Of a DNA stretch of 64,000 bases, positions 1 through 64,000 are shown in pieces. The DNA is from an uncultured Bacteroidales bacterium. Lineage in GTDB: Bacteria > Bacteroidota > Bacteroidia > Bacteroidales > WCHB1-69. The position numbers were made by a program, and so were the translations under genes. The notes below the pieces were generated by a model. It was not told where the DNA came from and searched no databases. It saw only the letters and a program-made list of their open reading frames with translations. The stretch covers positions 2,468 to 66,467 of the forward strand of contig CAMJXE010000007.1 of assembly GCA_946409645.1 (NCBI GenBank), read 5' to 3'. Position 1 is the first letter of the stretch; the number at the start of each line of letters is the position of its first letter.

Positions 1-742
1 CTACAGAATACCCGGACTCCTCCAGTTCTTCACGTGTCATCTGCCTTTCGGCAAACTTTTTGTACAACTCTTTTTCATCATCATTTTCTGGACTAGACCA
101 AATTACTTTTCCGTCTTTCCGCTCATAGAGTGCCACATACACACCGTTGGTGAAATTGTATTCGTTTTCGCTTCTTCCATTCTTCCCTATCCATTTGCCT
201 GTATAAAAACCGTCATCATCGAATTGCCCTTTCAAATAGTCATTCAAAACAAATGATCCAACTAACACTCCATTTGAGAAGTTCGCAGAAATCGAATACG
301 TTTTTTTTCCATCTGTAGTTCTCGTCATTTTCCATGCACCGTGCGGCATACCGTCCTTGAAGTTGGCAGTCAGAGAAGAAATGGATGTCCCTTTTTTGGA
401 GGCCGTACTTTCTGTGTTGGTTACGGTAACTGTCAGAGTGCCATCTAACCATCCGTCCTTGAAATTAGCGCTAGCCGAGTATTTTGTGGAACTTGTCACA
501 TACTCTTTTAGGGTGCGGCTCCAGTATTTCGATCTTGTTTCAGAAGCGTTGACCGAATATTTCCCATGTTTTACGTAGTCACCGTTACTACCTTCGTAGT
601 AGGTGTACGTTAATGTACCTGGAACTCCACAGGAAGTTTCATAATTTTTGTTTGTATACGTTTTCAATTGCTGTCCATAGGATAGAAAAGAACAGAACAC
701 TAACACTAATGCTAATGTAATGGTTTTAAAGATGTTTTTCAT
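1..742 (-). CDS. Secreted protein with MORN-variant/YwqK-like beta repeats (3' end runs off the window)
   Basis: Not in the ORF track. My translation from ATG 742 gives MKNIFKTITLALVLVFCSFLSYGQ (signal peptide), then repeats ANFKDGWLDG, ANFKDGMPHG, ANFSNGVLVG, YNFTNGVYV. The frame is open to the window edge. Confidence 0.75.
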   Translation of the reverse strand, partial: MKNIFKTITLALVLVFCSFLSYGQQLKTYTNKNYETSCGVPGTLTYTYYEGSNGDYVKHGKYSVNASETRSKYWSRTLKEYVTSSTKYSASANFKDGWLDGTLTVTVTNTESTASKKGTSISSLTANFKDGMPHGAWKMTRTTDGKKTYSISANFSNGVLVGSFVLNDYLKGQFDDDGFYTGKWIGKNGRSENEYNFTNGVYVALYERKDGKVIWSSPENDDEKELYKKFAERQMTREELEESGYSV

Positions 743-759
743 ATTTAATTATATTTGAG

Positions 760-855
760 TTACTTTTTATTTGTTTGTTTGTTATCATTCATGGGCTTTG
801 GGCTTTCCTCTTTTGGGATGATGTATTCACCCGAAATTGCTGATTTTGCTGCCAT
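760..855 (-). CDS. 31-aa small ORF, possibly a gene remnant
   Basis: MAAKSAISGEYIIPKEESPKPMNDNKQTNKK*; AT-rich upstream region and a near-consensus promoter (TAATATTG, ~891-898). Confidence 0.3.
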   Translation of the reverse strand: MAAKSAISGEYIIPKEESPKPMNDNKQTNKK

Positions 856-961
856 AACTATGATTTTTCAAGTTTAGATTTTAATATGCGCAATATTAGA
901 AAAAAATCAATCGTCGATCGGATAACACGTGTCGCCAATTCAGCCACACTTTTGTCGCTAA

Positions 962-1177
962 TCATACTACGCCTATGGTTTTGGAACACTCCAAAAGAAA
1001 ATCGTGATGCAACAGTTTAGAAATCCTTATCAACAATTGCAAATCGATGGTCTCCTTGCTCAGAATCTTATACACATTAGTTCGATCGGTATGTATCGCC
1101 TTGGCAAACCATGTCACCGTTCTGCCCTGCGCCTTCAACTCGGCTTTGAGCATGTTTCCTATGTGTAGCGATTCCAT
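962..1177 (-). CDS. XRE/Cro-C1-type HTH transcriptional regulator (71 aa)
   Basis: MESLHIGNMLKAELKAQGRTVTWFAKAIHTDRTNVYKIL...IDLQLLIRISKLLHHDF, typical small Bacteroidales XRE protein; start trimmed to ATG 1177. Confidence 0.85.
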   Translation of the reverse strand: MESLHIGNMLKAELKAQGRTVTWFAKAIHTDRTNVYKILSKETIDLQLLIRISKLLHHDFLLECSKTIGVV

Positions 1178-1192
1178 TTGACTTGATTGCAT

Positions 1193-1365
1193 AAAAAAAG
1201 CGTGGAACTTATTCCTTGCTTGAGCTTCGGGTTTCCACGCCCACACATCTAACAAGTCATTCCACGCCGTATTACTACGGCATTTATAACTCTCCTTGAT
1301 GTGTTTTTGTCCTCTTTCGAGGACGTTGTGGAAATTGAAGCTCAAGGATAGCCACAAACGCTATC
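1193..1365 (-). ncRNA. Candidate structured leader RNA / attenuator upstream of the XRE gene
   Basis: Nested complementary segments, two hairpins closed by GNRA loops on the minus strand (GAAA, GUAA), and a 3' helix followed by U7. Confidence 0.6.
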
Positions 1366-1435
1366 TATTATGTATGTCTTATTTTATTTTTCTTTTTGTA
1401 CTAATTTATTGAACTTTAATAATATTTCAAAAGAG

Positions 1436-2278
1436 TTATTTTTCTGTTTTTTCCAATAAATCCTTCGCACTCACTTCCATTTTGCAGAAGGCGAACCACT
1501 TCCGTCCCAAATCTTTCAGTGAAGCACCTATATGATAGACTTCGTGGTCAATCATCAAAAACCGGTCGTGCGACCTGTCGAACTTGCGGATTTCTATCGG
1601 CTTGTATTGTTTGTTGTGCCTGTCAATGTCAAGTTTGAGCTTGGCATCCACTGACTTTGTATATATTGTGGCTTGAACTCCAGTCTGTCTCTTGTCAAGC
1701 AGGAGCAATACCGTATCGTCAATGTAGTTGTCAATCAAGACAATGCTCTTCTTCGCGCTGCGTATCAGATTGGATGCAAAAGTGTAGGCATCAAACACTT
1801 GCCCATCATAGAAGATTCCTTGTACGGGTGGCAAAGAGGTGCGGACAAAGAAATCGATTTTTTCTTCGGTTTGAGCCATTCGGTTCTCTAACCGTTCTAT
1901 ACGACTATTGATGGAATAACCCCGTAGCAGATAATCTTTTAGTACGCGGTTTGCCCACTGACGGAATTGTGTGCCACGGATGCTTTTCACACGATAACCA
2001 ACTGAAATGATGACATCAAGATTGTAGAACAAAACACGTCTGGTTATCTGACGGGAGCCTTCTTGTTGAACTGTCAAGTATTCCTTGACAGTTGCATCCC
2101 TCAACAATTCACCTTCTTTATATATATTGTTGATGTGCAGACTAATATTCTGCTTGGTGGCATTAAAGAGAATGGCCATTTGCTATTGGTTTAGCCACAC
2201 GGTTTCCTCTTCAAGCCTTACCTCCAACTTGACTTCTTCATTTGGCTGATAAAGTACTATTTCGTTCTTGGGTTCCAT
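1436..2278 (-). pseudogene. RhuM-family DNA-binding protein with PLD-like C-terminal domain, interrupted by an in-frame TAG
   Basis: From ATG 2278: MEPKNEIVLYQPNEEVKLEVRLEEETVWLNQ*QMAILF, with TAG at 2183-2185. RhuM motif YNLDVIISVGYRVKS.RGTQFRQWA; C-terminal LIDNYID...HDRFLMID...IGASLKDLG. Confidence 0.8.
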
Positions 2279-2381
2279 GGTTTAGTAGGTCTGATGAATT
2301 CTACTCTATTTCTTTTCTGTTTTTATTGATTCTTTGATTTTGACGTTCTATGATAGCCACAAATGCTATCAATTAGACGAT

Positions 2382-2407
2382 GTGCGGGCGAATATATTCG
2401 CCCACAC
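2382..2407. repeat. REP-like palindrome / hairpin just 3' of ileS
   Basis: GTGCGGGCGAATATATTCGCCCACAC. Confidence 0.55.
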
Positions 2408-2419
2408 ACCGTCGTTACA

Positions 2420-5400
2420 TTACAATCTCTCAATCTTCACCCTAATCTTCACATCCTCCAGATCTATCTCCACGCCGTCGGAAACCGTGTCGGCAATGGT
2501 CAGGGAGGTGCAGAGGGTCTCGTTGCAGATGTGCTGCTCGAAGGCCTTCAACGCGGGGGTGATGACTTCGTTGTCCTCCACCATGACGGCGATCTTGTCC
2601 AGCACCTCGAAGTTGTTCTCCTTGCGGTAGGTCTGCACTAACTTCACGAACTCGCGGGCGTAACCCTCGTTCTTCAGCTCCTCGGAGACCTCGATGTCCA
2701 AAGCCACGGTCAGCGCACCGAAGTTGGCCACCACCCAGCCGGGGATGTCCTGCGCCTGGATCTCCACGTCGTCGGTGGTGATCTCCACGGGCTGACCCTC
2801 GATCTCGAACCTCATCACGCCCTCTTTCTCCAACTGCGCGATCTCCTGCTGCGAGAAGCCGGTGATTTTGGCGGCCACGAGCTTCATAATCTTGCCGTAT
2901 TTCGGTCCCAACTTCTTGAAATCAGGTTTGATACGCTTCACGAAGACGCCGTCCTCGTTGCTGACGAACACCAACTCCTTGACGTTGACCTCGTGCAGAA
3001 TCAGATCCTGCACCAACGAGATCTGCTGTTTGAAATGCTCGTCCATCACGGGAATCATGATCTTGGAGAGCGGCTGACGCACTTTCAGGTTGGTCTTCTT
3101 ACGCAAAGCCAACACCATGGAGCTAAACTGCTGCGCAAGCTGCATACGCTCCTCCAACTCCTTGTCAATCAGCTCCTCGTGTACCTCGGGATAGTCGGCC
3201 AAATGCACGGACTCGAAGGCTTCCTTGCCGGTGACACGGTTGAGGTCCTGATAGAGCTTGTCCATGAAGAACGGCGCGATGGGCGAGGCAATCTTGGCGA
3301 TAGTCTCCAAGCAGGTGTAGAGCGTCTGGTAGGCGGAAATTTTGTCTTCGCTGTATTCGCCTTTCCAGAAGCGGCGGCGACAGAGACGCACGTACCAATT
3401 GCTGAGGTAAGCGTCCGTAAAGTCCTGAATCTCACGACCCACCTTGGTCGGCTCGTAGTCGATGTAGTTCTCCTGACAGTGCTTCACCAACGTGTTCAGC
3501 TCGGAGAGAATCCAACGGTCGATTTCGGGACGTTTTGCGAACGGAATCTCGTCCTCCTTATATGTAAAACCGTCAATATTGGCATATAATGCGAAGAAAT
3601 TGTAGGTGTTGAACAGCGTGCCGAAGAACTTGCGCTGCACCTCGCCGATGCCGGCCTCGTCGAATTTGAGGTTGTCCCACGGTTGCGCATTGGTGATCAT
3701 GTACCAGCGGGTCGCGTCGGGACCGTATTTGTGGATGATCTCGAAAGGATCAACGGCATTGCCCAACCGCTTGGACATCTTGTTGCCGTTCTTATCGAGC
3801 ACCAAACCATTGGAAATCACAGACTTGAAAGCCACACTGTCGAACAGCATCGTGGCGATGGCGTGCAACGTGAAGAACCAGCCGCGCGTCTGATCCACAC
3901 CCTCCGCGATGAAGTCGGCGGGGAAGTTGGTCTTGAAGAATTCCTTGTTCTCGAACGGGTAGTGCAGCTGGCTGTACGGCATAGAGCCGGAGTCGAACCA
4001 GACATCGATGAGGTCGCTCTCGCGGTACATCTTCTGGCCCGACGGGGAAACCAGCACGATGCTATCGACGTAGGGTTTGTGCAGGTCGATGTTGTTGTCG
4101 TAGTTCTCCTGCGACATATCGTTGACCTTGAAGTTCTTATACGGATTCTCGGTCATAAAGCCGACGGCAATGGACTTGTCGATTTCGGCCATCAGCTGTT
4201 CGATGGAACCGATGCAGATCTGCTCTTTCTTGTCCTCGGTGGTCCAGATGGGCAGCGGCACGCCCCAGAAGCGGGAGCGGGAGAGGTTCCAATCGACCAG
4301 GTTTTCGAGCCAGTTGCCGAAACGGCCGGAGCCGGTGGCGGCGGGCTTCCACTTGATGGTCTTGTTCAGTTCCATCATACGCTCTTTGTACGCCGTGGTC
4401 TTGATGAACCAGGAGTCGAGCGGATAGTAGAGCACGGGTTTGTCGGTGCGCCAGCAGTGCGGGTAGTTGTGGGTGTGCTTTTCGCTCTTGAAAAGCTTGC
4501 CCTGCTCCTTCAGCATCACCACGATATCGACGTCCAAGGATTTGTCCTTCTCCGTCTTGGTCGGGTCGTAGGCGTTCTTCACGAACTGGCCGGCGTAGGG
4601 ACGATAGGCCTCCACGTCCATACAGTTTTGGACAAATTCGGGGTCGAGGTCTTCAATGCGGTAGAACTTGCCGGTGCGATCGACCATCGGCTGGCGGATG
4701 CCGTCCTTGTCGATCATCACGAGCGGCGGGATGCCGGCGGCGGCGGCCACGCGCTTGTCGTCGGCACCGAAGGTCGGAGCGATGTGCACGATACCGGTAC
4801 CGTCTTCCGTGGTCACATAGTCGCCGGGGATGATGCGGAACGCGCCCTCGCCGGGGTTCACCCACGGGATGAGCTGCTCGTAGGAGATGCCCACGAGGTC
4901 CTTGCCCTTGAATTCCTTCACGACCTCCGGGGCCTCTTTGAACATCGTGCCCACCAACGCCTTGGCCATCAGGATGTAGCAAGGCTGTTCGGTGTAAGGA
5001 TGCACGGTCTTCAGCATCACATAGTCGATGTTCGGACCCACGCACAACGCCGTGTTGCTCGGCAAAGTCCACGGGGTGGTCGTCCACGCAATGGCGTATG
5101 TGGGCATCGGGTCGTTGCCGTTAATGGACAAATTGTCGTTGCCGTTCACCAATTTGAACAGGGCCACGCAGGTCAAATCTTTCACATCGCGGTAGCAGCC
5201 GGGCAGGTTGAGCTCGTGGGAGCTGAGGCCGGTGCCGGCGGCGGGGGAATAGGGCTGGATGGAGTAGCCCTTACAGAGCAGACCTTTCTTGTAAAGCTCT
5301 GAAAGCAAATACCATACAGTTTCGATATACTTGTTGTCGAAGGTGATGTAAGGGTGTTCGAGATCGACCCAGTAGCCCATTTCGCGGGTGAGGTCGTCCC

Positions 5401-5791
5401 ATTTGTCCTTGAATTTCATCACCTCGCGGCGGCAGGCCTTGTTGTAGTCCTCCACGGAGATCTTCTTGCCGATGTCCTCCTTGGTGATGCCGAGGGTTTT
5501 CTCCACGCCAAGCTCCACGGGCAGTCCGTGTGTGTCCCAGCCGCCCTTACGTCCGACGTACTTGCCGGTGAGGGTCTGGTAGCGGCAGACGATGTCCTTG
5601 ATGGTGCGGGCCATCACGTGGTGGATGCCGGGCATACCGTTTGCGGACGGCGGTCCCTCAAAGAAAACGAACCGTTCGTGTCCCTCGCGGGTCGATAGAC
5701 TCTTGGCGAAGATGTCATTGTCTTCCCAATATTTTCTCATTTCCTCCCCAAGGGCAGGGAGATTAAGACCTTTGTATTCAGTATATTTCAT
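2420..5791 (-). CDS. ileS: Isoleucyl-tRNA synthetase, type 2
   Basis: EGPPSANGMPGIHH (HIGH variant), GWDTHGLPVE, WTTTPWTL, GTGIVH, KMSKR; no C-terminal Zn finger; start trimmed to ATG 5791. Confidence 0.97.
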   Translation of the reverse strand: MKYTEYKGLNLPALGEEMRKYWEDNDIFAKSLSTREGHERFVFFEGPPSANGMPGIHHVMARTIKDIVCRYQTLTGKYVGRKGGWDTHGLPVELGVEKTLGITKEDIGKKISVEDYNKACRREVMKFKDKWDDLTREMGYWVDLEHPYITFDNKYIETVWYLLSELYKKGLLCKGYSIQPYSPAAGTGLSSHELNLPGCYRDVKDLTCVALFKLVNGNDNLSINGNDPMPTYAIAWTTTPWTLPSNTALCVGPNIDYVMLKTVHPYTEQPCYILMAKALVGTMFKEAPEVVKEFKGKDLVGISYEQLIPWVNPGEGAFRIIPGDYVTTEDGTGIVHIAPTFGADDKRVAAAAGIPPLVMIDKDGIRQPMVDRTGKFYRIEDLDPEFVQNCMDVEAYRPYAGQFVKNAYDPTKTEKDKSLDVDIVVMLKEQGKLFKSEKHTHNYPHCWRTDKPVLYYPLDSWFIKTTAYKERMMELNKTIKWKPAATGSGRFGNWLENLVDWNLSRSRFWGVPLPIWTTEDKKEQICIGSIEQLMAEIDKSIAVGFMTENPYKNFKVNDMSQENYDNNIDLHKPYVDSIVLVSPSGQKMYRESDLIDVWFDSGSMPYSQLHYPFENKEFFKTNFPADFIAEGVDQTRGWFFTLHAIATMLFDSVAFKSVISNGLVLDKNGNKMSKRLGNAVDPFEIIHKYGPDATRWYMITNAQPWDNLKFDEAGIGEVQRKFFGTLFNTYNFFALYANIDGFTYKEDEIPFAKRPEIDRWILSELNTLVKHCQENYIDYEPTKVGREIQDFTDAYLSNWYVRLCRRRFWKGEYSEDKISAYQTLYTCLETIAKIASPIAPFFMDKLYQDLNRVTGKEAFESVHLADYPEVHEELIDKELEERMQLAQQFSSMVLALRKKTNLKVRQPLSKIMIPVMDEHFKQQISLVQDLILHEVNVKELVFVSNEDGVFVKRIKPDFKKLGPKYGKIMKLVAAKITGFSQQEIAQLEKEGVMRFEIEGQPVEITTDDVEIQAQDIPGWVVANFGALTVALDIEVSEELKNEGYAREFVKLVQTYRKENNFEVLDKIAVMVEDNEVITPALKAFEQHICNETLCTSLTIADTVSDGVEIDLEDVKIRVKIERL

Positions 5792-5819
5792 CGAAGTATA
5801 GATTTTTCCAAAAAACTGG

Positions 5820-5907
5820 CAAAGATACAAAAATTTAGGGATTGGGGTGCTATGAATCGTAGAGACGAAAAAATTTGCGTCTCCATTTGTGATTTTTTGT
5901 ATTTTTG
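5820..5907. promoter_or_regulatory. Divergent Bacteroidota -7 promoter boxes for ileS (-) and the TA pair (+), with a REP-like hairpin between them
   Basis: caaagata 5820-5827 (TATCTTTG on minus); TATTTTTG 5900-5907; GTAGAGACG...CGTCTC 5859-5883. Confidence 0.65.
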
Positions 5908-5930
5908 CACTCTAAAATTTTAAATTCAAA

Positions 5931-6218
5931 ATGAAGACAAAAAAGTACAAATCCAAAGAAAAGCCCCTGCCCCAAGCGGAAGAGCCTGTCGCCACCTACA
6001 GTACGACGGCTGCCATCAGTAACGATGCTGTCATATCAAGTCTGACACCTGAATCTTCAGTTGAAAAACCGGAAGAGTTTGACGCTTGTTATGCCAAATT
6101 GAAAGCGGAAGCCGATGCAATTTTCGGTGTCAAGAAACGGATGACGGTGGATGAATATTTCGGAAAACTTCGTTACATGGTGAACGCGTATTATGACAAC
6201 GTACAAGATCAGGATTGA
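5931..6218 (+). CDS. Putative antitoxin of a RelE/ParE-type TA pair
   Basis: Small protein overlapping the downstream toxin start; EEPVATY and MTVDEYF motifs shared with 47237..47443. Confidence 0.65.
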   Translation: MKTKKYKSKEKPLPQAEEPVATYSTTAAISNDAVISSLTPESSVEKPEEFDACYAKLKAEADAIFGVKKRMTVDEYFGKLRYMVNAYYDNVQDQD

Positions 6219-6501
6219 CGATTCCGCAGAGTCTGATTTAAGACATCTTTTCGACTTCCTCATCAACGTAATGTCACGCGATGGGGCAAATCGTTATATT
6301 GACATGATAACGAACGAGGTTCTTTCTCTGTCCATTTTAGCCAACGTATATTCTCCCAGCCAATATGCTGACATCCGCCGTTACCATCCCCAAGCCCGCC
6401 GCATGGTGTCGCACAACAAGCGGTGGGTCTATATCTTTCACATAGAGGATGACAGTGTTATAATTGACAGGATTCTCCCGGCAAAACTGATAACGAAATA
6501 G
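6193..6501 (+). CDS. RelE/ParE-family toxin
   Basis: 102 aa; YKIRIDDSAESDLRHLFDFL...WVYIFHIEDDSVIIDRIL. Confidence 0.8.
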   Translation: MTTYKIRIDDSAESDLRHLFDFLINVMSRDGANRYIDMITNEVLSLSILANVYSPSQYADIRRYHPQARRMVSHNKRWVYIFHIEDDSVIIDRILPAKLITK

Positions 6502-6518
6502 GGAAACTCCACCTCCTT

Positions 6519-7397
6519 TCAATACTCATAAACGAATGAGATGGAATCATCCATGGGTTCCCCATTCAACGTAAACGTCTGGGTCTCCTTCACAGGATAG
6601 TTGTCCTCATATTCGTAGTGGCTACGGGAGGAATAGGAAATGCTTCCTTTTTTGCTGGTAGAAGTCAGCACATTGTTCTTGTTACCGCAGAAAGCGCCAC
6701 TAGCGGTGGTATTGAAAGCATACATGCCTAAAAAACCTTTGAAAGGATTCTCTTTGTTATCGTAGGAGTATCGGGTCACCTCTTGCGCTGTTGAGAAGCC
6801 CGAGGTCCTCACCTTGGTGATGTTGTCGCCAGTCCAAGTCAGTTCCATAGTAAGTGTCTCCATCATATCACCCCCTTTGGTCTCTCTCATGCGATTTGCC
6901 ACAAGATGCTCAATGTTGTCACAAACCTGGGGCAAAAGGAACTTTAACGGATTGATAAGGACTTTTTCATTCGTCAAATGATCATAATCAATGACAACCC
7001 TCACCTTTCCAACCTTACTCCCTTTATATTCAAAGGAATAGGTGACCAATGGTTCGTTATCATTATCCTGAAATACATCAATATGGTCAATCTTTTCCCC
7101 ATCATAGCTGAACGTGGCATACGATGATTCATTGCGCATTGTAGTCAGACGATTGCCGTCATAATAAAACGAATTGGTGGTGGAAACAATTCCGTCCGAA
7201 TAAAAATCTATGGAAGAGAGCAGGTCTCCGTTCCAGTTCCATACTTGTTGAAGATTCTGGACACCGTTTCCCACGAGGTATATCTTTTGGAGTTTCTTGG
7301 AAGGATTGAAAACACCGTCCTCACCCTGGTCCCTGTTGCAGGCGGAGAACAAAGCCACAACAGCCATACAGAGGCAAAAAACAATACTCTTTTTCAT
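6519..7397 (-). CDS. Lipoprotein with YD-like beta-hairpin repeats
   Basis: Lipobox LFSA-C; repeats WNGDLLSSI, YDGNRLT, YDGEKID, YSYDNKENPF; ends FVYEY. Confidence 0.75.
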   Translation of the reverse strand: MKKSIVFCLCMAVVALFSACNRDQGEDGVFNPSKKLQKIYLVGNGVQNLQQVWNWNGDLLSSIDFYSDGIVSTTNSFYYDGNRLTTMRNESSYATFSYDGEKIDHIDVFQDNDNEPLVTYSFEYKGSKVGKVRVVIDYDHLTNEKVLINPLKFLLPQVCDNIEHLVANRMRETKGGDMMETLTMELTWTGDNITKVRTSGFSTAQEVTRYSYDNKENPFKGFLGMYAFNTTASGAFCGNKNNVLTSTSKKGSISYSSRSHYEYEDNYPVKETQTFTLNGEPMDDSISFVYEY

Positions 7398-7610
7398 AAC
7401 CAATAATTTTTAATGTGAACGATGCCGCAAAGATACATTTTTCGATTCAAAAAATACCTCTTCCAAAATAAAAAAACCATTATCGTAACAACATATAAAT
7501 CAACCACTTATACCCCCCCCCGAAAGCATAAAAAAATCGCACTTTTTTTGCAATTATTTTGGCGCAATTTCGTTATAAAATTAAAATATGTTCATTTAAA
7601 AACCCGAATT

Positions 7611-9668
7611 ATGCAGAAGAGACATTTATCCCTTTTCGTGGCCACCCTCGCCACCCTTTTCATCACCCTCGCCGCCTCCGCCCAGGGCGAGTGGAAGTGG
7701 GCGCATTACTGGACAGGCAATGGTGGCAACTATAGCGAAATATTTAATAATGTTACAAACACAGCATTTGATGAAGAAGGGAACATCTATGTCTATGGCA
7801 CCATGGGCGGAAACGTCAGTTTGGACGGGGAAATGCTTATGTTTTCCAGTAATTCTGACGTGATTACTACTTCGAAGCAATCTATACTATTAGCAAAATT
7901 CGATACGCTGGGAACAATGCTATGGTATAAAGTGATAAAATGTAATAGCGACTATTGGTCTATTCCAAAATGGATGGCCGTAAAAAACGACAGGATATAC
8001 ATTACTGGAATAACGGGTATGTGGGGCGATTATAACTATTGGTTGTATTATATTGACACCTTGATAACAAAAGCAGATGTGCTGAATCTGCCGGAATCGG
8101 AAAGAAAGCCACCTTATAAACGTAGCTGCTGGACATTCTTCTCCCAGTTGGATTTGGACGGAAACCGAATAGAAGATCATTTTGTGGAAACATATACGAG
8201 AGAATATTATGGCTATAGTCACACACGAATGGTAGGACCTATAAGCACAGACGAATATGCATATCCAACTCCTATGCATATAGATAATGAAGGTAACATC
8301 TACTTGTTCGCACAATTAGATTACGCAGGGAATGAGGAAGACCCCTATACTGTAGTCATAGACGGGGATTCCTCCAAAACTTATGACTTGTATTTGCCCA
8401 ATAGCAGTTGCGGTAGTACCGCCTTGCATAATATGATGTTTTACAAATTTACACCGAACTGGGAGTTGGGTTTTGCCAAACTGATGGTACAAAACACCGA
8501 AGGGATTGCCACCTCTTGGGAATTTGCACACGACAGTATCAACCCTCAATATTTTATACATCCTGAATGGTTGTCATACGATGAGGAAGACAACATGTAT
8601 GTTTCAGGTTTTGTGATGCTTGGGCTATCTTTTTATGGTGCATCCTTGCACCAGTATCCCGTTCACATTCATTTTGACAGTTTGCATTATGCAACCATAA
8701 ATGACCAAAGCGGTACTCGTAGATTAAACTTTGTTATAAAATATAATACAGATGGTGACATTCTATGGTGTAACCAAATATACACAAAAGGAAATCCTCA
8801 TACCTCTCCCTATGCTTATGCTGAATTATATGGAAATTGCTATCACAATAATTCGTTGTACATAACTGGGCGTGGAACATACAGTCTTGACGAATCAGTT
8901 GGTATTTTCTTTGACAGTACTTATTCTGTTCGATTGCAAGGTCCACAAAATATTGTAACAAATGTCGGCTATTTTGTCAGATATGATGCCACTTCGGGGA
9001 ATTACATGAATCACGGGGTTGTTCCTGTTATAGACGACAATTCATCCGCCTCACCCGGTCCTGTTCCTGCTGTCATAAACAACAGAGTTTTCGCGTTGTC
9101 CTTATATAAACAGTTTTCTTGGGATCCTGCAATTATTCAATGGAACACCGACGGTAACTTCATCAGCCATATCCCTTTTTCGACAGAACAGTCTGAATTA
9201 GGTGCCGTCAATGCCAAACAAGATGGAACTCTTTTGGTTAATATGGCCGCGTTCTCTCCTGTGACTTTCAGCAACAATGTGGTCGCCAATTGCGATAATC
9301 CCGGAAGCAGTCATGCTGTATTCGCGTTGTATCATAATCCTGAATTTACCGAACCCTTCGTCCCCGACGACTCCGTTGGCATCGAGGATTACCTTGACAG
9401 GCGCGAGCGCGACATTTACATTTCTCCCAACCCCACGAGCGGTCCGACTTCTGTGCACGGTTATATGTACGGTTACCAGAGCATAGAACTCTATGACCTC
9501 CAAGGCCGAAAACTCGCCGACCTGGTGGAGGCATGGCAACCCTCCAATGCCTCCACGATGCAGCCCATACCGGCGTTTGACCTCTCCCCGTATCCCTCCG
9601 GCACCTACCTCGTGAAGATCAACTTCGAGCGAGGGGTGAGCGTGGTGAGGAAAATAGTTAGGAGTTAG
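7611..9668 (+). CDS. T9SS type A sorting-domain protein, probable beta-propeller passenger
   Basis: Signal peptide ending ASA-Q; repeats DEEGNIYVYG, DNEGNIYLF, DEEDNMYVSG; CTD ISPNPT...LYDLQGR...SGTYLVKI...RKIV; start trimmed to ATG 7611. Confidence 0.85.
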   Translation: MQKRHLSLFVATLATLFITLAASAQGEWKWAHYWTGNGGNYSEIFNNVTNTAFDEEGNIYVYGTMGGNVSLDGEMLMFSSNSDVITTSKQSILLAKFDTLGTMLWYKVIKCNSDYWSIPKWMAVKNDRIYITGITGMWGDYNYWLYYIDTLITKADVLNLPESERKPPYKRSCWTFFSQLDLDGNRIEDHFVETYTREYYGYSHTRMVGPISTDEYAYPTPMHIDNEGNIYLFAQLDYAGNEEDPYTVVIDGDSSKTYDLYLPNSSCGSTALHNMMFYKFTPNWELGFAKLMVQNTEGIATSWEFAHDSINPQYFIHPEWLSYDEEDNMYVSGFVMLGLSFYGASLHQYPVHIHFDSLHYATINDQSGTRRLNFVIKYNTDGDILWCNQIYTKGNPHTSPYAYAELYGNCYHNNSLYITGRGTYSLDESVGIFFDSTYSVRLQGPQNIVTNVGYFVRYDATSGNYMNHGVVPVIDDNSSASPGPVPAVINNRVFALSLYKQFSWDPAIIQWNTDGNFISHIPFSTEQSELGAVNAKQDGTLLVNMAAFSPVTFSNNVVANCDNPGSSHAVFALYHNPEFTEPFVPDDSVGIEDYLDRRERDIYISPNPTSGPTSVHGYMYGYQSIELYDLQGRKLADLVEAWQPSNASTMQPIPAFDLSPYPSGTYLVKINFERGVSVVRKIVRS

Positions 9669-10305
9669 CAGTTGGGTGTCGGCGGGACGGATATTCAGGC
9701 GAAAAGTTCACCTTCGCCACGCCGGTGGTGTCCACATATTCGCCAGTGTCAAGAAATTTCGCCAATGACAACGCTATCTGAGAGAACGGGCTCTCCACGG
9801 CCTCTAATTGGCGTCCCATATAGACATATTCTTCCAATACCACGTCCGGATTAGCTTGAAAGGTGTTCTTACGATACCTCTTGGACACCATGATGCTTAG
9901 ATTGAAATCGTTAGCATCGTGCTCCAAATATTTCCCGGCGTTTGCATGATGGTTGCTGACCCTTATGGAAACCCTCATCTGGTTTTCACCTATTTCAAAA
10001 ACAGCATAACTACTGGCACTCTTCGGGTTCATGCCCAATGCTGTTTTCAAATCAAAGATAAACCCTTTCGGTTCTTTGACAAGCTTATAACTTTCGGCAA
10101 GACTATTTAATTTTTCTTTTGTAAGTTCTATTATTTTTTGTATTTTTGCAGCGTCATTTTCCTGAGAAGCTCTAGTGACTAAAGGTCTGCTTATCAGTTC
10201 AGGAGAATGACTTTTTTGTTTCTTCATATTTTGCGTTTTTAGTTTATTTGGCGGGTGTCCGTCTGCATGGATATTATCAACAAGTTCAGCCTCGTTCTTT
10301 TTCAT
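9658..10305 (-). CDS. Hypothetical protein with SSYAVF...IRVSNHH motif (copy A)
   Basis: 215-aa ORF with its own promoter (TAAATTTG on minus, 10330-10337); near-identical copy at 51166..51927. Confidence 0.75.
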   Translation of the reverse strand: MKKNEAELVDNIHADGHPPNKLKTQNMKKQKSHSPELISRPLVTRASQENDAAKIQKIIELTKEKLNSLAESYKLVKEPKGFIFDLKTALGMNPKSASSYAVFEIGENQMRVSIRVSNHHANAGKYLEHDANDFNLSIMVSKRYRKNTFQANPDVVLEEYVYMGRQLEAVESPFSQIALSLAKFLDTGEYVDTTGVAKVNFSPEYPSRRHPTANS

Positions 10306-10550
10306 TTCTAAATTTTAAGTAGTGGCTCGCAAATTTACAAAATTAAAGCAAACAAATCAAGTGCAAAATGTATTTAACTCATTAAGAATCAAAATGATAA
10401 AAGTGGCATTTTTAGTTTGAAAAGTAGTTGTTTTCGGAAAGGAAATGGCAAAGTGCAAAAAAAGCACAAAACCGTACTTGGCGATGCATCATATTTAACG
10501 CCTGAAATTTTGGAAGTTTTTCCCCCATGAGGATGCAGTTTCCGTTCACC
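9681..10550. repeat. Dispersed ~870-bp direct repeat, copy A (copy B ~51304-52170)
   Basis: 9842-10233 appears identical to 51464-51855 by eye; flanks are similar but diverged. Confidence 0.9.
10118..10217 (+). ncRNA. Candidate intragenic antisense sRNA with its promoter (copy A)
   Basis: TTTG(10118)-N19-TATTTTTG(10141), then a 13-bp stem GTCATTTTCCTGA/TCAGGAGAATGAC and T6. Confidence 0.6.
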
Positions 10551-10591
10551 CCGATCTCGCCCCCGGCACCTACATCGCGCTCGCGGAGATT

Positions 10592-11053
10592 TCACTTACG
10601 GCAAAACACCCGTCGGTTCCCGCACACCCGGTCGCCGAACCGGTTCGCCCACTTCTCGCAGTACAGCTCGTAATACGACATCCTTTTCCTCTTCCGGAGC
10701 CGTTCAAAACAGGGCAGGGTGGCCCAAAGGATGGAGGGGATGGCGATGACCGGTAAAAACAGCGGTCCCAACAGGATGGACTGCAGACAGTGCCCGTATT
10801 CGTGCACCAGCAAGTCGTAGTCCATCTTCGAAATCGCCCCTTTGTCGCTTTCGCTCAAGTCCGTGTCGTTCAGGAAGATGAACATCCCGCATCCGGCGCT
10901 GTAGGGGATTTTCCAACAAGTCACCACGCTCGATCGGAAGAGGAAATGCCGGTTCGGAAGAAACACCAGGAACAGAAGCAGACCAATGGCATTCTGGACA
11001 ATCCCCCACGTCCACTGCACCACCGCGCAAAGCAAAAATCTGACCGTGTTCAT
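10592..11053 (-). CDS. Membrane protein with HExxH motif
   Basis: Hydrophobic segments, HEYGH, downstream E.WA. Confidence 0.7.
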   Translation of the reverse strand: MNTVRFLLCAVVQWTWGIVQNAIGLLLFLVFLPNRHFLFRSSVVTCWKIPYSAGCGMFIFLNDTDLSESDKGAISKMDYDLLVHEYGHCLQSILLGPLFLPVIAIPSILWATLPCFERLRKRKRMSYYELYCEKWANRFGDRVCGNRRVFCRK

Positions 11054-11056
11054 AAG

Positions 11057-12784
11057 CTAAGCCATTGGGATTTCTTCGTTAAACGCTATCCCGTTCTTAT
11101 ATCGTCCGGACACGCGGACAACGTGCCGCTTCGCATCCCCGAAGAACACCACCCTTGCACGATTGTCGGACTTTTCCAACAACACGCCACCATCCACATG
11201 CCAATGTATCTCGGCGATGTCCGTGTTGTCAATACGGAAGAATGGAGATCCCGCACTTTCTTGATGCAGGTTTACGGGCTTAGGCACCATTTCCGCGTAG
11301 AAGAACTGCGTCACGGAGTCTTGGATGGTGTAGAAATAGGGAACTATGTTGCGATGTTCATCGACATGGAGGCTGTGCTGGCTCGCGCCCGCCACCGTGA
11401 ACAGCTTGTTGCGGACACCGTGTCTGTCAAGGTATTCGTGAATACAGGCGGATCCGTACATGGGCGAGACAATCTTGTCCCATACGGGCACCGAGAAGGA
11501 TTGGACCCACTCCTGTACCTTTTCCGCCACCGGATCCCACACGCTAATCGTTACGGGTTGATCTTCCAACGCCCCGTCACGATGCTCCGAAGGGACGGGA
11601 TGTTCAGACAGGAAACGATGGAGCTGGTTCTTCATCTCGCTCGTCAGTGAGGAGGCCAGCAATTTCAAAAAAGGCTGCCCGTAACCGTATGGCACGATGC
11701 CGTCCGCGTCGCCGTGGAACGAGATGACCGGTATGCGGCTGTTGGCGAGGATGCACGTGTCGTGTACGGCTCCCCACATGTTCGCCACGGCCTTGATGTT
11801 GAAAGTCTCCGTGAATTTCGGGTTCAATTTGGCGATTTTGCCTTCTTGCAGGACGGACTTCGGCCGGTTTCCATCCTTCATAAACGCGACATTCAGCGCC
11901 GTGATGCCTCCCGCACTTGTGCCCCACGTGAAAATCCAGTCGGGGTTAATTCTGTAAGTGTCAGCGTGATGCAGCAAATATCGAATGGCGGCATTCACGT
12001 CCTGGGCGGCACGGTAACCGGCACAGTCGATGGCATTCTTGTAAGGCAGAAAACCCATGCGGTAGTTGACGGACACGACCACATAGCCCAAGGAAGCGTA
12101 GTGGCGGCACCATTTCACGTAGGTTTCGTCTTGTTTGTCGCCGTTATAGAATGCCCCGCCGTGAATCAGCACCATCAAGGGACGCATGGCGTCGGAATGG
12201 TCCAAGGGTTCGTAAATGTCCATGCACAACGGGATGACATTCGTGTCGGCCAGCTGCGGAAACCGTTCCGTGTAGATGGCCGAAAAGGGCTTGTCCTCAT
12301 CGGGGTAACTGCTCCAAAAGCCGTTGGCGCGGGCGTATTCCACATCGGCGGTCTCCTTCACACCGTAGAGAGAGTCGAGGAGCTGACGGCAATAGCGAAC
12401 CGTGTCGATTTCGCACCGTTCCAGCGTGAACTTCCGGGGCAGTTCCGCGCTTCGGCAACGGCAGACCAACCGGTTCTGTACGAAACGCCAACGCACTTTG
12501 GCGGGGTGTTGAAGACCCGCGCCTTCCAACGTGCCGCCTCGCCCGTTAGTCGCGATTTCGAAAACCATCGACTTCGGCTCGATATTGAGTGAATCAGTCT
12601 GAAAAGCACTGATTATCAAATTATTGTTGCATATACCATCGATTCTGACTACGATGGTCTTCTCGTGGATTCGGGTCATATAGCAGGCTCCACTGTCCAG
12701 GGAAAGGGTGTCCCTGCGGCAGGAAGAGGCCGCTATCGACAGCAGAATGGTGACGATGAAAACAAAGAAGAATCTTTTTCCCAT
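11057..12784 (-). CDS. Alpha/beta-hydrolase (carboxylesterase/lipase-like) lipoprotein
   Basis: Lipobox AASS-C; HGGAF oxyanion motif, GTSAG nucleophile, HGDADGIVP. Confidence 0.85.
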   Translation of the reverse strand: MGKRFFFVFIVTILLSIAASSCRRDTLSLDSGACYMTRIHEKTIVVRIDGICNNNLIISAFQTDSLNIEPKSMVFEIATNGRGGTLEGAGLQHPAKVRWRFVQNRLVCRCRSAELPRKFTLERCEIDTVRYCRQLLDSLYGVKETADVEYARANGFWSSYPDEDKPFSAIYTERFPQLADTNVIPLCMDIYEPLDHSDAMRPLMVLIHGGAFYNGDKQDETYVKWCRHYASLGYVVVSVNYRMGFLPYKNAIDCAGYRAAQDVNAAIRYLLHHADTYRINPDWIFTWGTSAGGITALNVAFMKDGNRPKSVLQEGKIAKLNPKFTETFNIKAVANMWGAVHDTCILANSRIPVISFHGDADGIVPYGYGQPFLKLLASSLTSEMKNQLHRFLSEHPVPSEHRDGALEDQPVTISVWDPVAEKVQEWVQSFSVPVWDKIVSPMYGSACIHEYLDRHGVRNKLFTVAGASQHSLHVDEHRNIVPYFYTIQDSVTQFFYAEMVPKPVNLHQESAGSPFFRIDNTDIAEIHWHVDGGVLLEKSDNRARVVFFGDAKRHVVRVSGRYKNGIAFNEEIPMA

Positions 12785-13195
12785 AACCGTTCGGTATTGG
12801 TTTTTGGTGGCAAAAATAGGAATTTTATTTTAGACTCGCTGCAGAAGTATTCGGACTCTCGTAACCTTGACATATAAAGGGATTTACAATCTTTTTCTTC
12901 ATACAATTCAGACTAAAATATATTCTACATCCATTACATGATTTCCGTAACGGAAAAACTGAAACGCCAAAATACTTTTTTTGTTATCCGAACGCTGTTC
13001 GATAGCCTTTTACTAAAGTTTCGCAAGTATGATTCAAACCGTTTTGTGGAAATTTGTTGTTGAACGGAGGCGATTCCGCCAGTTCCTATCATCACTGGCG
13101 AAATGGTGTATCGCACACGGGGTCAAAAGGAGGGATAATATAGAGACACTATGCGTCCCCTCTGCTGGTAATAACTCCTAAAGGATTGACTATCA

Positions 13196-13735
13196 TTATT
13201 TCACAGTGATGGTTTTGATAATCTCCTCGAGTTCTTGCACGTGTTGAGGTGAGTCTGCGGTTAGAATGCAGGTGACAATAAAATTCTTCTGTATAAACAC
13301 CACCATTTTTCCTTGAATATCAATGCCTTCCACTGTGGCAGTGTAGTCGGCGGAAACATTGGAATAAGGTATGGGAAACTCTTTGACATCACTGGTCTTC
13401 AATGATTTGAACGTACTCCCCAACTCGGAAACTATGGCGGGTATGATTTCGTTGAAAAAGACTTTCCGCGCAAGACTTGTGGAGAGATCTTTTGCCAAGT
13501 TTTTAGAGAAACTGATAGTGGCCATCGAGACGGCCTCTACATCTTCGGGTGCCGTACAGATAAAGGTATAGGTTTTGTCTTCACGATCGTACTCTTTGTC
13601 TGTGATGATATAACTGTCCGGATAGCTGATGGAAAGTCCCTGCCAAGAGAAAGTTTTTGTCTTTGACCCGCTTTGGCTCCATGCGGTGACCGCAAACAAA
13701 AGGACGACAAGAGAGATAATAATACGTTTCATCAT
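13196..13735 (-). CDS. Secreted hypothetical protein
   Basis: Signal peptide AWS-Q; 179 aa. Confidence 0.65.
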   Translation of the reverse strand: MMKRIIISLVVLLFAVTAWSQSGSKTKTFSWQGLSISYPDSYIITDKEYDREDKTYTFICTAPEDVEAVSMATISFSKNLAKDLSTSLARKVFFNEIIPAIVSELGSTFKSLKTSDVKEFPIPYSNVSADYTATVEGIDIQGKMVVFIQKNFIVTCILTADSPQHVQELEEIIKTITVK

Positions 13736-13937
13736 TGTTATCGCTTTTATTGAGAAGACTTCTGTTATTCAACTTGTTACATCATACTCCCCATCCTGCA
13801 ACGTCTGTAAAACAGGATTAGAATATAAAAATGCAAAAGTATATAAATTACGAATACACAGGCAAATGAAAATGCCTTGTAATCACAGTTTACTAATCCC
13901 TAAAAATCCTATCTTTGCCGCTCCTAAATCTCCTGAA

Positions 13938-16346
13938 ATGAAAAAGTTTCTAACCCCCATAATCCTCCTCGCTATGGTTAACGCAACCGCGCAACGCGAT
14001 TATACCCAGTATGTTAACCCGATGATCGGGACCAACGGCATGGGGCACACTTTCCCTGGCGCGTGCTACCCATTCGGGGGCGTGCAGGTGAGTCCCGACA
14101 CGGACACCATCCCCCACAACATCAACGGCCGCTACCAGCCGGGCGTCTATGACTACTGCGCCGGCTACCAGTACCGCGACAAGACCATCGTGGGCTTCAG
14201 CCACACCCACTTCAGCGGCACCGGCCACTCCGACATGGGCGACATCCTGCTGATGCCCTTCACTGGCGAAGTGCAGCTCAATCCCGGCACCGCCGACAAC
14301 CCCGACGGCGGCTACCGCTCGCGCTTCAGCCACACCACCGAGAAGGCTTCGCCGGGCTACTACGAGGTGCGCCTCAGCGACGACGACATCCTCGTGCAAC
14401 TCACCGCCACCCCGCACTGCGGCATCCACAAATACACCTTCCCCAAGGGAGAAACGCAGAAGCTCATCGTGGATCTCAACCACTGTCTCTACAACTACGA
14501 CGGCAAGGTGCTGTGGGCCTCCCTGCGCATGGAAGACCCCTACACGCTGACCGGCTACCGCATCACCAACGGCTGGGCTCGGGAGAACTACGTCTATTTT
14601 GCCATCCATTTCAGCAAACCCGTGGCGCACTACGGCTACCAGGATTTCGGGAAACAGAACTACCATGGTTTCTGGCGCCGTTTCGACCTGAACCACGACT
14701 TTCCCGAGATGGCGGGACGAAAGGTGGTGGCTTGGATAGAGTTTGAGCAAGATGATGACCCTGTGCTTGAAGTGCAAGTGGCCCTTTCCGCAGTCAGCAC
14801 GGATGGAGCAATGATAAACTTAGAAGCTGAGGCCCTGCGTCCTTACCGGCAGCAGAATGCCAAAGGTACCACAACAGACGCTTTTCATCGCCTTTCTTTC
14901 GATGAAATTTTTCAAAGCACGCAGAAAGCTTGGAATGACAAACTCGGCATCTACGAGGCACAAGGCACCCCCGACCAACTTGCGATGTTCTACACTTCGC
15001 TCTACCACACGATGATAAATCCCTCTATCTATCAGGATGTTGACGGAAAATATCGTGGCATTGACCACAATATACATCAGAATGAAGAAGGTCATACCAA
15101 CTATACGATTTTTTCCTTGTGGGACACCTACCGCGCCGAACACCCGCTACTGAACATCATTGACCCGAAAGCTGCTTGCGATATGGTTTCCTCTATGATA
15201 GACCACGCCGAGCAAAGCGTCCATCAAATCTTGCCCATTTGGAGTCACGCCGGAAATGAGAACTGGTGTATGATCGGCTACCACGGCGTGTCGGCGGTGG
15301 CAGACAACTATCTTTGTCATCATCCGAATTTTTACGGGGAAAATGTGAAAATGAATGGAGTTCTTATCAATGCTATGCCGTATATCCTAAACAGCGCAAA
15401 CTTAGACTATTATGACCACACTGACCTGTATAAAAAATTGGGCTATGTACCATACAACAAGTCTGCTGTCGGTACCTCCATTACTTTGGAAAACGCATAC
15501 GAAGATTGGGTGATTTACAATCTGATTGATAAAGGCAAAATTGCATCCTTATATGAAGAGATGAAGGAGACCTACCGCCAGCGCGCACTGAACTTCAAGA
15601 ACGTCTTCAATCCGGAGACGGGCTTTGCGCAGGCACGCTACGAGGACGGCTCGTGGAAGACGCCCGCCGACCTGCTCTCCACCTCCAACGAGGGCTTCAT
15701 CGAGGGCAACAGCTGGAACTATTCGTTCTACGTGCCGCACGATGTCAACGGCTTGATCAAGATCATGGGCGGCGACAAGGTCTTCGTGAACCGCTTGGAC
15801 GAGCTCTTCACGATGTACGTGCCCGACAAGTTCTTCGCTGAGACAGAGGATGTTACCCGCGAGGGGATGCTGGGCGGCTATGTGCACGGCAACGAGCCCA
15901 GCCACCACATCCCGTACCTCTACATGTGGACTTCCCAGCCGTGGAAGACGCAGCTGCGCGTGCGCGAGGTGATGAACAAGATGTACCGCAACCACCTCGA
16001 CGGGCTGTGCGGCAACGACGACTGCGGCCAGATGTCGGCGTGGTACATCTTCAGCGCGATGGGCTTCTATCCCGTCTGTCCCGCCAGCGGCCAGTACGTT
16101 TTCGGAGCCCCCTACCTGCCCGAGAATGTCCTCCATCTGCAAAACGGCAACACCCTGACCATCAAGGCCCCCAACGTCAGCGACCAGAACTGTTACATCC
16201 AGTCGGTGACGCTCAACGGCAAACCGCTGCACACCGCCTACATCACCTACGAGCAGATTATGGCCGGCGGCGAGCTCGTCTTCACCATGGGCAGCAAGCC
16301 GAACAAGAAATGGTTCACGGAGAAACCCTATTCATTAGAACCGTAG
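13938..16346 (+). CDS. GH92 alpha-mannosidase family protein
   Basis: YVNPMIGT..GHTFPGA, GFSHTHFSGTG, FSLWDTYRA, EGNSWNY, HGNEPSHH, GNDDCGQMSAWY; start trimmed to ATG 13938. Confidence 0.95.
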   Translation: MKKFLTPIILLAMVNATAQRDYTQYVNPMIGTNGMGHTFPGACYPFGGVQVSPDTDTIPHNINGRYQPGVYDYCAGYQYRDKTIVGFSHTHFSGTGHSDMGDILLMPFTGEVQLNPGTADNPDGGYRSRFSHTTEKASPGYYEVRLSDDDILVQLTATPHCGIHKYTFPKGETQKLIVDLNHCLYNYDGKVLWASLRMEDPYTLTGYRITNGWARENYVYFAIHFSKPVAHYGYQDFGKQNYHGFWRRFDLNHDFPEMAGRKVVAWIEFEQDDDPVLEVQVALSAVSTDGAMINLEAEALRPYRQQNAKGTTTDAFHRLSFDEIFQSTQKAWNDKLGIYEAQGTPDQLAMFYTSLYHTMINPSIYQDVDGKYRGIDHNIHQNEEGHTNYTIFSLWDTYRAEHPLLNIIDPKAACDMVSSMIDHAEQSVHQILPIWSHAGNENWCMIGYHGVSAVADNYLCHHPNFYGENVKMNGVLINAMPYILNSANLDYYDHTDLYKKLGYVPYNKSAVGTSITLENAYEDWVIYNLIDKGKIASLYEEMKETYRQRALNFKNVFNPETGFAQARYEDGSWKTPADLLSTSNEGFIEGNSWNYSFYVPHDVNGLIKIMGGDKVFVNRLDELFTMYVPDKFFAETEDVTREGMLGGYVHGNEPSHHIPYLYMWTSQPWKTQLRVREVMNKMYRNHLDGLCGNDDCGQMSAWYIFSAMGFYPVCPASGQYVFGAPYLPENVLHLQNGNTLTIKAPNVSDQNCYIQSVTLNGKPLHTAYITYEQIMAGGELVFTMGSKPNKKWFTEKPYSLEP

Positions 16347-16379
16347 GGACGTATCGCATACGTCCTATCGCATACGTCC
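16343..16379. repeat. REP-like GTAG palindrome overlapping the GH92 stop, with a partial tandem copy
   Basis: GTAG-GGACGTAT-CGC-ATACGTCC then TATCGCATACGTCC. Confidence 0.6.
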
Positions 16380-16499
16380 GCCAATGGTCATAAAAAAACT
16401 ATCACAAAATAATTTTCAATAACCATCGTTTCATATTGAAAAAAAGAGTATTTTTGCTGACTGATTAAAAATGTATTTTTACGTTAAAAACATAGAGAT

Positions 16500-17189
16500 A
16501 TGATCGCAAAGAAAACAGACAAAGGAAATTTGGAAAACAAGCGTGGAATGTTCCTCCTTGTCGGATTTGCCGTGGTTTTAGCACTTATTTACGCTGGTTT
16601 TGAACTTTTCGCCAACGAAGACAAGGCCCCCGCATTTGAGATGAATGATGACGAATTCATCACTGTGGTCGATGATGATGTCATTGCTACCGACCAAACT
16701 CCACCGCCTCCACAAGAACAACCTCAACAACAACAAGAGGTCGTGCTGAACATCGTGGAGAACAATATTCAAGTCAATACTGATTTGGACTTTTCTGTGG
16801 AATTCGATGAGACTGAGGCAATTGTTGATATGACTGATGATGAAATTTCCGTGGTTGAGGAAACAGCCGATGACGAACCTCCTATGATGTTCACCGAAGA
16901 TATGCCCGAATTCCCTGGCGGTGACGAGGCTCTTATGGCTTTCCTGCAACGCGAAATTCAATATCCCGAAGTGGCTCGTAACAATGGTATCACTGGTACT
17001 GTTCTTATCGAGTTCGTCGTGGAGAAAGACGGCCGCGTCAGTAACGCCAAAGTGAAAGTTCCCTTGTTCCCTGAGTGCGACAAGGAAGCTGTCCGCGGTG
17101 TCATGGCCATGCCGAAATGGAAACCCGGTAAGAACATGGGTAAACCCGTCCGTTGCTTCTTCCAAGTGCCTGTCACTTTCAGACAATAA
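16500..17189 (+). CDS. tonB: Energy transducer TonB (copy 1)
   Basis: N-terminal TM, PPPP linker, MPEFPGG...YPEVA...F.VEKDG...MPKWKPG...VPVTF. Confidence 0.92.
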   Translation: MIAKKTDKGNLENKRGMFLLVGFAVVLALIYAGFELFANEDKAPAFEMNDDEFITVVDDDVIATDQTPPPPQEQPQQQQEVVLNIVENNIQVNTDLDFSVEFDETEAIVDMTDDEISVVEETADDEPPMMFTEDMPEFPGGDEALMAFLQREIQYPEVARNNGITGTVLIEFVVEKDGRVSNAKVKVPLFPECDKEAVRGVMAMPKWKPGKNMGKPVRCFFQVPVTFRQ

Positions 17190-17248
17190 AGGCAACAGGA
17201 AATAGGCAAAAGGCAATAGTAAATTGCTATTTGAAACCTGAAGCTATA

Positions 17249-17276
17249 AAGGAATCCAATTGGGTTCCTTTTTTTA
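17249..17276 (+). terminator. Intrinsic terminator after tonB1
   Basis: aaggaatccaattgggttcc followed by T7. Confidence 0.7.
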
Positions 17277-17362
17277 TGCAATATTTTTTATTAGGTCTGC
17301 GTTGTTTTAATAAAGCAAGTGAAATTGCTGAACAAGAATGTTTCATATTAAAACACACAAAA

Positions 17363-18052
17363 ATGGTTACAAAGAAAACAGACAAGGGTAATCTTGAAAA
17401 CAAACGCGGATTATTTGCTTTAGTCGGATTCGTTGTGGTATTAGGTCTTGTATATGCTGGTTTCGAACTTTTCGCCAGTGAAGATCGTACTACACCATTC
17501 GAATTGGTAGATGACGATTTCATCACCGTCTTAGACAATGATGTGCTCGCCACCGACCAAACTCCACCTCCGCCACAACCAAAGCAACAACCTCAACAAG
17601 AGGTAATTATCAAAATTGTCGATAATAACGTGCATGTGGACATGGATATCTCTTTCGATGTTGAAGTCTCACAAGACGACATCATTCCGGAGCTTGACGA
17701 CACAAAAGTAGATCTTGTGGATGAAACCTCGGATGTAGAACCTCCAGAGAAATGGACCGAAGAGATGCCCGAATTTCCAGGCGGCGACGATGCCCTCAAC
17801 GCTTTCCTTACCCGCGAAATTCAATACCCTGAGCTGGCCCGCACTACCGGCATCACAGGCACTGTGCTGATTGAGTTCGTCGTGGAAAAGGACGGCAGCG
17901 TCAGCAACGTCAGGGTCAAAGCTCCACTCTTCCCCGATTGCGACAAGGAAGCCGTTCGCGGTGTCATGGCCATGCCGAAATGGAAACCCGGCAAGAACAA
18001 CGGCCGTCCCACCCGCTGCTACTACCAAGTGCCCGTCACTTTCAGACAATAA
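17363..18052 (+). CDS. tonB: Energy transducer TonB (copy 2, tandem paralog)
   Basis: Same length (229 aa) and motifs as copy 1; start trimmed to ATG 17363. Confidence 0.92.
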   Translation: MVTKKTDKGNLENKRGLFALVGFVVVLGLVYAGFELFASEDRTTPFELVDDDFITVLDNDVLATDQTPPPPQPKQQPQQEVIIKIVDNNVHVDMDISFDVEVSQDDIIPELDDTKVDLVDETSDVEPPEKWTEEMPEFPGGDDALNAFLTREIQYPELARTTGITGTVLIEFVVEKDGSVSNVRVKAPLFPDCDKEAVRGVMAMPKWKPGKNNGRPTRCYYQVPVTFRQ

Positions 18053-18128
18053 GTTTAAGGTTTACAGTTTAAGGTTTAAGGCAGCTGAACTGATTGGCCT
18101 TAAACCTTAAACTTTTAGAATTAAAATG

Positions 18129-18153
18129 AGAAATCCAATCGGGTTTCTTTTTT
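18129..18153 (+). terminator. Intrinsic terminator after tonB2
   Basis: agaaatccaatcgggtttc plus T-run, paralogous to the tonB1 terminator. Confidence 0.65.
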
Positions 18154-18222
18154 GTTTATTGACTTTAGACTCATGACTTTAGCCTTCTGAACGCTCAAGA
18201 CCCAAGTCTTTAGTCTCAAGTC

Positions 18223-18615
18223 TCAATACTTCCGTTTCAGAATCTCCGACCACACAATCCCTTTATACACCTCTTCTTCATTCATCGTGAGGTGAATATT
18301 CTTGATAGTGGTATCCGTAGTAGTCGTGACCGTTTCTTCATTATTTTGAATGAACAAATTCTCAAAATCACGGTCACTCATGGTCTCATAAGAGAAATAT
18401 TCCTCGTTTTGTGGCTGTTGCGGAGCTGCCGATTGGGCCTTCCTCTTTTGGGACTGCGGAGACTCTTTCCCTTCAGAAACTTCCCGACGAATTGGACGAA
18501 CAATTTTCTTTGCCTCCTCAGCGCCCCCTAATAATTTCTTGATACCAGGTAAAAAACCTAACGCTATGGCACCAACAACAAATAATATGTCAATAATCGA
18601 ATCTAAAAACTCCAT
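18223..18615 (-). CDS. Hypothetical membrane-anchored protein
   Basis: N-terminal TM; C-terminal KGIVWSEILKRKY motif. Confidence 0.75.
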   Translation of the reverse strand: MEFLDSIIDILFVVGAIALGFLPGIKKLLGGAEEAKKIVRPIRREVSEGKESPQSQKRKAQSAAPQQPQNEEYFSYETMSDRDFENLFIQNNEETVTTTTDTTIKNIHLTMNEEEVYKGIVWSEILKRKY

Positions 18616-18634
18616 AATATCTGGTTTATAAGGT

Positions 18635-19633
18635 TTACTTTTGATAATTTTCTATCTCTTGCTCGATCTGATCAGTAAATTTCCTGTTTTCATTTTTTGC
18701 TTTGGCAATGCTCACATTAAGATCATAGCAAATCAAAAAAATGGTGGAACTCCAGTTTATCCACAACAAAATGGCAAAAACAGCTCCTAAAGACCCGTAA
18801 ATAAGGTTATAATTATTGAAATTGGAGAAATATAAATTAATTATCCACAATAATAGCACTAACAGAATGGTGCAAGTGGAGGAACCTGCGGAAAAAAACC
18901 GGTAATCCCCCCGCTTAACTGGAGCCAAATAGTAGAATATACTGATTAAGAAATAAATAGCAGCATAAACCAAAATCCATTTCACAAAATGCACCAAAAA
19001 AGTATATAATTCGGGATTGTTCCCAAAATGGGTATGTACATATCGCATCGCGAAGGAAGCCAAAATGAAAAATGCGGCCACAAAAACAATAATGATGAAT
19101 GTCAACATCATCAATCCGGCACTTAACACAATCTGTTTCAGGAATGTACGCTTATCCACGATGAAATACGATGAAGTCATCGCCACCAAAATGCCATTGA
19201 TGCATACAATGGTAAAATAGATACCAATGATGAACATGAACGACGACAATGTTCCGTTCTGGCGCATCACCACATCTGTAATGATGCCTGAAACCGATGG
19301 CCATACGTATGGCGGCACAATGGACTCCAGCATTGAAATAATGGTGTTACGGAAGTTTTCGCCAAGGAAAGCGATAGCAGAAAAAAGCGCGATAATCATA
19401 GGAATCACCGCTACGAAAATACGATAGGTAATGGCCGCTGCGCGCTGGAAAACCACTCCTTTGCTTAAGGACTGACCAAAGAATCGCATCACATCGTACA
19501 AAGGAACCTTCTGAAGTCCTGGTAACGTAATTTCTTTGGACTTCTTCACCCACTTGCCAAATCCCGGGATTCGCTCCAAATCGCTACTCCACTGTTGGAA
19601 CTTCAACATTATTATTCGAATCCAGTGTTTCAT
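18635..19633 (-). CDS. YihY/virulence factor BrkB family membrane protein
   Basis: RAAAITY, YNLIYGSLGAVFAILLWI, multiple TMs. Confidence 0.9.
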   Translation of the reverse strand: MKHWIRIIMLKFQQWSSDLERIPGFGKWVKKSKEITLPGLQKVPLYDVMRFFGQSLSKGVVFQRAAAITYRIFVAVIPMIIALFSAIAFLGENFRNTIISMLESIVPPYVWPSVSGIITDVVMRQNGTLSSFMFIIGIYFTIVCINGILVAMTSSYFIVDKRTFLKQIVLSAGLMMLTFIIIVFVAAFFILASFAMRYVHTHFGNNPELYTFLVHFVKWILVYAAIYFLISIFYYLAPVKRGDYRFFSAGSSTCTILLVLLLWIINLYFSNFNNYNLIYGSLGAVFAILLWINWSSTIFLICYDLNVSIAKAKNENRKFTDQIEQEIENYQK

Positions 19634-19674
19634 TATTGATTCGTTGTAAGTGAAGACTATCGATTTAACAAATT

Positions 19675-20523
19675 TTATATCAATGATTTAAGACTCATAT
19701 CCAAGCTATTGATATGGTGAGTGAACGCACCTACGGAAATGAAATCCACTCCCGTAACGGCATAATCGTGCAGAGTTTCGCGCACAATACCACCAGAAGC
19801 TTCCGTCTCAACTTGGTGATTCACCATTTTCACGCCCTCGCGAATTTGATCAGGAGTGAAGTTGTCAAACATTATGCGCTGCACACCACCGTGCTTCAAT
19901 ACCCGCGCCACATCGTCCAAACTACGGGTTTCAATCTCAATGTTTAATTGTAAATTATTATCTTTCAAATATTTATTAGCTGCATCAATAGCTTTTTCTA
20001 TGCCACCTGCAAAATCGATATGATTGTCTTTTAACATCATCATATCGTAAAGACCGAAGCGGTGGTTCTGCGCTCCGCCAACCGTCACGGCATACTTTTC
20101 GAAAATGCGCATATTTGGGGTCGTCTTGCGTGTATCAAGCAAGATAACATCTGTATCTTTCACCAAATCAACGTATTCGCGGGTTGTCGTAGCAATTCCG
20201 CTCATTCGTTGCATAAAGTTGAGAAGCGTACGTTCCGCTGTCAGCATGTTGCGTGACGAACCGTGCAGCGTGAAAGCGATATCTCCCTTACGCACTTGCG
20301 TACCATCCGGAAGTAACAGCTCCATCTGGATATTCTCATCCACCTGACGCAACACTTCACGCGCTACATCCACACCGGCAAGCACACCGTTTTGTTTAAT
20401 GAGCAGTTTCATATCTCCCTGCGCATCCGCTGGAATGCAGGAAAGCGAAGAATGGTCTCCGTTGCCAATATCTTCGCGTAATGTTAACGCTATCAATTCT
20501 TTAACTTTGTCTGTTATCTTCAT
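19675..20523 (-). CDS. nadC: Nicotinate-nucleotide diphosphorylase (carboxylating)
   Basis: AERTLLNFMQRMSGIAT, DTRKTTP, HRFGL, LKDNH, EASGG, ISVGA. Confidence 0.97.
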   Translation of the reverse strand: MKITDKVKELIALTLREDIGNGDHSSLSCIPADAQGDMKLLIKQNGVLAGVDVAREVLRQVDENIQMELLLPDGTQVRKGDIAFTLHGSSRNMLTAERTLLNFMQRMSGIATTTREYVDLVKDTDVILLDTRKTTPNMRIFEKYAVTVGGAQNHRFGLYDMMMLKDNHIDFAGGIEKAIDAANKYLKDNNLQLNIEIETRSLDDVARVLKHGGVQRIMFDNFTPDQIREGVKMVNHQVETEASGGIVRETLHDYAVTGVDFISVGAFTHHINSLDMSLKSLI

Positions 20524-21032
20524 TTTTGCACAATTATTTCAGGTGTGAAAACGGTGTCGCTGTGATGTAATGCACGGTCAACCAAGTAGCAAGATAGCTG
20601 AACTGTATCATACGGCGACATAGGATTGTTAATGTATGTGACAATAGAGAGCTTACCCTCAATGGATTCGGGAACGTCGTTGCTCAAATGGGGCACCCGC
20701 GCATGTAATGGGGTCGGAAATTCCAATTTAACCCATTCTCCATGCTGTTTTTCGTAAAAATCAATGAAAAGATTGTAATAATAGGGTGAATCCACTGCAA
20801 AAACAGGATTTTTGTCGGTTTCGTCCAAACCTACATCTCCGTCTCCATCATGAAAATAGAGCGTGAGTTCCGCCTGACTGTCATGACCGGTACCATTATC
20901 TATCTTCTCCAAAGAAACAAACTCGATATACGGGATAATAGAGTACTTTTCTTGATTTCTACACCCAAAAAAGGGCACGGAAAGTACCAAAAAGCACAAC
21001 CCGAAGAGAATATTTCGCATGAATAATTTCAT
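20520..21032 (-). CDS. Hypothetical lipoprotein
   Basis: Lipobox FFG-C; FHDGDGDVG, DRALH.S motifs. Confidence 0.75.
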   Translation of the reverse strand: MKLFMRNILFGLCFLVLSVPFFGCRNQEKYSIIPYIEFVSLEKIDNGTGHDSQAELTLYFHDGDGDVGLDETDKNPVFAVDSPYYYNLFIDFYEKQHGEWVKLEFPTPLHARVPHLSNDVPESIEGKLSIVTYINNPMSPYDTVQLSCYLVDRALHHSDTVFTPEIIVQK

Positions 21033-21084
21033 AACTCTATTGATTACGAGACTGCAAAAATACGAAAAATAAAAGACGCAAAGC

Positions 21085-21945
21085 CTACCTGAACTTCCGA
21101 TGGTTCAGAAAACGATTTTCTTTTTCAATTTCCATCATCCGCTCAATAGTTTCAGGAGAGAAGAAAGACTCGGCTAATCTTTCTTCCAAATAACTGATTG
21201 CCAAATCATTAATATGACATAGATCTTTTGCGTAGAATCGGTAATCGCGCAGATCGTCCATCAAATATTCATACGCTGGAAAATAATAGGTATAATCATT
21301 ATCCACTAATTTTTCCACGGCAAGCAGTAATGTGGCCTTGCTTAATGCATTTTCGTGTGCACCGTCGCCAAGGTGACGCACCGGACTCACCGTGAAAACC
21401 ACTTTCATGTCAGGACAAGCCTCCCTTAACATCAACAAGGTCGTATTCCATTGAGACACTATCTTTTTAACATCCAATCTGATTCTATCGAACTGATGGT
21501 TAGGAATTTTATGGCAGTTGGAAACAATCAGATCTCGCGGGATAAACTTATAGCAAAAGGCAGTACCAAAAGTGACGAAAAGATAATGCGTTTTACGCAA
21601 AAAAACCGAACTATGTTGTAGATTTCTGTCTATATTAGCTTCAAAATCCTCATAATTTTCCTTGGAAAAGCGTCCATGATGAGCAAAACTCACCCACAAA
21701 TCACGATATTTATAAAAATAACGGTTCTTGTCGAAGAGATCAGGCTGGAGCATGAAACGTAGCGCACGGTCGATGGAAATGGGGTTGAACAGCACTCCGA
21801 ATGGGTTGGAACACACATCAAAACGATGCGTGTCGAAATAATGGCCCATATTGTCGGAGAAACAAGAGCCCATTAACATCACAGTATCATCCTCCCGAAT
21901 GAGGAATGGATATTGAGGAGCAGGGATTATTGTTCTGAATTGCAT
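21085..21945 (-). CDS. GSCFA domain protein
   Basis: GSCFS, NPFGVLFNP, NCHK, TVSPVRH, YFPAYE..MDDLRDYRFY. Confidence 0.93.
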   Translation of the reverse strand: MQFRTIIPAPQYPFLIREDDTVMLMGSCFSDNMGHYFDTHRFDVCSNPFGVLFNPISIDRALRFMLQPDLFDKNRYFYKYRDLWVSFAHHGRFSKENYEDFEANIDRNLQHSSVFLRKTHYLFVTFGTAFCYKFIPRDLIVSNCHKIPNHQFDRIRLDVKKIVSQWNTTLLMLREACPDMKVVFTVSPVRHLGDGAHENALSKATLLLAVEKLVDNDYTYYFPAYEYLMDDLRDYRFYAKDLCHINDLAISYLEERLAESFFSPETIERMMEIEKENRFLNHRKFR

Positions 21946-21951
21946 ATTTTA

Positions 21952-24327
21952 TTATTTGGGTATCAACAATTTAGCAAATTTTAAAACTAAGGTTTTACTG
22001 CCAACGGTATCGAATACAACCACGGCACGAGCATCCGGTCCGGCACCCGAAACAGAGTCCACACGACCGAATCCGAACTTATTATGATAAACGCGCACGC
22101 CAGGAAGTATCGACTCAGGAGCCGCCAAGTCGCCGATTTGGTCAAGTTGCACTTCGGTTTTCGTCTTCATCACCGGACGGGGCGCGGCAGGTTCCGATTT
22201 TTTAATTTCTCTATTATAACCAACTGATGTAGAGCGAGTTCCTGAATTAAAACGGAACGAACCCGAGGAAGATTCTGACGATGAACGCCCAAATAAACCA
22301 CTACCTTCGGATGCCTTCTGCGTAACCTTCAAGAAACGGATGGGAATCTCCTCCATGAATCGGCTGGCTTCGCATGGCCTACGCTGCCCGTACTGAAAAC
22401 GGGACATCGCCATGGTAAGGAATACCTGTTTACGTGCACGAGTGAGTGCAACATAGAACAACCGCCGCTCTTCTTCCATTTCATGCCGCGAATCCAAACT
22501 CAAAGAAGAGGGGAAGAGGTTCTCCTCCATTCCGGAAACAAATACGTAATCGAACTCCAAACCCTTGGCAGAATGGATTGTCATCAACTTCACCACATTT
22601 TGCTCCTCGTCGCCTTCTCCCTTGTTCAAATCTCTCTCATCCAGCAAAGAAACGGACTGCATATACTGATCGAGCGACGGGAAATAGGTCTCTAACATCT
22701 CGCCAGTCTCTTCGTTGAGAATATTTTCTGGTTCACGTTTAGTGAAACTTTGCATAGCGTTGAGTAACTCATTCACATGTTCCACGCGCTCCTTTTCTTC
22801 CACATTTTCATTCAAAGCTTGGGCGAATCCTGTCTTGGAAAAGATTTGCATTCCCAGATCGTAAGCATCTTTGGTGGTCAATTGGGCGGAGAAACCGCTG
22901 ATTAATGCGGCAAAATCGCGCATTTTAGCCATTGTGGGTCCGTTCAATCCTGTATTATAGTTTTCGGGGTATTCCACGACATCCCACATCGGAACGCGTG
23001 CCTCTTGTGCTGTGGCCGCCACCCGCGCCACCGTAGTGTCGCCAATGCCCCGCATTGGGAAATTAATCACCCTCCGCAGCGACTCCTCGTCGTAATGGTT
23101 GATAACCAACCGGAAATATGCCAATAGTGTCTTGATTTCCTTACGGTTATAGAAAGAAATACTGCCGAATATCTTATACGGGATATGCCGCTTGACCATC
23201 GCCTCTTCCAACGCTCGCGACTGAGTGTTGGTACGGTACAGAATCGCAAACTGACGGTTCTCAACGTGTTCTCGCATTTGTGTCTCAAAGATTTTGTTGG
23301 CAATCTCATTGGCCTCCTCCAAATCAGAAGCAGCTCTAATTACTTCTATCTTAGGACCTTCTGCATTTTCCGTCCACACCTCTTTGGGCATACGGTCTTT
23401 ATTGTGAGCGATAACGGCATTGGCTGCATTCACGATGTTTTGCGTGGAACGATAGTTCTGTTCCAGCTTGAAGATGCGCGTGGCTGGATAGTCGCGCTTG
23501 AAGTTGAGGATGTTCTGGATGTCGGCACCGCGGAAGCCGTAAATGCTTTGTGCATCATCGCCCACCACGCAGATATTCTGGTTAAGTGCCGCCAACCTTT
23601 TGATAATCAAATATTGCGCATAGTTAGTGTCCTGATACTCGTCAATCAAGATAAAATTGAAACGATTTTGATATTTGAAGAGGGCTTCTGGCGAATCGCG
23701 CAATAAAACGTTCATGAAATAGAGCAAATCATCGAAATCCATTGCGTTAGCCTTGTGCAGACGGTCGTTATACTTGGCGAAAATCTGCGAGATCATCGGC
23801 TTGTTCGACATGCGGTCCGCCGCTTGAATTTCTGGATTGTCGGCATACTCTTGTGCTGAAAGCAGACTGGATTTTGCCATTGAGATACGTGACAAGATAA
23901 ATCCTGGTGTATATTGCTTCGGATCTAATCCCATCTCTTTGACAATACTCTTAATCAATGACTTTGCATCATCAGTGTCGTATATCGTAATGTTGTTGCC
24001 TAAACCCACCTTCTCGGCTTCGGCACGAAGAATCCGATAGAAAACGGAGTGGAAAGTTCCCATAGTGACAGCCTTGGCTAATTCACCGCCCACCAACTGA
24101 ATGATACGTTCCCGCATCTCCGCAGCGGCCTTATTTGTGAATGTAAGAGCCAAAATACGGTAGGGACTGATATTTTTCACCGCCAACATATAGGCAATTC
24201 TATAGGTTAGCACCCTTGTCTTGCCAGATCCAGCACCCGCCAAAACCATGACTGGGCCGTCAGTTTGGGTGACAGCCACCTGTTGTTGATCGTTAAGTTC
24301 TGATAAAATAAGCTCTTCTTGCGTCAT
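21952..24327 (-). CDS. uvrD: ATP-dependent DNA helicase UvrD/PcrA
   Basis: AGAGSGKT, TFTNKAA, DEYQD, GDDAQSIY, QNYRS, HSAKGLEF, EERRLFYVALTRA; C-terminal Tudor-like domain. Confidence 0.95.
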   Translation of the reverse strand: MTQEELILSELNDQQQVAVTQTDGPVMVLAGAGSGKTRVLTYRIAYMLAVKNISPYRILALTFTNKAAAEMRERIIQLVGGELAKAVTMGTFHSVFYRILRAEAEKVGLGNNITIYDTDDAKSLIKSIVKEMGLDPKQYTPGFILSRISMAKSSLLSAQEYADNPEIQAADRMSNKPMISQIFAKYNDRLHKANAMDFDDLLYFMNVLLRDSPEALFKYQNRFNFILIDEYQDTNYAQYLIIKRLAALNQNICVVGDDAQSIYGFRGADIQNILNFKRDYPATRIFKLEQNYRSTQNIVNAANAVIAHNKDRMPKEVWTENAEGPKIEVIRAASDLEEANEIANKIFETQMREHVENRQFAILYRTNTQSRALEEAMVKRHIPYKIFGSISFYNRKEIKTLLAYFRLVINHYDEESLRRVINFPMRGIGDTTVARVAATAQEARVPMWDVVEYPENYNTGLNGPTMAKMRDFAALISGFSAQLTTKDAYDLGMQIFSKTGFAQALNENVEEKERVEHVNELLNAMQSFTKREPENILNEETGEMLETYFPSLDQYMQSVSLLDERDLNKGEGDEEQNVVKLMTIHSAKGLEFDYVFVSGMEENLFPSSLSLDSRHEMEEERRLFYVALTRARKQVFLTMAMSRFQYGQRRPCEASRFMEEIPIRFLKVTQKASEGSGLFGRSSSESSSGSFRFNSGTRSTSVGYNREIKKSEPAAPRPVMKTKTEVQLDQIGDLAAPESILPGVRVYHNKFGFGRVDSVSGAGPDARAVVVFDTVGSKTLVLKFAKLLIPK

Positions 24328-24428
24328 TTTGACTTATTTAGTGATTAAGTGCGTTTTTTAAGAGTTGTTTGTTAAATTATGATTATAAAAAAATTATTTT
24401 TAATATAATTTTTGTATGAAAAAAATTG

Positions 24429-24552
24429 TATCTTTGCACATTGAAATTATAGAAAAAAGGGCTGTCGGTAAGTCCCACCTGTTTTACACATTATTAAAAG
24501 TCCCACCTAAAATTATTTGGCAATTACTCATTAAAAATCCGGCAGCCCTTAT
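24429..24552. ncRNA. Candidate intergenic sRNA (+) and/or large-loop terminator (-)
   Basis: Orphan + strand TATCTTTG 24429-24436; inverted arms 24457-24468 and 24539-24550 enclosing two AAGTCCCACCT copies. Confidence 0.45.
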
Positions 24553-24556
24553 TAAA

Positions 24557-25129
24557 TCATGATGGCTCGGCATCTGTTTCGAGATGATGAATCACCTCTT
24601 CTACTTGTTGGTAAAGGTCCTCAAAATCGCCGTTGTTCATAAAGATATAATCAGCCATTTGCATACAACGACCAATATTTTGATGATTCGGGTCTGTGGA
24701 GGACATTTCACGCTCTTCGTTGGCGATGAAGGTCTCGAATGAGACTTGATCTGTTTCTGAACCTCGGCTCACGATGCGTTCATAGCGAACTTTAGGATCT
24801 GCATCTACTCCAAAAAGAAGAAAGTGTTTATGTTGACGCAGGGATTCCACTTCGCCAGGGGTGCGAACACTCTCAATGATGGCGTTTTCACCATTCTCTG
24901 CAGCTTGAAGATATAGCTGATCCGTAATATAAGAAGGGCTGTGTTTAGCACGTAAATCATTGGCCACTACCACGAAAGTATCTCGATTCAACTCCATTCC
25001 GCGACGTTGGGCCTCCTCAATGAGATAGCCACGTACGGAATAGTGTCTATAGCCGTAATGTTCTGTAAGATAATCGACTATAGTGCCTTTACCAGCGCCT
25101 AACGTTCCCGTAATTCCTATTATTTTCAT
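24557..25129 (-). CDS. P-loop nucleoside monophosphate / dephospho-CoA kinase-like protein
   Basis: IIGITGTLGAGKGT Walker A, IIESVR, VDADPKVRYERI; start trimmed to ATG 25129. Confidence 0.8.
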   Translation of the reverse strand: MKIIGITGTLGAGKGTIVDYLTEHYGYRHYSVRGYLIEEAQRRGMELNRDTFVVVANDLRAKHSPSYITDQLYLQAAENGENAIIESVRTPGEVESLRQHKHFLLFGVDADPKVRYERIVSRGSETDQVSFETFIANEEREMSSTDPNHQNIGRCMQMADYIFMNNGDFEDLYQQVEEVIHHLETDAEPS

Positions 25130-25151
25130 AACATTCGATTTTAAAAACAAA

Positions 25152-25180
25152 TCAGGTGGCGCAATAGTGTGCCACCTGAA
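25152..25180. terminator. Hairpin between the HIT and kinase genes
   Basis: tcaggtggc-gcaatagtgt-gccacctga. Confidence 0.45.
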
Positions 25181-25188
25181 ATATATGA

Positions 25189-25587
25189 TTATTGAACGGC
25201 AGCGGAAATCTTAGCAGCGATATCTGCAAACTCCTCTTTGGTGAGTTGGACACGCGGCGCTTTGAAATCGAGGTCCCCTACTCCATTGATGGGAACGAGG
25301 TGAATATGGTTGTGAGGAACATCAATGCCAATCACCGCCACACCGATGCGCTGACAGGGCAACACCTTTTTCATTGCTTTCGCCACTTTCTTTGCGAAAA
25401 TCATCATATCACCGAGCGTCTGATCGTCCAAATCGAAAATATAATCATTCTGCAACTTGGTGATAACCAATGTATGACCTTTGGCTAACGGGGAGATATC
25501 GAGGAAAGCAAAGAAACGCTCGTCTTCCGCGATTTTATAACAAGGAATTTCTCCTTTAACGATTTTAGTAAAAATGGTCTCTTCCAT
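25189..25587 (-). CDS. HIT family protein
   Basis: IFTKIVKGEIP, AFLDI.P..KGHTLV, PHNHIHLVP. Confidence 0.95.
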   Translation of the reverse strand: MEETIFTKIVKGEIPCYKIAEDERFFAFLDISPLAKGHTLVITKLQNDYIFDLDDQTLGDMMIFAKKVAKAMKKVLPCQRIGVAVIGIDVPHNHIHLVPINGVGDLDFKAPRVQLTKEEFADIAAKISAAVQ

Positions 25588-25597
25588 AAGAATAAAA

Positions 25598-26071
25598 TTA
25601 ACGGGAAATTTCTAAAATTTGGAATTCCATAACACCAGCGGGTGCTTGAACTGCTACCACATCACCTTTTGAATTGCCGATAAGAGCCTTGGCAATAGGA
25701 CTGGAAACGGAGATTTTACCGCCTTTAAGATCCGATTCGGACTCGGGGACAATCGTATAAGTCATCTCCGCATTATTTCGCATATTCTTGATTTTAACAA
25801 TTGAATAAATCAGAACCTTGGAAACATCTATCTTGGATTCGTCCAGTACCCGAGCCTTGGCTATCAGGTTTTTCAGTTTGGCAATTTTCAGTTCAAGAAG
25901 ACCTTGGGCTTCCTTAGCCGCATCATATTCGGCATTTTCGGAAAGGTCGCCTTTATCACGCGCCTCAGCAATAGCTTGTGAAATCTTCGGGCGTTCGACC
26001 GCTTCCAACTGACTTAATTCACGCTTAAGGGCATCTAAACCCTCCTGCGTATAATACTTAACATCTTCCAT
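25598..26071 (-). CDS. greA: Transcription elongation factor GreA
   Basis: ARDKGDLSENAEYDAAKE, ISVSSPIAKAL. Confidence 0.97.
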   Translation of the reverse strand: MEDVKYYTQEGLDALKRELSQLEAVERPKISQAIAEARDKGDLSENAEYDAAKEAQGLLELKIAKLKNLIAKARVLDESKIDVSKVLIYSIVKIKNMRNNAEMTYTIVPESESDLKGGKISVSSPIAKALIGNSKGDVVAVQAPAGVMEFQILEISR

Positions 26072-26094
26072 AATTCGGTACTAATTTTACACAA

Positions 26095-26126
26095 AATAGA
26101 AGAGACTTGGACAGTCTCTTCTATTT
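26095..26126 (-). terminator. Hairpin terminator after the PorV-family gene
   Basis: aatagaagagac-ttggaca-gtctcttctatt. Confidence 0.7.
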
Positions 26127-26152
26127 GAGATATACAATAAATGATAAATCTG

Positions 26153-27337
26153 TTACAATGTGACCTTTATGCCCATGTAGTGATTACCGCCCCATTTGTT
26201 GGTAAATCTATAAGCGTAATCGAGATAAATTCTCGGACCAATTTTGTGATTTTTACGCTCTTTCGTGAGAGGAATCAAAACAGAAGCACCTGCGGAAGGA
26301 CCAGCAAAGAATGTCTCGCTGTTGAAGAGGATAGCAGCAGTTTCGTTAATGTCAGAAGCTGCACCCCTTGAGACGCTCTCAAGTGCATAACCGGCGCGAA
26401 CCATAAAGATGTTTCTGAAACCGTATTCAATACCCAGAGAGAAAACGTCTCTAGTATAAGAGTTTGCAGTGAAAGCGCCTGCGAAGGTGATTCTATGCTC
26501 AGCGTCGTCACGTGTGAGGCCTTCGCCAGCCAGCTCTTCTTTAGTCATTTCAGCATATTCGCCCCCGAAGAACAGAAGGTCGTAAGAAACACCGATGGAA
26601 AGAAGAGACGGCATTTCAAATTCTGCAGAACGCATTTCAAGCGTTTGATCGAAGTCTTGTTCACTAATGCGTGCGCGAACTGAAAGACCATCGCCCTTAT
26701 AGCTCATAGGCAGACCAATATTCTTCAATGTGACACCAATCTTAAAGTTCTCAAACTTGCCAGTCACGTATTGGACACCTGCATCAATGGCGAAACCTGT
26801 GGCTCTGGAGTCGGAGATACGTTCGTTGATGATTTTAACACTGATACCACCCTTAATGAAGTTGTTGAAAGACTTCGCATAATGCAATCCGATGTAAGTC
26901 AGTGTAGGGCTGAAAACACCGAGACCACCTTCGGGCTGATCGTTAGTTGTAATTTGAACGTCACCGAAGCTTTGGGAGAAGAAAGAGACGGCAAGTACAC
27001 CGAAATCTTTCTTTTTGCCTAACTTCTTGGCAACACCGAAAGAGTTAAGGGCGATACCACAATTAGAGCCAACAAGATACTGAGTTCTATTAAAACTCAG
27101 TTCCATATTTCGTACACCAGTAAGACCGGCCACATTGGTAAAGACGGACTCTAAACCACGTACTTCAGCCACGCCAGCACCAGCCAAACCAGATGTACGT
27201 GCCCATGGATCTATCAGCAGATGAGATGCACCAGCTTGACCGGAACGGTCTCTGTTACCTGCAAATACCGGAACGGTACTTGCAGATAGGAGAGCGATAA
27301 TTGTACAAATTATTAATGATTTATATAGATTTTTCAT
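26153..27337 (-). CDS. PorV/PorQ-family outer-membrane beta-barrel
   Basis: Signal peptide; GQAGASHLLIDPWARTSGLAGA, VFTNVAGL, FAIDAGVQY, GVTLKNIG; FadL-like layout. Confidence 0.8.
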   Translation of the reverse strand: MKNLYKSLIICTIIALLSASTVPVFAGNRDRSGQAGASHLLIDPWARTSGLAGAGVAEVRGLESVFTNVAGLTGVRNMELSFNRTQYLVGSNCGIALNSFGVAKKLGKKKDFGVLAVSFFSQSFGDVQITTNDQPEGGLGVFSPTLTYIGLHYAKSFNNFIKGGISVKIINERISDSRATGFAIDAGVQYVTGKFENFKIGVTLKNIGLPMSYKGDGLSVRARISEQDFDQTLEMRSAEFEMPSLLSIGVSYDLLFFGGEYAEMTKEELAGEGLTRDDAEHRITFAGAFTANSYTRDVFSLGIEYGFRNIFMVRAGYALESVSRGAASDINETAAILFNSETFFAGPSAGASVLIPLTKERKNHKIGPRIYLDYAYRFTNKWGGNHYMGIKVTL

Positions 27338-27364
27338 ATTCTCTGAATTTTTAGATTAATAATT

Positions 27365-30300
27365 TTAGAAACCATTCAAGTCTGTAGGACGCATATTGCA
27401 GAAGAATCTCAAAGTACGCTCGCCATAACCAGGAGCATTGACGTGGATGATATACACGCCGCTGGCAATCGGGATATTGGCGTGGTTCTTCAGATCCCAT
27501 TCAACGTATGAGGTAGCATCACTACCGTGGGTAAGCGTTCTGATCAAAGTACCATTCACCGTGTAAATAGAAATCGTACAACGAGCCGGGAGATTCACAA
27601 TTCGAACATAGTTTTCCAAAGCACCATGCTCATACATAGAATATCCATGGTATGGGTTTGGAACAATGTTAATTTCATTCAAAAGATTAGAGACGCTTTC
27701 AGGATGAGCCTCAACCTTTTCAGGAGCGATATTCTTCGTTGTGAACTGATACATCGGGAAACCGTTGTTCAGAGCAGCGTTAGGTGATTGTGAAGGATCG
27801 TCATACCAACGAGAAGAGTATCTCATGTAAGGACGTGCAACACGCAATTGGATGGTAGCATCGGATGACAGCCACTGGTCTTCAAACATGTAGGCAGGCA
27901 TCGGAATACTGGTCCACATCACGTTATTGAAGATCTGCATCTTTCTCGCTTTACGAGCAGTAGCATTCAAGTTCGTCTCAGAAGTGACAGTCTTAAACTT
28001 CTCGTTCAACCACTTACATTCGTCATACGGACCGCATTCATAGTAAGGATAGCTTACACCATCGCTGCCTACGAAAACATTACCATGAGTAACACCTGCT
28101 GCGGTGACAGTTTGATATGAGTCGTTGTAGTTTCTCTGTCTGTTAAGACGATAGAAGGTGTTCGCAGTATTGCCAGAGCTGCTAACTACATACACATAGT
28201 GACGACCGCCATTCAAAGGTTCACCCATTTCCAAACCGTAATAATCACGCCAACCATTGAAAGTAGCTGCATTGATAGCAACTGGCTTACCAGCTTCATC
28301 CAAGATTAACGTATCGGCTTGGTAATCCTTGAGATATGCATAAACATTTGTAGGATTGAACAACATGTCATTACCATTGTTGAACGTATCCAAGGAGTTT
28401 TCAGCGAACATGATGTTCAAACGCTCACCTGTTTCCACGTTGATGGCATAACCAGGGAACCAACCGAAACCAGTAGTACCTGAATTATCCGGATTACCGT
28501 CTTTGTCAACGGAAGGACAAGTCTTAGGTTCGTGACGGATATTATGGTAAGTAGTTCCATTAAATTCTTGGTTAATAATCATATCGCTACCAACCTCAGC
28601 AGAACCGGATTCTAACACCAGCGCGCGAGTCCAAAGGCTCTTATCAGGAGTGAGGACGATATCAACAGAATAAAGGTTCGTCATTGTCTGGTTATAACTA
28701 GCCAAGTTCGGGATAGCAGTCAGAGCTTTAAAGTCGTAATACATATTGTTAGGTGGAGCGGTTCCGCTAACAACATCTTGTTGCAGAATCCAAGCCTTAG
28801 GACCGCCATCATAAGGAGATGATAACACGTATGGAGCCCAAGTACCATATACCATATCTTCAAATTGTTGGTTAGCATCCAAAAATCCACGAACAGGTTC
28901 AGTGTTGCCGTTGCCATCAGGTGATTGGAAAATAGTGTGGAAGTCCTCGGCACGCCATTTCATGTAGTCGCATTCAGCACCTTCTTGTACAGAGTTACAT
29001 TCCCACTTGTTGGCAGCAGTCTGTTGACCAGAACGAATCCAGTTGGCAGGATAATCACCTTCCACATCCTGAACACCACCTAACCACGGAATATCATTGG
29101 AAAAAGTGATGTTAGAGCCTAATGCATCAGGTTGTGTGAATTTAGAATTATTCACATAATTATAACCACCATTATCCTTAATATAAGAATCCAAAGACTG
29201 TACATAAGTTTTGAATTGTGCATTGTTTATGGAAACAGAAATACCGAGTTCGAGGAACAGTTGTTCATTAGTCATGCTAATAGGCATAGCAGAGACTGCG
29301 GCGCGAGTGGGAACGGTGTCACCTTCAACAATCGTGTAAATATCATTGTCAATGAGTTCTCTGTCGCTCACTTCGTCAGAAATAACCAGTTGCCACATCG
29401 TACTGTCATTTACATCCTCGCTTATGCTGTTTTGCATGAATCTGATGGTATAATCCCAAGGTTTCACCTTCAACGGGTCAATCACTTGGACGTTCAGAGG
29501 ACCGTAGTTGTTCTTGTATTGAACATTGTTATAAACATTGTTAGCCAAAATCAAATCACGGGACTCGTCAGTCATATCCAAATACAAACTACCGTTACCT
29601 TGACCCTCAATACGAGTAATCATAGGAACATCACCATACTTGCAGTTGAGGATATTTTCAATGGGTTTGTGAGGAGTGCCCACCGTTACCTTGATGTTTC
29701 TACGACCTGCCAGATAAGTGGCTTGTTGGCCATCAAGGTTATCGGCGTCCAGACTGAAATGTTTATATTCGTTATAACCGTATGCCAACACGAGGAAATA
29801 GTATTCCTTATGATTGACAAGAATTTTGTTCGTACCAGTAGCAAACTTATCTTCTGTGATTCTGAAAGAGTGGGAAATACCATGATCACCACCGTTAACC
29901 ATTTCAGTAGCCACTGAAGTACCGATAGCATCGTTGTAAATCCAGTTCACAAGTTGGCCAACACCATTTTGAATATCGCATTGAGCCACGAGAAGAGCTT
30001 TGTTTGCATCATTCAAATCGGTAACGCTGACAGAAGAGTTAGCCAATTGATAAATCTGATAACCTTCAAACTTGTATGAACGTTGTTCGTTGGTCAAAGT
30101 ATCGATAATTACTTGAGGAACAGTATAAGTTTGAATAATAGTATCAGGTTGACTATCCTGCGTATAGGTGAAGATTGAATCGGTTTGAGCCACATAAACG
30201 GTTGTTTCAAGCGTTCTTGGAATCTGAGGATCGATTTCGGTATAAGTCTCGTGGTAATTATTTTTGGTAGGATCGTTATTCGAGATGAAGAGGATGAGCT

Positions 30301-32101
30301 CATTCTCCAACTCGCGGATAGTGACATCGGGAGCGTCAGGACCATCAAGAGTCTTGAAACAGTTCTCAAACAGAGACTGACACTTGTCGTCGGCACGTTT
30401 CAAAAGTTCAACTGATGCTTGAGCACCACCTTGGGCGGCGCGAGCCCATGGAATACCCACCGTGATGTAGTTCACAGAACCCGGTTTCAAGGTGAAGGGA
30501 CCTGCAGACTGCATGAAACGACGGTCGTAAGGAGCGTTACCCACGTTTGCCTCCGTCCAGCCATCTGCATTACCATTACCGAAGGCCACGTGATCAACAT
30601 ATTGTCCCTTAGTACCCCAATTACAAACATCGGTCAAAGCAGGGAACATGAAGTCACACTCTGGGCCGGTTGCACCATTGGAGGTGTGTGCATTTGCACC
30701 ATAACGCATCTTGGAGTTATCTTTCCAAATACCTTGCAACATATTATAATACTCAAAAGCAACTCTCGGGTCACCTGTGACGCTGTTGTCATTATTGTGA
30801 TACACGAATCTTCTCATACCGAAACGTTCGTTATCGACAATGCTATCACCGAAGTTCACACCGTTAATGGCCATTTGGTCAAGTTCATGTGAACTCTTAA
30901 GGAATTTGTCGCAATAGCCGTTTTCAGAAGCACTGTCTGCATAGAATTTCGGGTTATCAATTCCATCAGGATCCATGTAAGGTCCTTGGAAGAAGTCAAC
31001 ACCGACTGCAGGGGGTTGGTCACCGTAAGCCCATTTTTGGCCGGAACCATCAACGTTGGAACCATTGTAACAATAACCCAATCCACGATTTACATCACAA
31101 CCCACATAGTCATCATAAGCATAACCCAAATCGGGGTCAACCCACTGTGAGAAGTAAGTGTTCGTCAAGCTATAAGTAGAACGGTTGATAATCTCATAGG
31201 AGTAGAAAGTCATGTTGTTAAGTTCATCATTAGTAGCAAAGCCGAACGCCTGACCACGAATTTCAAGACCGATAGCCTGACCTTGAGATTCGGTGTGCGG
31301 ACCACCATTATCGTTGAAGATCCAGAAGAGGGTCTCATCTCCCTTCAACACGTGGTCGGCGTAGATCATACCATTGGAGTTTTGCCAATCAGGACCGTAG
31401 TACAACAAATCCTCAGGAGTTCTTGGAAGGGCGTGCTGAGCAGCGCGAGCGATATTGTCTTCAGTCCAAGGACAGAGGTCATTATTAATGTCATAGTAAG
31501 GGTAGTCACCATTTTCAGGGTCATAAATACCATTATCATTCACATCTTTAAAAGGAGCCAGATAATAGGAATAACCTTCATCACCGTGTGCCGGCCAGTT
31601 AGCGATACTTGCAGGCATCACATAACCAGAGGTGTTGTGACTAGCTATATGCTCGTCAACCTCGGCGCGGGTGATTTTGAAGTGCTTATCAAACTTGATA
31701 CACATAGACTGTGTGGTGCTGGCACCCGTCAGTTTCAAAGGACCAGTCCAATAGTCATCACCAACCTGTCTGAAACGCACAGCGGCTAATTTCAGCTGAC
31801 CGTTGGAGTCACGGCCACCGATCCACAATGCAGCGCAGAACATGGAAGTCATACCAGAGCCTTTCGGTACCTCATATTCGGCGACCTCCTTGAACCACAT
31901 TGTACCACCTGTTTCGATATAGGCGCGTACATTGTTCACCGTCAACTCATTGGAGCTACTTGCAGGAAGACAGGTAGCAGATTCCGCCTTCGGTGAGGAA
32001 GAACTTCTAACCACTCCTTTAACTTTTTCGGCACGCAATGACCCGGTCATCACGAACACGATAAGAAGTGTCAAGCAGAAAATTTGTTTAATATTTTTCA
32101 T
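27365..32101 (-). CDS. Very large T9SS C-terminal-domain protein (1578 aa)
   Basis: Signal peptide; Ca-binding-like DVNDNGIYD; C-terminal INIVPNPY...ISIYTVNGTLIR...WDLKN..IPIASGVYIIHV. Confidence 0.82.
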   Translation of the reverse strand: MKNIKQIFCLTLLIVFVMTGSLRAEKVKGVVRSSSSPKAESATCLPASSSNELTVNNVRAYIETGGTMWFKEVAEYEVPKGSGMTSMFCAALWIGGRDSNGQLKLAAVRFRQVGDDYWTGPLKLTGASTTQSMCIKFDKHFKITRAEVDEHIASHNTSGYVMPASIANWPAHGDEGYSYYLAPFKDVNDNGIYDPENGDYPYYDINNDLCPWTEDNIARAAQHALPRTPEDLLYYGPDWQNSNGMIYADHVLKGDETLFWIFNDNGGPHTESQGQAIGLEIRGQAFGFATNDELNNMTFYSYEIINRSTYSLTNTYFSQWVDPDLGYAYDDYVGCDVNRGLGYCYNGSNVDGSGQKWAYGDQPPAVGVDFFQGPYMDPDGIDNPKFYADSASENGYCDKFLKSSHELDQMAINGVNFGDSIVDNERFGMRRFVYHNNDNSVTGDPRVAFEYYNMLQGIWKDNSKMRYGANAHTSNGATGPECDFMFPALTDVCNWGTKGQYVDHVAFGNGNADGWTEANVGNAPYDRRFMQSAGPFTLKPGSVNYITVGIPWARAAQGGAQASVELLKRADDKCQSLFENCFKTLDGPDAPDVTIRELENELILFISNNDPTKNNYHETYTEIDPQIPRTLETTVYVAQTDSIFTYTQDSQPDTIIQTYTVPQVIIDTLTNEQRSYKFEGYQIYQLANSSVSVTDLNDANKALLVAQCDIQNGVGQLVNWIYNDAIGTSVATEMVNGGDHGISHSFRITEDKFATGTNKILVNHKEYYFLVLAYGYNEYKHFSLDADNLDGQQATYLAGRRNIKVTVGTPHKPIENILNCKYGDVPMITRIEGQGNGSLYLDMTDESRDLILANNVYNNVQYKNNYGPLNVQVIDPLKVKPWDYTIRFMQNSISEDVNDSTMWQLVISDEVSDRELIDNDIYTIVEGDTVPTRAAVSAMPISMTNEQLFLELGISVSINNAQFKTYVQSLDSYIKDNGGYNYVNNSKFTQPDALGSNITFSNDIPWLGGVQDVEGDYPANWIRSGQQTAANKWECNSVQEGAECDYMKWRAEDFHTIFQSPDGNGNTEPVRGFLDANQQFEDMVYGTWAPYVLSSPYDGGPKAWILQQDVVSGTAPPNNMYYDFKALTAIPNLASYNQTMTNLYSVDIVLTPDKSLWTRALVLESGSAEVGSDMIINQEFNGTTYHNIRHEPKTCPSVDKDGNPDNSGTTGFGWFPGYAINVETGERLNIMFAENSLDTFNNGNDMLFNPTNVYAYLKDYQADTLILDEAGKPVAINAATFNGWRDYYGLEMGEPLNGGRHYVYVVSSSGNTANTFYRLNRQRNYNDSYQTVTAAGVTHGNVFVGSDGVSYPYYECGPYDECKWLNEKFKTVTSETNLNATARKARKMQIFNNVMWTSIPMPAYMFEDQWLSSDATIQLRVARPYMRYSSRWYDDPSQSPNAALNNGFPMYQFTTKNIAPEKVEAHPESVSNLLNEINIVPNPYHGYSMYEHGALENYVRIVNLPARCTISIYTVNGTLIRTLTHGSDATSYVEWDLKNHANIPIASGVYIIHVNAPGYGERTLRFFCNMRPTDLNGF

Positions 32102-32125
32102 ATATCTTATATTTTTTTCTATTGA

Positions 32126-35100
32126 TTAAAAGCCGAATTGAATACCTAAACTAGCACGGAAAGGACGACTGTAATTATACGGGTTCTGAACTCTCATTTC
32201 ATAGTAGTTAATATAAGAAGGCACATAGATTTGAGAGTTGATTTGCTGTTGGTAAGCAGCTGCTGACAGATAACCATCATCGTCGGGGTTACCAGTGTAG
32301 TCATAGACTGAAATAATGTTTTTGAAATTGAAGAGGTTCTGGATATCAACATAAACGGTCAGGTAACCAATCTTGGCAGCTTTTGTCTTGCCATTCTCGT
32401 CCTTCTTGTTCTTGTTGAAGTTGAACATGAAGGTCTTGTCGATACGTAAGTCGGCTTGATATTGCCAAGGCATGTTAGAACCGTTAATGGTACCGGCGAG
32501 TGTGGAGTTCGTACCAGCCACGATATTAGAATAAGGAGTGCTGGAACGAGTGTAAGGAGTACCTGAAGCAGCAGAGAACAAGAGAGAGAAACCAGTGTTA
32601 GCTAACCATTCGATTTCCTTCACAGTTTCGTTGCCGTTCTCATCTTTCACAATCTTTTGGGAGATAGGACCATTGTTGTCCTTATAATCTTGGCCACTAC
32701 CGAAACGATAGTCAAGGTTGATACCGATTCTGTGACGTTGGTCGAAGGAGAGATTGGTCAAAGTTCTCAAGTTAGGCTGACCTGCTTGGATAATAGCCAA
32801 CTGTGATTGGCTGCTTGAACCAGTACCTTTTGCGAACTGCAAGGTGTAGTTAGCAGAAAGGGTAACATTCTTGGTTCTATTCATTCTGTATGAGAAGGTA
32901 AAACCTTGAACGGTACCGAAGTCGATGTTCTGATAAGAATAATAAGTGTTCGGATATGCACCGGAGAAACGGTAAGCTTGGATTTGGTTACGTTTCTCTG
33001 AATAGTAAGCACTGATACTGATAGCGGACTTAGCACCCACTTTCTGACGGAAACCGATTTCGTAGTCGATACTCTGTTGCGGTTTCATGTTGGGGTTGTT
33101 GATAATGTCGTTAGCAGAGTTGCGTTTGGAGATGAACAGGTAATCCACTGGAGAAATCTGCAAGTTGGTAGGACGAGAGGTAATAATATTATAGTGGGCA
33201 TAGAACAAAGAATTATCATTCACCGGGAATGAGAAGGAGATACGAGGCATCACAGACCATTGAGCTTTGTAGTCGGTGAATGCACCAGCTTCCACTTTCG
33301 TGATGGAATTCATCTGATCAATCTCATTTTTGAGGATAGGTCCGTTCACGCTGAGTGAAAGATCCGTCTCAGGGTTATCAACCTCTTGACCTTGAGCATT
33401 ATACCAAGTATCACCACTACGATAACCCACGATGGAGGTGTACATTTGGTTGTCACCAGCAATGTCTGCTTCACTCAAATAGGTGTCGTTGCCTTGATAG
33501 TAAACCACCCAATCGTCTCCGGCGTTGCTCACGAATTTGTCGCTCAAGCTGCTGTTGATTTTCTTCAAATCACCAACGGTGTAAGCTTCACGGAACAAAT
33601 ACGGGTCTTTCAACACAGATTGGTTGGCGTCGAAGCGGTCAACACGCAAACCTACGTTGAACAGCAAGGAGTTGATAGCGAATTTATCTTGGATATAAAA
33701 TGCCATGTAAATAGGTTCGTAAGCACCGATGCTGTAAGTCTTTTGACCATCAGAACCCACGTTGTTGAAGAAGTCTTCAATTGAGGTTTTCTTGTTGTAT
33801 TTCTTACCGGTGTAGTCATAACCATAGTAGCTCACCAAGGGGTTTGTACCGGAAGAGGTACCCATGAGGAGTTCCTCAGCGGAGAACATGCCGATATCAA
33901 AAGTGCTGGGAGACATGTTGTCGATATCCAACCAATCATCACCGTTAGGATCAAGTCCGAGGTGTTCACGCAAGTTTCTGTCGAAAGCGGTCTGGTCGTC
34001 GATGCTGATCAAACGATTGTAGTCAACCCAAATGTTCTGGCCATCGTCATTGAGAATCCAGTGCTCTTTATCCAACTCACCGATGTGAGAGTTAGCTTCG
34101 TTACGCATGAGGGTCCACAAAGAGGAAGGTGCGAGACCGTAGCCACGATAAGTCAGTTTCTCGAAGTCGTAACCGAACTTCAACTCGTGCTTTTGGATGT
34201 TCATGGCGATGCTGGCCTTCAAGCCGATTTGATCCATAGTGGATTTGCTATAACCACCGAGCACTGTGCCGGGAGCATAGTACATAGAGTAAACCATGTC
34301 AGGGGAGTCACCATTTCTCAAAGCACCAAACTGTTGATACAGAGAGAGGTCATAAGGAATGGCACCACCAAAGTAGTCATTAATAGTCTCCACTGGGAAT
34401 TGTTCAATGAAGTTCAGAGTATATTGAGACAAAATCGGGTTGACGTTATATTTGGGGTTAATTTGGAAGGTGACCAAAGAGTCGTACCAACCTTGGAACT
34501 CATTAACACCGTAAATAGTAAATTCTTCGCCTGTTTCAGGATCGACAAGCGTAAGTTCATCCTGGTATTGATAACTCTTTTGTTTATGGGTTGTAAACTG
34601 GCCCACATAACCATATTCGAAAATACGGTCTTTATGTTGAGCTGCATAAGACTCACCGGCATTGTGGATATAAGAAGCGTTGAGTTCGTATGTCAAGTTT
34701 TTCAGGGTAGCGGTGTCGTTTGTCACCACACGGTGAGTGAAACGAGCGTTCAGACGAGTGTTACTGGAGGAGGAAATGGGGTTGTTGGCACCGTCAAACA
34801 GAGCGTATGTAGAACCCCAAGATTTACCAATACCATATTCGTAAGAACCGCTGAGGGTCAACTTCATATTGTGTTTTTTACCCAAGATAAAGTCAAGTTT
34901 GAGCTGTCCGAGATAATCCCAAGAACCGGCGTTCTTTCTCACGCGCTCCTTGTGGAAGGATTCGCTGGTGAGGTAAGCAGCTTCTTGATAGTAAACACCG
35001 AACTCAGATGCGCTATAACGAAGAGGATTGTCAATGATGGCTTGAAGAGCATCGTCATTTGCAACCCATGTGCCGCCACGAGCCGGAGCACCGTCGTGAG

Positions 35101-35932
35101 TGTAGGAAACCTCACCGCTGAACAAGAAACCGATTCGGGTCGGGTCGTTTCTCGTCTTGCCTTTCAACAGGGGACCAGTCACAGAAACAGCGGCCAAGAA
35201 GTTGTTGTAACCGTCGATGGATCCACGAAGCTCGACAGAACCGTTGAACTCTTTCGGGGCTTGTTTGGTGGTAATGACCGTAAAAGAGGTACCGTCACCA
35301 TATTCGGCAGGTACACCACCTTGGATCAACTGGACTTCCTCGATGGAAGACATGGAAACGCCTGTACCGCCACGGACACGCATACCGTCGACGATTGTCT
35401 GTTGACCATCGGAACGGTTACCACGGACACTGGTCATGGCACCATCCACAGAGGAGACACCCTCCAGGTTGGCCAATGCGCTCGTCACTGAACGACCAGG
35501 AGTTGTACGGATGTTTTCACCCGTAATACGACTGGCTGATGTCGTGTTATCTTGTGTAAACACCGGGGGTTCGTATATAATCACGACCTCCTGGACATCT
35601 GATGTACAGTCAATCTCGAAATCGATGAACATCACCTGGTTGGAAGGCACTTCGACTTTCTCCTTTTTGAGGGATTTTCTACAAGTCATCTGTGCATCCG
35701 CGACCAGATCGTATGTTCCGGCTTCGACGTTGAACATCTGGTAATCACCATTTTGGTCGGCTGTTGCCAAGTTGACAACACGATCACCAACCTTCAAGAA
35801 CACTTTCGTGAAAGCCAACGGAGAGTTCGTTTGGTCCACTACTTTACCTTGAATTCGGCTCTGCGAAAATGCCGCACCTGTGAAAAGGATGATTACTCCT
35901 AAAGTTGCGAGTAATTTTTTAATCATAGCCAT
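32126..35932 (-). CDS. TonB-dependent receptor-like protein with N-terminal carboxypeptidase-regulatory-like domain
   Basis: IQGKVVD; plug SVRGNRSD...IVDGMRV...GGVPAEYGD; barrel GLRVDRFD, PRISFSFP, NPNMKPQ..YEIG; terminal Phe. Confidence 0.88.
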   Translation of the reverse strand: MAMIKKLLATLGVIILFTGAAFSQSRIQGKVVDQTNSPLAFTKVFLKVGDRVVNLATADQNGDYQMFNVEAGTYDLVADAQMTCRKSLKKEKVEVPSNQVMFIDFEIDCTSDVQEVVIIYEPPVFTQDNTTSASRITGENIRTTPGRSVTSALANLEGVSSVDGAMTSVRGNRSDGQQTIVDGMRVRGGTGVSMSSIEEVQLIQGGVPAEYGDGTSFTVITTKQAPKEFNGSVELRGSIDGYNNFLAAVSVTGPLLKGKTRNDPTRIGFLFSGEVSYTHDGAPARGGTWVANDDALQAIIDNPLRYSASEFGVYYQEAAYLTSESFHKERVRKNAGSWDYLGQLKLDFILGKKHNMKLTLSGSYEYGIGKSWGSTYALFDGANNPISSSSNTRLNARFTHRVVTNDTATLKNLTYELNASYIHNAGESYAAQHKDRIFEYGYVGQFTTHKQKSYQYQDELTLVDPETGEEFTIYGVNEFQGWYDSLVTFQINPKYNVNPILSQYTLNFIEQFPVETINDYFGGAIPYDLSLYQQFGALRNGDSPDMVYSMYYAPGTVLGGYSKSTMDQIGLKASIAMNIQKHELKFGYDFEKLTYRGYGLAPSSLWTLMRNEANSHIGELDKEHWILNDDGQNIWVDYNRLISIDDQTAFDRNLREHLGLDPNGDDWLDIDNMSPSTFDIGMFSAEELLMGTSSGTNPLVSYYGYDYTGKKYNKKTSIEDFFNNVGSDGQKTYSIGAYEPIYMAFYIQDKFAINSLLFNVGLRVDRFDANQSVLKDPYLFREAYTVGDLKKINSSLSDKFVSNAGDDWVVYYQGNDTYLSEADIAGDNQMYTSIVGYRSGDTWYNAQGQEVDNPETDLSLSVNGPILKNEIDQMNSITKVEAGAFTDYKAQWSVMPRISFSFPVNDNSLFYAHYNIITSRPTNLQISPVDYLFISKRNSANDIINNPNMKPQQSIDYEIGFRQKVGAKSAISISAYYSEKRNQIQAYRFSGAYPNTYYSYQNIDFGTVQGFTFSYRMNRTKNVTLSANYTLQFAKGTGSSSQSQLAIIQAGQPNLRTLTNLSFDQRHRIGINLDYRFGSGQDYKDNNGPISQKIVKDENGNETVKEIEWLANTGFSLLFSAASGTPYTRSSTPYSNIVAGTNSTLAGTINGSNMPWQYQADLRIDKTFMFNFNKNKKDENGKTKAAKIGYLTVYVDIQNLFNFKNIISVYDYTGNPDDDGYLSAAAYQQQINSQIYVPSYINYYEMRVQNPYNYSRPFRASLGIQFGF

Positions 35933-36154
35933 TAATTTATATTAAACATTAAACTTTTATCCACTCTATAATAAGCTTGCAAAAGTATAAAATTTTTCAA
36001 TACGATTTTCTTTAAACCTTTATTTGTTCAAAAAAAAATTAACATCATAATATATTATTATACATTATAAAAATATATACCATTTAAAAATTAAGAGACG
36101 TGAATAACCACGTCCCTTAAAAAACCATGTCCTTAAATTATACTTCGGGTCGTA

Positions 36155-36583
36155 TCAACTGTAAACCCGAAGACGCGCACCGTCATACACCGTATAGTAT
36201 TGCCGAAGAGACAGATGCGCTGGTCCGGTGATGACCGAACCATCCAAGATATTGAATGTGGAACCGCAAAGCGAATCTATCAACATGATACCGTTCGGAT
36301 GTACCCAAATCCAAGAATCGATGTTTTGCCAATCGTGGGAACAGGCTCGGTCGTATGCATAAAAATGCCACTCGTCGAGCCGAAACACCACAATGCCGCT
36401 CACCCCTCCGGTGAAATATTCGTATCCTCCATACGTGTTGAGACGCCAATACATCGGATCATTTGGATAGATTGTGAAATCAACCTTCTTATATGGAATT
36501 GTTTCGTGATAGGTATCCGTGCAACCAGTGCAAATCAACACTATCAATAATAACAGACTAAAGATACGACGTGCCATATTCAT
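36155..36583 (-). CDS. Rieske-like lipoprotein
   Basis: Lipobox CTG-C; AYDRACSH...CGSTFNILDG.V..GPA. Confidence 0.7.
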   Translation of the reverse strand: MNMARRIFSLLLLIVLICTGCTDTYHETIPYKKVDFTIYPNDPMYWRLNTYGGYEYFTGGVSGIVVFRLDEWHFYAYDRACSHDWQNIDSWIWVHPNGIMLIDSLCGSTFNILDGSVITGPAHLSLRQYYTVYDGARLRVYS

Positions 36584-38493
36584 TAAGATTTAGTAGTGGA
36601 TTTCTTCTTCATGGGTTTAATAGCTTCATTACCAAACGAATATGTTATACCAACAATTGCGTTAATACCGAAGTTATTAAAGCCGTAATAGTTCGTAGCA
36701 TACTGGCAGCCGATGTTGTTGATATTGGCAAATGCCGTGAACTGTTTGGTAATCAGATACTCAAATCCAAGACCGAAGTTCAGTACAGGTTTAACATTAA
36801 CAACAGAACCTTTAGGGTGTCGAATGTCATTTTCAAGTATGTAATCGATAAAGGTGGAACCGATAGGGTTTCCATACTCATCGACGTATTGAGACCAAGT
36901 TGGCACCACTGCCCAGCGATCGAAGCCCACCTTCGCATTCGCGGTGAAGATGAACTTGTTGTTCAGGATGTATTTGCCCTCGAAACCGATTTCCCAACGC
37001 GGAATATAAAGTGGCTTGCCTCCTGTTATGATATCGGAGCCAAACCAATCGTAACCTTCAAGGAAGAAGAAGTCGTGATAACGAGCATTCAAGGTCAGGT
37101 AAAGATGGTTGATGGCCTCCCAGCTCAAGCTGGCAGTCACGTCAAGTTCAGTCCCTTTGTCAGCATACACCACATCGAACTGGTTCTTAAGCAAACTGGC
37201 TGTATCGAGCATATAGAAAGGCAGATCGCGACGATAGGAGTAACGAGCCGCGATATGATAGTTCAAATTCTGGGTGATTTTGCCCTTCACGCCGCCATAG
37301 AGACTGATTTGGCACTTGGTGAAACGCAGCGTGTCAATATTAGGCTTTACGTAAGGGTTTTCGTAAAGCAGATCCTTTAATGAAGTGTATTTACTCTTGC
37401 CATCAACACCTACATAAAGATTCAACACATTGCGAATGAGACCCATTTGTAACTCCGCCACCGGATAGATGGGACATTTCGTCTTATTGAACTGGTTCAC
37501 AATCGGCACTCCGACACCCAATAATAGATAGTACTCGCGAATGTTGAAACGCATGGTCGGCTTAATTTCAAACATAAAACTGTTGTCGGTACGACGTTTC
37601 AGCAGACTGCCATCTGTGCCCATCGGAATGCTGTCGCTCCAGATATTATGGAAGTAATCCAATCCGATGTCCACTTGATAATGCTGATAACCCGATATTT
37701 TCAAAAATTTCGCATCATACGCCAACATACCGTGCAAACCAACTCCATGTTCCACATTTCTCCAATAAGTGTGCAAAAAATCGTAGTTGACACGCACATC
37801 CTCTTTCAGACGTTTATCCTCTTCCGTATAGTTCGAGCGGAATCCGACTTCCGCATACACGTGGTTGAAATTGTTCTTAATGGTGTCGCGATACTCTTTG
37901 CTGTAATAATGTTCGGGATTTGTGTAAAGGCCTTCGCGCACCCAATCCTTAGAATAACCGTAAAGATTGGCCAACTCGTGATTATAACCTACTGACGAAT
38001 AGAGAGTGTGATCTTTGAAAATGCGGTTGAAGAACAGCTGCACGCGTGTGTCACTGGTAGGTGCGTAAGCGTACTTTTTCTGTTCTTTTCCTATTGGGTT
38101 GGCCCATGACGAAAAGTGGTGGAAATTCAACCCGTATGAATATTTCTGGTTTTGGCAATTATGCATCGAAAGTTCGGCAAGTGGCGTAATCGGGTATCCG
38201 AAACCGAGCTTGATATAGTTACGAAAATAGCGTTCTTTTACTTCTGGATTAAGCTTTCCGACCTGCATATCGCCGGGCGCGAAGTTCAAATTCGGCTTGT
38301 TTGGCGCAATAACATAATTGAATTCCATCTCATCGCTCACTACGGTGTCGCGAATGACTGCTTGCTGATTGATTTTGTTGGAATTAGTCAACTTCGGAAC
38401 ATATTTGATCAACAATTGTGCGGAGTCCACCACCTGCGCCTGCAAACTGCCGGCTACCAACATCGTAATCGCTAATATCGTTATTTTTTTCAT
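36583..38493 (-). CDS. Outer-membrane beta-barrel (TonB-dependent-receptor-like), partner of the upstream TPR protein
   Basis: Signal peptide, amphipathic strands, ENPY motif, GITYSF near the C-terminus. Confidence 0.7.
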   Translation of the reverse strand: MKKITILAITMLVAGSLQAQVVDSAQLLIKYVPKLTNSNKINQQAVIRDTVVSDEMEFNYVIAPNKPNLNFAPGDMQVGKLNPEVKERYFRNYIKLGFGYPITPLAELSMHNCQNQKYSYGLNFHHFSSWANPIGKEQKKYAYAPTSDTRVQLFFNRIFKDHTLYSSVGYNHELANLYGYSKDWVREGLYTNPEHYYSKEYRDTIKNNFNHVYAEVGFRSNYTEEDKRLKEDVRVNYDFLHTYWRNVEHGVGLHGMLAYDAKFLKISGYQHYQVDIGLDYFHNIWSDSIPMGTDGSLLKRRTDNSFMFEIKPTMRFNIREYYLLLGVGVPIVNQFNKTKCPIYPVAELQMGLIRNVLNLYVGVDGKSKYTSLKDLLYENPYVKPNIDTLRFTKCQISLYGGVKGKITQNLNYHIAARYSYRRDLPFYMLDTASLLKNQFDVVYADKGTELDVTASLSWEAINHLYLTLNARYHDFFFLEGYDWFGSDIITGGKPLYIPRWEIGFEGKYILNNKFIFTANAKVGFDRWAVVPTWSQYVDEYGNPIGSTFIDYILENDIRHPKGSVVNVKPVLNFGLGFEYLITKQFTAFANINNIGCQYATNYYGFNNFGINAIVGITYSFGNEAIKPMKKKSTTKS

Positions 38494-38569
38494 ATTTTCT
38501 ATTGTTATTATTTTTTTTTACAGGGGCTTGCGCCACCTATCAGTTAACAGGGCTTTCAGGGAATAATGT

Positions 38570-41500
38570 TTAATTTTCTAAAGCATCGATTTCTGCAATT
38601 TTATCACGAGCAAGTTTCACGAGATCGTCGCCAACGTAATTATCTACAATGCTTTGATATGTGTGGCGAGCTTGGAAGTAGTTGCCTTTGGCCTTGTAGA
38701 GGTCGCCGTAAAGAATGAACGTGCGGGCGTACCAGTATTCGGAAGAGTAATCACTGCCAAGAATTGCCTTAACACGGGCTTCGCAGTCGGCCAAATTTTT
38801 GTCATGGTTGAGTGCGATATCGGCCAAGTGGTAAGCAGCCTCGGCGCAAAGGTCGTTACTTCCCTTCGGCATCAATTGACTATAATAGCTCTTTGCCGTC
38901 GATATCTCGTTGAGTTCCAAAGCAGAATTACCTGCAATCAACAATGCCTCGGAAAGCAAATCCTGGTCTGGTTGATTGGAACGAATGATGTTTTCGGCGC
39001 TTGTAAGTGCCGAACGGTAGTCTTTCAAGAAGTAGGCACAACGCATCGCACCATTGTTGGCGTAAATGACCTCATCCTCCGCCGTAGTGTTCTCCATCAG
39101 CTTGTTGAAATAAGTCAACGCCCTTGAATATTTCTTATCATTATATAATATAGAAGCAGCTTTATGCAATGCCGTTACATTATATTCGGTCTTAAACTTT
39201 TTGATAATCGCCTCATAATCAGCTAATGCGTCATCGTAACGTCTCATGCCGTACTCACATTCACCCTTGTAGAAATGGGCTTTGGCCACAAAAGAGCCGT
39301 TTGGGAATTGGTGCAGATAATCCTGACATGCAGCGATCGAAGCTTCGCAATCCCCACGGTTGTACTTGGTTTCGGCCGCTTTGAAAGCAATGGAATCCTT
39401 GCGGTCGGCGGAGATGTTCATATTCTTGGAACGTACATAGTCGAAAAACTCGCTGGTGTTGCCGTTTTCCGTATAAATGGTCTCCAAATTGGCAAGCGCG
39501 TCCTTTGCTTCCTGCGAACCCGGGTAAGTCTCCACCACGTATTTGTATGTTGAGATGGCCATTTGCAGGTTGTCACTGTTCAAATATGCCTGAGCCAAAC
39601 GGGTGTGTGCCTGACGGATATACTGACTCTTGGGATGATTCTTAATGAACGACTTGTAAGCGGAAATGGCGCTTGCATAGTCGTTTTGCGTATGGTGGGT
39701 CACCGCCAAATCAAACTCTGCATCATCCTTGTAACTTGATGAAGGATAAGAAGTCAATAGTCTATCCAATGCTTGTATTTTCTTGTTGTTATTCTTCTGG
39801 TAACCATAGCATTTCGCTAATTGATACACGGCATAATCAGCGTTTGACTGTCCTAAGCGTTCGCATTGATCATAATATTTAATGGCATTGGGCAAATCCA
39901 GCTGCATGAAATAGCAGTCAGCCAATCTTGCAGACGCATCTGCTTGAATATCAATATCTTCTGTGTTCTTAGTCTTGTTCAAATAGGTTTTGAAATGATT
40001 GGCCGCATCTCGATAACGTTTCATTTTCAGAGCTGCATAACCCAATGAATAATAAGAATTTACATAGTATTCATTGGAAGAAGACCTATCCGCATTTTGG
40101 TAAGTCTGGAAAGAATAATAGGCATCCTTAAACTGTTCGTTGCGGTATTGCGCTTCCGCTTTCCAATAGAGGGCATCCAAATGGACTTTCTTGTCGGAAG
40201 GCGAAGACAACGTCTTGTTTAAAAGCGTAATAGCTTCTTTGTTGTTCTTATTATTAATCATTTCCAGTGCACGATTGTAAGTACACCGTTGATAAGCTTT
40301 CAAAATAGCAGGGCTTTTGGTTTTAAGTTTCTCAATAGAAGAAATGGCAGCTTGATAATTCTTGGTAGAGAGATAGATACGTGACAAATATTCGGAAGCT
40401 TCACTACTATGTTGCGCGTGTGGGTACTGGTTTAGATAATCTTGCAGAGCTTCGATTCCGTTGTTGAACGGGCTTGTGGAGGTTTCGCACTGCAGTTTCG
40501 CATAGTTGAAGAGGGATTCTTCTTTGATACTACCATCAAAATCGTATTTGGAAGCTTCTTTGAAACTCTGTGCCGCAAGGGTGCGCTGGCCCGTTTTCAT
40601 GTAACAGTCAGCAATGAGGAAATAGCATTGCTGGGTCATAGCATCGGGGTTTTTGTCGTTGGCAGCATGAGAGAAATCGGTAATTGCTTCGTTGTAACGT
40701 TGCACCCGGTAATCGGTGAAGCCCATAGCAAACCAGTCGTTACGATCGAGAGATATCAGGTTGGTATTCTGTAACTTGGCGAATTGTTCAGCAGCTTCTT
40801 CATACTGGTTAAGGTTATAATATGACAAAGCGACACATCGCACCACTTGCGCCTGGTTTTTGTCTTTCGGCGTAGTGATTTCAGGAGCGACTTCCAACAC
40901 TTTGTCATATTGTTCTTCGTTGAAATAGATTTGTGTAAGGAAATAGGGCACCTCGCTTTTAAATTCGGGATTGTCTTTCAGTGTGAGAAAATCTTCGAGT
41001 GCCGCATCAAATTGTTCCGACTGATAAGCCATATAGGCAAGGTAGTAGGCACTGCGGTCGCGATAGGGGCCTTCTTCCTCGCGAGCCTTGCGGAACATCA
41101 TCTTGGCATTATCATAATCCTCCGTCATAAAATAGCAGTAGCCCTTTTTGAAGTGGTACTCTTGCACATTTTCGGGTTGGATTTGGGTTTCGTAAATTTC
41201 ATCAAACTGAGCAATGGCCTTCTTGTAGTTCTTGCGCGCAAAATAGAAACGGCCAAGATAGTAGTGCGCTTCTGGCACGGAAGTGTGCACAGGATAGCGA
41301 TCGATAAAGGTTTGCAACAGATAACCGGCATCTTGGTTGTCGAGTTTGGCGGCACACACACCTTGATAGAACAACGAATTGGTTCTCAGATCGTGCTGGT
41401 TGTCCTCGGTACTCTCATACACATATTTAAAGTATTGTTGTGCTGAGCCATACTTCTCTTTGTTGAACAAATCCACCGCAGTTTGATACTCATACTGTGG

Positions 41501-41602
41501 TGACTTAAAGTTCTCCGTGCGCTGTGCGGAAGCAAACTGAATGGTGAAAAATCCTGTCATCAACAGCAACAGGGTCATCTTAATTATCTTCATATAGTTC
41601 AC
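38570..41602 (-). CDS. Periplasmic tetratricopeptide-repeat protein (1010 aa)
   Basis: Signal peptide and many TPR units (AHYYLG, ALYWKAE, YYSLGY, AVYQLA). Confidence 0.9.
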   Translation of the reverse strand: MNYMKIIKMTLLLLMTGFFTIQFASAQRTENFKSPQYEYQTAVDLFNKEKYGSAQQYFKYVYESTEDNQHDLRTNSLFYQGVCAAKLDNQDAGYLLQTFIDRYPVHTSVPEAHYYLGRFYFARKNYKKAIAQFDEIYETQIQPENVQEYHFKKGYCYFMTEDYDNAKMMFRKAREEEGPYRDRSAYYLAYMAYQSEQFDAALEDFLTLKDNPEFKSEVPYFLTQIYFNEEQYDKVLEVAPEITTPKDKNQAQVVRCVALSYYNLNQYEEAAEQFAKLQNTNLISLDRNDWFAMGFTDYRVQRYNEAITDFSHAANDKNPDAMTQQCYFLIADCYMKTGQRTLAAQSFKEASKYDFDGSIKEESLFNYAKLQCETSTSPFNNGIEALQDYLNQYPHAQHSSEASEYLSRIYLSTKNYQAAISSIEKLKTKSPAILKAYQRCTYNRALEMINNKNNKEAITLLNKTLSSPSDKKVHLDALYWKAEAQYRNEQFKDAYYSFQTYQNADRSSSNEYYVNSYYSLGYAALKMKRYRDAANHFKTYLNKTKNTEDIDIQADASARLADCYFMQLDLPNAIKYYDQCERLGQSNADYAVYQLAKCYGYQKNNNKKIQALDRLLTSYPSSSYKDDAEFDLAVTHHTQNDYASAISAYKSFIKNHPKSQYIRQAHTRLAQAYLNSDNLQMAISTYKYVVETYPGSQEAKDALANLETIYTENGNTSEFFDYVRSKNMNISADRKDSIAFKAAETKYNRGDCEASIAACQDYLHQFPNGSFVAKAHFYKGECEYGMRRYDDALADYEAIIKKFKTEYNVTALHKAASILYNDKKYSRALTYFNKLMENTTAEDEVIYANNGAMRCAYFLKDYRSALTSAENIIRSNQPDQDLLSEALLIAGNSALELNEISTAKSYYSQLMPKGSNDLCAEAAYHLADIALNHDKNLADCEARVKAILGSDYSSEYWYARTFILYGDLYKAKGNYFQARHTYQSIVDNYVGDDLVKLARDKIAEIDALEN

Positions 41603-41781
41603 TGATTATTACCTATTTTACAAACGAACAAAGATACAACTTTCAAAGTCGCATTTTATTGCAGTAAAAATTACTTATAAACAGTATATTTTTAATATAA
41701 AAGTCTTCCTTAAGCAGTCTCAAAGAGACAAGAATTTCAGAAACCCATAAAAGCAGTTGCACCGTGTGGGGGGGGATAGTG

Positions 41782-42570
41782 CTAATAAATATACGGAAAT
41801 ATTTTATAGCGCTTCAACGACGTAAACTCTTCTCCGAAGAACTGAGTATAACGTTCATAAACCGCTTTGGAACGAGGTACGATATTGGCGAAGCTCCACA
41901 AAAGGAACACCGCCCCAGCCACCGACCACGTGAGGATAGCGAAACCCGCCCACTCGAGAATCTCCCCGAAGTAGTTGGCGGAACTGATCTTGCGAAAAGT
42001 CCATCCGTATGGGATGTAATAGTTGTTGTCCATCACATCCTTGCGCAGGTAGCGAATAACACGGTCAGAATACAGGTTCACTACCATCCCGAATAGGAAC
42101 AACAGGGTGCCAATAATAAACTGCGGTGACCAAAACCAGGATATCGTGTATGCATTTTCCGGCGAGAAGAAGAAAAGCCATCCGCCTTGCATAATGGCGT
42201 TGAATGTATTAAACGTCATCCCTATCAAAATGAGAGAAATCGGCATCTTGCTCTGCCCTCTCATCAACAAAGGAAAAATAAATGATCGCTGAAAATAATG
42301 GAACTCGAAGAAGAAAAACATCACAAGAGTGACAACATTGAAAGGCTTCACATCCGCTGCTAAAGAGATGAAATAGAGTAGCAGCATGGCAAAAAACACT
42401 GGGCATTCCATGATAAACCAGCCCAAATTGCTGCGCACCGAGAAGCCCCAGCGATTGTTAAACATCATGCCGTATGGAGCAGATACAAATTGACAGAGGA
42501 TGAAAACCATCGCTCCCAATATGGTCATCACCGGCAATAAATAGTGATAAAAATGGGCAAACACTTCCAT
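41782..42570 (-). CDS. 3-oxo-5-alpha-steroid 4-dehydrogenase / steroid 5-alpha-reductase family membrane protein
   Basis: APYG, GWFIMECP, HYFQRSFIFP, SD.VIR.LRK, YYIPYG, SANYFGEILEWAGFA. Confidence 0.9.
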   Translation of the reverse strand: MEVFAHFYHYLLPVMTILGAMVFILCQFVSAPYGMMFNNRWGFSVRSNLGWFIMECPVFFAMLLLYFISLAADVKPFNVVTLVMFFFFEFHYFQRSFIFPLLMRGQSKMPISLILIGMTFNTFNAIMQGGWLFFFSPENAYTISWFWSPQFIIGTLLFLFGMVVNLYSDRVIRYLRKDVMDNNYYIPYGWTFRKISSANYFGEILEWAGFAILTWSVAGAVFLLWSFANIVPRSKAVYERYTQFFGEEFTSLKRYKIFPYIY

Positions 42571-42583
42571 AGAATGATTGTTT

Positions 42584-43594
42584 CTAACTAAAAGATTTTC
42601 CGTCGAAGATTTTCTTTCTTTTCAGATAATGCAATTTCACCACAGATTCAGGATAACAGTCCTGGAAAGCAAGTTTGGGCAACGTGCTACGCTTTGCTAA
42701 AAACTTTTTATAAGTACGCGCAACGGTAAAAATGGCCTTATAAACTGCTGTGAAATCCCGAAAATGACCTTGCGCCAAGAAGGAAAAGGCTGCTAACTGA
42801 TCAAGGAAGAATCTTAACACCAATGTTTTACAAATCCTTTCATCGGGTAAATTCTTAATAAGCAGATAGAGACTATTTCGGAAATTCAAGAACGTTTTCA
42901 TAGGATTATTTTTCGGAAGAGTCCCGCCGCCGATATGATAAACCACTGATGCGGGGTTCACTTTCACTTTGTATCCGATATTCTTGATACGCCAGCAGAA
43001 GTCGATTTCTTCCATGTGCGCGAAAAAGTCATCGTCGAGCCCCTCCATCGTACGGTAAACATCGCTACGCACGAACATGGCGGCACCAGTGGCCCAAAAA
43101 ACATCGGCTTCGGTGTCATACTGCCCATGGTCTTTCTCCACATGGCTGAAGACTCGCCCGCGACAGAACGGATAACCGTATTTGTCGATGAAACCGCCGC
43201 AAGCGCCGGCATATTCAAACTCATCGCGTTGGTTGTAAGAGAGCAGTTTGGGTTGCACCGCCGCGATTTTCTCATTAGCATCCATTTGTTCAATGACGGG
43301 TTCAATCCAGCCGTCGGTCACCTCAATATCGGAATTCAGCAAACAATAATACTTAGCTTCAACTCGTTGAAGTGCAAGGTTATAACCTCGAGCAAAACCT
43401 TCGTTACGATCGTTCAAAAGTAATCGTACCTGCGGAAAATATTCCTGCATAAAGGGGACGGAATCATCAGTGGAGGCATTGTCACAAACCACCGCCTCCG
43501 CATAATCAGGGAGCGTTTTCAACAAAGCAGGCAGAAATCGCTCCAAAAATTTCCTACCGTTCCAGTTCAATATGACGATTGCTAATTTCAACAT
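42584..43594 (-). CDS. Glycosyltransferase family 2
   Basis: IVILNWNG, DNASTD, LLNSD, FWATGAA, HMEEIDFCWR; start trimmed to ATG 43594. Confidence 0.92.
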   Translation of the reverse strand: MLKLAIVILNWNGRKFLERFLPALLKTLPDYAEAVVCDNASTDDSVPFMQEYFPQVRLLLNDRNEGFARGYNLALQRVEAKYYCLLNSDIEVTDGWIEPVIEQMDANEKIAAVQPKLLSYNQRDEFEYAGACGGFIDKYGYPFCRGRVFSHVEKDHGQYDTEADVFWATGAAMFVRSDVYRTMEGLDDDFFAHMEEIDFCWRIKNIGYKVKVNPASVVYHIGGGTLPKNNPMKTFLNFRNSLYLLIKNLPDERICKTLVLRFFLDQLAAFSFLAQGHFRDFTAVYKAIFTVARTYKKFLAKRSTLPKLAFQDCYPESVVKLHYLKRKKIFDGKSFS

Positions 43595-43748
43595 TTTCCG
43601 CTTTTTACAATAAATCTGCAAAGATATAAAAGTTTTGGCAATGTCGTATTCTTGAATCAAATTCCGCCTGCTTTTTCTCAAATTATTTTTAATATATTTG
43701 CCATCATTTTAAATTGAAAGAAAACCATTATAACCTATTGATAATTAT

Positions 43749-44642
43749 ATGATTACAGAAAATAGAAACGTGGCGATTGCCTACGACTTCGATGGAACGT
43801 TGGCGCCGGGCAACATGCAGGAGTACAACTTCATACCGGATCTCAACATGGACAAAGGCGAGTTTTGGCAGGAAGCCAACGAACTGGCCAAAAAACACGA
43901 CATGGACGAGGTGCTCGCTTATATGCACCTGATGTTGATCAAAGCGAAAGAGCAAAACCTTGATATTCGGGAAAGTACGTTCGAAAAATACGGCGAGAAA
44001 ATCACTTTTTTCGAAGGAGTGGAGACCTATTTCGACCGCATCAATACCTACGCTGCCGAACAGAATCTCCATTTGGAGCATTTCATCATTTCCTCCGGAC
44101 TGCGCGAAATCGTGAAAGGCACCCGCATCGCCAAATATTTCAAAACCGTCTATGCCTCTGGTTTTCAGTACGATGAAAACGGCTCCGCCTGCTGGCCCGC
44201 ACTCGGTGTCAACTACACCAACAAGACCCAATTCCTCTTCCGCATCAACAAGGGCATCTATAACTCCTACGACAACACCCTGATTAACAAGTCGATGCCC
44301 GAAGACGAACGCGCCGTACCCTTCTCCAACCTCATCTACATCGGTGACGGAGAGACCGACGTGCCCGCCATGAAGATGGTCAACCTCTACGGCGGCACCA
44401 CCATCGCGGTCTATAACCCCAGCTCCGTGGCGACCCCTGACCGCCCCGTGAGTGCCCGCGACCGATGCATCAAACTCATCAAACAGAAACGCGCCGACTA
44501 CATCGGTCCCGCCAACTACACCGAAAACAGCGAACTCGACATCATCCTCAAAAAAGTCATCGACAAAATCGCTATGGAACAAGACCTCCTGAGCATCAAA
44601 TACAAAGAATTAGGAATCATGAACGAAAAACCAAAACCATAA
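43749..44642 (+). CDS. HAD-superfamily hydrolase
   Basis: YDFDGTL motif I, IISSG, YIGDGETDVP. Confidence 0.9.
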   Translation: MITENRNVAIAYDFDGTLAPGNMQEYNFIPDLNMDKGEFWQEANELAKKHDMDEVLAYMHLMLIKAKEQNLDIRESTFEKYGEKITFFEGVETYFDRINTYAAEQNLHLEHFIISSGLREIVKGTRIAKYFKTVYASGFQYDENGSACWPALGVNYTNKTQFLFRINKGIYNSYDNTLINKSMPEDERAVPFSNLIYIGDGETDVPAMKMVNLYGGTTIAVYNPSSVATPDRPVSARDRCIKLIKQKRADYIGPANYTENSELDIILKKVIDKIAMEQDLLSIKYKELGIMNEKPKP

Positions 44643-45895
44643 TGAAAAACCTCTACGAAAAATACCAAAAAGCCTCATGTGTCTGCACCGACAGCCGCAA
44701 TCTGACACCGAATTGCCTTTTCGTGTGCCTCAAAGGTGCCAATTTCGACGGCAATAAGTTCGCCCTCGACGTGTTAGAGCAGGGCGCAGCATACGTGATT
44801 ACCGAAAACCGGGACTTGCAGGACAACCCCCGCGCCGTGGTGGTCGAAGATGCGCTGAAGACGCTCCAACAGTTGGCCAACTATCACCGCCAACAGCTGA
44901 AAATGCCCGTCATCGGTATTACCGGCACAAACGGCAAAACCACCACGAAAGAGTTGGTAAACGCTGTGTTATCAAGTACTCACAAGACTACTTGCACGCA
45001 AGGCAACCTCAACAACCACATCGGGGTGCCGCTCACCTTGCTCTCCATCAAGCCGACGGACGAAATGGCCATCGTAGAGATGGGCGCGAACCACGTCGGA
45101 GAGATTGACGACCTCTGCAAAATCGCAGAACCCACCTTCGGACTCATCACCAACATAGGAGTGGCGCACATTGAGGGATTCGGCTCCAAGGAAAACATTA
45201 TCAAGACGAAAAAAGCACTGTATCAACATGTTATTGCTAATAATGGAACTTTGTTCGTCAACGAAACTGACTCCATCTTGCGCGAGAATCTGAATTATGA
45301 CAAAGTGGTTTTCTATGGCAAAGATGCTGAAAACCAGATAGTGGAAATGAACCCGTATCTGAAGATTCGCATCGGGGAGCAGGAAGTACAGACGCACTTG
45401 ACGGGCAGCTACAACATCTGGAATTTCATGGCGGCAGCAACTGTTGGTCGCTACTTCCATATCGCGGACGAGGCAATTGCCAAAGCATTAAGTAATTACG
45501 TGCCATCCAACCATCGTTCGCAGGTCGATCGTATCGGCAGCAACATCATCATTTCCGACTATTACAACGCCAATCTGACCAGCATGACGGCAGCGCTGAA
45601 GAACTTGTCACAGCTGGAGCATCCGCGCAAGGTGGCCGTTTTGGGTGACATGCGCGAATTGGGCGACCTCAGTGTGGAAGCACATACTGAAATATCGCAA
45701 TTAGCTGAAAATCTGCACATTGAAACCTACTTCGTGGGACAGGAATTCGGGAAGGTGGTCAAAAAGAACGTTTTTGCGGACGTGGAAGAGGCCAACGCCT
45801 ACTTCGTTGCACATCCTCTTGAGAACGCCATGGTGCTGATTAAAGGTTCCAACAGTATGCATCTCAACAAGTTAACGACAATTCTAAACGCATGA
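44642..45895 (+). CDS. murF: UDP-N-acetylmuramoyl-tripeptide--D-alanyl-D-alanine ligase
   Basis: TDSR, GITGTNGKTTTKE, GNLNNHIGVP, EMGANH, DYYNAN..SM, LGDMRELG, KGS; start trimmed to ATG 44642. Confidence 0.95.
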   Translation: MKNLYEKYQKASCVCTDSRNLTPNCLFVCLKGANFDGNKFALDVLEQGAAYVITENRDLQDNPRAVVVEDALKTLQQLANYHRQQLKMPVIGITGTNGKTTTKELVNAVLSSTHKTTCTQGNLNNHIGVPLTLLSIKPTDEMAIVEMGANHVGEIDDLCKIAEPTFGLITNIGVAHIEGFGSKENIIKTKKALYQHVIANNGTLFVNETDSILRENLNYDKVVFYGKDAENQIVEMNPYLKIRIGEQEVQTHLTGSYNIWNFMAAATVGRYFHIADEAIAKALSNYVPSNHRSQVDRIGSNIIISDYYNANLTSMTAALKNLSQLEHPRKVAVLGDMRELGDLSVEAHTEISQLAENLHIETYFVGQEFGKVVKKNVFADVEEANAYFVAHPLENAMVLIKGSNSMHLNKLTTILNA

Positions 45896-46953
45896 AAAAG
45901 GTGAGCGAAGGCATCGGGGTAATGTCCGGCACCTCTTTGGACGGCATCGATTTGGCTTGGTGTCGTTTCGAAAAGGATGACATCGGAAAATGGAACTACC
46001 GTATCGAAAAAGCGACCAATGTGCCCTACTCCGAAGCGTTCAAAACGCGGTTGGCCAATGCTCCGTATCTTTCTGCATTAGAGTATGTTAAGTTGAACAA
46101 CGATGTGGCGGAAGTTTTCGCGGAGGCTATCAACTCTTGGTTGGGTGAGGGTCCAAGACCGGATTTCATCGCCTCGCACGGACACACGGTTTTCCACCAG
46201 CCCGGCATCGGACTGACCACCCAAATCGGCAACGGGGCGATAATTGCGGCACGGACGGGCATCCGCACGGTCTGTGATTTCCGCACCAAAGACGTGGCAT
46301 TGGGTGGTCAGGGTGCACCACTCGTGCCCATCGGTGATGAACTGCTCTTTGGCGATTTCGATGCCTGCCTCAACTTAGGCGGCATCTCCAATATCTCCTA
46401 TCGCTCTGGAAACAAGCGAATTGCTTACGACATTTCACCGTGCAACATGGCCTTGAACGCCTTGGCCAACCGTGCCGGAATGCCCTACGATGAAGACGGC
46501 CGGCTTGCCAAAGAGGGCGTTATCATCCCCGAACTGCTGCAAAAGCTGAACCATTTGGACTATTATTCCCAAAAACCGCCCAAATCTTTGGGAAAAGAGT
46601 GGTACGATGAGGTTTTCTCACCCGTTTTGACCTCGTTTTTGCCAAATCAAAGCCTTGCCGATTTGTCCCGAACCATGGTGGAACACATTGCCGTGCAAAT
46701 CATCGCAAACGTGCCGGAAACTGCCCGAACCATGTTGGTCACTGGCGGTGGTGCCCACCACACTTTCTTAATACAACAAATTCAGCATCAAAGAGATACG
46801 TTAAAAGTCATCGTCCCTGACCATTTAATCGTCGATTACAAAGAGGCCTTGATTTTCGCCTTTTTGGGATTGCTTCGTTTGGAAGGGGAGAACAATTGCC
46901 TGCGTAGCGTCACGGGCGCGAAAGAGGACTGTTGCGGAGGGTGTGTCTATTGA
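45892..46953 (+). CDS. anmK: Anhydro-N-acetylmuramic acid kinase
   Basis: GVMSGTSLDGID, ASHGHT, DFR..D...GGQGAPLVP, NLGGISN, PPKSLGKE, TGGG. Confidence 0.95.
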   Translation: MKKVSEGIGVMSGTSLDGIDLAWCRFEKDDIGKWNYRIEKATNVPYSEAFKTRLANAPYLSALEYVKLNNDVAEVFAEAINSWLGEGPRPDFIASHGHTVFHQPGIGLTTQIGNGAIIAARTGIRTVCDFRTKDVALGGQGAPLVPIGDELLFGDFDACLNLGGISNISYRSGNKRIAYDISPCNMALNALANRAGMPYDEDGRLAKEGVIIPELLQKLNHLDYYSQKPPKSLGKEWYDEVFSPVLTSFLPNQSLADLSRTMVEHIAVQIIANVPETARTMLVTGGGAHHTFLIQQIQHQRDTLKVIVPDHLIVDYKEALIFAFLGLLRLEGENNCLRSVTGAKEDCCGGCVY

Positions 46954-46959
46954 TATTGA

Positions 46960-47268
46960 TTATTTTATCATCATTTTTGAAGGTAAAATACGGTCCACAT
47001 ATACAAAATTCCCTGCTATGTGAAAGACCACAGTCCATTTATGGTTGACAATCGATATCGTTTTTGCCTTAGGGTGTATTGCTTTTGCAATAGCGTAGCG
47101 ACTGAATGGATAAATATCGGCGGTATAGCTGAGCGATGCCAATTGTCCGAGGATACGATTCACATAATTGTGTCCGCTTTCTGGTCGATAAAGCCCTGCT
47201 ATATACGAGGAAATACTGTCTAAATCCGATATTGCCTCATTGTTGACGATTATTCTGTATGTTTTCAT
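46960..47268 (-). CDS. RelE/ParE-family toxin (paralog of 6193..6501)
   Basis: 102 aa from ATG 47268; EAISDLDSISSYI...KWTVVFHI...VDRILP. Confidence 0.8.
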   Translation of the reverse strand: MKTYRIIVNNEAISDLDSISSYIAGLYRPESGHNYVNRILGQLASLSYTADIYPFSRYAIAKAIHPKAKTISIVNHKWTVVFHIAGNFVYVDRILPSKMMIK

Positions 47269-47443
47269 AGTTGGCATCGAGTTTTTGGTGGAAGATTTCT
47301 CCGAATTGTTCAAGAGACATGTACCCATCGGGAATCACTGAGTCGTTTATGACAACTGGACTGTGGGAAATACCGTAAGTGGCAAGAGGTTCTTGCACTA
47401 CAGAATGATTTTGCTTTTTTGTCTTATAGGCTCCTTTTTTCAT
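47237..47443 (-). CDS. Putative antitoxin (68 aa)
   Basis: VQEPLATY and YMSLEQF motifs; overlaps the toxin start; promoter TATTTTTG on minus at ~47462-47469. Confidence 0.65.
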   Translation of the reverse strand: MKKGAYKTKKQNHSVVQEPLATYGISHSPVVINDSVIPDGYMSLEQFGEIFHQKLDANYENIQNNRQQ

Positions 47444-47592
47444 AACATGAATAATATGCGGCAAAAATACAAAAAAATAACAGATGGATAAAACTTGTGA
47501 AATTTTTTTCAACGCACTGCAACCTTTCGAACTTTTTGCATCCTAATAATAGATAAAGATACTATTTTTGCAGCATCGAAATAATTTAAGCA

Positions 47593-48330
47593 ATGAACCG
47601 AGGCAAACAAACTTGTGAGTACTTGAAGGATGTGCGGCGGCGAGTGGCGCGGGAAAACGACATCCCGTTGGAGCAGCCTGCATGCACCTTCGAGGGGGAA
47701 TGCAGCGGCACCTGTCCCCGTTGCGAGGCCGAAGTCCGCTATATTGAGAGCGAATTGCGCAAACGGAGAAGCCTCGGCAAAGCTGTCTCCATCGCTGGCA
47801 TCGCCCTTTCTTCGGTGGTGGCAGTTAGTTGTCACCCGAACACCCTGCAGGGCGAGCCCGAACTGAATCCTGACGATACGGTGAATGCTGCGGCCGATAC
47901 GACAGCCGTGAACGACACACTTCGAAACAACCCTGTTGATACGATGGCAACGGCACCGAAACCGTCATGGTACGATTATCCTGAAATTTATTGTGGTGGG
48001 CTTGCACTTGAAGGCTACCACCCCGAGCCCATTTTTCCGGAGCAGTACGGTACACCTGCCTCCTGGCTGAAGGGGCAAATCAAGGATTCGGCGACCCTCG
48101 CGCGTATCCACGACCGCGACATGGACGATATCGTCATCCATTACATGGTAAATCCCGATGGCACCATCTCGGATATAAGTTTCTTTCCCTCTTTGATGGC
48201 TTCGGAAGATCCTGAGGACGAAGCGTTTGTGAATACGATTGAACGCATCATGCTCGCCATGCCTCTCTGGGAAAAATCCTACCAAGACCACGCATTCGGA
48301 CATGAGATTCCGGTGAAAGAACTGCGGTGA
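47593..48330 (+). CDS. Protein with N-terminal Cys-rich motif and degenerate TonB C-terminal-like domain
   Basis: C..LK.VRR..A..NDI....CTFEGECSGTCPRCEAE; C-terminal PIFP...YMVNPDG.I...MPLW. Confidence 0.7.
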   Translation: MNRGKQTCEYLKDVRRRVARENDIPLEQPACTFEGECSGTCPRCEAEVRYIESELRKRRSLGKAVSIAGIALSSVVAVSCHPNTLQGEPELNPDDTVNAAADTTAVNDTLRNNPVDTMATAPKPSWYDYPEIYCGGLALEGYHPEPIFPEQYGTPASWLKGQIKDSATLARIHDRDMDDIVIHYMVNPDGTISDISFFPSLMASEDPEDEAFVNTIERIMLAMPLWEKSYQDHAFGHEIPVKELR

Positions 48331-48474
48331 AGAACACAAAAGCCAACAGCTAAAAGCCAATAGCCAAAGTTATAGTCTATGTCATTTCGCATCCGTTGTG
48401 ACTTTGTCAAATAATTGTCGGTGCGCATTCGGAAATTGTGTACCTTTGCGGCTCATTTTTGGAATTGAAAAACG

Positions 48475-49995
<1,521 letters not shown>

Positions 49996-50022
49996 AAACG
50001 GGGAAAGTTGATATTTTGCCAC

Positions 50023-50060
50023 AGAGACCCCTTCGGAGAAATCCGTCGGGGTCTTTTTTG
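50023..50060 (+). terminator. Intrinsic terminator of guaA
   Basis: agacccc...ggggtct followed by T-run. Confidence 0.8.
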
Positions 50061-50171
50061 TGGTGAAATAATTTTGAATATCACACCAAAGATATATAAA
50101 AATGTGTACTTTTGGTAAGAAAAACAAACCATTGTTGGAGTAAATGGAGAAAAAACTCAACCCGAAAGTTG

Positions 50172-50330
50172 CTCGACCTCCAGGGCCGCAAACTGGCCAC
50201 CCTCCTGGATTCGCCCCACGGCACGGACGTACCCGAAATAGACCTCTCGCCCTATCCCTCCGGCACATACCTCGTGAAGATCAACTTCGAGCGAGGGGTG
50301 AGCGTGGTGAGGAAGGTGGTGAAGCGATGA
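50172..50330 (+). pseudogene. Orphan 3' fragment of a T9SS CTD gene, paralogous to the end of 7611..9668
   Basis: LDLQGRKLA...DLSPYPSGTYLVKINFERGVSVVRKVVKR*; 50268-50314 identical to 9606-9652; no signal peptide or passenger. Confidence 0.8.
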
Positions 50331-50442
50331 AGGAAGAACGATGAATGGCGATGAAGAGCGATGAAATACGAGGAATGGAATTGCTGCGAATTGGAAAAAA
50401 TGTATCTTTGCGGCTGGAAATTCTAATGTTAGACAAGTAGTT

Positions 50443-51249
50443 ATGGGTATCACTTTTGATGAAAGGACACAAAAGTTCGTGTTCGATTTTGAACATGACA
50501 ACGAAAAGGACATTGTGCAACTGACCGACGAGGGCTACCAGGTGGAGGCGTTCGGCAAGTGCTTCTACTATGGCTATGAATTCTCCGAGCAGGTGGACAG
50601 CAGTGTCCGAAGTGCGTTCATCCAATATGTGAAATTCTCCGAAGATCTTCAAAAGGACTCGAATCTGACGCAATTCATCAAAAAAGCTATCGATGACTTG
50701 AGCCGGAAGATCAACCTGTACGATTATCAGATGGTGATTATGCCCGAGTCCTCCAGCAAGGTAAACCAGTACATGCTGCGCTATATCTATCGTTTCGCGC
50801 AGCCCACGCTCCACAAAATGCAACTCGTGAAGGCTCTGCCCCAGAACATTTCGTTTGATATGGACGGATACGAAAAACAGTATCTGGACGATGTGCTGGA
50901 AAACGGGCGTCCCCGTTATACGGAAAAACAAAAAGAGGAAGCGAGGGTCGCCATTAATAACATGGTCGATCTCATTCACCAGAAAGATTATTTTACGATT
51001 GCCAAAGATGTGAAGAAAAGCCGCTTACGCCCATACATCATGCATTTCCTGAAATTCGCCAACGAAGAAGACGAACGGCTTTGCGCCTCCATTCGAGACC
51101 AGAACGTGCTCATCATCGACGATGTGACCACCAGCGGTTCCACGTTGAACGAGATGCTTCGTACATTACGGATTTTGAACGAGGACAATAACATCGTTGT
51201 TTTCAGTTTGATAGGCCGCAAAGACTTGATGGCGGATGCCGCCATGTAG
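50443..51249 (+). CDS. Type I phosphoribosyltransferase-domain protein
   Basis: PRPP-binding motif VLIIDDVTTSGSTL, MPESSS loop; promoter TATCTTTG 50403-50410. Confidence 0.8.
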   Translation: MGITFDERTQKFVFDFEHDNEKDIVQLTDEGYQVEAFGKCFYYGYEFSEQVDSSVRSAFIQYVKFSEDLQKDSNLTQFIKKAIDDLSRKINLYDYQMVIMPESSSKVNQYMLRYIYRFAQPTLHKMQLVKALPQNISFDMDGYEKQYLDDVLENGRPRYTEKQKEEARVAINNMVDLIHQKDYFTIAKDVKKSRLRPYIMHFLKFANEEDERLCASIRDQNVLIIDDVTTSGSTLNEMLRTLRILNEDNNIVVFSLIGRKDLMADAAM

Positions 51250-51927
51250 TTGAACGGTATTTTTACGTCCGGAAATGAGACTTGAGACGTGAGACTTGAG
51301 ACAGGCGGGCGGAGGCTCAGGCGAAAAATTCACCTTCGCCACGCCGGTGGTGTCCACATATTCGCCCGTGTCAAGGAACCTTGCCAATGACAGCGCTATC
51401 TGAGAGAACGGGCTCTCCAAGGCCTCCAATTGGCGTCCCATATAAACGTATTCCTCCAATATTACGTCCGGATTAGCTTGAAAGGTGTTCTTACGATACC
51501 TCTTGGACACCATGATGCTTAGATTGAAATCGTTAGCATCGTGCTCCAAATATTTCCCGGCGTTTGCATGATGGTTGCTGACCCTTATGGAAACCCTCAT
51601 CTGGTTTTCACCTATTTCAAAAACAGCATAACTACTGGCACTCTTCGGGTTCATGCCCAATGCTGTTTTCAAATCAAAGATAAACCCTTTCGGTTCTTTG
51701 ACAAGCTTATAACTTTCGGCAAGACTATTTAATTTTTCTTTTGTAAGTTCTATTATTTTTTGTATTTTTGCAGCGTCATTTTCCTGAGAAGCTCTAGTGA
51801 CTAAAGGTCTGCTTATCAGTTCAGGAGAATGACTTTTTTGTTTCTTCATATTTTGTGTTTTTGGTTTGTCCGGCGAGCATCCATCTACAAGGATATTATT
51901 TACAAGTTCAGCTTCGTTCTTTTTCAT
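51166..51927 (-). CDS. Hypothetical protein with IRVSNHH motif (copy B)
   Basis: Near-identical to 9658..10305 up to VNFSPE, then an unrelated tail overlapping the PRTase 3' end; promoter TAACTTTG on minus 51953-51960. Confidence 0.75.
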   Translation of the reverse strand: MKKNEAELVNNILVDGCSPDKPKTQNMKKQKSHSPELISRPLVTRASQENDAAKIQKIIELTKEKLNSLAESYKLVKEPKGFIFDLKTALGMNPKSASSYAVFEIGENQMRVSIRVSNHHANAGKYLEHDANDFNLSIMVSKRYRKNTFQANPDVILEEYVYMGRQLEALESPFSQIALSLARFLDTGEYVDTTGVAKVNFSPEPPPACLKSHVSSLISGRKNTVQLHGGIRHQVFAAYQTENNDVIVLVQNP

Positions 51928-52170
51928 CTCTAAATTTTTAAGTTGTTGCCTGCAAAGTTACAAAACAAGAGCAAACAAATCAAGCGCAAATGATATTTAA
52001 TTCATTAAGAATCAAAATGATAAAAGTTGCATTTTTCAATTGAAAAGTTGCTATGTCTGGAAAGAAAGTTGCAAAGTGTAAAAAATGCACAAAGCATCAC
52101 TTGGCGATATCTCATATTGCCCGCCTGAAATTTTGGAAGATTTTGTTCGTTAGGGTGCAATTTCCGTTTA
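51304..52170. repeat. Dispersed ~870-bp direct repeat, copy B
   Basis: See copy A at 9681-10550. Confidence 0.9.
51740..51839 (+). ncRNA. Candidate intragenic antisense sRNA with its promoter (copy B)
   Basis: Identical to 10118-10217; TATTTTTG at 51763-51770. Confidence 0.6.
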
Positions 52171-52260
52171 CTCTAACCCTTTCCCAAGCAGATCACCATT
52201 GAGAGCGAGAAGTTCCCCATAGTTGAAAAAATTGTATCTTTGCAGAACGAATAGAAGACA

Positions 52261-52692
52261 ATGGAAAGGTTTGTCAATCTCATCAATGTGAACTGCGTTG
52301 TTTTTTGGCAGATGAGGTGGTTACCCACTAAAAGCAAGTTAAAAAAGGGAGACTATCTACGACAAGCAGAAGCCGCTTTTAACGGCGCATTTCGGCACGA
52401 AGGATATGCTGTTATGGGAATGCTATGGTTCTTACCAACGGCTGCCCTTGTTGTCAAACTTATAGGAGAAAGTTTCTGGACCATAATAACCACATTCGTC
52501 CTGTCTATTGCTTTGTCATTCCTCTTCCACTGGTATTTCCTGACGTACAAAAACAAATGGCGCAAATATTGGAATGAATATGAGCATCAGACAAAACGGC
52601 AACGTGTTGTATGGGCGATAATCACCATTGTGACATATATCCTTTTTTTCGGTTTTTGTACAATTGGGGCTTTTTTGATACATAAAGCATAA
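52261..52692 (+). CDS. Hypothetical membrane protein (about 3 TM)
   Basis: Hydrophobic segments; promoter TATCTTTG 52235-52242. Confidence 0.7.
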   Translation: MERFVNLINVNCVVFWQMRWLPTKSKLKKGDYLRQAEAAFNGAFRHEGYAVMGMLWFLPTAALVVKLIGESFWTIITTFVLSIALSFLFHWYFLTYKNKWRKYWNEYEHQTKRQRVVWAIITIVTYILFFGFCTIGAFLIHKA

Positions 52693-52872
52693 CTTGATTG
52701 GAAAAGCTCTTAATCTAAGGCGAAAATCATAAAATTCTCAAAATGTTGGCACCGATTTGTCTTTATCCAGTCGGTCGGCAGTCGGTGACGAAAAAAGTTG
52801 TATCTTTGCAGGCAATAATAATCAGAAAGAAAGGACACGAAAACTTGTCACTCAGGTAGATAGGCAAAAGAT

Positions 52873-53994
52873 ATGATGATCGAAGAACCCATACTCCCGC
52901 AACTTCCCGATTTTGAGGAATATATCCTGCAGGGCGAGCCGGACCGGCGGCAACGCGCCGAAAACTGGCAGATCGCCATCGGCCTGCAGGCGGTAGATGG
53001 TCTGCACACTTCGGAGTACCTGCAACAGACAGCACGGCAGCATATTGAAGGGGAGATTACAGCCAAAGAGGTGAGTGATCTCGTCAACAGTTATTATAAG
53101 TCGCAATCAGGCAGGCAATCGTTAGAGAAGGAACGAACAGAAGAGGCGGACAAAGTCTCTTCCCGAATCTCAGAACTACTTGCTGAAAAAACATTTGACT
53201 TTACGACTGCACAACTGATTTCCATACATCGCCGGCTGTTTACGGGTTTGTTTAAGTTTGCAGGACGCATTCGGGATTACAATATCATTAAAAACGAATG
53301 GGTTTTGAATGGAGATACCGTTTTATACTCCAGTGCTGACTTGATTCATGATTCCCTCGAGTATGATATTTCACAAGAGAAAACTTTCAAATACAGCGGG
53401 ATGACTGCCGAGGATTCTATAAAACATCTTTCCCGTTTTTGCGCTGATTTGTGGCAAATCCATCCTTTTGGCGAAGGAAACACCAGAACTACAGCGGTCT
53501 TTATGATGAAATATCTTAGAGCATTAGGATTCGATATGGTGTCGAATGAACCTTTTTCCCAACATTCCTGGTATTTCCGAAATGCTTTAGTCAGAGCCAA
53601 TTACAACAACCTTCAAAAAGGAATACATGCCACTACCGAATTTTTGGAAAAATTCTTCCGAAATTTGCTTCTCAATGAAAAGAACTTATTGAGAAACAGA
53701 GAAATGCATGTGCTTTGGTCTGACAATCTCGAGTTTCAAAGTGCAAAAGCAATCTCCCAAAGTGCAAATAATGAAGCCCCGTTGCCTCCAAAGTGCAATT
53801 TTTGCACTTTGGAAGAAGTCGCTGTCCTACAATGTATCCTTAAACAACCCAATATCACGCAAAAGGAAATGGCTGCCATTATAGGAAAATCTGAACGGAC
53901 AATCAAATCCATAACCATAAGACTTGTAGAACAAGGCATCATTTCCCGCAAAAACGGCAAACGAAACGGCTTTTGGGAAATCATCAACAACTAA
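52873..53994 (+). CDS. Fic-family protein with N-terminal VbhA-like inhibitory region and C-terminal HTH
   Basis: AIGLQAVDGL; Fic motif HPFGEGNTRT; ITQKEMAAIIGKSERTIK...GKRNGFWEI winged HTH. Confidence 0.9.
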   Translation: MMIEEPILPQLPDFEEYILQGEPDRRQRAENWQIAIGLQAVDGLHTSEYLQQTARQHIEGEITAKEVSDLVNSYYKSQSGRQSLEKERTEEADKVSSRISELLAEKTFDFTTAQLISIHRRLFTGLFKFAGRIRDYNIIKNEWVLNGDTVLYSSADLIHDSLEYDISQEKTFKYSGMTAEDSIKHLSRFCADLWQIHPFGEGNTRTTAVFMMKYLRALGFDMVSNEPFSQHSWYFRNALVRANYNNLQKGIHATTEFLEKFFRNLLLNEKNLLRNREMHVLWSDNLEFQSAKAISQSANNEAPLPPKCNFCTLEEVAVLQCILKQPNITQKEMAAIIGKSERTIKSITIRLVEQGIISRKNGKRNGFWEIINN

Positions 53995-54037
53995 CCAAAT
54001 AACCCTTAACCTGTCAATAACCCTTAACCCATAACCT

Positions 54038-55291
54038 ATGATCCTCATCAACATCGGAGACGAACTCCTCTTAGGACAAGTCATCAACACCAACGCCGCC
54101 TTCATCGGGCAGCAGATGGCCCTGGCGGGCATCGAAATGACAGAATGCGTCACCATCGGCGACGACGAGAGCGCCATTCGCAGCGCCATCGAGAACGGAT
54201 TTGCGAAAACCAACCTGATTGTGGTCACCGGCGGACTCGGACCCACCCGCGACGACATCACCAAAAAGGTCATCTGCGACTACTTCCACCGCGAACTGGT
54301 GGTGGACGAGCAGACCTTGGAGTGGGTGCGCGAGATTTTCGCCGCCCGCGGGATGGAACTCACAGAGACCAACAGCCACCAGGCCGATGTGCCCGAAGGC
54401 TGCACCGTCCTGAAAAACACCTTGGGTACCGCCCCCGGACTCTGGATAGAACAGGACGGCAAGATCCTCGTCGCCCTTCCCGGTGTGCCGTTCGAAATGG
54501 AAAAGCTTATCTGTGAAGAGGTTCTGCCGAGATTGCAGGAGATTTTCCACCACGAGCACGCCGTGCTCTACAAAGTACTGCAGTGTACTGGCGTCAGCGA
54601 GAGCAATCTCTCTGACCAGCTCACCGACTTCGAGGCGCAGTTACCGGAAAACATCAAGTTGGCCTACCTGCCGAAACCGGGCATCATCCGTCTGCGGCTG
54701 ACCGCTTCGGGTGCCAACAACGAAGAGCTGCAAACTTCTCTGAACCAGCAGTTTGAGAAACTGAAAGCCGAGGTGGGCTCGTTGGCCTTCGCCGACGAGG
54801 ACATCCCGATGGAAGCCGTCATCGGCAAGTTACTGCGCGGGAGCGGTCGTCGCGTGGCTACCGCCGAGAGCTGTACCGGCGGCTTTATCGCGCATCTGAT
54901 TACCTCTGTGCCAGGCAGTTCCGAATACTTCCAAGGGAGCGTGGTCTCCTACAGCAACCAGGTGAAGCGCGACATCCTCAACGTTCGGGAGGACAACCTC
55001 AAGAAACGCGGCGCAGTGAGCGAGCCGGTGGTCAGCGACATGGCCCTCAACGCAATGGATCTCCTGGATGTCGATTACGCCGTGGCCACCTCCGGCATCG
55101 CGGGTCCCGACGGCGGCACGGCCGAGAAGCCCGTCGGCACCGTCTGGATGGCCGTGGCTACCCCTACCCGACTGACCACCAAAGAGTTCCATTTCGGTAA
55201 GCACACTGGTCGGAAGCAGATTATCGAGCGTGCCGCCCATGCTGCCCTCAACATGCTGCGTATCGAAATCGAGAAAGACCTCCGCCGATGA
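54038..55291 (+). CDS. cinA: Competence/damage-inducible protein A (NMN deamidase domain)
   Basis: IGDELLLGQVINTN, TGGLGPT.DD.T, LPGVPFEM, AESCTGG, SGIAGPDGG..EKPVG. Confidence 0.95.
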   Translation: MILINIGDELLLGQVINTNAAFIGQQMALAGIEMTECVTIGDDESAIRSAIENGFAKTNLIVVTGGLGPTRDDITKKVICDYFHRELVVDEQTLEWVREIFAARGMELTETNSHQADVPEGCTVLKNTLGTAPGLWIEQDGKILVALPGVPFEMEKLICEEVLPRLQEIFHHEHAVLYKVLQCTGVSESNLSDQLTDFEAQLPENIKLAYLPKPGIIRLRLTASGANNEELQTSLNQQFEKLKAEVGSLAFADEDIPMEAVIGKLLRGSGRRVATAESCTGGFIAHLITSVPGSSEYFQGSVVSYSNQVKRDILNVREDNLKKRGAVSEPVVSDMALNAMDLLDVDYAVATSGIAGPDGGTAEKPVGTVWMAVATPTRLTTKEFHFGKHTGRKQIIERAAHAALNMLRIEIEKDLRR

Positions 55292-56169
55292 ACGCGCAAA
55301 TCGCCCGCTTCCGGCAATATTTGGTCTATGAAAAAGGCCTCTCGCCCAAGAGCGTGGAGGCCTATTTGCACGATGTGCAGCTATTGGCGGACTTTTTGGG
55401 CGAGGACAAGATAGCCGACGCCACTTTCGAGGAGTTACAGAAATTTCTGAAACACCTATACGAATCGGATTTCAACGCACGGTCGCAGGCACGGATTGTG
55501 TCCGGAATGCGGGCTTTCTTCCGCTACCTCATCTACGCCAACGTGCGTGAGGACGACCCGACGGAGTTGTTGGATGCGCCCAAAATCGGGATGCATCTCC
55601 CTGATGTACTAACCGTTGAGGAAATCCAAAGCATCATGGACGTGATAGACTTGAGCACGCCGGAGGGTCACCGAAACCGCGCCATGGTAGAGGTAATGTA
55701 CGGTTGTGGGCTGCGTGTCAGCGAGTTAGTGACCTTGCGGCTCTCCAACCTCTTCTTCGAGGAGGGCTTCATCAAAGTGGTCGGCAAGGGCAACAAAGAG
55801 CGGCTGATTCCGATAGGAAAAACGGCCATGAAGATGGTGAACCTTTACATTAACGGAAAACGTAAACTATTGAAAATCAAGAAGGGTGAAGAGGACTACG
55901 TCTTCCTGAACCGCAGGGGGGCGCACCTCACCCGCGAGATGGTCTTCATGCTCGTAAAGAAGTGGGTGGCGGCGGCAGGCATCGACAAGACAGTGAGTCC
56001 GCACACGTTCCGGCACTCCTTTGCCACGCACCTCATCGAGGGCGGCGCCGACTTGCGTGCCGTGCAGGAAATGCTCGGCCACGAAAGCATCACCACCACC
56101 GAGATTTACACGCATCTGGACCAGGACTACCTGCGGACGAACATCGCGCTGTTCCATCCGAGGTACTGA
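55288..56169 (+). CDS. xerD: Site-specific tyrosine recombinase XerD
   Basis: GLRVSEL, GKGNKERL, PHTFRHSFATHL..GADLR.VQEMLGH..I.TT.IYTH; ends FHPR. Confidence 0.92.
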   Translation: MNAQIARFRQYLVYEKGLSPKSVEAYLHDVQLLADFLGEDKIADATFEELQKFLKHLYESDFNARSQARIVSGMRAFFRYLIYANVREDDPTELLDAPKIGMHLPDVLTVEEIQSIMDVIDLSTPEGHRNRAMVEVMYGCGLRVSELVTLRLSNLFFEEGFIKVVGKGNKERLIPIGKTAMKMVNLYINGKRKLLKIKKGEEDYVFLNRRGAHLTREMVFMLVKKWVAAAGIDKTVSPHTFRHSFATHLIEGGADLRAVQEMLGHESITTTEIYTHLDQDYLRTNIALFHPRY

Positions 56170-56251
56170 TAATGTGCTTTCGGCACCCTGGCGAGTTCGA
56201 GATTCCACCACCTCCTATTGGCGACGGAGGAATGGAACAGCGATGAAAGGA

Positions 56252-57949
56252 CTATTTGTTAATCACCAGTTTCTGGACAGTCGTTCTGTTCCGGTTGTCA
56301 CGGATGTGCAAGAAATAGACCCCGTTATTCCATTGACCACAGGAAATCTTCTCCACCTCATTACCTGAAAGGGTGAAAAAGTCGATTTGACGGCCCGTCA
56401 TGTCGAAAACAGTGACATCAGCCAAATTTTCGCCTTGAATCAGCACAAAATCGGTGGCAGGGTTGGGGTAAACCCGAACATTCAACGACTTATAGTCATC
56501 AATGCCCACACCATCCATCACAAATACGTGCGGGTCGGCAGCCCCGATATACGGGTGCTTCTCACAACGACCTGACGCATCTTTCGCATATATGTAATAT
56601 TGTATCGAATCACCTGACTGAAGACCTGCGCTCGCGAAGTCAAATTGATACTCGTTTCCGGAGGCGTATTGCAACAACTGGTGCTGCCAATCCCCATTAT
56701 TGATTCTATAATACACCAACAATGAGTCAGTAATCAGATTAGCACCGCTTAACGCTTTGATAGTCACGGAAATATTGAGATCGTCGGCAAGGTTCTTAAG
56801 ACCTAAAACCGGATAATGGCTGAGATAGAGCATCCCCAAGTCGGCAAGCTCGTGCGTGCGGCAATGCAAAGCATCCGTGCTGAGCCATGGTGTATATTCT
56901 GATTGCATAATGGGCACGATAGTGTAGCCCGGCATCGCCTGCTGATATACGGCAATCGCCTCGTTATCATGGGGATTGCCCGTGACCGGCACAAAAACGT
57001 GGTCGTTCAAAATCAGTGAGTTCGTATAGGGTGTGGCTTTGTCGGCGTTGGGGTTGGCATAGACCCGATAGACCTGATAGTGGTTGCCCCAGGGCGTAGT
57101 GTTTTGCGCAAAGAACTGTGCCATAGCTTCATAGCTGGCATAACGCGGGTCACTTTGAGGCACCTGGCCAATCAACACCTTGTCCACATCCAGATATTTC
57201 CCCCAACAGTCGATATGGGCGATGTATTCTCCCAATGGATCAGCGAGATACATATAGTTGTCAACGCCCAGATAGTCCATCGCCATAGCCGACAGGGAAG
57301 CTTCGGTTTCGGATGGATTCTCCTGAAGCACCAACATGGTGGATGCCGCAGTACCGTAACCATCCACCATATAGTTGCCACCGGTATGCACCATCGGCAT
57401 TTCGTAGCGATTAATACCCAAATAATCAACAACATACTCCATAGAGGCATCGTCATTAGGACGTTGCGGACGGTTATACACGAAATCTATCACATTCACA
57501 GAATCGTGTCCATCGATGACAAACCATGGGCCGTAGTCGCGGGTCCAATAAGAATCGTGGTTAATCATCCAGAACTCCACATTGCCCATGGTCACATTGT
57601 TGTTGGTGAAGTATTGGGCGGCATCGGCACTGTCGCTGGCATCATTCACCAGCACTTTCACCTGCGTGATATGAGACAGTTCGCTGACAAGCGCCACGGG
57701 GATGCCAAGCGGATAAGCGATCATCACGCCGCCCATAGGCTGGAATTCCGACACGGCGGTAACCGGTGCGGCGGGCGGGTTGGAGTTGCGCAGATGGGCC
57801 TGTTGGGAGAGGAAGGGGATCATCAGCTTCTCCTCGGCAGTGGCGTGATGCGGGAATTTCGGGTGGGTGTCGTAGTGGATGGACTCGTTTTGGGCGAAAA
57901 GTGTCGCAAAACAGATCATCAATAGGAAAATCAGATTGTATTTTTTCAT
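56252..57949 (-). CDS. Agmatine/peptidyl-arginine deiminase family protein with T9SS CTD
   Basis: Signal peptide; WTRDYGP, GGN, HID, YTNS, ALHC; CTD VYPNPA...FDMTGR...GVYFL..QKLV. Confidence 0.9.
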   Translation of the reverse strand: MKKYNLIFLLMICFATLFAQNESIHYDTHPKFPHHATAEEKLMIPFLSQQAHLRNSNPPAAPVTAVSEFQPMGGVMIAYPLGIPVALVSELSHITQVKVLVNDASDSADAAQYFTNNNVTMGNVEFWMINHDSYWTRDYGPWFVIDGHDSVNVIDFVYNRPQRPNDDASMEYVVDYLGINRYEMPMVHTGGNYMVDGYGTAASTMLVLQENPSETEASLSAMAMDYLGVDNYMYLADPLGEYIAHIDCWGKYLDVDKVLIGQVPQSDPRYASYEAMAQFFAQNTTPWGNHYQVYRVYANPNADKATPYTNSLILNDHVFVPVTGNPHDNEAIAVYQQAMPGYTIVPIMQSEYTPWLSTDALHCRTHELADLGMLYLSHYPVLGLKNLADDLNISVTIKALSGANLITDSLLVYYRINNGDWQHQLLQYASGNEYQFDFASAGLQSGDSIQYYIYAKDASGRCEKHPYIGAADPHVFVMDGVGIDDYKSLNVRVYPNPATDFVLIQGENLADVTVFDMTGRQIDFFTLSGNEVEKISCGQWNNGVYFLHIRDNRNRTTVQKLVINK

Positions 57950-57992
57950 TGTTCAGATTTGATAATATTCAATATAAAGACAGACATACAAT

Positions 57993-58032
57993 AAAAAAAA
58001 CGCTTATTTGTTTGAAAAAATAAGCGTTTTTT
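57993..58032. terminator. Bidirectional-type terminator 3' of tRNA-Arg
   Basis: A8-cgcttattt...aaataagcg-T6. Confidence 0.75.
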
Positions 58033-58034
58033 CT

Positions 58035-58111
58035 TGGTGACCCCTGCAGGATTCAAACCTGCAACCTTTTGATCCGTAGTCAAATGCTCTATTCAGTTGA
58101 GCTAAGGGGCC
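58035..58111 (-). tRNA. tRNA-Arg(ACG), CCA encoded
   Basis: GGCCCCTTAGCTCAACTGAATAGAGCATTTGACT-ACG-GATCAAAAGGTTGCAGGTTTGAATCCTGCAGGGGTCACCA. Confidence 0.95.
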
Positions 58112-58236
58112 TTTCTCAAAAGAGCGTGCAAAAATACACTTTTTTTAATATCACAACATCCTAAAAAAAATTTTTTTATTTTGATGTGTTATATTGGAAA
58201 AAAATGTATTTTTGCCGCCGAATTGATGATAACTAC

Positions 58237-58307
58237 TGAGCTATGGTGTAATGGTAGCACTACAGATTTTGGTTCTGCCTGTGTAGGTTCGAGTCCTGCT
58301 AGCTCAA
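58237..58307 (+). tRNA. tRNA-Gln(TTG)
   Basis: TGAGCTATGGTGTAATGGTAGCACTACAGATT-TTG-GTTCTGCCTGTGTAGGTTCGAGTCCTGCTAGCTCAA. Confidence 0.95.
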
Positions 58308-58311
58308 CAAG

Positions 58312-58343
58312 AAACTCTCACCGATTTGGTGGGAGTTTTTTTT
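58312..58343 (+). terminator. Intrinsic terminator after tRNA-Gln
   Basis: aaactctcacc-gattt-ggtgggagttt plus T-run. Confidence 0.75.
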
Positions 58344-58389
58344 ACGAAATTCGATTGAGTAATAGTATATATAATTAACATTTCAAAAA

Positions 58390-59631
58390 ATGGAAGAACA
58401 AATCAACCTTATCAGCACTTTTGCGGATTTCAAAGAATCAAAAAGTATTGATCGTGAAACGCTCATGCACATTCTGGAAGACGTTTTCGTGAGTGCGTTA
58501 AGTAAAAAATATGGTGCAGGTGCCGAATTCAACGTCATTGTTAACGTTGACCGCGGCGACCTTGAAATCCAACACTCTCTGAAAGTAGTTGAAGACGACC
58601 AGGTTACGGACCCACAGAACCAAATTTCCCTGTCAGATGCCATCAAAATCGAGCCTGACTTTGAAGTGGGTGAAGAGGTGATCGAGCAGATTCAACTCTC
58701 TGATTTCCAACGTCGTGAGATTTTAGCTCTGCGTCAAAACCTCAGCAATAAAATCCTCGAATACGAAAAAGAGGTCATTTTCCGCAAATACGAACCTCGC
58801 AAGGGCGAACTGATTACCGGTGAGGTGAGCCAAGTGTGGAAAAAGGAGATTTTAGTGATCGACGACGACCGTGTTGAAATGGTGCTCCCAAAAACCGAAC
58901 AGATTCCTTCCGACTACTACAAGAAAGGCGACAGCATCATGGCCGTCATCACTTCCGTGGACGTGGTCAACGGTTCCCCGCGCATCCTCCTCTCCCGCAC
59001 CTCCCCGAAATTCCTGGAATGCCTGATGGAACGCGCCATCCCCGAAATCGAAGAGGGTGTTATTATCATCAAGGACATTGTGCGCGTGCCTGGTGAAAGA
59101 GCCAAAGTACTGGTGGAAACCTACGACGACCGCATCGACCCGGTGGGCGCCTGCGTCGGCGTGAAAGGTAGCCGTATCCATGATACCGTGCGCGAACTTC
59201 GCAATGAAAACATCGATATCATCAATTATACCAATAAGAAAGAGCTGTTGATTGCCCGCGCACTCAACCCCGCCAAAATCTCTTCCATCGAACTCGACGA
59301 GGAAAACAAGACCGCTAACGTCTATATGAAATCTGACCAAGTGTCTCTCGCTATTGGAAAAGGTGGTTATAACATCAAATTAGCCAGCAAGTTGTCAGGT
59401 TACGAAATCGATGTTTTCAGAGATGATATTAAAGAAGAATATGTGATTCCGTTGTCAGAATTCAACGATGTTTTCGACCAATGGGTCATTGACACATTCA
59501 TCGGTATTGGTTGCGACACCGCAGAAAGCATTCTGCAATTGAGCCGCGAAGAGCTTATTCGCCGCACCGACCTCGAAGAGGAAACTGTGGACGCGATGAT
59601 TGCCGCCGTCAAAGAAGAATTGGAGAAATAA
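58390..59631 (+). CDS. nusA: Transcription termination/antitermination factor NusA
   Basis: LSRT, IPEI, R.PGERAKV, DPVGACVG.KGSRI, LAIGKGGYNIKLA. Confidence 0.97.
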   Translation: MEEQINLISTFADFKESKSIDRETLMHILEDVFVSALSKKYGAGAEFNVIVNVDRGDLEIQHSLKVVEDDQVTDPQNQISLSDAIKIEPDFEVGEEVIEQIQLSDFQRREILALRQNLSNKILEYEKEVIFRKYEPRKGELITGEVSQVWKKEILVIDDDRVEMVLPKTEQIPSDYYKKGDSIMAVITSVDVVNGSPRILLSRTSPKFLECLMERAIPEIEEGVIIIKDIVRVPGERAKVLVETYDDRIDPVGACVGVKGSRIHDTVRELRNENIDIINYTNKKELLIARALNPAKISSIELDEENKTANVYMKSDQVSLAIGKGGYNIKLASKLSGYEIDVFRDDIKEEYVIPLSEFNDVFDQWVIDTFIGIGCDTAESILQLSREELIRRTDLEEETVDAMIAAVKEELEK

Positions 59632-59684
59632 TATAATTGTTAACGAGTTTATTTTTCAGATAATTAACAACAAACTTTTTCAAT

Positions 59685-62609
59685 ATGCCGGAAGAAAAAA
59701 TAAAAAAGCCGCGTTTGGGACAGGCGGCAACAGAATTTAACGTGTCAATGGATCGAATTGTCGATGTCCTGAAAAAAAACGGACTTGAGATCAGTTCCCC
59801 GACTCTGAATTCGAAATTAACGGAGGAGATGTATATTTGCCTGCAAAAAGAGCTGGCAAAGGACAAAATGGTGAAGGAGAAGTCTGACCAAATTCTTCCT
59901 TCCAAGAACAAGAAAGAAGATGCCAAATCCACCGCTATTACAAAAAACCACGAGGAAGATACTGACAATCACGTCATTATCCATTCCACTAATATTCCCA
60001 CAATCGAAACCCCGACGACTGTTCTCCCGGGTGTGAAAGTATTGGACAAAATCGACTTGGACGCCCTCAAACCCTCCAAGTCTAAATCTTCGAAAAAAGA
60101 GGTTGAACCGACTTCTGAACCCAAACCTGAGGAAGAGGCCTCCCAGAAATCTCCGGCAAATCTCCAGGAGACCTCCGCTGCGGAAACAACTGAGACAACG
60201 GAACAGCCACAAGAGAATAGTGAGGATGCTGAAAAACCCGAACATATTGAAACGGTTACCCATATTACAGGACCCGAAATCATCGGCAAAATAGATCCTG
60301 AAGCTCTGAAAACCAAGAAAAAAACCTCTTCTAAGGAGAAAAAATCTCAAAAGAAGGAAAAACAACAGTCCAAACAAGCAAAAACAGCTCCAGAAACTCC
60401 TAAAAGAGAAGAACCCAAACAGGAAGAACCTAAAAAAGAAATTCCGCAACAGCCTACTCCTGAACATATTGAAACGGTTGTCAACACCATCAAGGGACCG
60501 ACTATCCTCGGTACTATTGACTTGTCACGAATTCAAGGCAACAAAACCAACGGCAAAAAGGACGAACATCGCAACGCCGAAAATCAGGAGAAAAAGAAAA
60601 AGAAAAGGAAACGCGTCGCAAAACCTGTTAAAACTTCCGCAAATCCTAACGTTAAGGAGGAGAAAAAGCAGAAACAAGAACCTGAAAAGGTTGAGATTTC
60701 CGCTGAAGATATCCATCGTCGTATCAAAGAGACCAAAATGCGTCTCGAAAACAATACGAAGAAAACCTCTACCGCAGCAAAACGTAGAAAAGAGAAACGT
60801 CAACTTATCCACGAACGTATTGAGGAACAAGAACTTCAGGCAATCGAGGATCAGAAGACCTTGCGGGTGACAGAGTTCATAACCGCCAATGAACTGGCCA
60901 CTCTGATGAACGTGGATGTCACCAAGATTATCTCCACCTGCATGAGCATCGGCCTTTTCGTCTCCATCAACCAACGTTTGGATGCCGAAAACATCGCCAT
61001 GCTGGCCGAAGAGTTCGGCTTCAAGGTGGAATTCATCGATGCGGAAGAGGAAGATAATATGCATAATACGGAAGATGCTGACAAAGAGGAAGATCTGCAA
61101 CCGCGTCACCCGATTATCACGGTGATGGGCCACGTTGACCATGGTAAAACTTCCCTGTTGGACTACATCCGCAAGACCAACGTCATTGCCGGTGAGGCCG
61201 GCGGTATCACCCAGCACATCGGTGCATACGAGGTGAGCCTGCCTGACGGACGTAAAATCACCTTCCTCGATACGCCCGGTCACGAAGCGTTCACCGCTAT
61301 GCGTGCCCGCGGTGCCAAAATCACCGACTTGTGTATCATCGTAGTCGCTGCAGACGACGCCGTGATGCCGCAAACGGTCGAGGCTATCAACCACGCCCAG
61401 GCCGCCGGCGTCCCGATGGTGTTCGCCATCACGAAAATCGATAAACCCAACGCCAATCCCGACAAAATCCGTGAGGAATTAGCCAATATGAATATCCTCG
61501 TGGAGGAATGGGGCGGCAAGTATCAATGTCAGGAAATCGATGCCAAACACGGTGACAATGTACAAGAGCTGTTGGAAAAAGTGCTGTTAGAGGCTGATTT
61601 GCTCGATTTGAAGGCCAACCCGAACCGTCCCGGCGTGGGTGCGGTCATCGAATCCGCTTTGGACAAAGGCCGCGGCTATGTGGCCAAAGTGCTGGTTCAG
61701 AACGGCACGCTCGCTGTTGGCGACCCGATACTGGCCGGCAGCTGCTTCGGCAAGGTCAAGGCCATGTTCAACGAACGTAACCAGCCCGTGAAATCCGCTG
61801 GTCCGGCGCAGCCTGTGCTGCTGTTGGGTCTGAACGGCGCTCCGCAAGCCGGTGACACCTTCAAGGTTTGCGAATCCGAACAGGAAGCCCGCGGCATTGC
61901 CACCAAACGCGCCCGACTTGCCCGTGAGATGGGTCTGCGCACGCAAAAGCACGTCACCCTCGAAGAAATCGGCCGCCGTATCGCAATCGGCGACTTCAAA
62001 GAGCTCAACATCATCGTCAAGGGTGATGTCGATGGCTCAGTGGAAGCTCTGGCCGGCGAGTTGCTGAAACTCAGCACCGAACAGGTGCAGGTCAACGTCA
62101 TCCACAAGTCCGTGGGTCAGGTAACCGAAACCGACGTGATGCTGGCAACTGCCTCCAATGCCCTCATCGTGGCCTTCCAGGTGCGTCCTTCTGCCAACGC
62201 CCGCAAAATGGCTGAGGCTGAACAAATTGACATACGCACCTACTCCATCATCTACACCGCCATCAACGAGATCAAGGACGCTATCGCCGGTATGCACTCA
62301 CCCGAAATCCGCGAAAAAGTGGTCTGCAACATCGAAATCCGCGAGGTGTTCCACATCTCCAAGGTCGGCAACGTGGCCGGCTGTATGGTGCTCGACGGCA
62401 AGCTGCAGCGTAACACGAAGATCCGCCTCATCCGCGACGGTATCGTCATCTACACCGGTAAACTCGGCTCCCTGCGCCGCTTCAAGGACGATGTCAAAGA
62501 GGTGGTCGCCGGTCAGGACTGCGGTCTGAACATCGACGGCTGCAACGACATCAAGGTCGGCGACATCATCGAAGGCTACGAGGAATTCGAGGTGGCTTAC
62601 GGAAAATAG
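59685..62609 (+). CDS. infB: Translation initiation factor IF-2
   Basis: [54 protein letters not shown]. Confidence 0.98.
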
Positions 62610-62632
62610 ACGGCGAATTTGCTGATAATAAA

Positions 62633-62667
62633 GGCAGGCGATGTCAAGAACGTCGCCTGCTTTTTTT
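62633..62667 (+). terminator. Intrinsic terminator after infB
   Basis: gcaggcgat...gtcgcctgc followed by T7. Confidence 0.8.
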
Positions 62668-62737
62668 AGTTAGCAGTTTTAGGGGAAGTCCTCGTGCTGG
62701 TCGCATCCGCATCCCCCGCACTGCGGTTACGAATATA

Positions 62738-63661
62738 TTATTTCAGCAGTGACAACACCATCTCTGGGGTAAAATCGACCTTGATAACGGTACAGAGGCC
62801 GTGACCCATGTCTTTGGCGGAAGCACCAAGCAACCACACTTCGTCGTCAACAATCAGATAGCGGTCGTGGATATGCAGTGGTAGCTGAATCTTTTTGATT
62901 TCAGCATTTTGCTCGTTATGCTTTTCAAAGTCCAATTCCGTCTGCTTGCTGAAGCGTGTGTGAACGGTACATTCAACGCCAACAGCCCGCTTATCGAGCA
63001 AAAGAAGCGTGCGCTCGTCCACAAAGTTGTCAATCAAGATAATGCGCCGACGGACACGTCTCACCAGACTGCTTAAGAAAGAGTAGGCATCCCACACACA
63101 GCCTGTGCCAAACAACTCTTCGGTCGTTACTGCGGGCGACAGTTCTTCAATTTTGTCTAAAACCACGTCAAGTTTTTTGTCCGTCTCTATCTGCTTCTGC
63201 TCCAACACATCAACACGCTGAAAAAGCCCAGCATTGGCGGTGATAAAACGGCGCATAGCGACAAAGGCGCGCATGATGGAGATGCTCACGTCGGTGGCCC
63301 TTTTGCTCTTGAGCACAGTGGCTAACATGGCAACACCCTGTTCGGTGAAAGCAAACATATCAGTGCCACCGGTGTTGTAACCAGGAGGTATCACAATTTG
63401 TGACACCCCGCTGGAAATCAATTGATTAGACTCATTTTCGGTCAATCGCAGCATAAAATCGTCGGGAAATTTAGCAAGATTGCGGCGCACAGCCTGCTTC
63501 AATACACGGTTCTCCACACCGTAGAGTAACGCCAAATCGCGGTCAATCATCACCTGCACGTTCTTCACAGTGTAGATGCGGGCTTGTATATCTGCAAGCG
63601 ACACGGACTGACTATCATGAAGCACAACGGCTTTTATTTTATTTGTTTGTTTTTCTTCCAT
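62738..63661 (-). CDS. ORF6N-domain DNA-binding protein with PLD-like C-terminal domain
   Basis: QVMIDRDLA.LYGVE...QAVRRN..KFPDDFM.RL, AFTEQGVAMLA.VLKS; C-terminal LIDNFVD...HDRYLIVD...LGASAKDMG. Confidence 0.9.
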   Translation of the reverse strand: MEEKQTNKIKAVVLHDSQSVSLADIQARIYTVKNVQVMIDRDLALLYGVENRVLKQAVRRNLAKFPDDFMLRLTENESNQLISSGVSQIVIPPGYNTGGTDMFAFTEQGVAMLATVLKSKRATDVSISIMRAFVAMRRFITANAGLFQRVDVLEQKQIETDKKLDVVLDKIEELSPAVTTEELFGTGCVWDAYSFLSSLVRRVRRRIILIDNFVDERTLLLLDKRAVGVECTVHTRFSKQTELDFEKHNEQNAEIKKIQLPLHIHDRYLIVDDEVWLLGASAKDMGHGLCTVIKVDFTPEMVLSLLK

Positions 63662-63700
63662 GATGCAAAAGTCTTCAAGGACGCGGTTACTAATGTGTTA

Positions 63701-63793
63701 TTATAACAGTGACAACATCATATCGGGAGTGAAATCGACCTTAAAGGTTTGGAGGTCACAATTTGTGACCTCCAGTTTCTGTTTCTTCGCCAT
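63701..63793 (-). pseudogene. Internally deleted ORF6N-type paralog (30-aa mini-ORF)
   Basis: MAKKQKLEVTNCDLQTFKVDFTPDMMLSLL*; the last 13 aa match the C-terminus of 62738..63661; promoter TAATTTTG on minus 63830-63837. Confidence 0.7.
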
Positions 63794-64000
63794 AATCCCG
63801 TTTTATAAAATGTTTATAATTTCCGCCTGCAAAATTACAAAAACAATTCGAGAAAAACAATGGCAAAATTAATATAACTAATTAAAAATCAAATATATAA
63901 AAATATCATTTTTCGATATAATAGTTGCTGTTTTCGTGATCAAAATTACAAATTGTAAAAAATGTATGAAACAAAAGGTCATTCCAATTGTCGGAGCTGT

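Follow-up and report, generated by a model that had tools for sequence, protein, structure and literature searches.

A conserved promoter and hairpin unit antisense to the gene of an uncharacterised polyvalent-protein domain in Bacteroidales: a candidate cis-antisense RNA

The gene copies and their antisense elements

The window, that is, the whole 64,000-nt stretch of DNA that was analysed, harbours two copies of a gene (A and B) on the minus strand. In both copies the 5′ coding part carries promoter-like and hairpin-forming sequences on the opposite strand. The features are the following:

9658..10305, minus strand: gene copy A, a 215-aa open reading frame with a conserved alternative start, Met27, at 10225-10227
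10338..10367, minus strand: sense promoter-like site TTTG-N18-TAATTTTG, upstream of the copy A frame (pattern match)
10118-10121, plus strand: TTTG, the −33-like element of the antisense promoter, 19 nt from the −7 box (pattern match)
10141-10148, plus strand: −7 box TATTTTTG, sigma-ABfr consensus TAnnTTTG, over the codons of Ala53-Lys54-Ile55
10153-10165 and 10199-10211, plus strand: stem arms GTCATTTTCCTGA and TCAGGAGAATGAC, with one U.G pair
10174-10180 and 10184-10191, plus strand: inner 7-bp hairpin with its loop at 10181-10183 (folding)
10212-10217, plus strand: T6, the U6 tail of the RNA (sequence)
10153..10217, plus strand: predicted antisense RNA of ~65 nt (folding, covariation and covariance model R1, with both ends deduced)
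51166..51927, minus strand: gene copy B, a 253-aa open reading frame, near-copy of A whose homology ends after ...NFSPE
51740..51770, plus strand: copy B antisense promoter, identical to that of copy A
51775..51839, plus strand: copy B predicted antisense RNA, identical to that of A and located in the identical alignment block

Direct reading of the plus strand recovered all elements that the initial annotation had described there, namely a −33/−7 promoter, a stem and a run of six Ts. The stem of 13 bp with one G-U pair was confirmed and lengthens to 14 bp via G10166.U10198 (10153-10166 / 10198-10211), and four nucleotides (CAGC) separate it from the −7 box. Promoter and RNA unit together sit within codons 31-63 of the minus-strand frame. 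The T-run stops 8 nt before the Met27 codon, in agreement with the earlier reading that the unit ends just short of this start. A sense promoter had also been proposed for gene A, and a matching, putative site is indeed found at 10338-10367 on the minus strand.

TAnnTTTG and TTTG are given as the sigma-ABfr promoter consensus in the accessible part of PMC7366714. The window has both elements of this predicted antisense promoter, TAnnTTTG near −7 and TTTG near −33. The pattern TTTG-N18-20-TANNTTTG had four matches in the window against 0.84 expected, a number reached in none of 100 shuffles. Two of the four are the antisense sites of copies A and B, and one is the sense promoter-like site. The fourth match to this Bacteroidota pattern lies at 63864-63893 on the minus strand.

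When folded, the plus-strand RNA 10153-10217 reached −24.3 kcal/mol (z = −3.94; 0/200 shuffles as good), compared to −16.8 kcal/mol (z = −2.42; 7/200 shuffles as good) for the minus-strand reading of the same stretch. As in intrinsic terminators, the stem is followed by a U-run: the 14-bp stem and U6-7 were found in all 44 distinct sequences of the alignment described below. The hairpin lacks the compact loop of 3-8 nt, its interior being 31 nt long with an inner hairpin. A simple terminator scan returned no terminator at the antisense unit, because this interior exceeds the loop limit of the scan. A search of Rfam at a permissive threshold gave a best score of 15.7 bits against family thresholds of 39-94, with all E > 3. 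Contigs from public RNA libraries cover 9576-10323 in parts; such contigs report presence only and carry no strand, ends or level.

The identity of copy B, noted earlier for part of the region, was borne out over the whole promoter-hairpin stretch. Covariance model R1 matched copy B (51771-51843) with 102.1 bits, the same score as for copy A (10149-10221). The two copies are identical over 393 nt, starting just before Met27. Upstream, in codons 1-26, they differ mostly by amino-acid changes, and downstream they have diverged as well. This identical block (~9833-10225 / ~51455-51847) with divergent flanks suggests, from sequence comparison, gene conversion between copies A and B. Homology between the copies spans about 9681-10549.

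Covariation and strand of the hairpin in the close family

We gathered 24 loci from genomes (rumen Bacteroidales MAGs) and 55 from metagenomes. The block ~10134-10222 was recognisable by blastn in 61 of 82 loci, even where the flanks were unrelated. Fifty-eight loci with an in-frame anchor gave 44 distinct sequences of 130 nt (alignment A3), in which the window row represents the identical L029 and from which L078 (contig edge) was left out. In A3, 923 of 924 pair cells hold (99.9%; one unpaired cell). Two-sided changes occurred in four pairs (U-A to C-G twice, U-A to A-U, and A-U to G-C). None of 500 shuffles reached the observed values, and slid controls paired at 33-54%.

A second alignment, A8, was made with MAFFT blind to structure and holds 20 sequences: 12 close-family variants, a second subfamily, four orphan copies and L059. 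Here 98.9% of 280 cells pair, and two-sided changes were seen in 8 of the 14 stem pairs (28 cells), with 0/500 shuffles matching and slid controls at 38-54%. As the sequences in these alignments are related, cell counts do not stand for independent events. The initial annotation had proposed covariation of the stem as a check, and the stem does covary in both A3 and A8.

The pairing also tells the strands apart. In A3, 194 cells are G.U or U.G and correspond to A.C mismatches on the sense strand, where 195 cells are thus non-standard and ~79% pair (arithmetic from the A3 pair table). Since the wobble cells would be mismatched in the mRNA, the structure belongs to the plus strand.

Nucleotide constraint was confined to the same stretch. 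Synonymous heterozygosity fell to 0.10 across codons 31-52 and to 0.07 across codons 53-57, versus 0.44-0.49 in the rest of the gene, and 14 of 25 degenerate codons were invariant in codons 31-57 versus 1 of 105 elsewhere. The amino-acid changes S34L/F, N50D, P35L and E49V follow base pairing. Among the 44 distinct sequences, the −7 box is exact in 43 and lies at a fixed distance of 4 nt from the stem; the stem is followed by T6-7 in every one, and CTGCTTATCAGT, in the hairpin interior, is invariant. TTTG was found 17-21 nt upstream of the box in 28/44 sequences and TTG in 36/44, so that the −33 element can be called moderately conserved at the sequence level.

The proposal that a small and complete transcription unit runs antisense to codons ~30-52 is therefore strongly supported by comparison, through covariation, wobbles, synonymous suppression, the −7 box, the U-run, and the paralogs and orphan copies described below. 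At the level of sequence, this comparison establishes the structure, its strand, the promoter box and the U-run; from these we infer that the unit is transcribed.

For a MAFFT alignment that combined near copies with very distant ones, RNAalifold returned no pairs because the 3′ arms were misaligned. That alignment was superseded by a script anchored on the −7 box and by A8. The cmsearch alignments A6 and A7 were not counted, as both are fitted to the model and A7 contains chance matches.

Distant paralogs, long reading frames and orphan units

Model R1, built from the close family, also found the antisense unit in L003, the third paralog of the window's own genome (an intact 216-aa reading frame of 41% identity; E = 8e-11), and in L059 (E = 5e-11). 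Weaker matches were obtained in L067, L074, L072, L065 and L080. The layout of box, 4 nt, hairpin and U-run recurs in paralogs of 36-42% identity.

With the −7-box-anchored script we compared 14 distinct distant loci, with duplicates collapsed and L047, L081 and L082 (fragments or off contig) left out. At these loci an ungapped stem of 12 nt begins 5 nt past the box. It pairs at 12/12 positions in five loci, at 11/12 in three, at 10/12 in three and at nine or fewer in three. Across the 14 loci we counted 21 G.U against one A.C, the antisense fold was more stable than the sense fold in all 14, and a U-rich tail is present in most. TAnnTTTG was found at the same place in 12/12 distinct distant loci, over A-K/N-[ILV] codons, and in L003 too; keeping the box over these codons requires particular synonymous codons.

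In L060, L066, L067 and L072, the unit is located inside open frames of at least 1863-2200 aa of the polyvalent type, and L091, on a viral contig from IMG/VR, has it in an open frame of 2168 aa or more. Within these long frames its distance from the frame start ranges from hundreds to at least 1000 codons. L060, L067, L071, L072 and L091 have the loop motif AGTGGTTAAGTCC in common, read as D-L-T-T on the sense strand, and the solitary family has AGTGACTAAAGGTC or AGTGGCCTCGGGCC instead.

At places where only the RNA unit is found, the DNA encodes a remnant peptide of 17-46 aa and no domain, and these orphan copies keep the structure. One of them, L077, is an isolated intergenic unit. In two genomes an intact L003-subfamily gene is preceded, at ~370 nt, by a second, orphan unit (L090 on G144:C72, units 764-839 and 1133-1208; G130:C22, units 4333-4408 and 4702-4777).

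The protein and its domain

The SSY...IRVSNHH motif pointed out in the initial annotation is present and forms the conserved core of the domain. In the AlphaFold prediction (mean pLDDT 80.1, pTM 0.70), residues 1-44 are disordered and residues 45-205 folded, and the product of 189-215 aa is predicted to hold a soluble alpha/beta domain of ~160 residues. Among 219 candidates we found 69 close relatives. The few that have source names are called 'hypothetical protein', no Pfam domain was found in the 69, and many start at MKQKSH (corresponding to Met27/28). The protein alignment is most conserved at KSHSPELISRPLVT.ASQEND, which is exactly the hairpin region, though this part is predicted to be disordered. 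Distant proteins, too, show loose conservation of the peptide under the hairpin (K-K-S-x-P..EL...SQ..D.AKI).

When a profile was searched against 1.84 billion representative proteins, 643 matched at E ≤ 1e-3. Many of these have 1000-7236 aa and carry the domain in mid-protein, and solo forms occur too. The long proteins P0071, P0114 and P0121 carry ART-PolyVal, PBECR1/5, LPD3, LPD23 or Kinase-PolyVal, and no Pfam family was returned for the matched stretch in these three. The domain is also present on one viral contig. Like the domains of the LPD class, it thus recurs in large multi-domain proteins beside known polyvalent domains; it matched no named LPD model and no Pfam family at E ≤ 1. In 49 diverse copies, a hand-chosen subset of the best 150 matches, H119 and E159 are invariant, and S98, Y100, R115, S117, N118, Y162 and D192 are kept in 44-48. 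Because polar residues are so strongly conserved in these copies, the domain is probably an enzyme. Taken together, the sequence comparisons suggest that the protein is an unnamed, probably enzymatic domain shared with the polyvalent proteins of phages and conjugative elements. This relation to giant polyvalent proteins goes beyond the initial annotation, as does the presence of the antisense unit beside domain copies in long open frames.

No family for the protein was found in PHROG, NCBIfam or PADLOC, and no significant fold match in the PDB. Foldseek reached at best E = 0.17 in the PDB, VIA-align wide at best Z = 5.2, and BFVD at best E = 9e-3, to Rpb5. In the ESM Atlas, only unnamed clusters were hit, at 0.82-0.83. 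Many of the weak fold rows are restriction-endonuclease-like (FokI, PvuII, MspJI, EndoMS, Mus81/XPF, the Rpb5 N-domain and UL24), a resemblance between a modelled structure and weak matches that we take as a lead only. The suggestion that the protein is RNase-like, of the BECR type, found no backing in these searches: no Pfam (PBECR included), PHROG, NCBIfam or PADLOC family matched, the fold search stayed at Z = 5.2 and E = 0.17, and no BECR/RelE-type chain was among its rows, which were weak throughout.

Distribution and decay

The window's own genome holds three RNA matches and three protein matches. In a family sample of 151 genomes, the protein was found in 32, the RNA in 32 and both in 28, leaving four genomes with protein only (fragments or weak copies) and four with RNA only. 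In the 28 genomes with both, the protein match has the RNA in its 5′ part, on the opposite strand. Within the own genus the protein was found in 26/53 genomes and the RNA in 25/53, with one to four copies of the gene. In an evenly drawn sample of the phylum, one of 401 genomes matched, the window's own, which indicates that the domain is rare outside the family among the genomes searched.

Of 59 anchor loci, 29 are full length, five are nearly so and four run off the contig. The other 21 have lost part of the gene, by truncation or internal deletion, and retain an intact RNA unit. Several of these 21 share one deletion, so that they represent about a dozen independent events. The common internal deletion was seen in L017, L018, L019, L022, L054, L055 and L058 (window-equivalent 9674-10084) and removes the whole predicted catalytic core, with the promoter, the RNA unit and the 3′ flank staying in place. 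Contigs from the RNA libraries of runs X8 and X10 also show its junction, as a loose end at position 10085. Short remnants that consist of the C-terminal part and give no RNA match occur as well (G141:C13, G144:C18, G111:C48 and G035:C60), and retention of the RNA is thus a bias and not a rule.

Each of the 12 full-length loci examined has different neighbours, for the most part housekeeping genes, among them those for ValRS, a release factor, PFOR, DAP dehydrogenase, T9SS cargo proteins and methyltransferases. No integrase or relaxase was found beside the solitary copies examined.

Comparison with known systems

[quoted passage not shown] The unit described here resembles them as a predicted small, highly structured antisense RNA with its own promoter in the 5′ part of the target and a terminator hairpin, and complementarity to the mRNA, promoter and terminator are all present as conserved sequence features. 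The loci are likewise solitary, multi-copy and patchy, and RNA-only remnants occur. Type I toxins are usually small (< 60 aa) and hydrophobic or membrane-bound, whereas the product here has 189-215 aa and a soluble alpha/beta domain; SymE and RalR are exceptions to that rule. Unlike in type I systems, the RNA unit is also found within polyvalent-type reading frames of ~1900 to > 2100 aa.

IS10 RNA-OUT, FinP of the F plasmid and CopA of R1 are antisense control RNAs of mobile elements. The predicted RNA is similar to these in being a stem-loop within a size range of ~65-80 nt, antisense to the 5′ end of a mobile-element mRNA, and in repressing its target in resident cells, as is proposed here. 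In contrast to them, its target is not a transposase, transfer activator or replication protein, and the RNA is encoded inside the coding sequence, downstream of the start codon. ToxIN-type (type III) systems have a structured RNA, a tandem repeat array that precedes the toxin gene on its sense strand and is processed by the toxin. The linkage of a structured RNA to a protein of ~170-190 aa is shared with them, but the RNA here is antisense and gene-internal and has no repeat array. Type III-like protein binding had also been considered in the initial annotation; the layout of type III systems was not recovered, as Tandem Repeats Finder returned 0 rows for 9300-10800.

In the accessible literature on type I TA systems and cis-antisense RNAs of Bacteroides, we found no type I family of this kind; 'putative type-I TA systems' are mentioned for B. 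thetaiotaomicron in the accessible part of PMC7366714. In the same part, a sigma-ABfr promoter is assigned to 52% of the candidate cis-antisense RNAs. DonS and other Bacteroides cis-antisense RNAs described there share with our unit the phylum, the promoter type and a similar size range. DonS RNAs, unlike the present unit, are encoded divergently to susC genes of PULs (PMC7366714, same part), and we found no sequence or Rfam relation between the two.

The LPD domains of polyvalent proteins were described by Iyer et al. 2017 (PMC5512222). As in the 'potentially enzymatic' LPDs of the accessible part of that account, polar residues are strongly conserved here, and the domain occurs both inside proteins of 1000-7236 aa and solo. 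It matches none of the Pfam LPD models. No antisense RNA is described for LPDs in the accessible part of PMC5512222.

Proposed mechanism and alternative explanations

With moderate confidence, we favour the reading that the unit is a cis-antisense small RNA gene inside the 5′ coding part of a solitary gene and acts as its repressor, in a manner similar to type I TA systems or to RNA-OUT and FinP. RNA polymerase would start at ~10153 and terminate at ~10213-10217, giving an RNA of ~65 nt. This predicted RNA and nt +11 to +75 of the Met27 frame, beside the initiation region, show perfect complementarity. It would pair with the mRNA, probably by a loop-loop contact with the mirror hairpin first, and pairing would block initiation at Met27 and/or create a double-stranded RNase target. 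The protein would in this way stay scarce in cells with a resident element. In the 215-aa forms the upstream frame is open, so the target may lie ~90 nt inside the coding sequence. In the long open frames the distance from the start means that a block of initiation is not a general mechanism; there, the unit would act only by cleavage or decay of the mRNA, or by interference.

Beyond transcription, repression of the overlapping mRNA by the antisense RNA is a further step, suggested by sequence, and that the protein harms the cell is suggested more weakly. If both hold, the module would be a selfish cassette with the RNA in an antitoxin-like, type I-like role. Signs of a selfish module are that the gene is solitary, patchy, multi-copy and often broken while its RNA part is intact. 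In a wider version, which we put forward as possible but doubtful, RNA and domain form one portable, self-silencing module. The repressor gene would be written into the DNA for the N-terminal linker of the domain, and resident-state repression would therefore travel with the domain, whether as a solitary chromosomal cassette or in the middle of a gene for a polyvalent protein of 2000-7000 aa from a phage or conjugative element. The domain would be a toxic enzyme, and orphan RNAs left behind once the domain is lost would confer immunity in trans against incoming copies.

Several other explanations have to be weighed. The least likely one dispenses with a separate element and sees a peptide motif together with the recent spread of near-identical DNA. 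Loose conservation of the peptide in distant proteins and the many close copies with > 90% identity agree with it. It is very hard to reconcile with synonymous sites that are frozen in the hairpin stretch only, with replacements that were accepted where pairing is kept, with sequence-unrelated stems that pair at 11-12 of 12 positions in 8 of the 14 distant loci at a fixed box offset, and with a codon choice that preserves TAnnTTTG in 12/12 distinct distant loci. The covariation, the distant stems and the synonymous data already contradict this explanation at the sequence level, and we give it almost no weight. A hairpin might also work in the single-stranded DNA of a mobile element, in recombination, priming or as a single-strand promoter, and not as RNA. 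G.T wobbles are tolerated in DNA hairpins, the domain belongs to proteins of phages and conjugative elements, and the cassette occurs at many different chromosomal sites. We nevertheless judge this improbable: the −7 box at a fixed 4 nt and the T-run suit a transcription unit and are needless for a DNA site, the hairpin lies in the interior of the cassette and not at its borders (homology of A and B, ~9681-10549), and the solitary copies examined have no integrase or relaxase beside them.

Two further explanations accept the RNA or its repressive action. About as improbable as a DNA site is, in our estimate, an RNA that binds the protein, as a type III-like antitoxin or as a cofactor of the enzyme, and does not pair with the mRNA. 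The hairpin interior is conserved beyond the needs of pairing (CTGCTTATCAGT in the 44 sequences, AGTGGTTAAGTCC common to the long-frame copies), and orphan copies retain the structure, as such a role would have it; loop conservation is, however, expected as well where one stretch has to serve both as RNA and as codons, tandem repeats of the type III kind are lacking, and perfect complementarity to its own mRNA is enough for antisense action. Somewhat better placed, and still unlikely, is antisense repression of a protein that is not a toxin, i.e. resident-state silencing of an early invasion or anti-defence factor (establishment control, copy-number sensing). The presence of the unit inside long polyvalent genes fits this, as polyvalent proteins are read as early-phase invasion effectors in the accessible part of PMC5512222. 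The solitary copies among housekeeping genes, with no mobile element around them, are better explained by a self-maintaining module, and the frequent loss of the catalytic core with retention of the RNA suggests that the protein is costly. We thus retain a cis-antisense repressor in a type I-like arrangement as the preferred reading.

On that reading, the unit would represent a new RNA family and a new form of antisense, type I-like control on an uncharacterised polyvalent-protein domain, as judged from sequence. It would add to the known RNAs a structured family absent from Rfam, with unusually clear covariation inside a coding region, where one stretch of DNA would carry three codes: a peptide, a promoter with terminator, and an RNA helix. 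It would also give a first functional handle on the domain, which is probably enzymatic. The findings suggest that internal antisense switches are possible in the giant genes of phages and conjugative elements. RNA-controlled modules of this type are barely described in Bacteroidota.

Surroundings of the copies in the window

Copies A and B were also considered as the flanks of a mobile element. We rejected this, as the intervening genes belong to the core (GH92, UvrD, Mur ligase, AnmK and GMP synthase).

Copy B lies in a small island (50112-53994) between the genes for GMP synthase (48475-49995) and cinA (54038-55291). Compared to copy A, it has an insert of ~1 kb (50315-51306) exactly where homology stops after ...NFSPE. 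This insert holds a PRTase-like gene (50443-51249; weak ShosT match, E = 7e-8), which is convergent with gene B; the tail of gene B enters its 3′ end, with an overlap of 84 nt (51166-51249). The island further contains a T9SS C-terminal sorting domain remnant (50230-50314; 91% identity to 9568-9652), a gene for a small membrane protein (52261-52692) and one for a Fic-HTH protein (52873-53994) that matches PADLOC PDC-S72 (E = 1e-129) and SoFic. From its gene content it looks like a defence or toxin island.

Elsewhere in the window, at 16468-18016, two direct repeat families are spaced 863 nt apart with 73-77% identity, which suggests a tandem duplication of a reading frame of ~230-300 aa.
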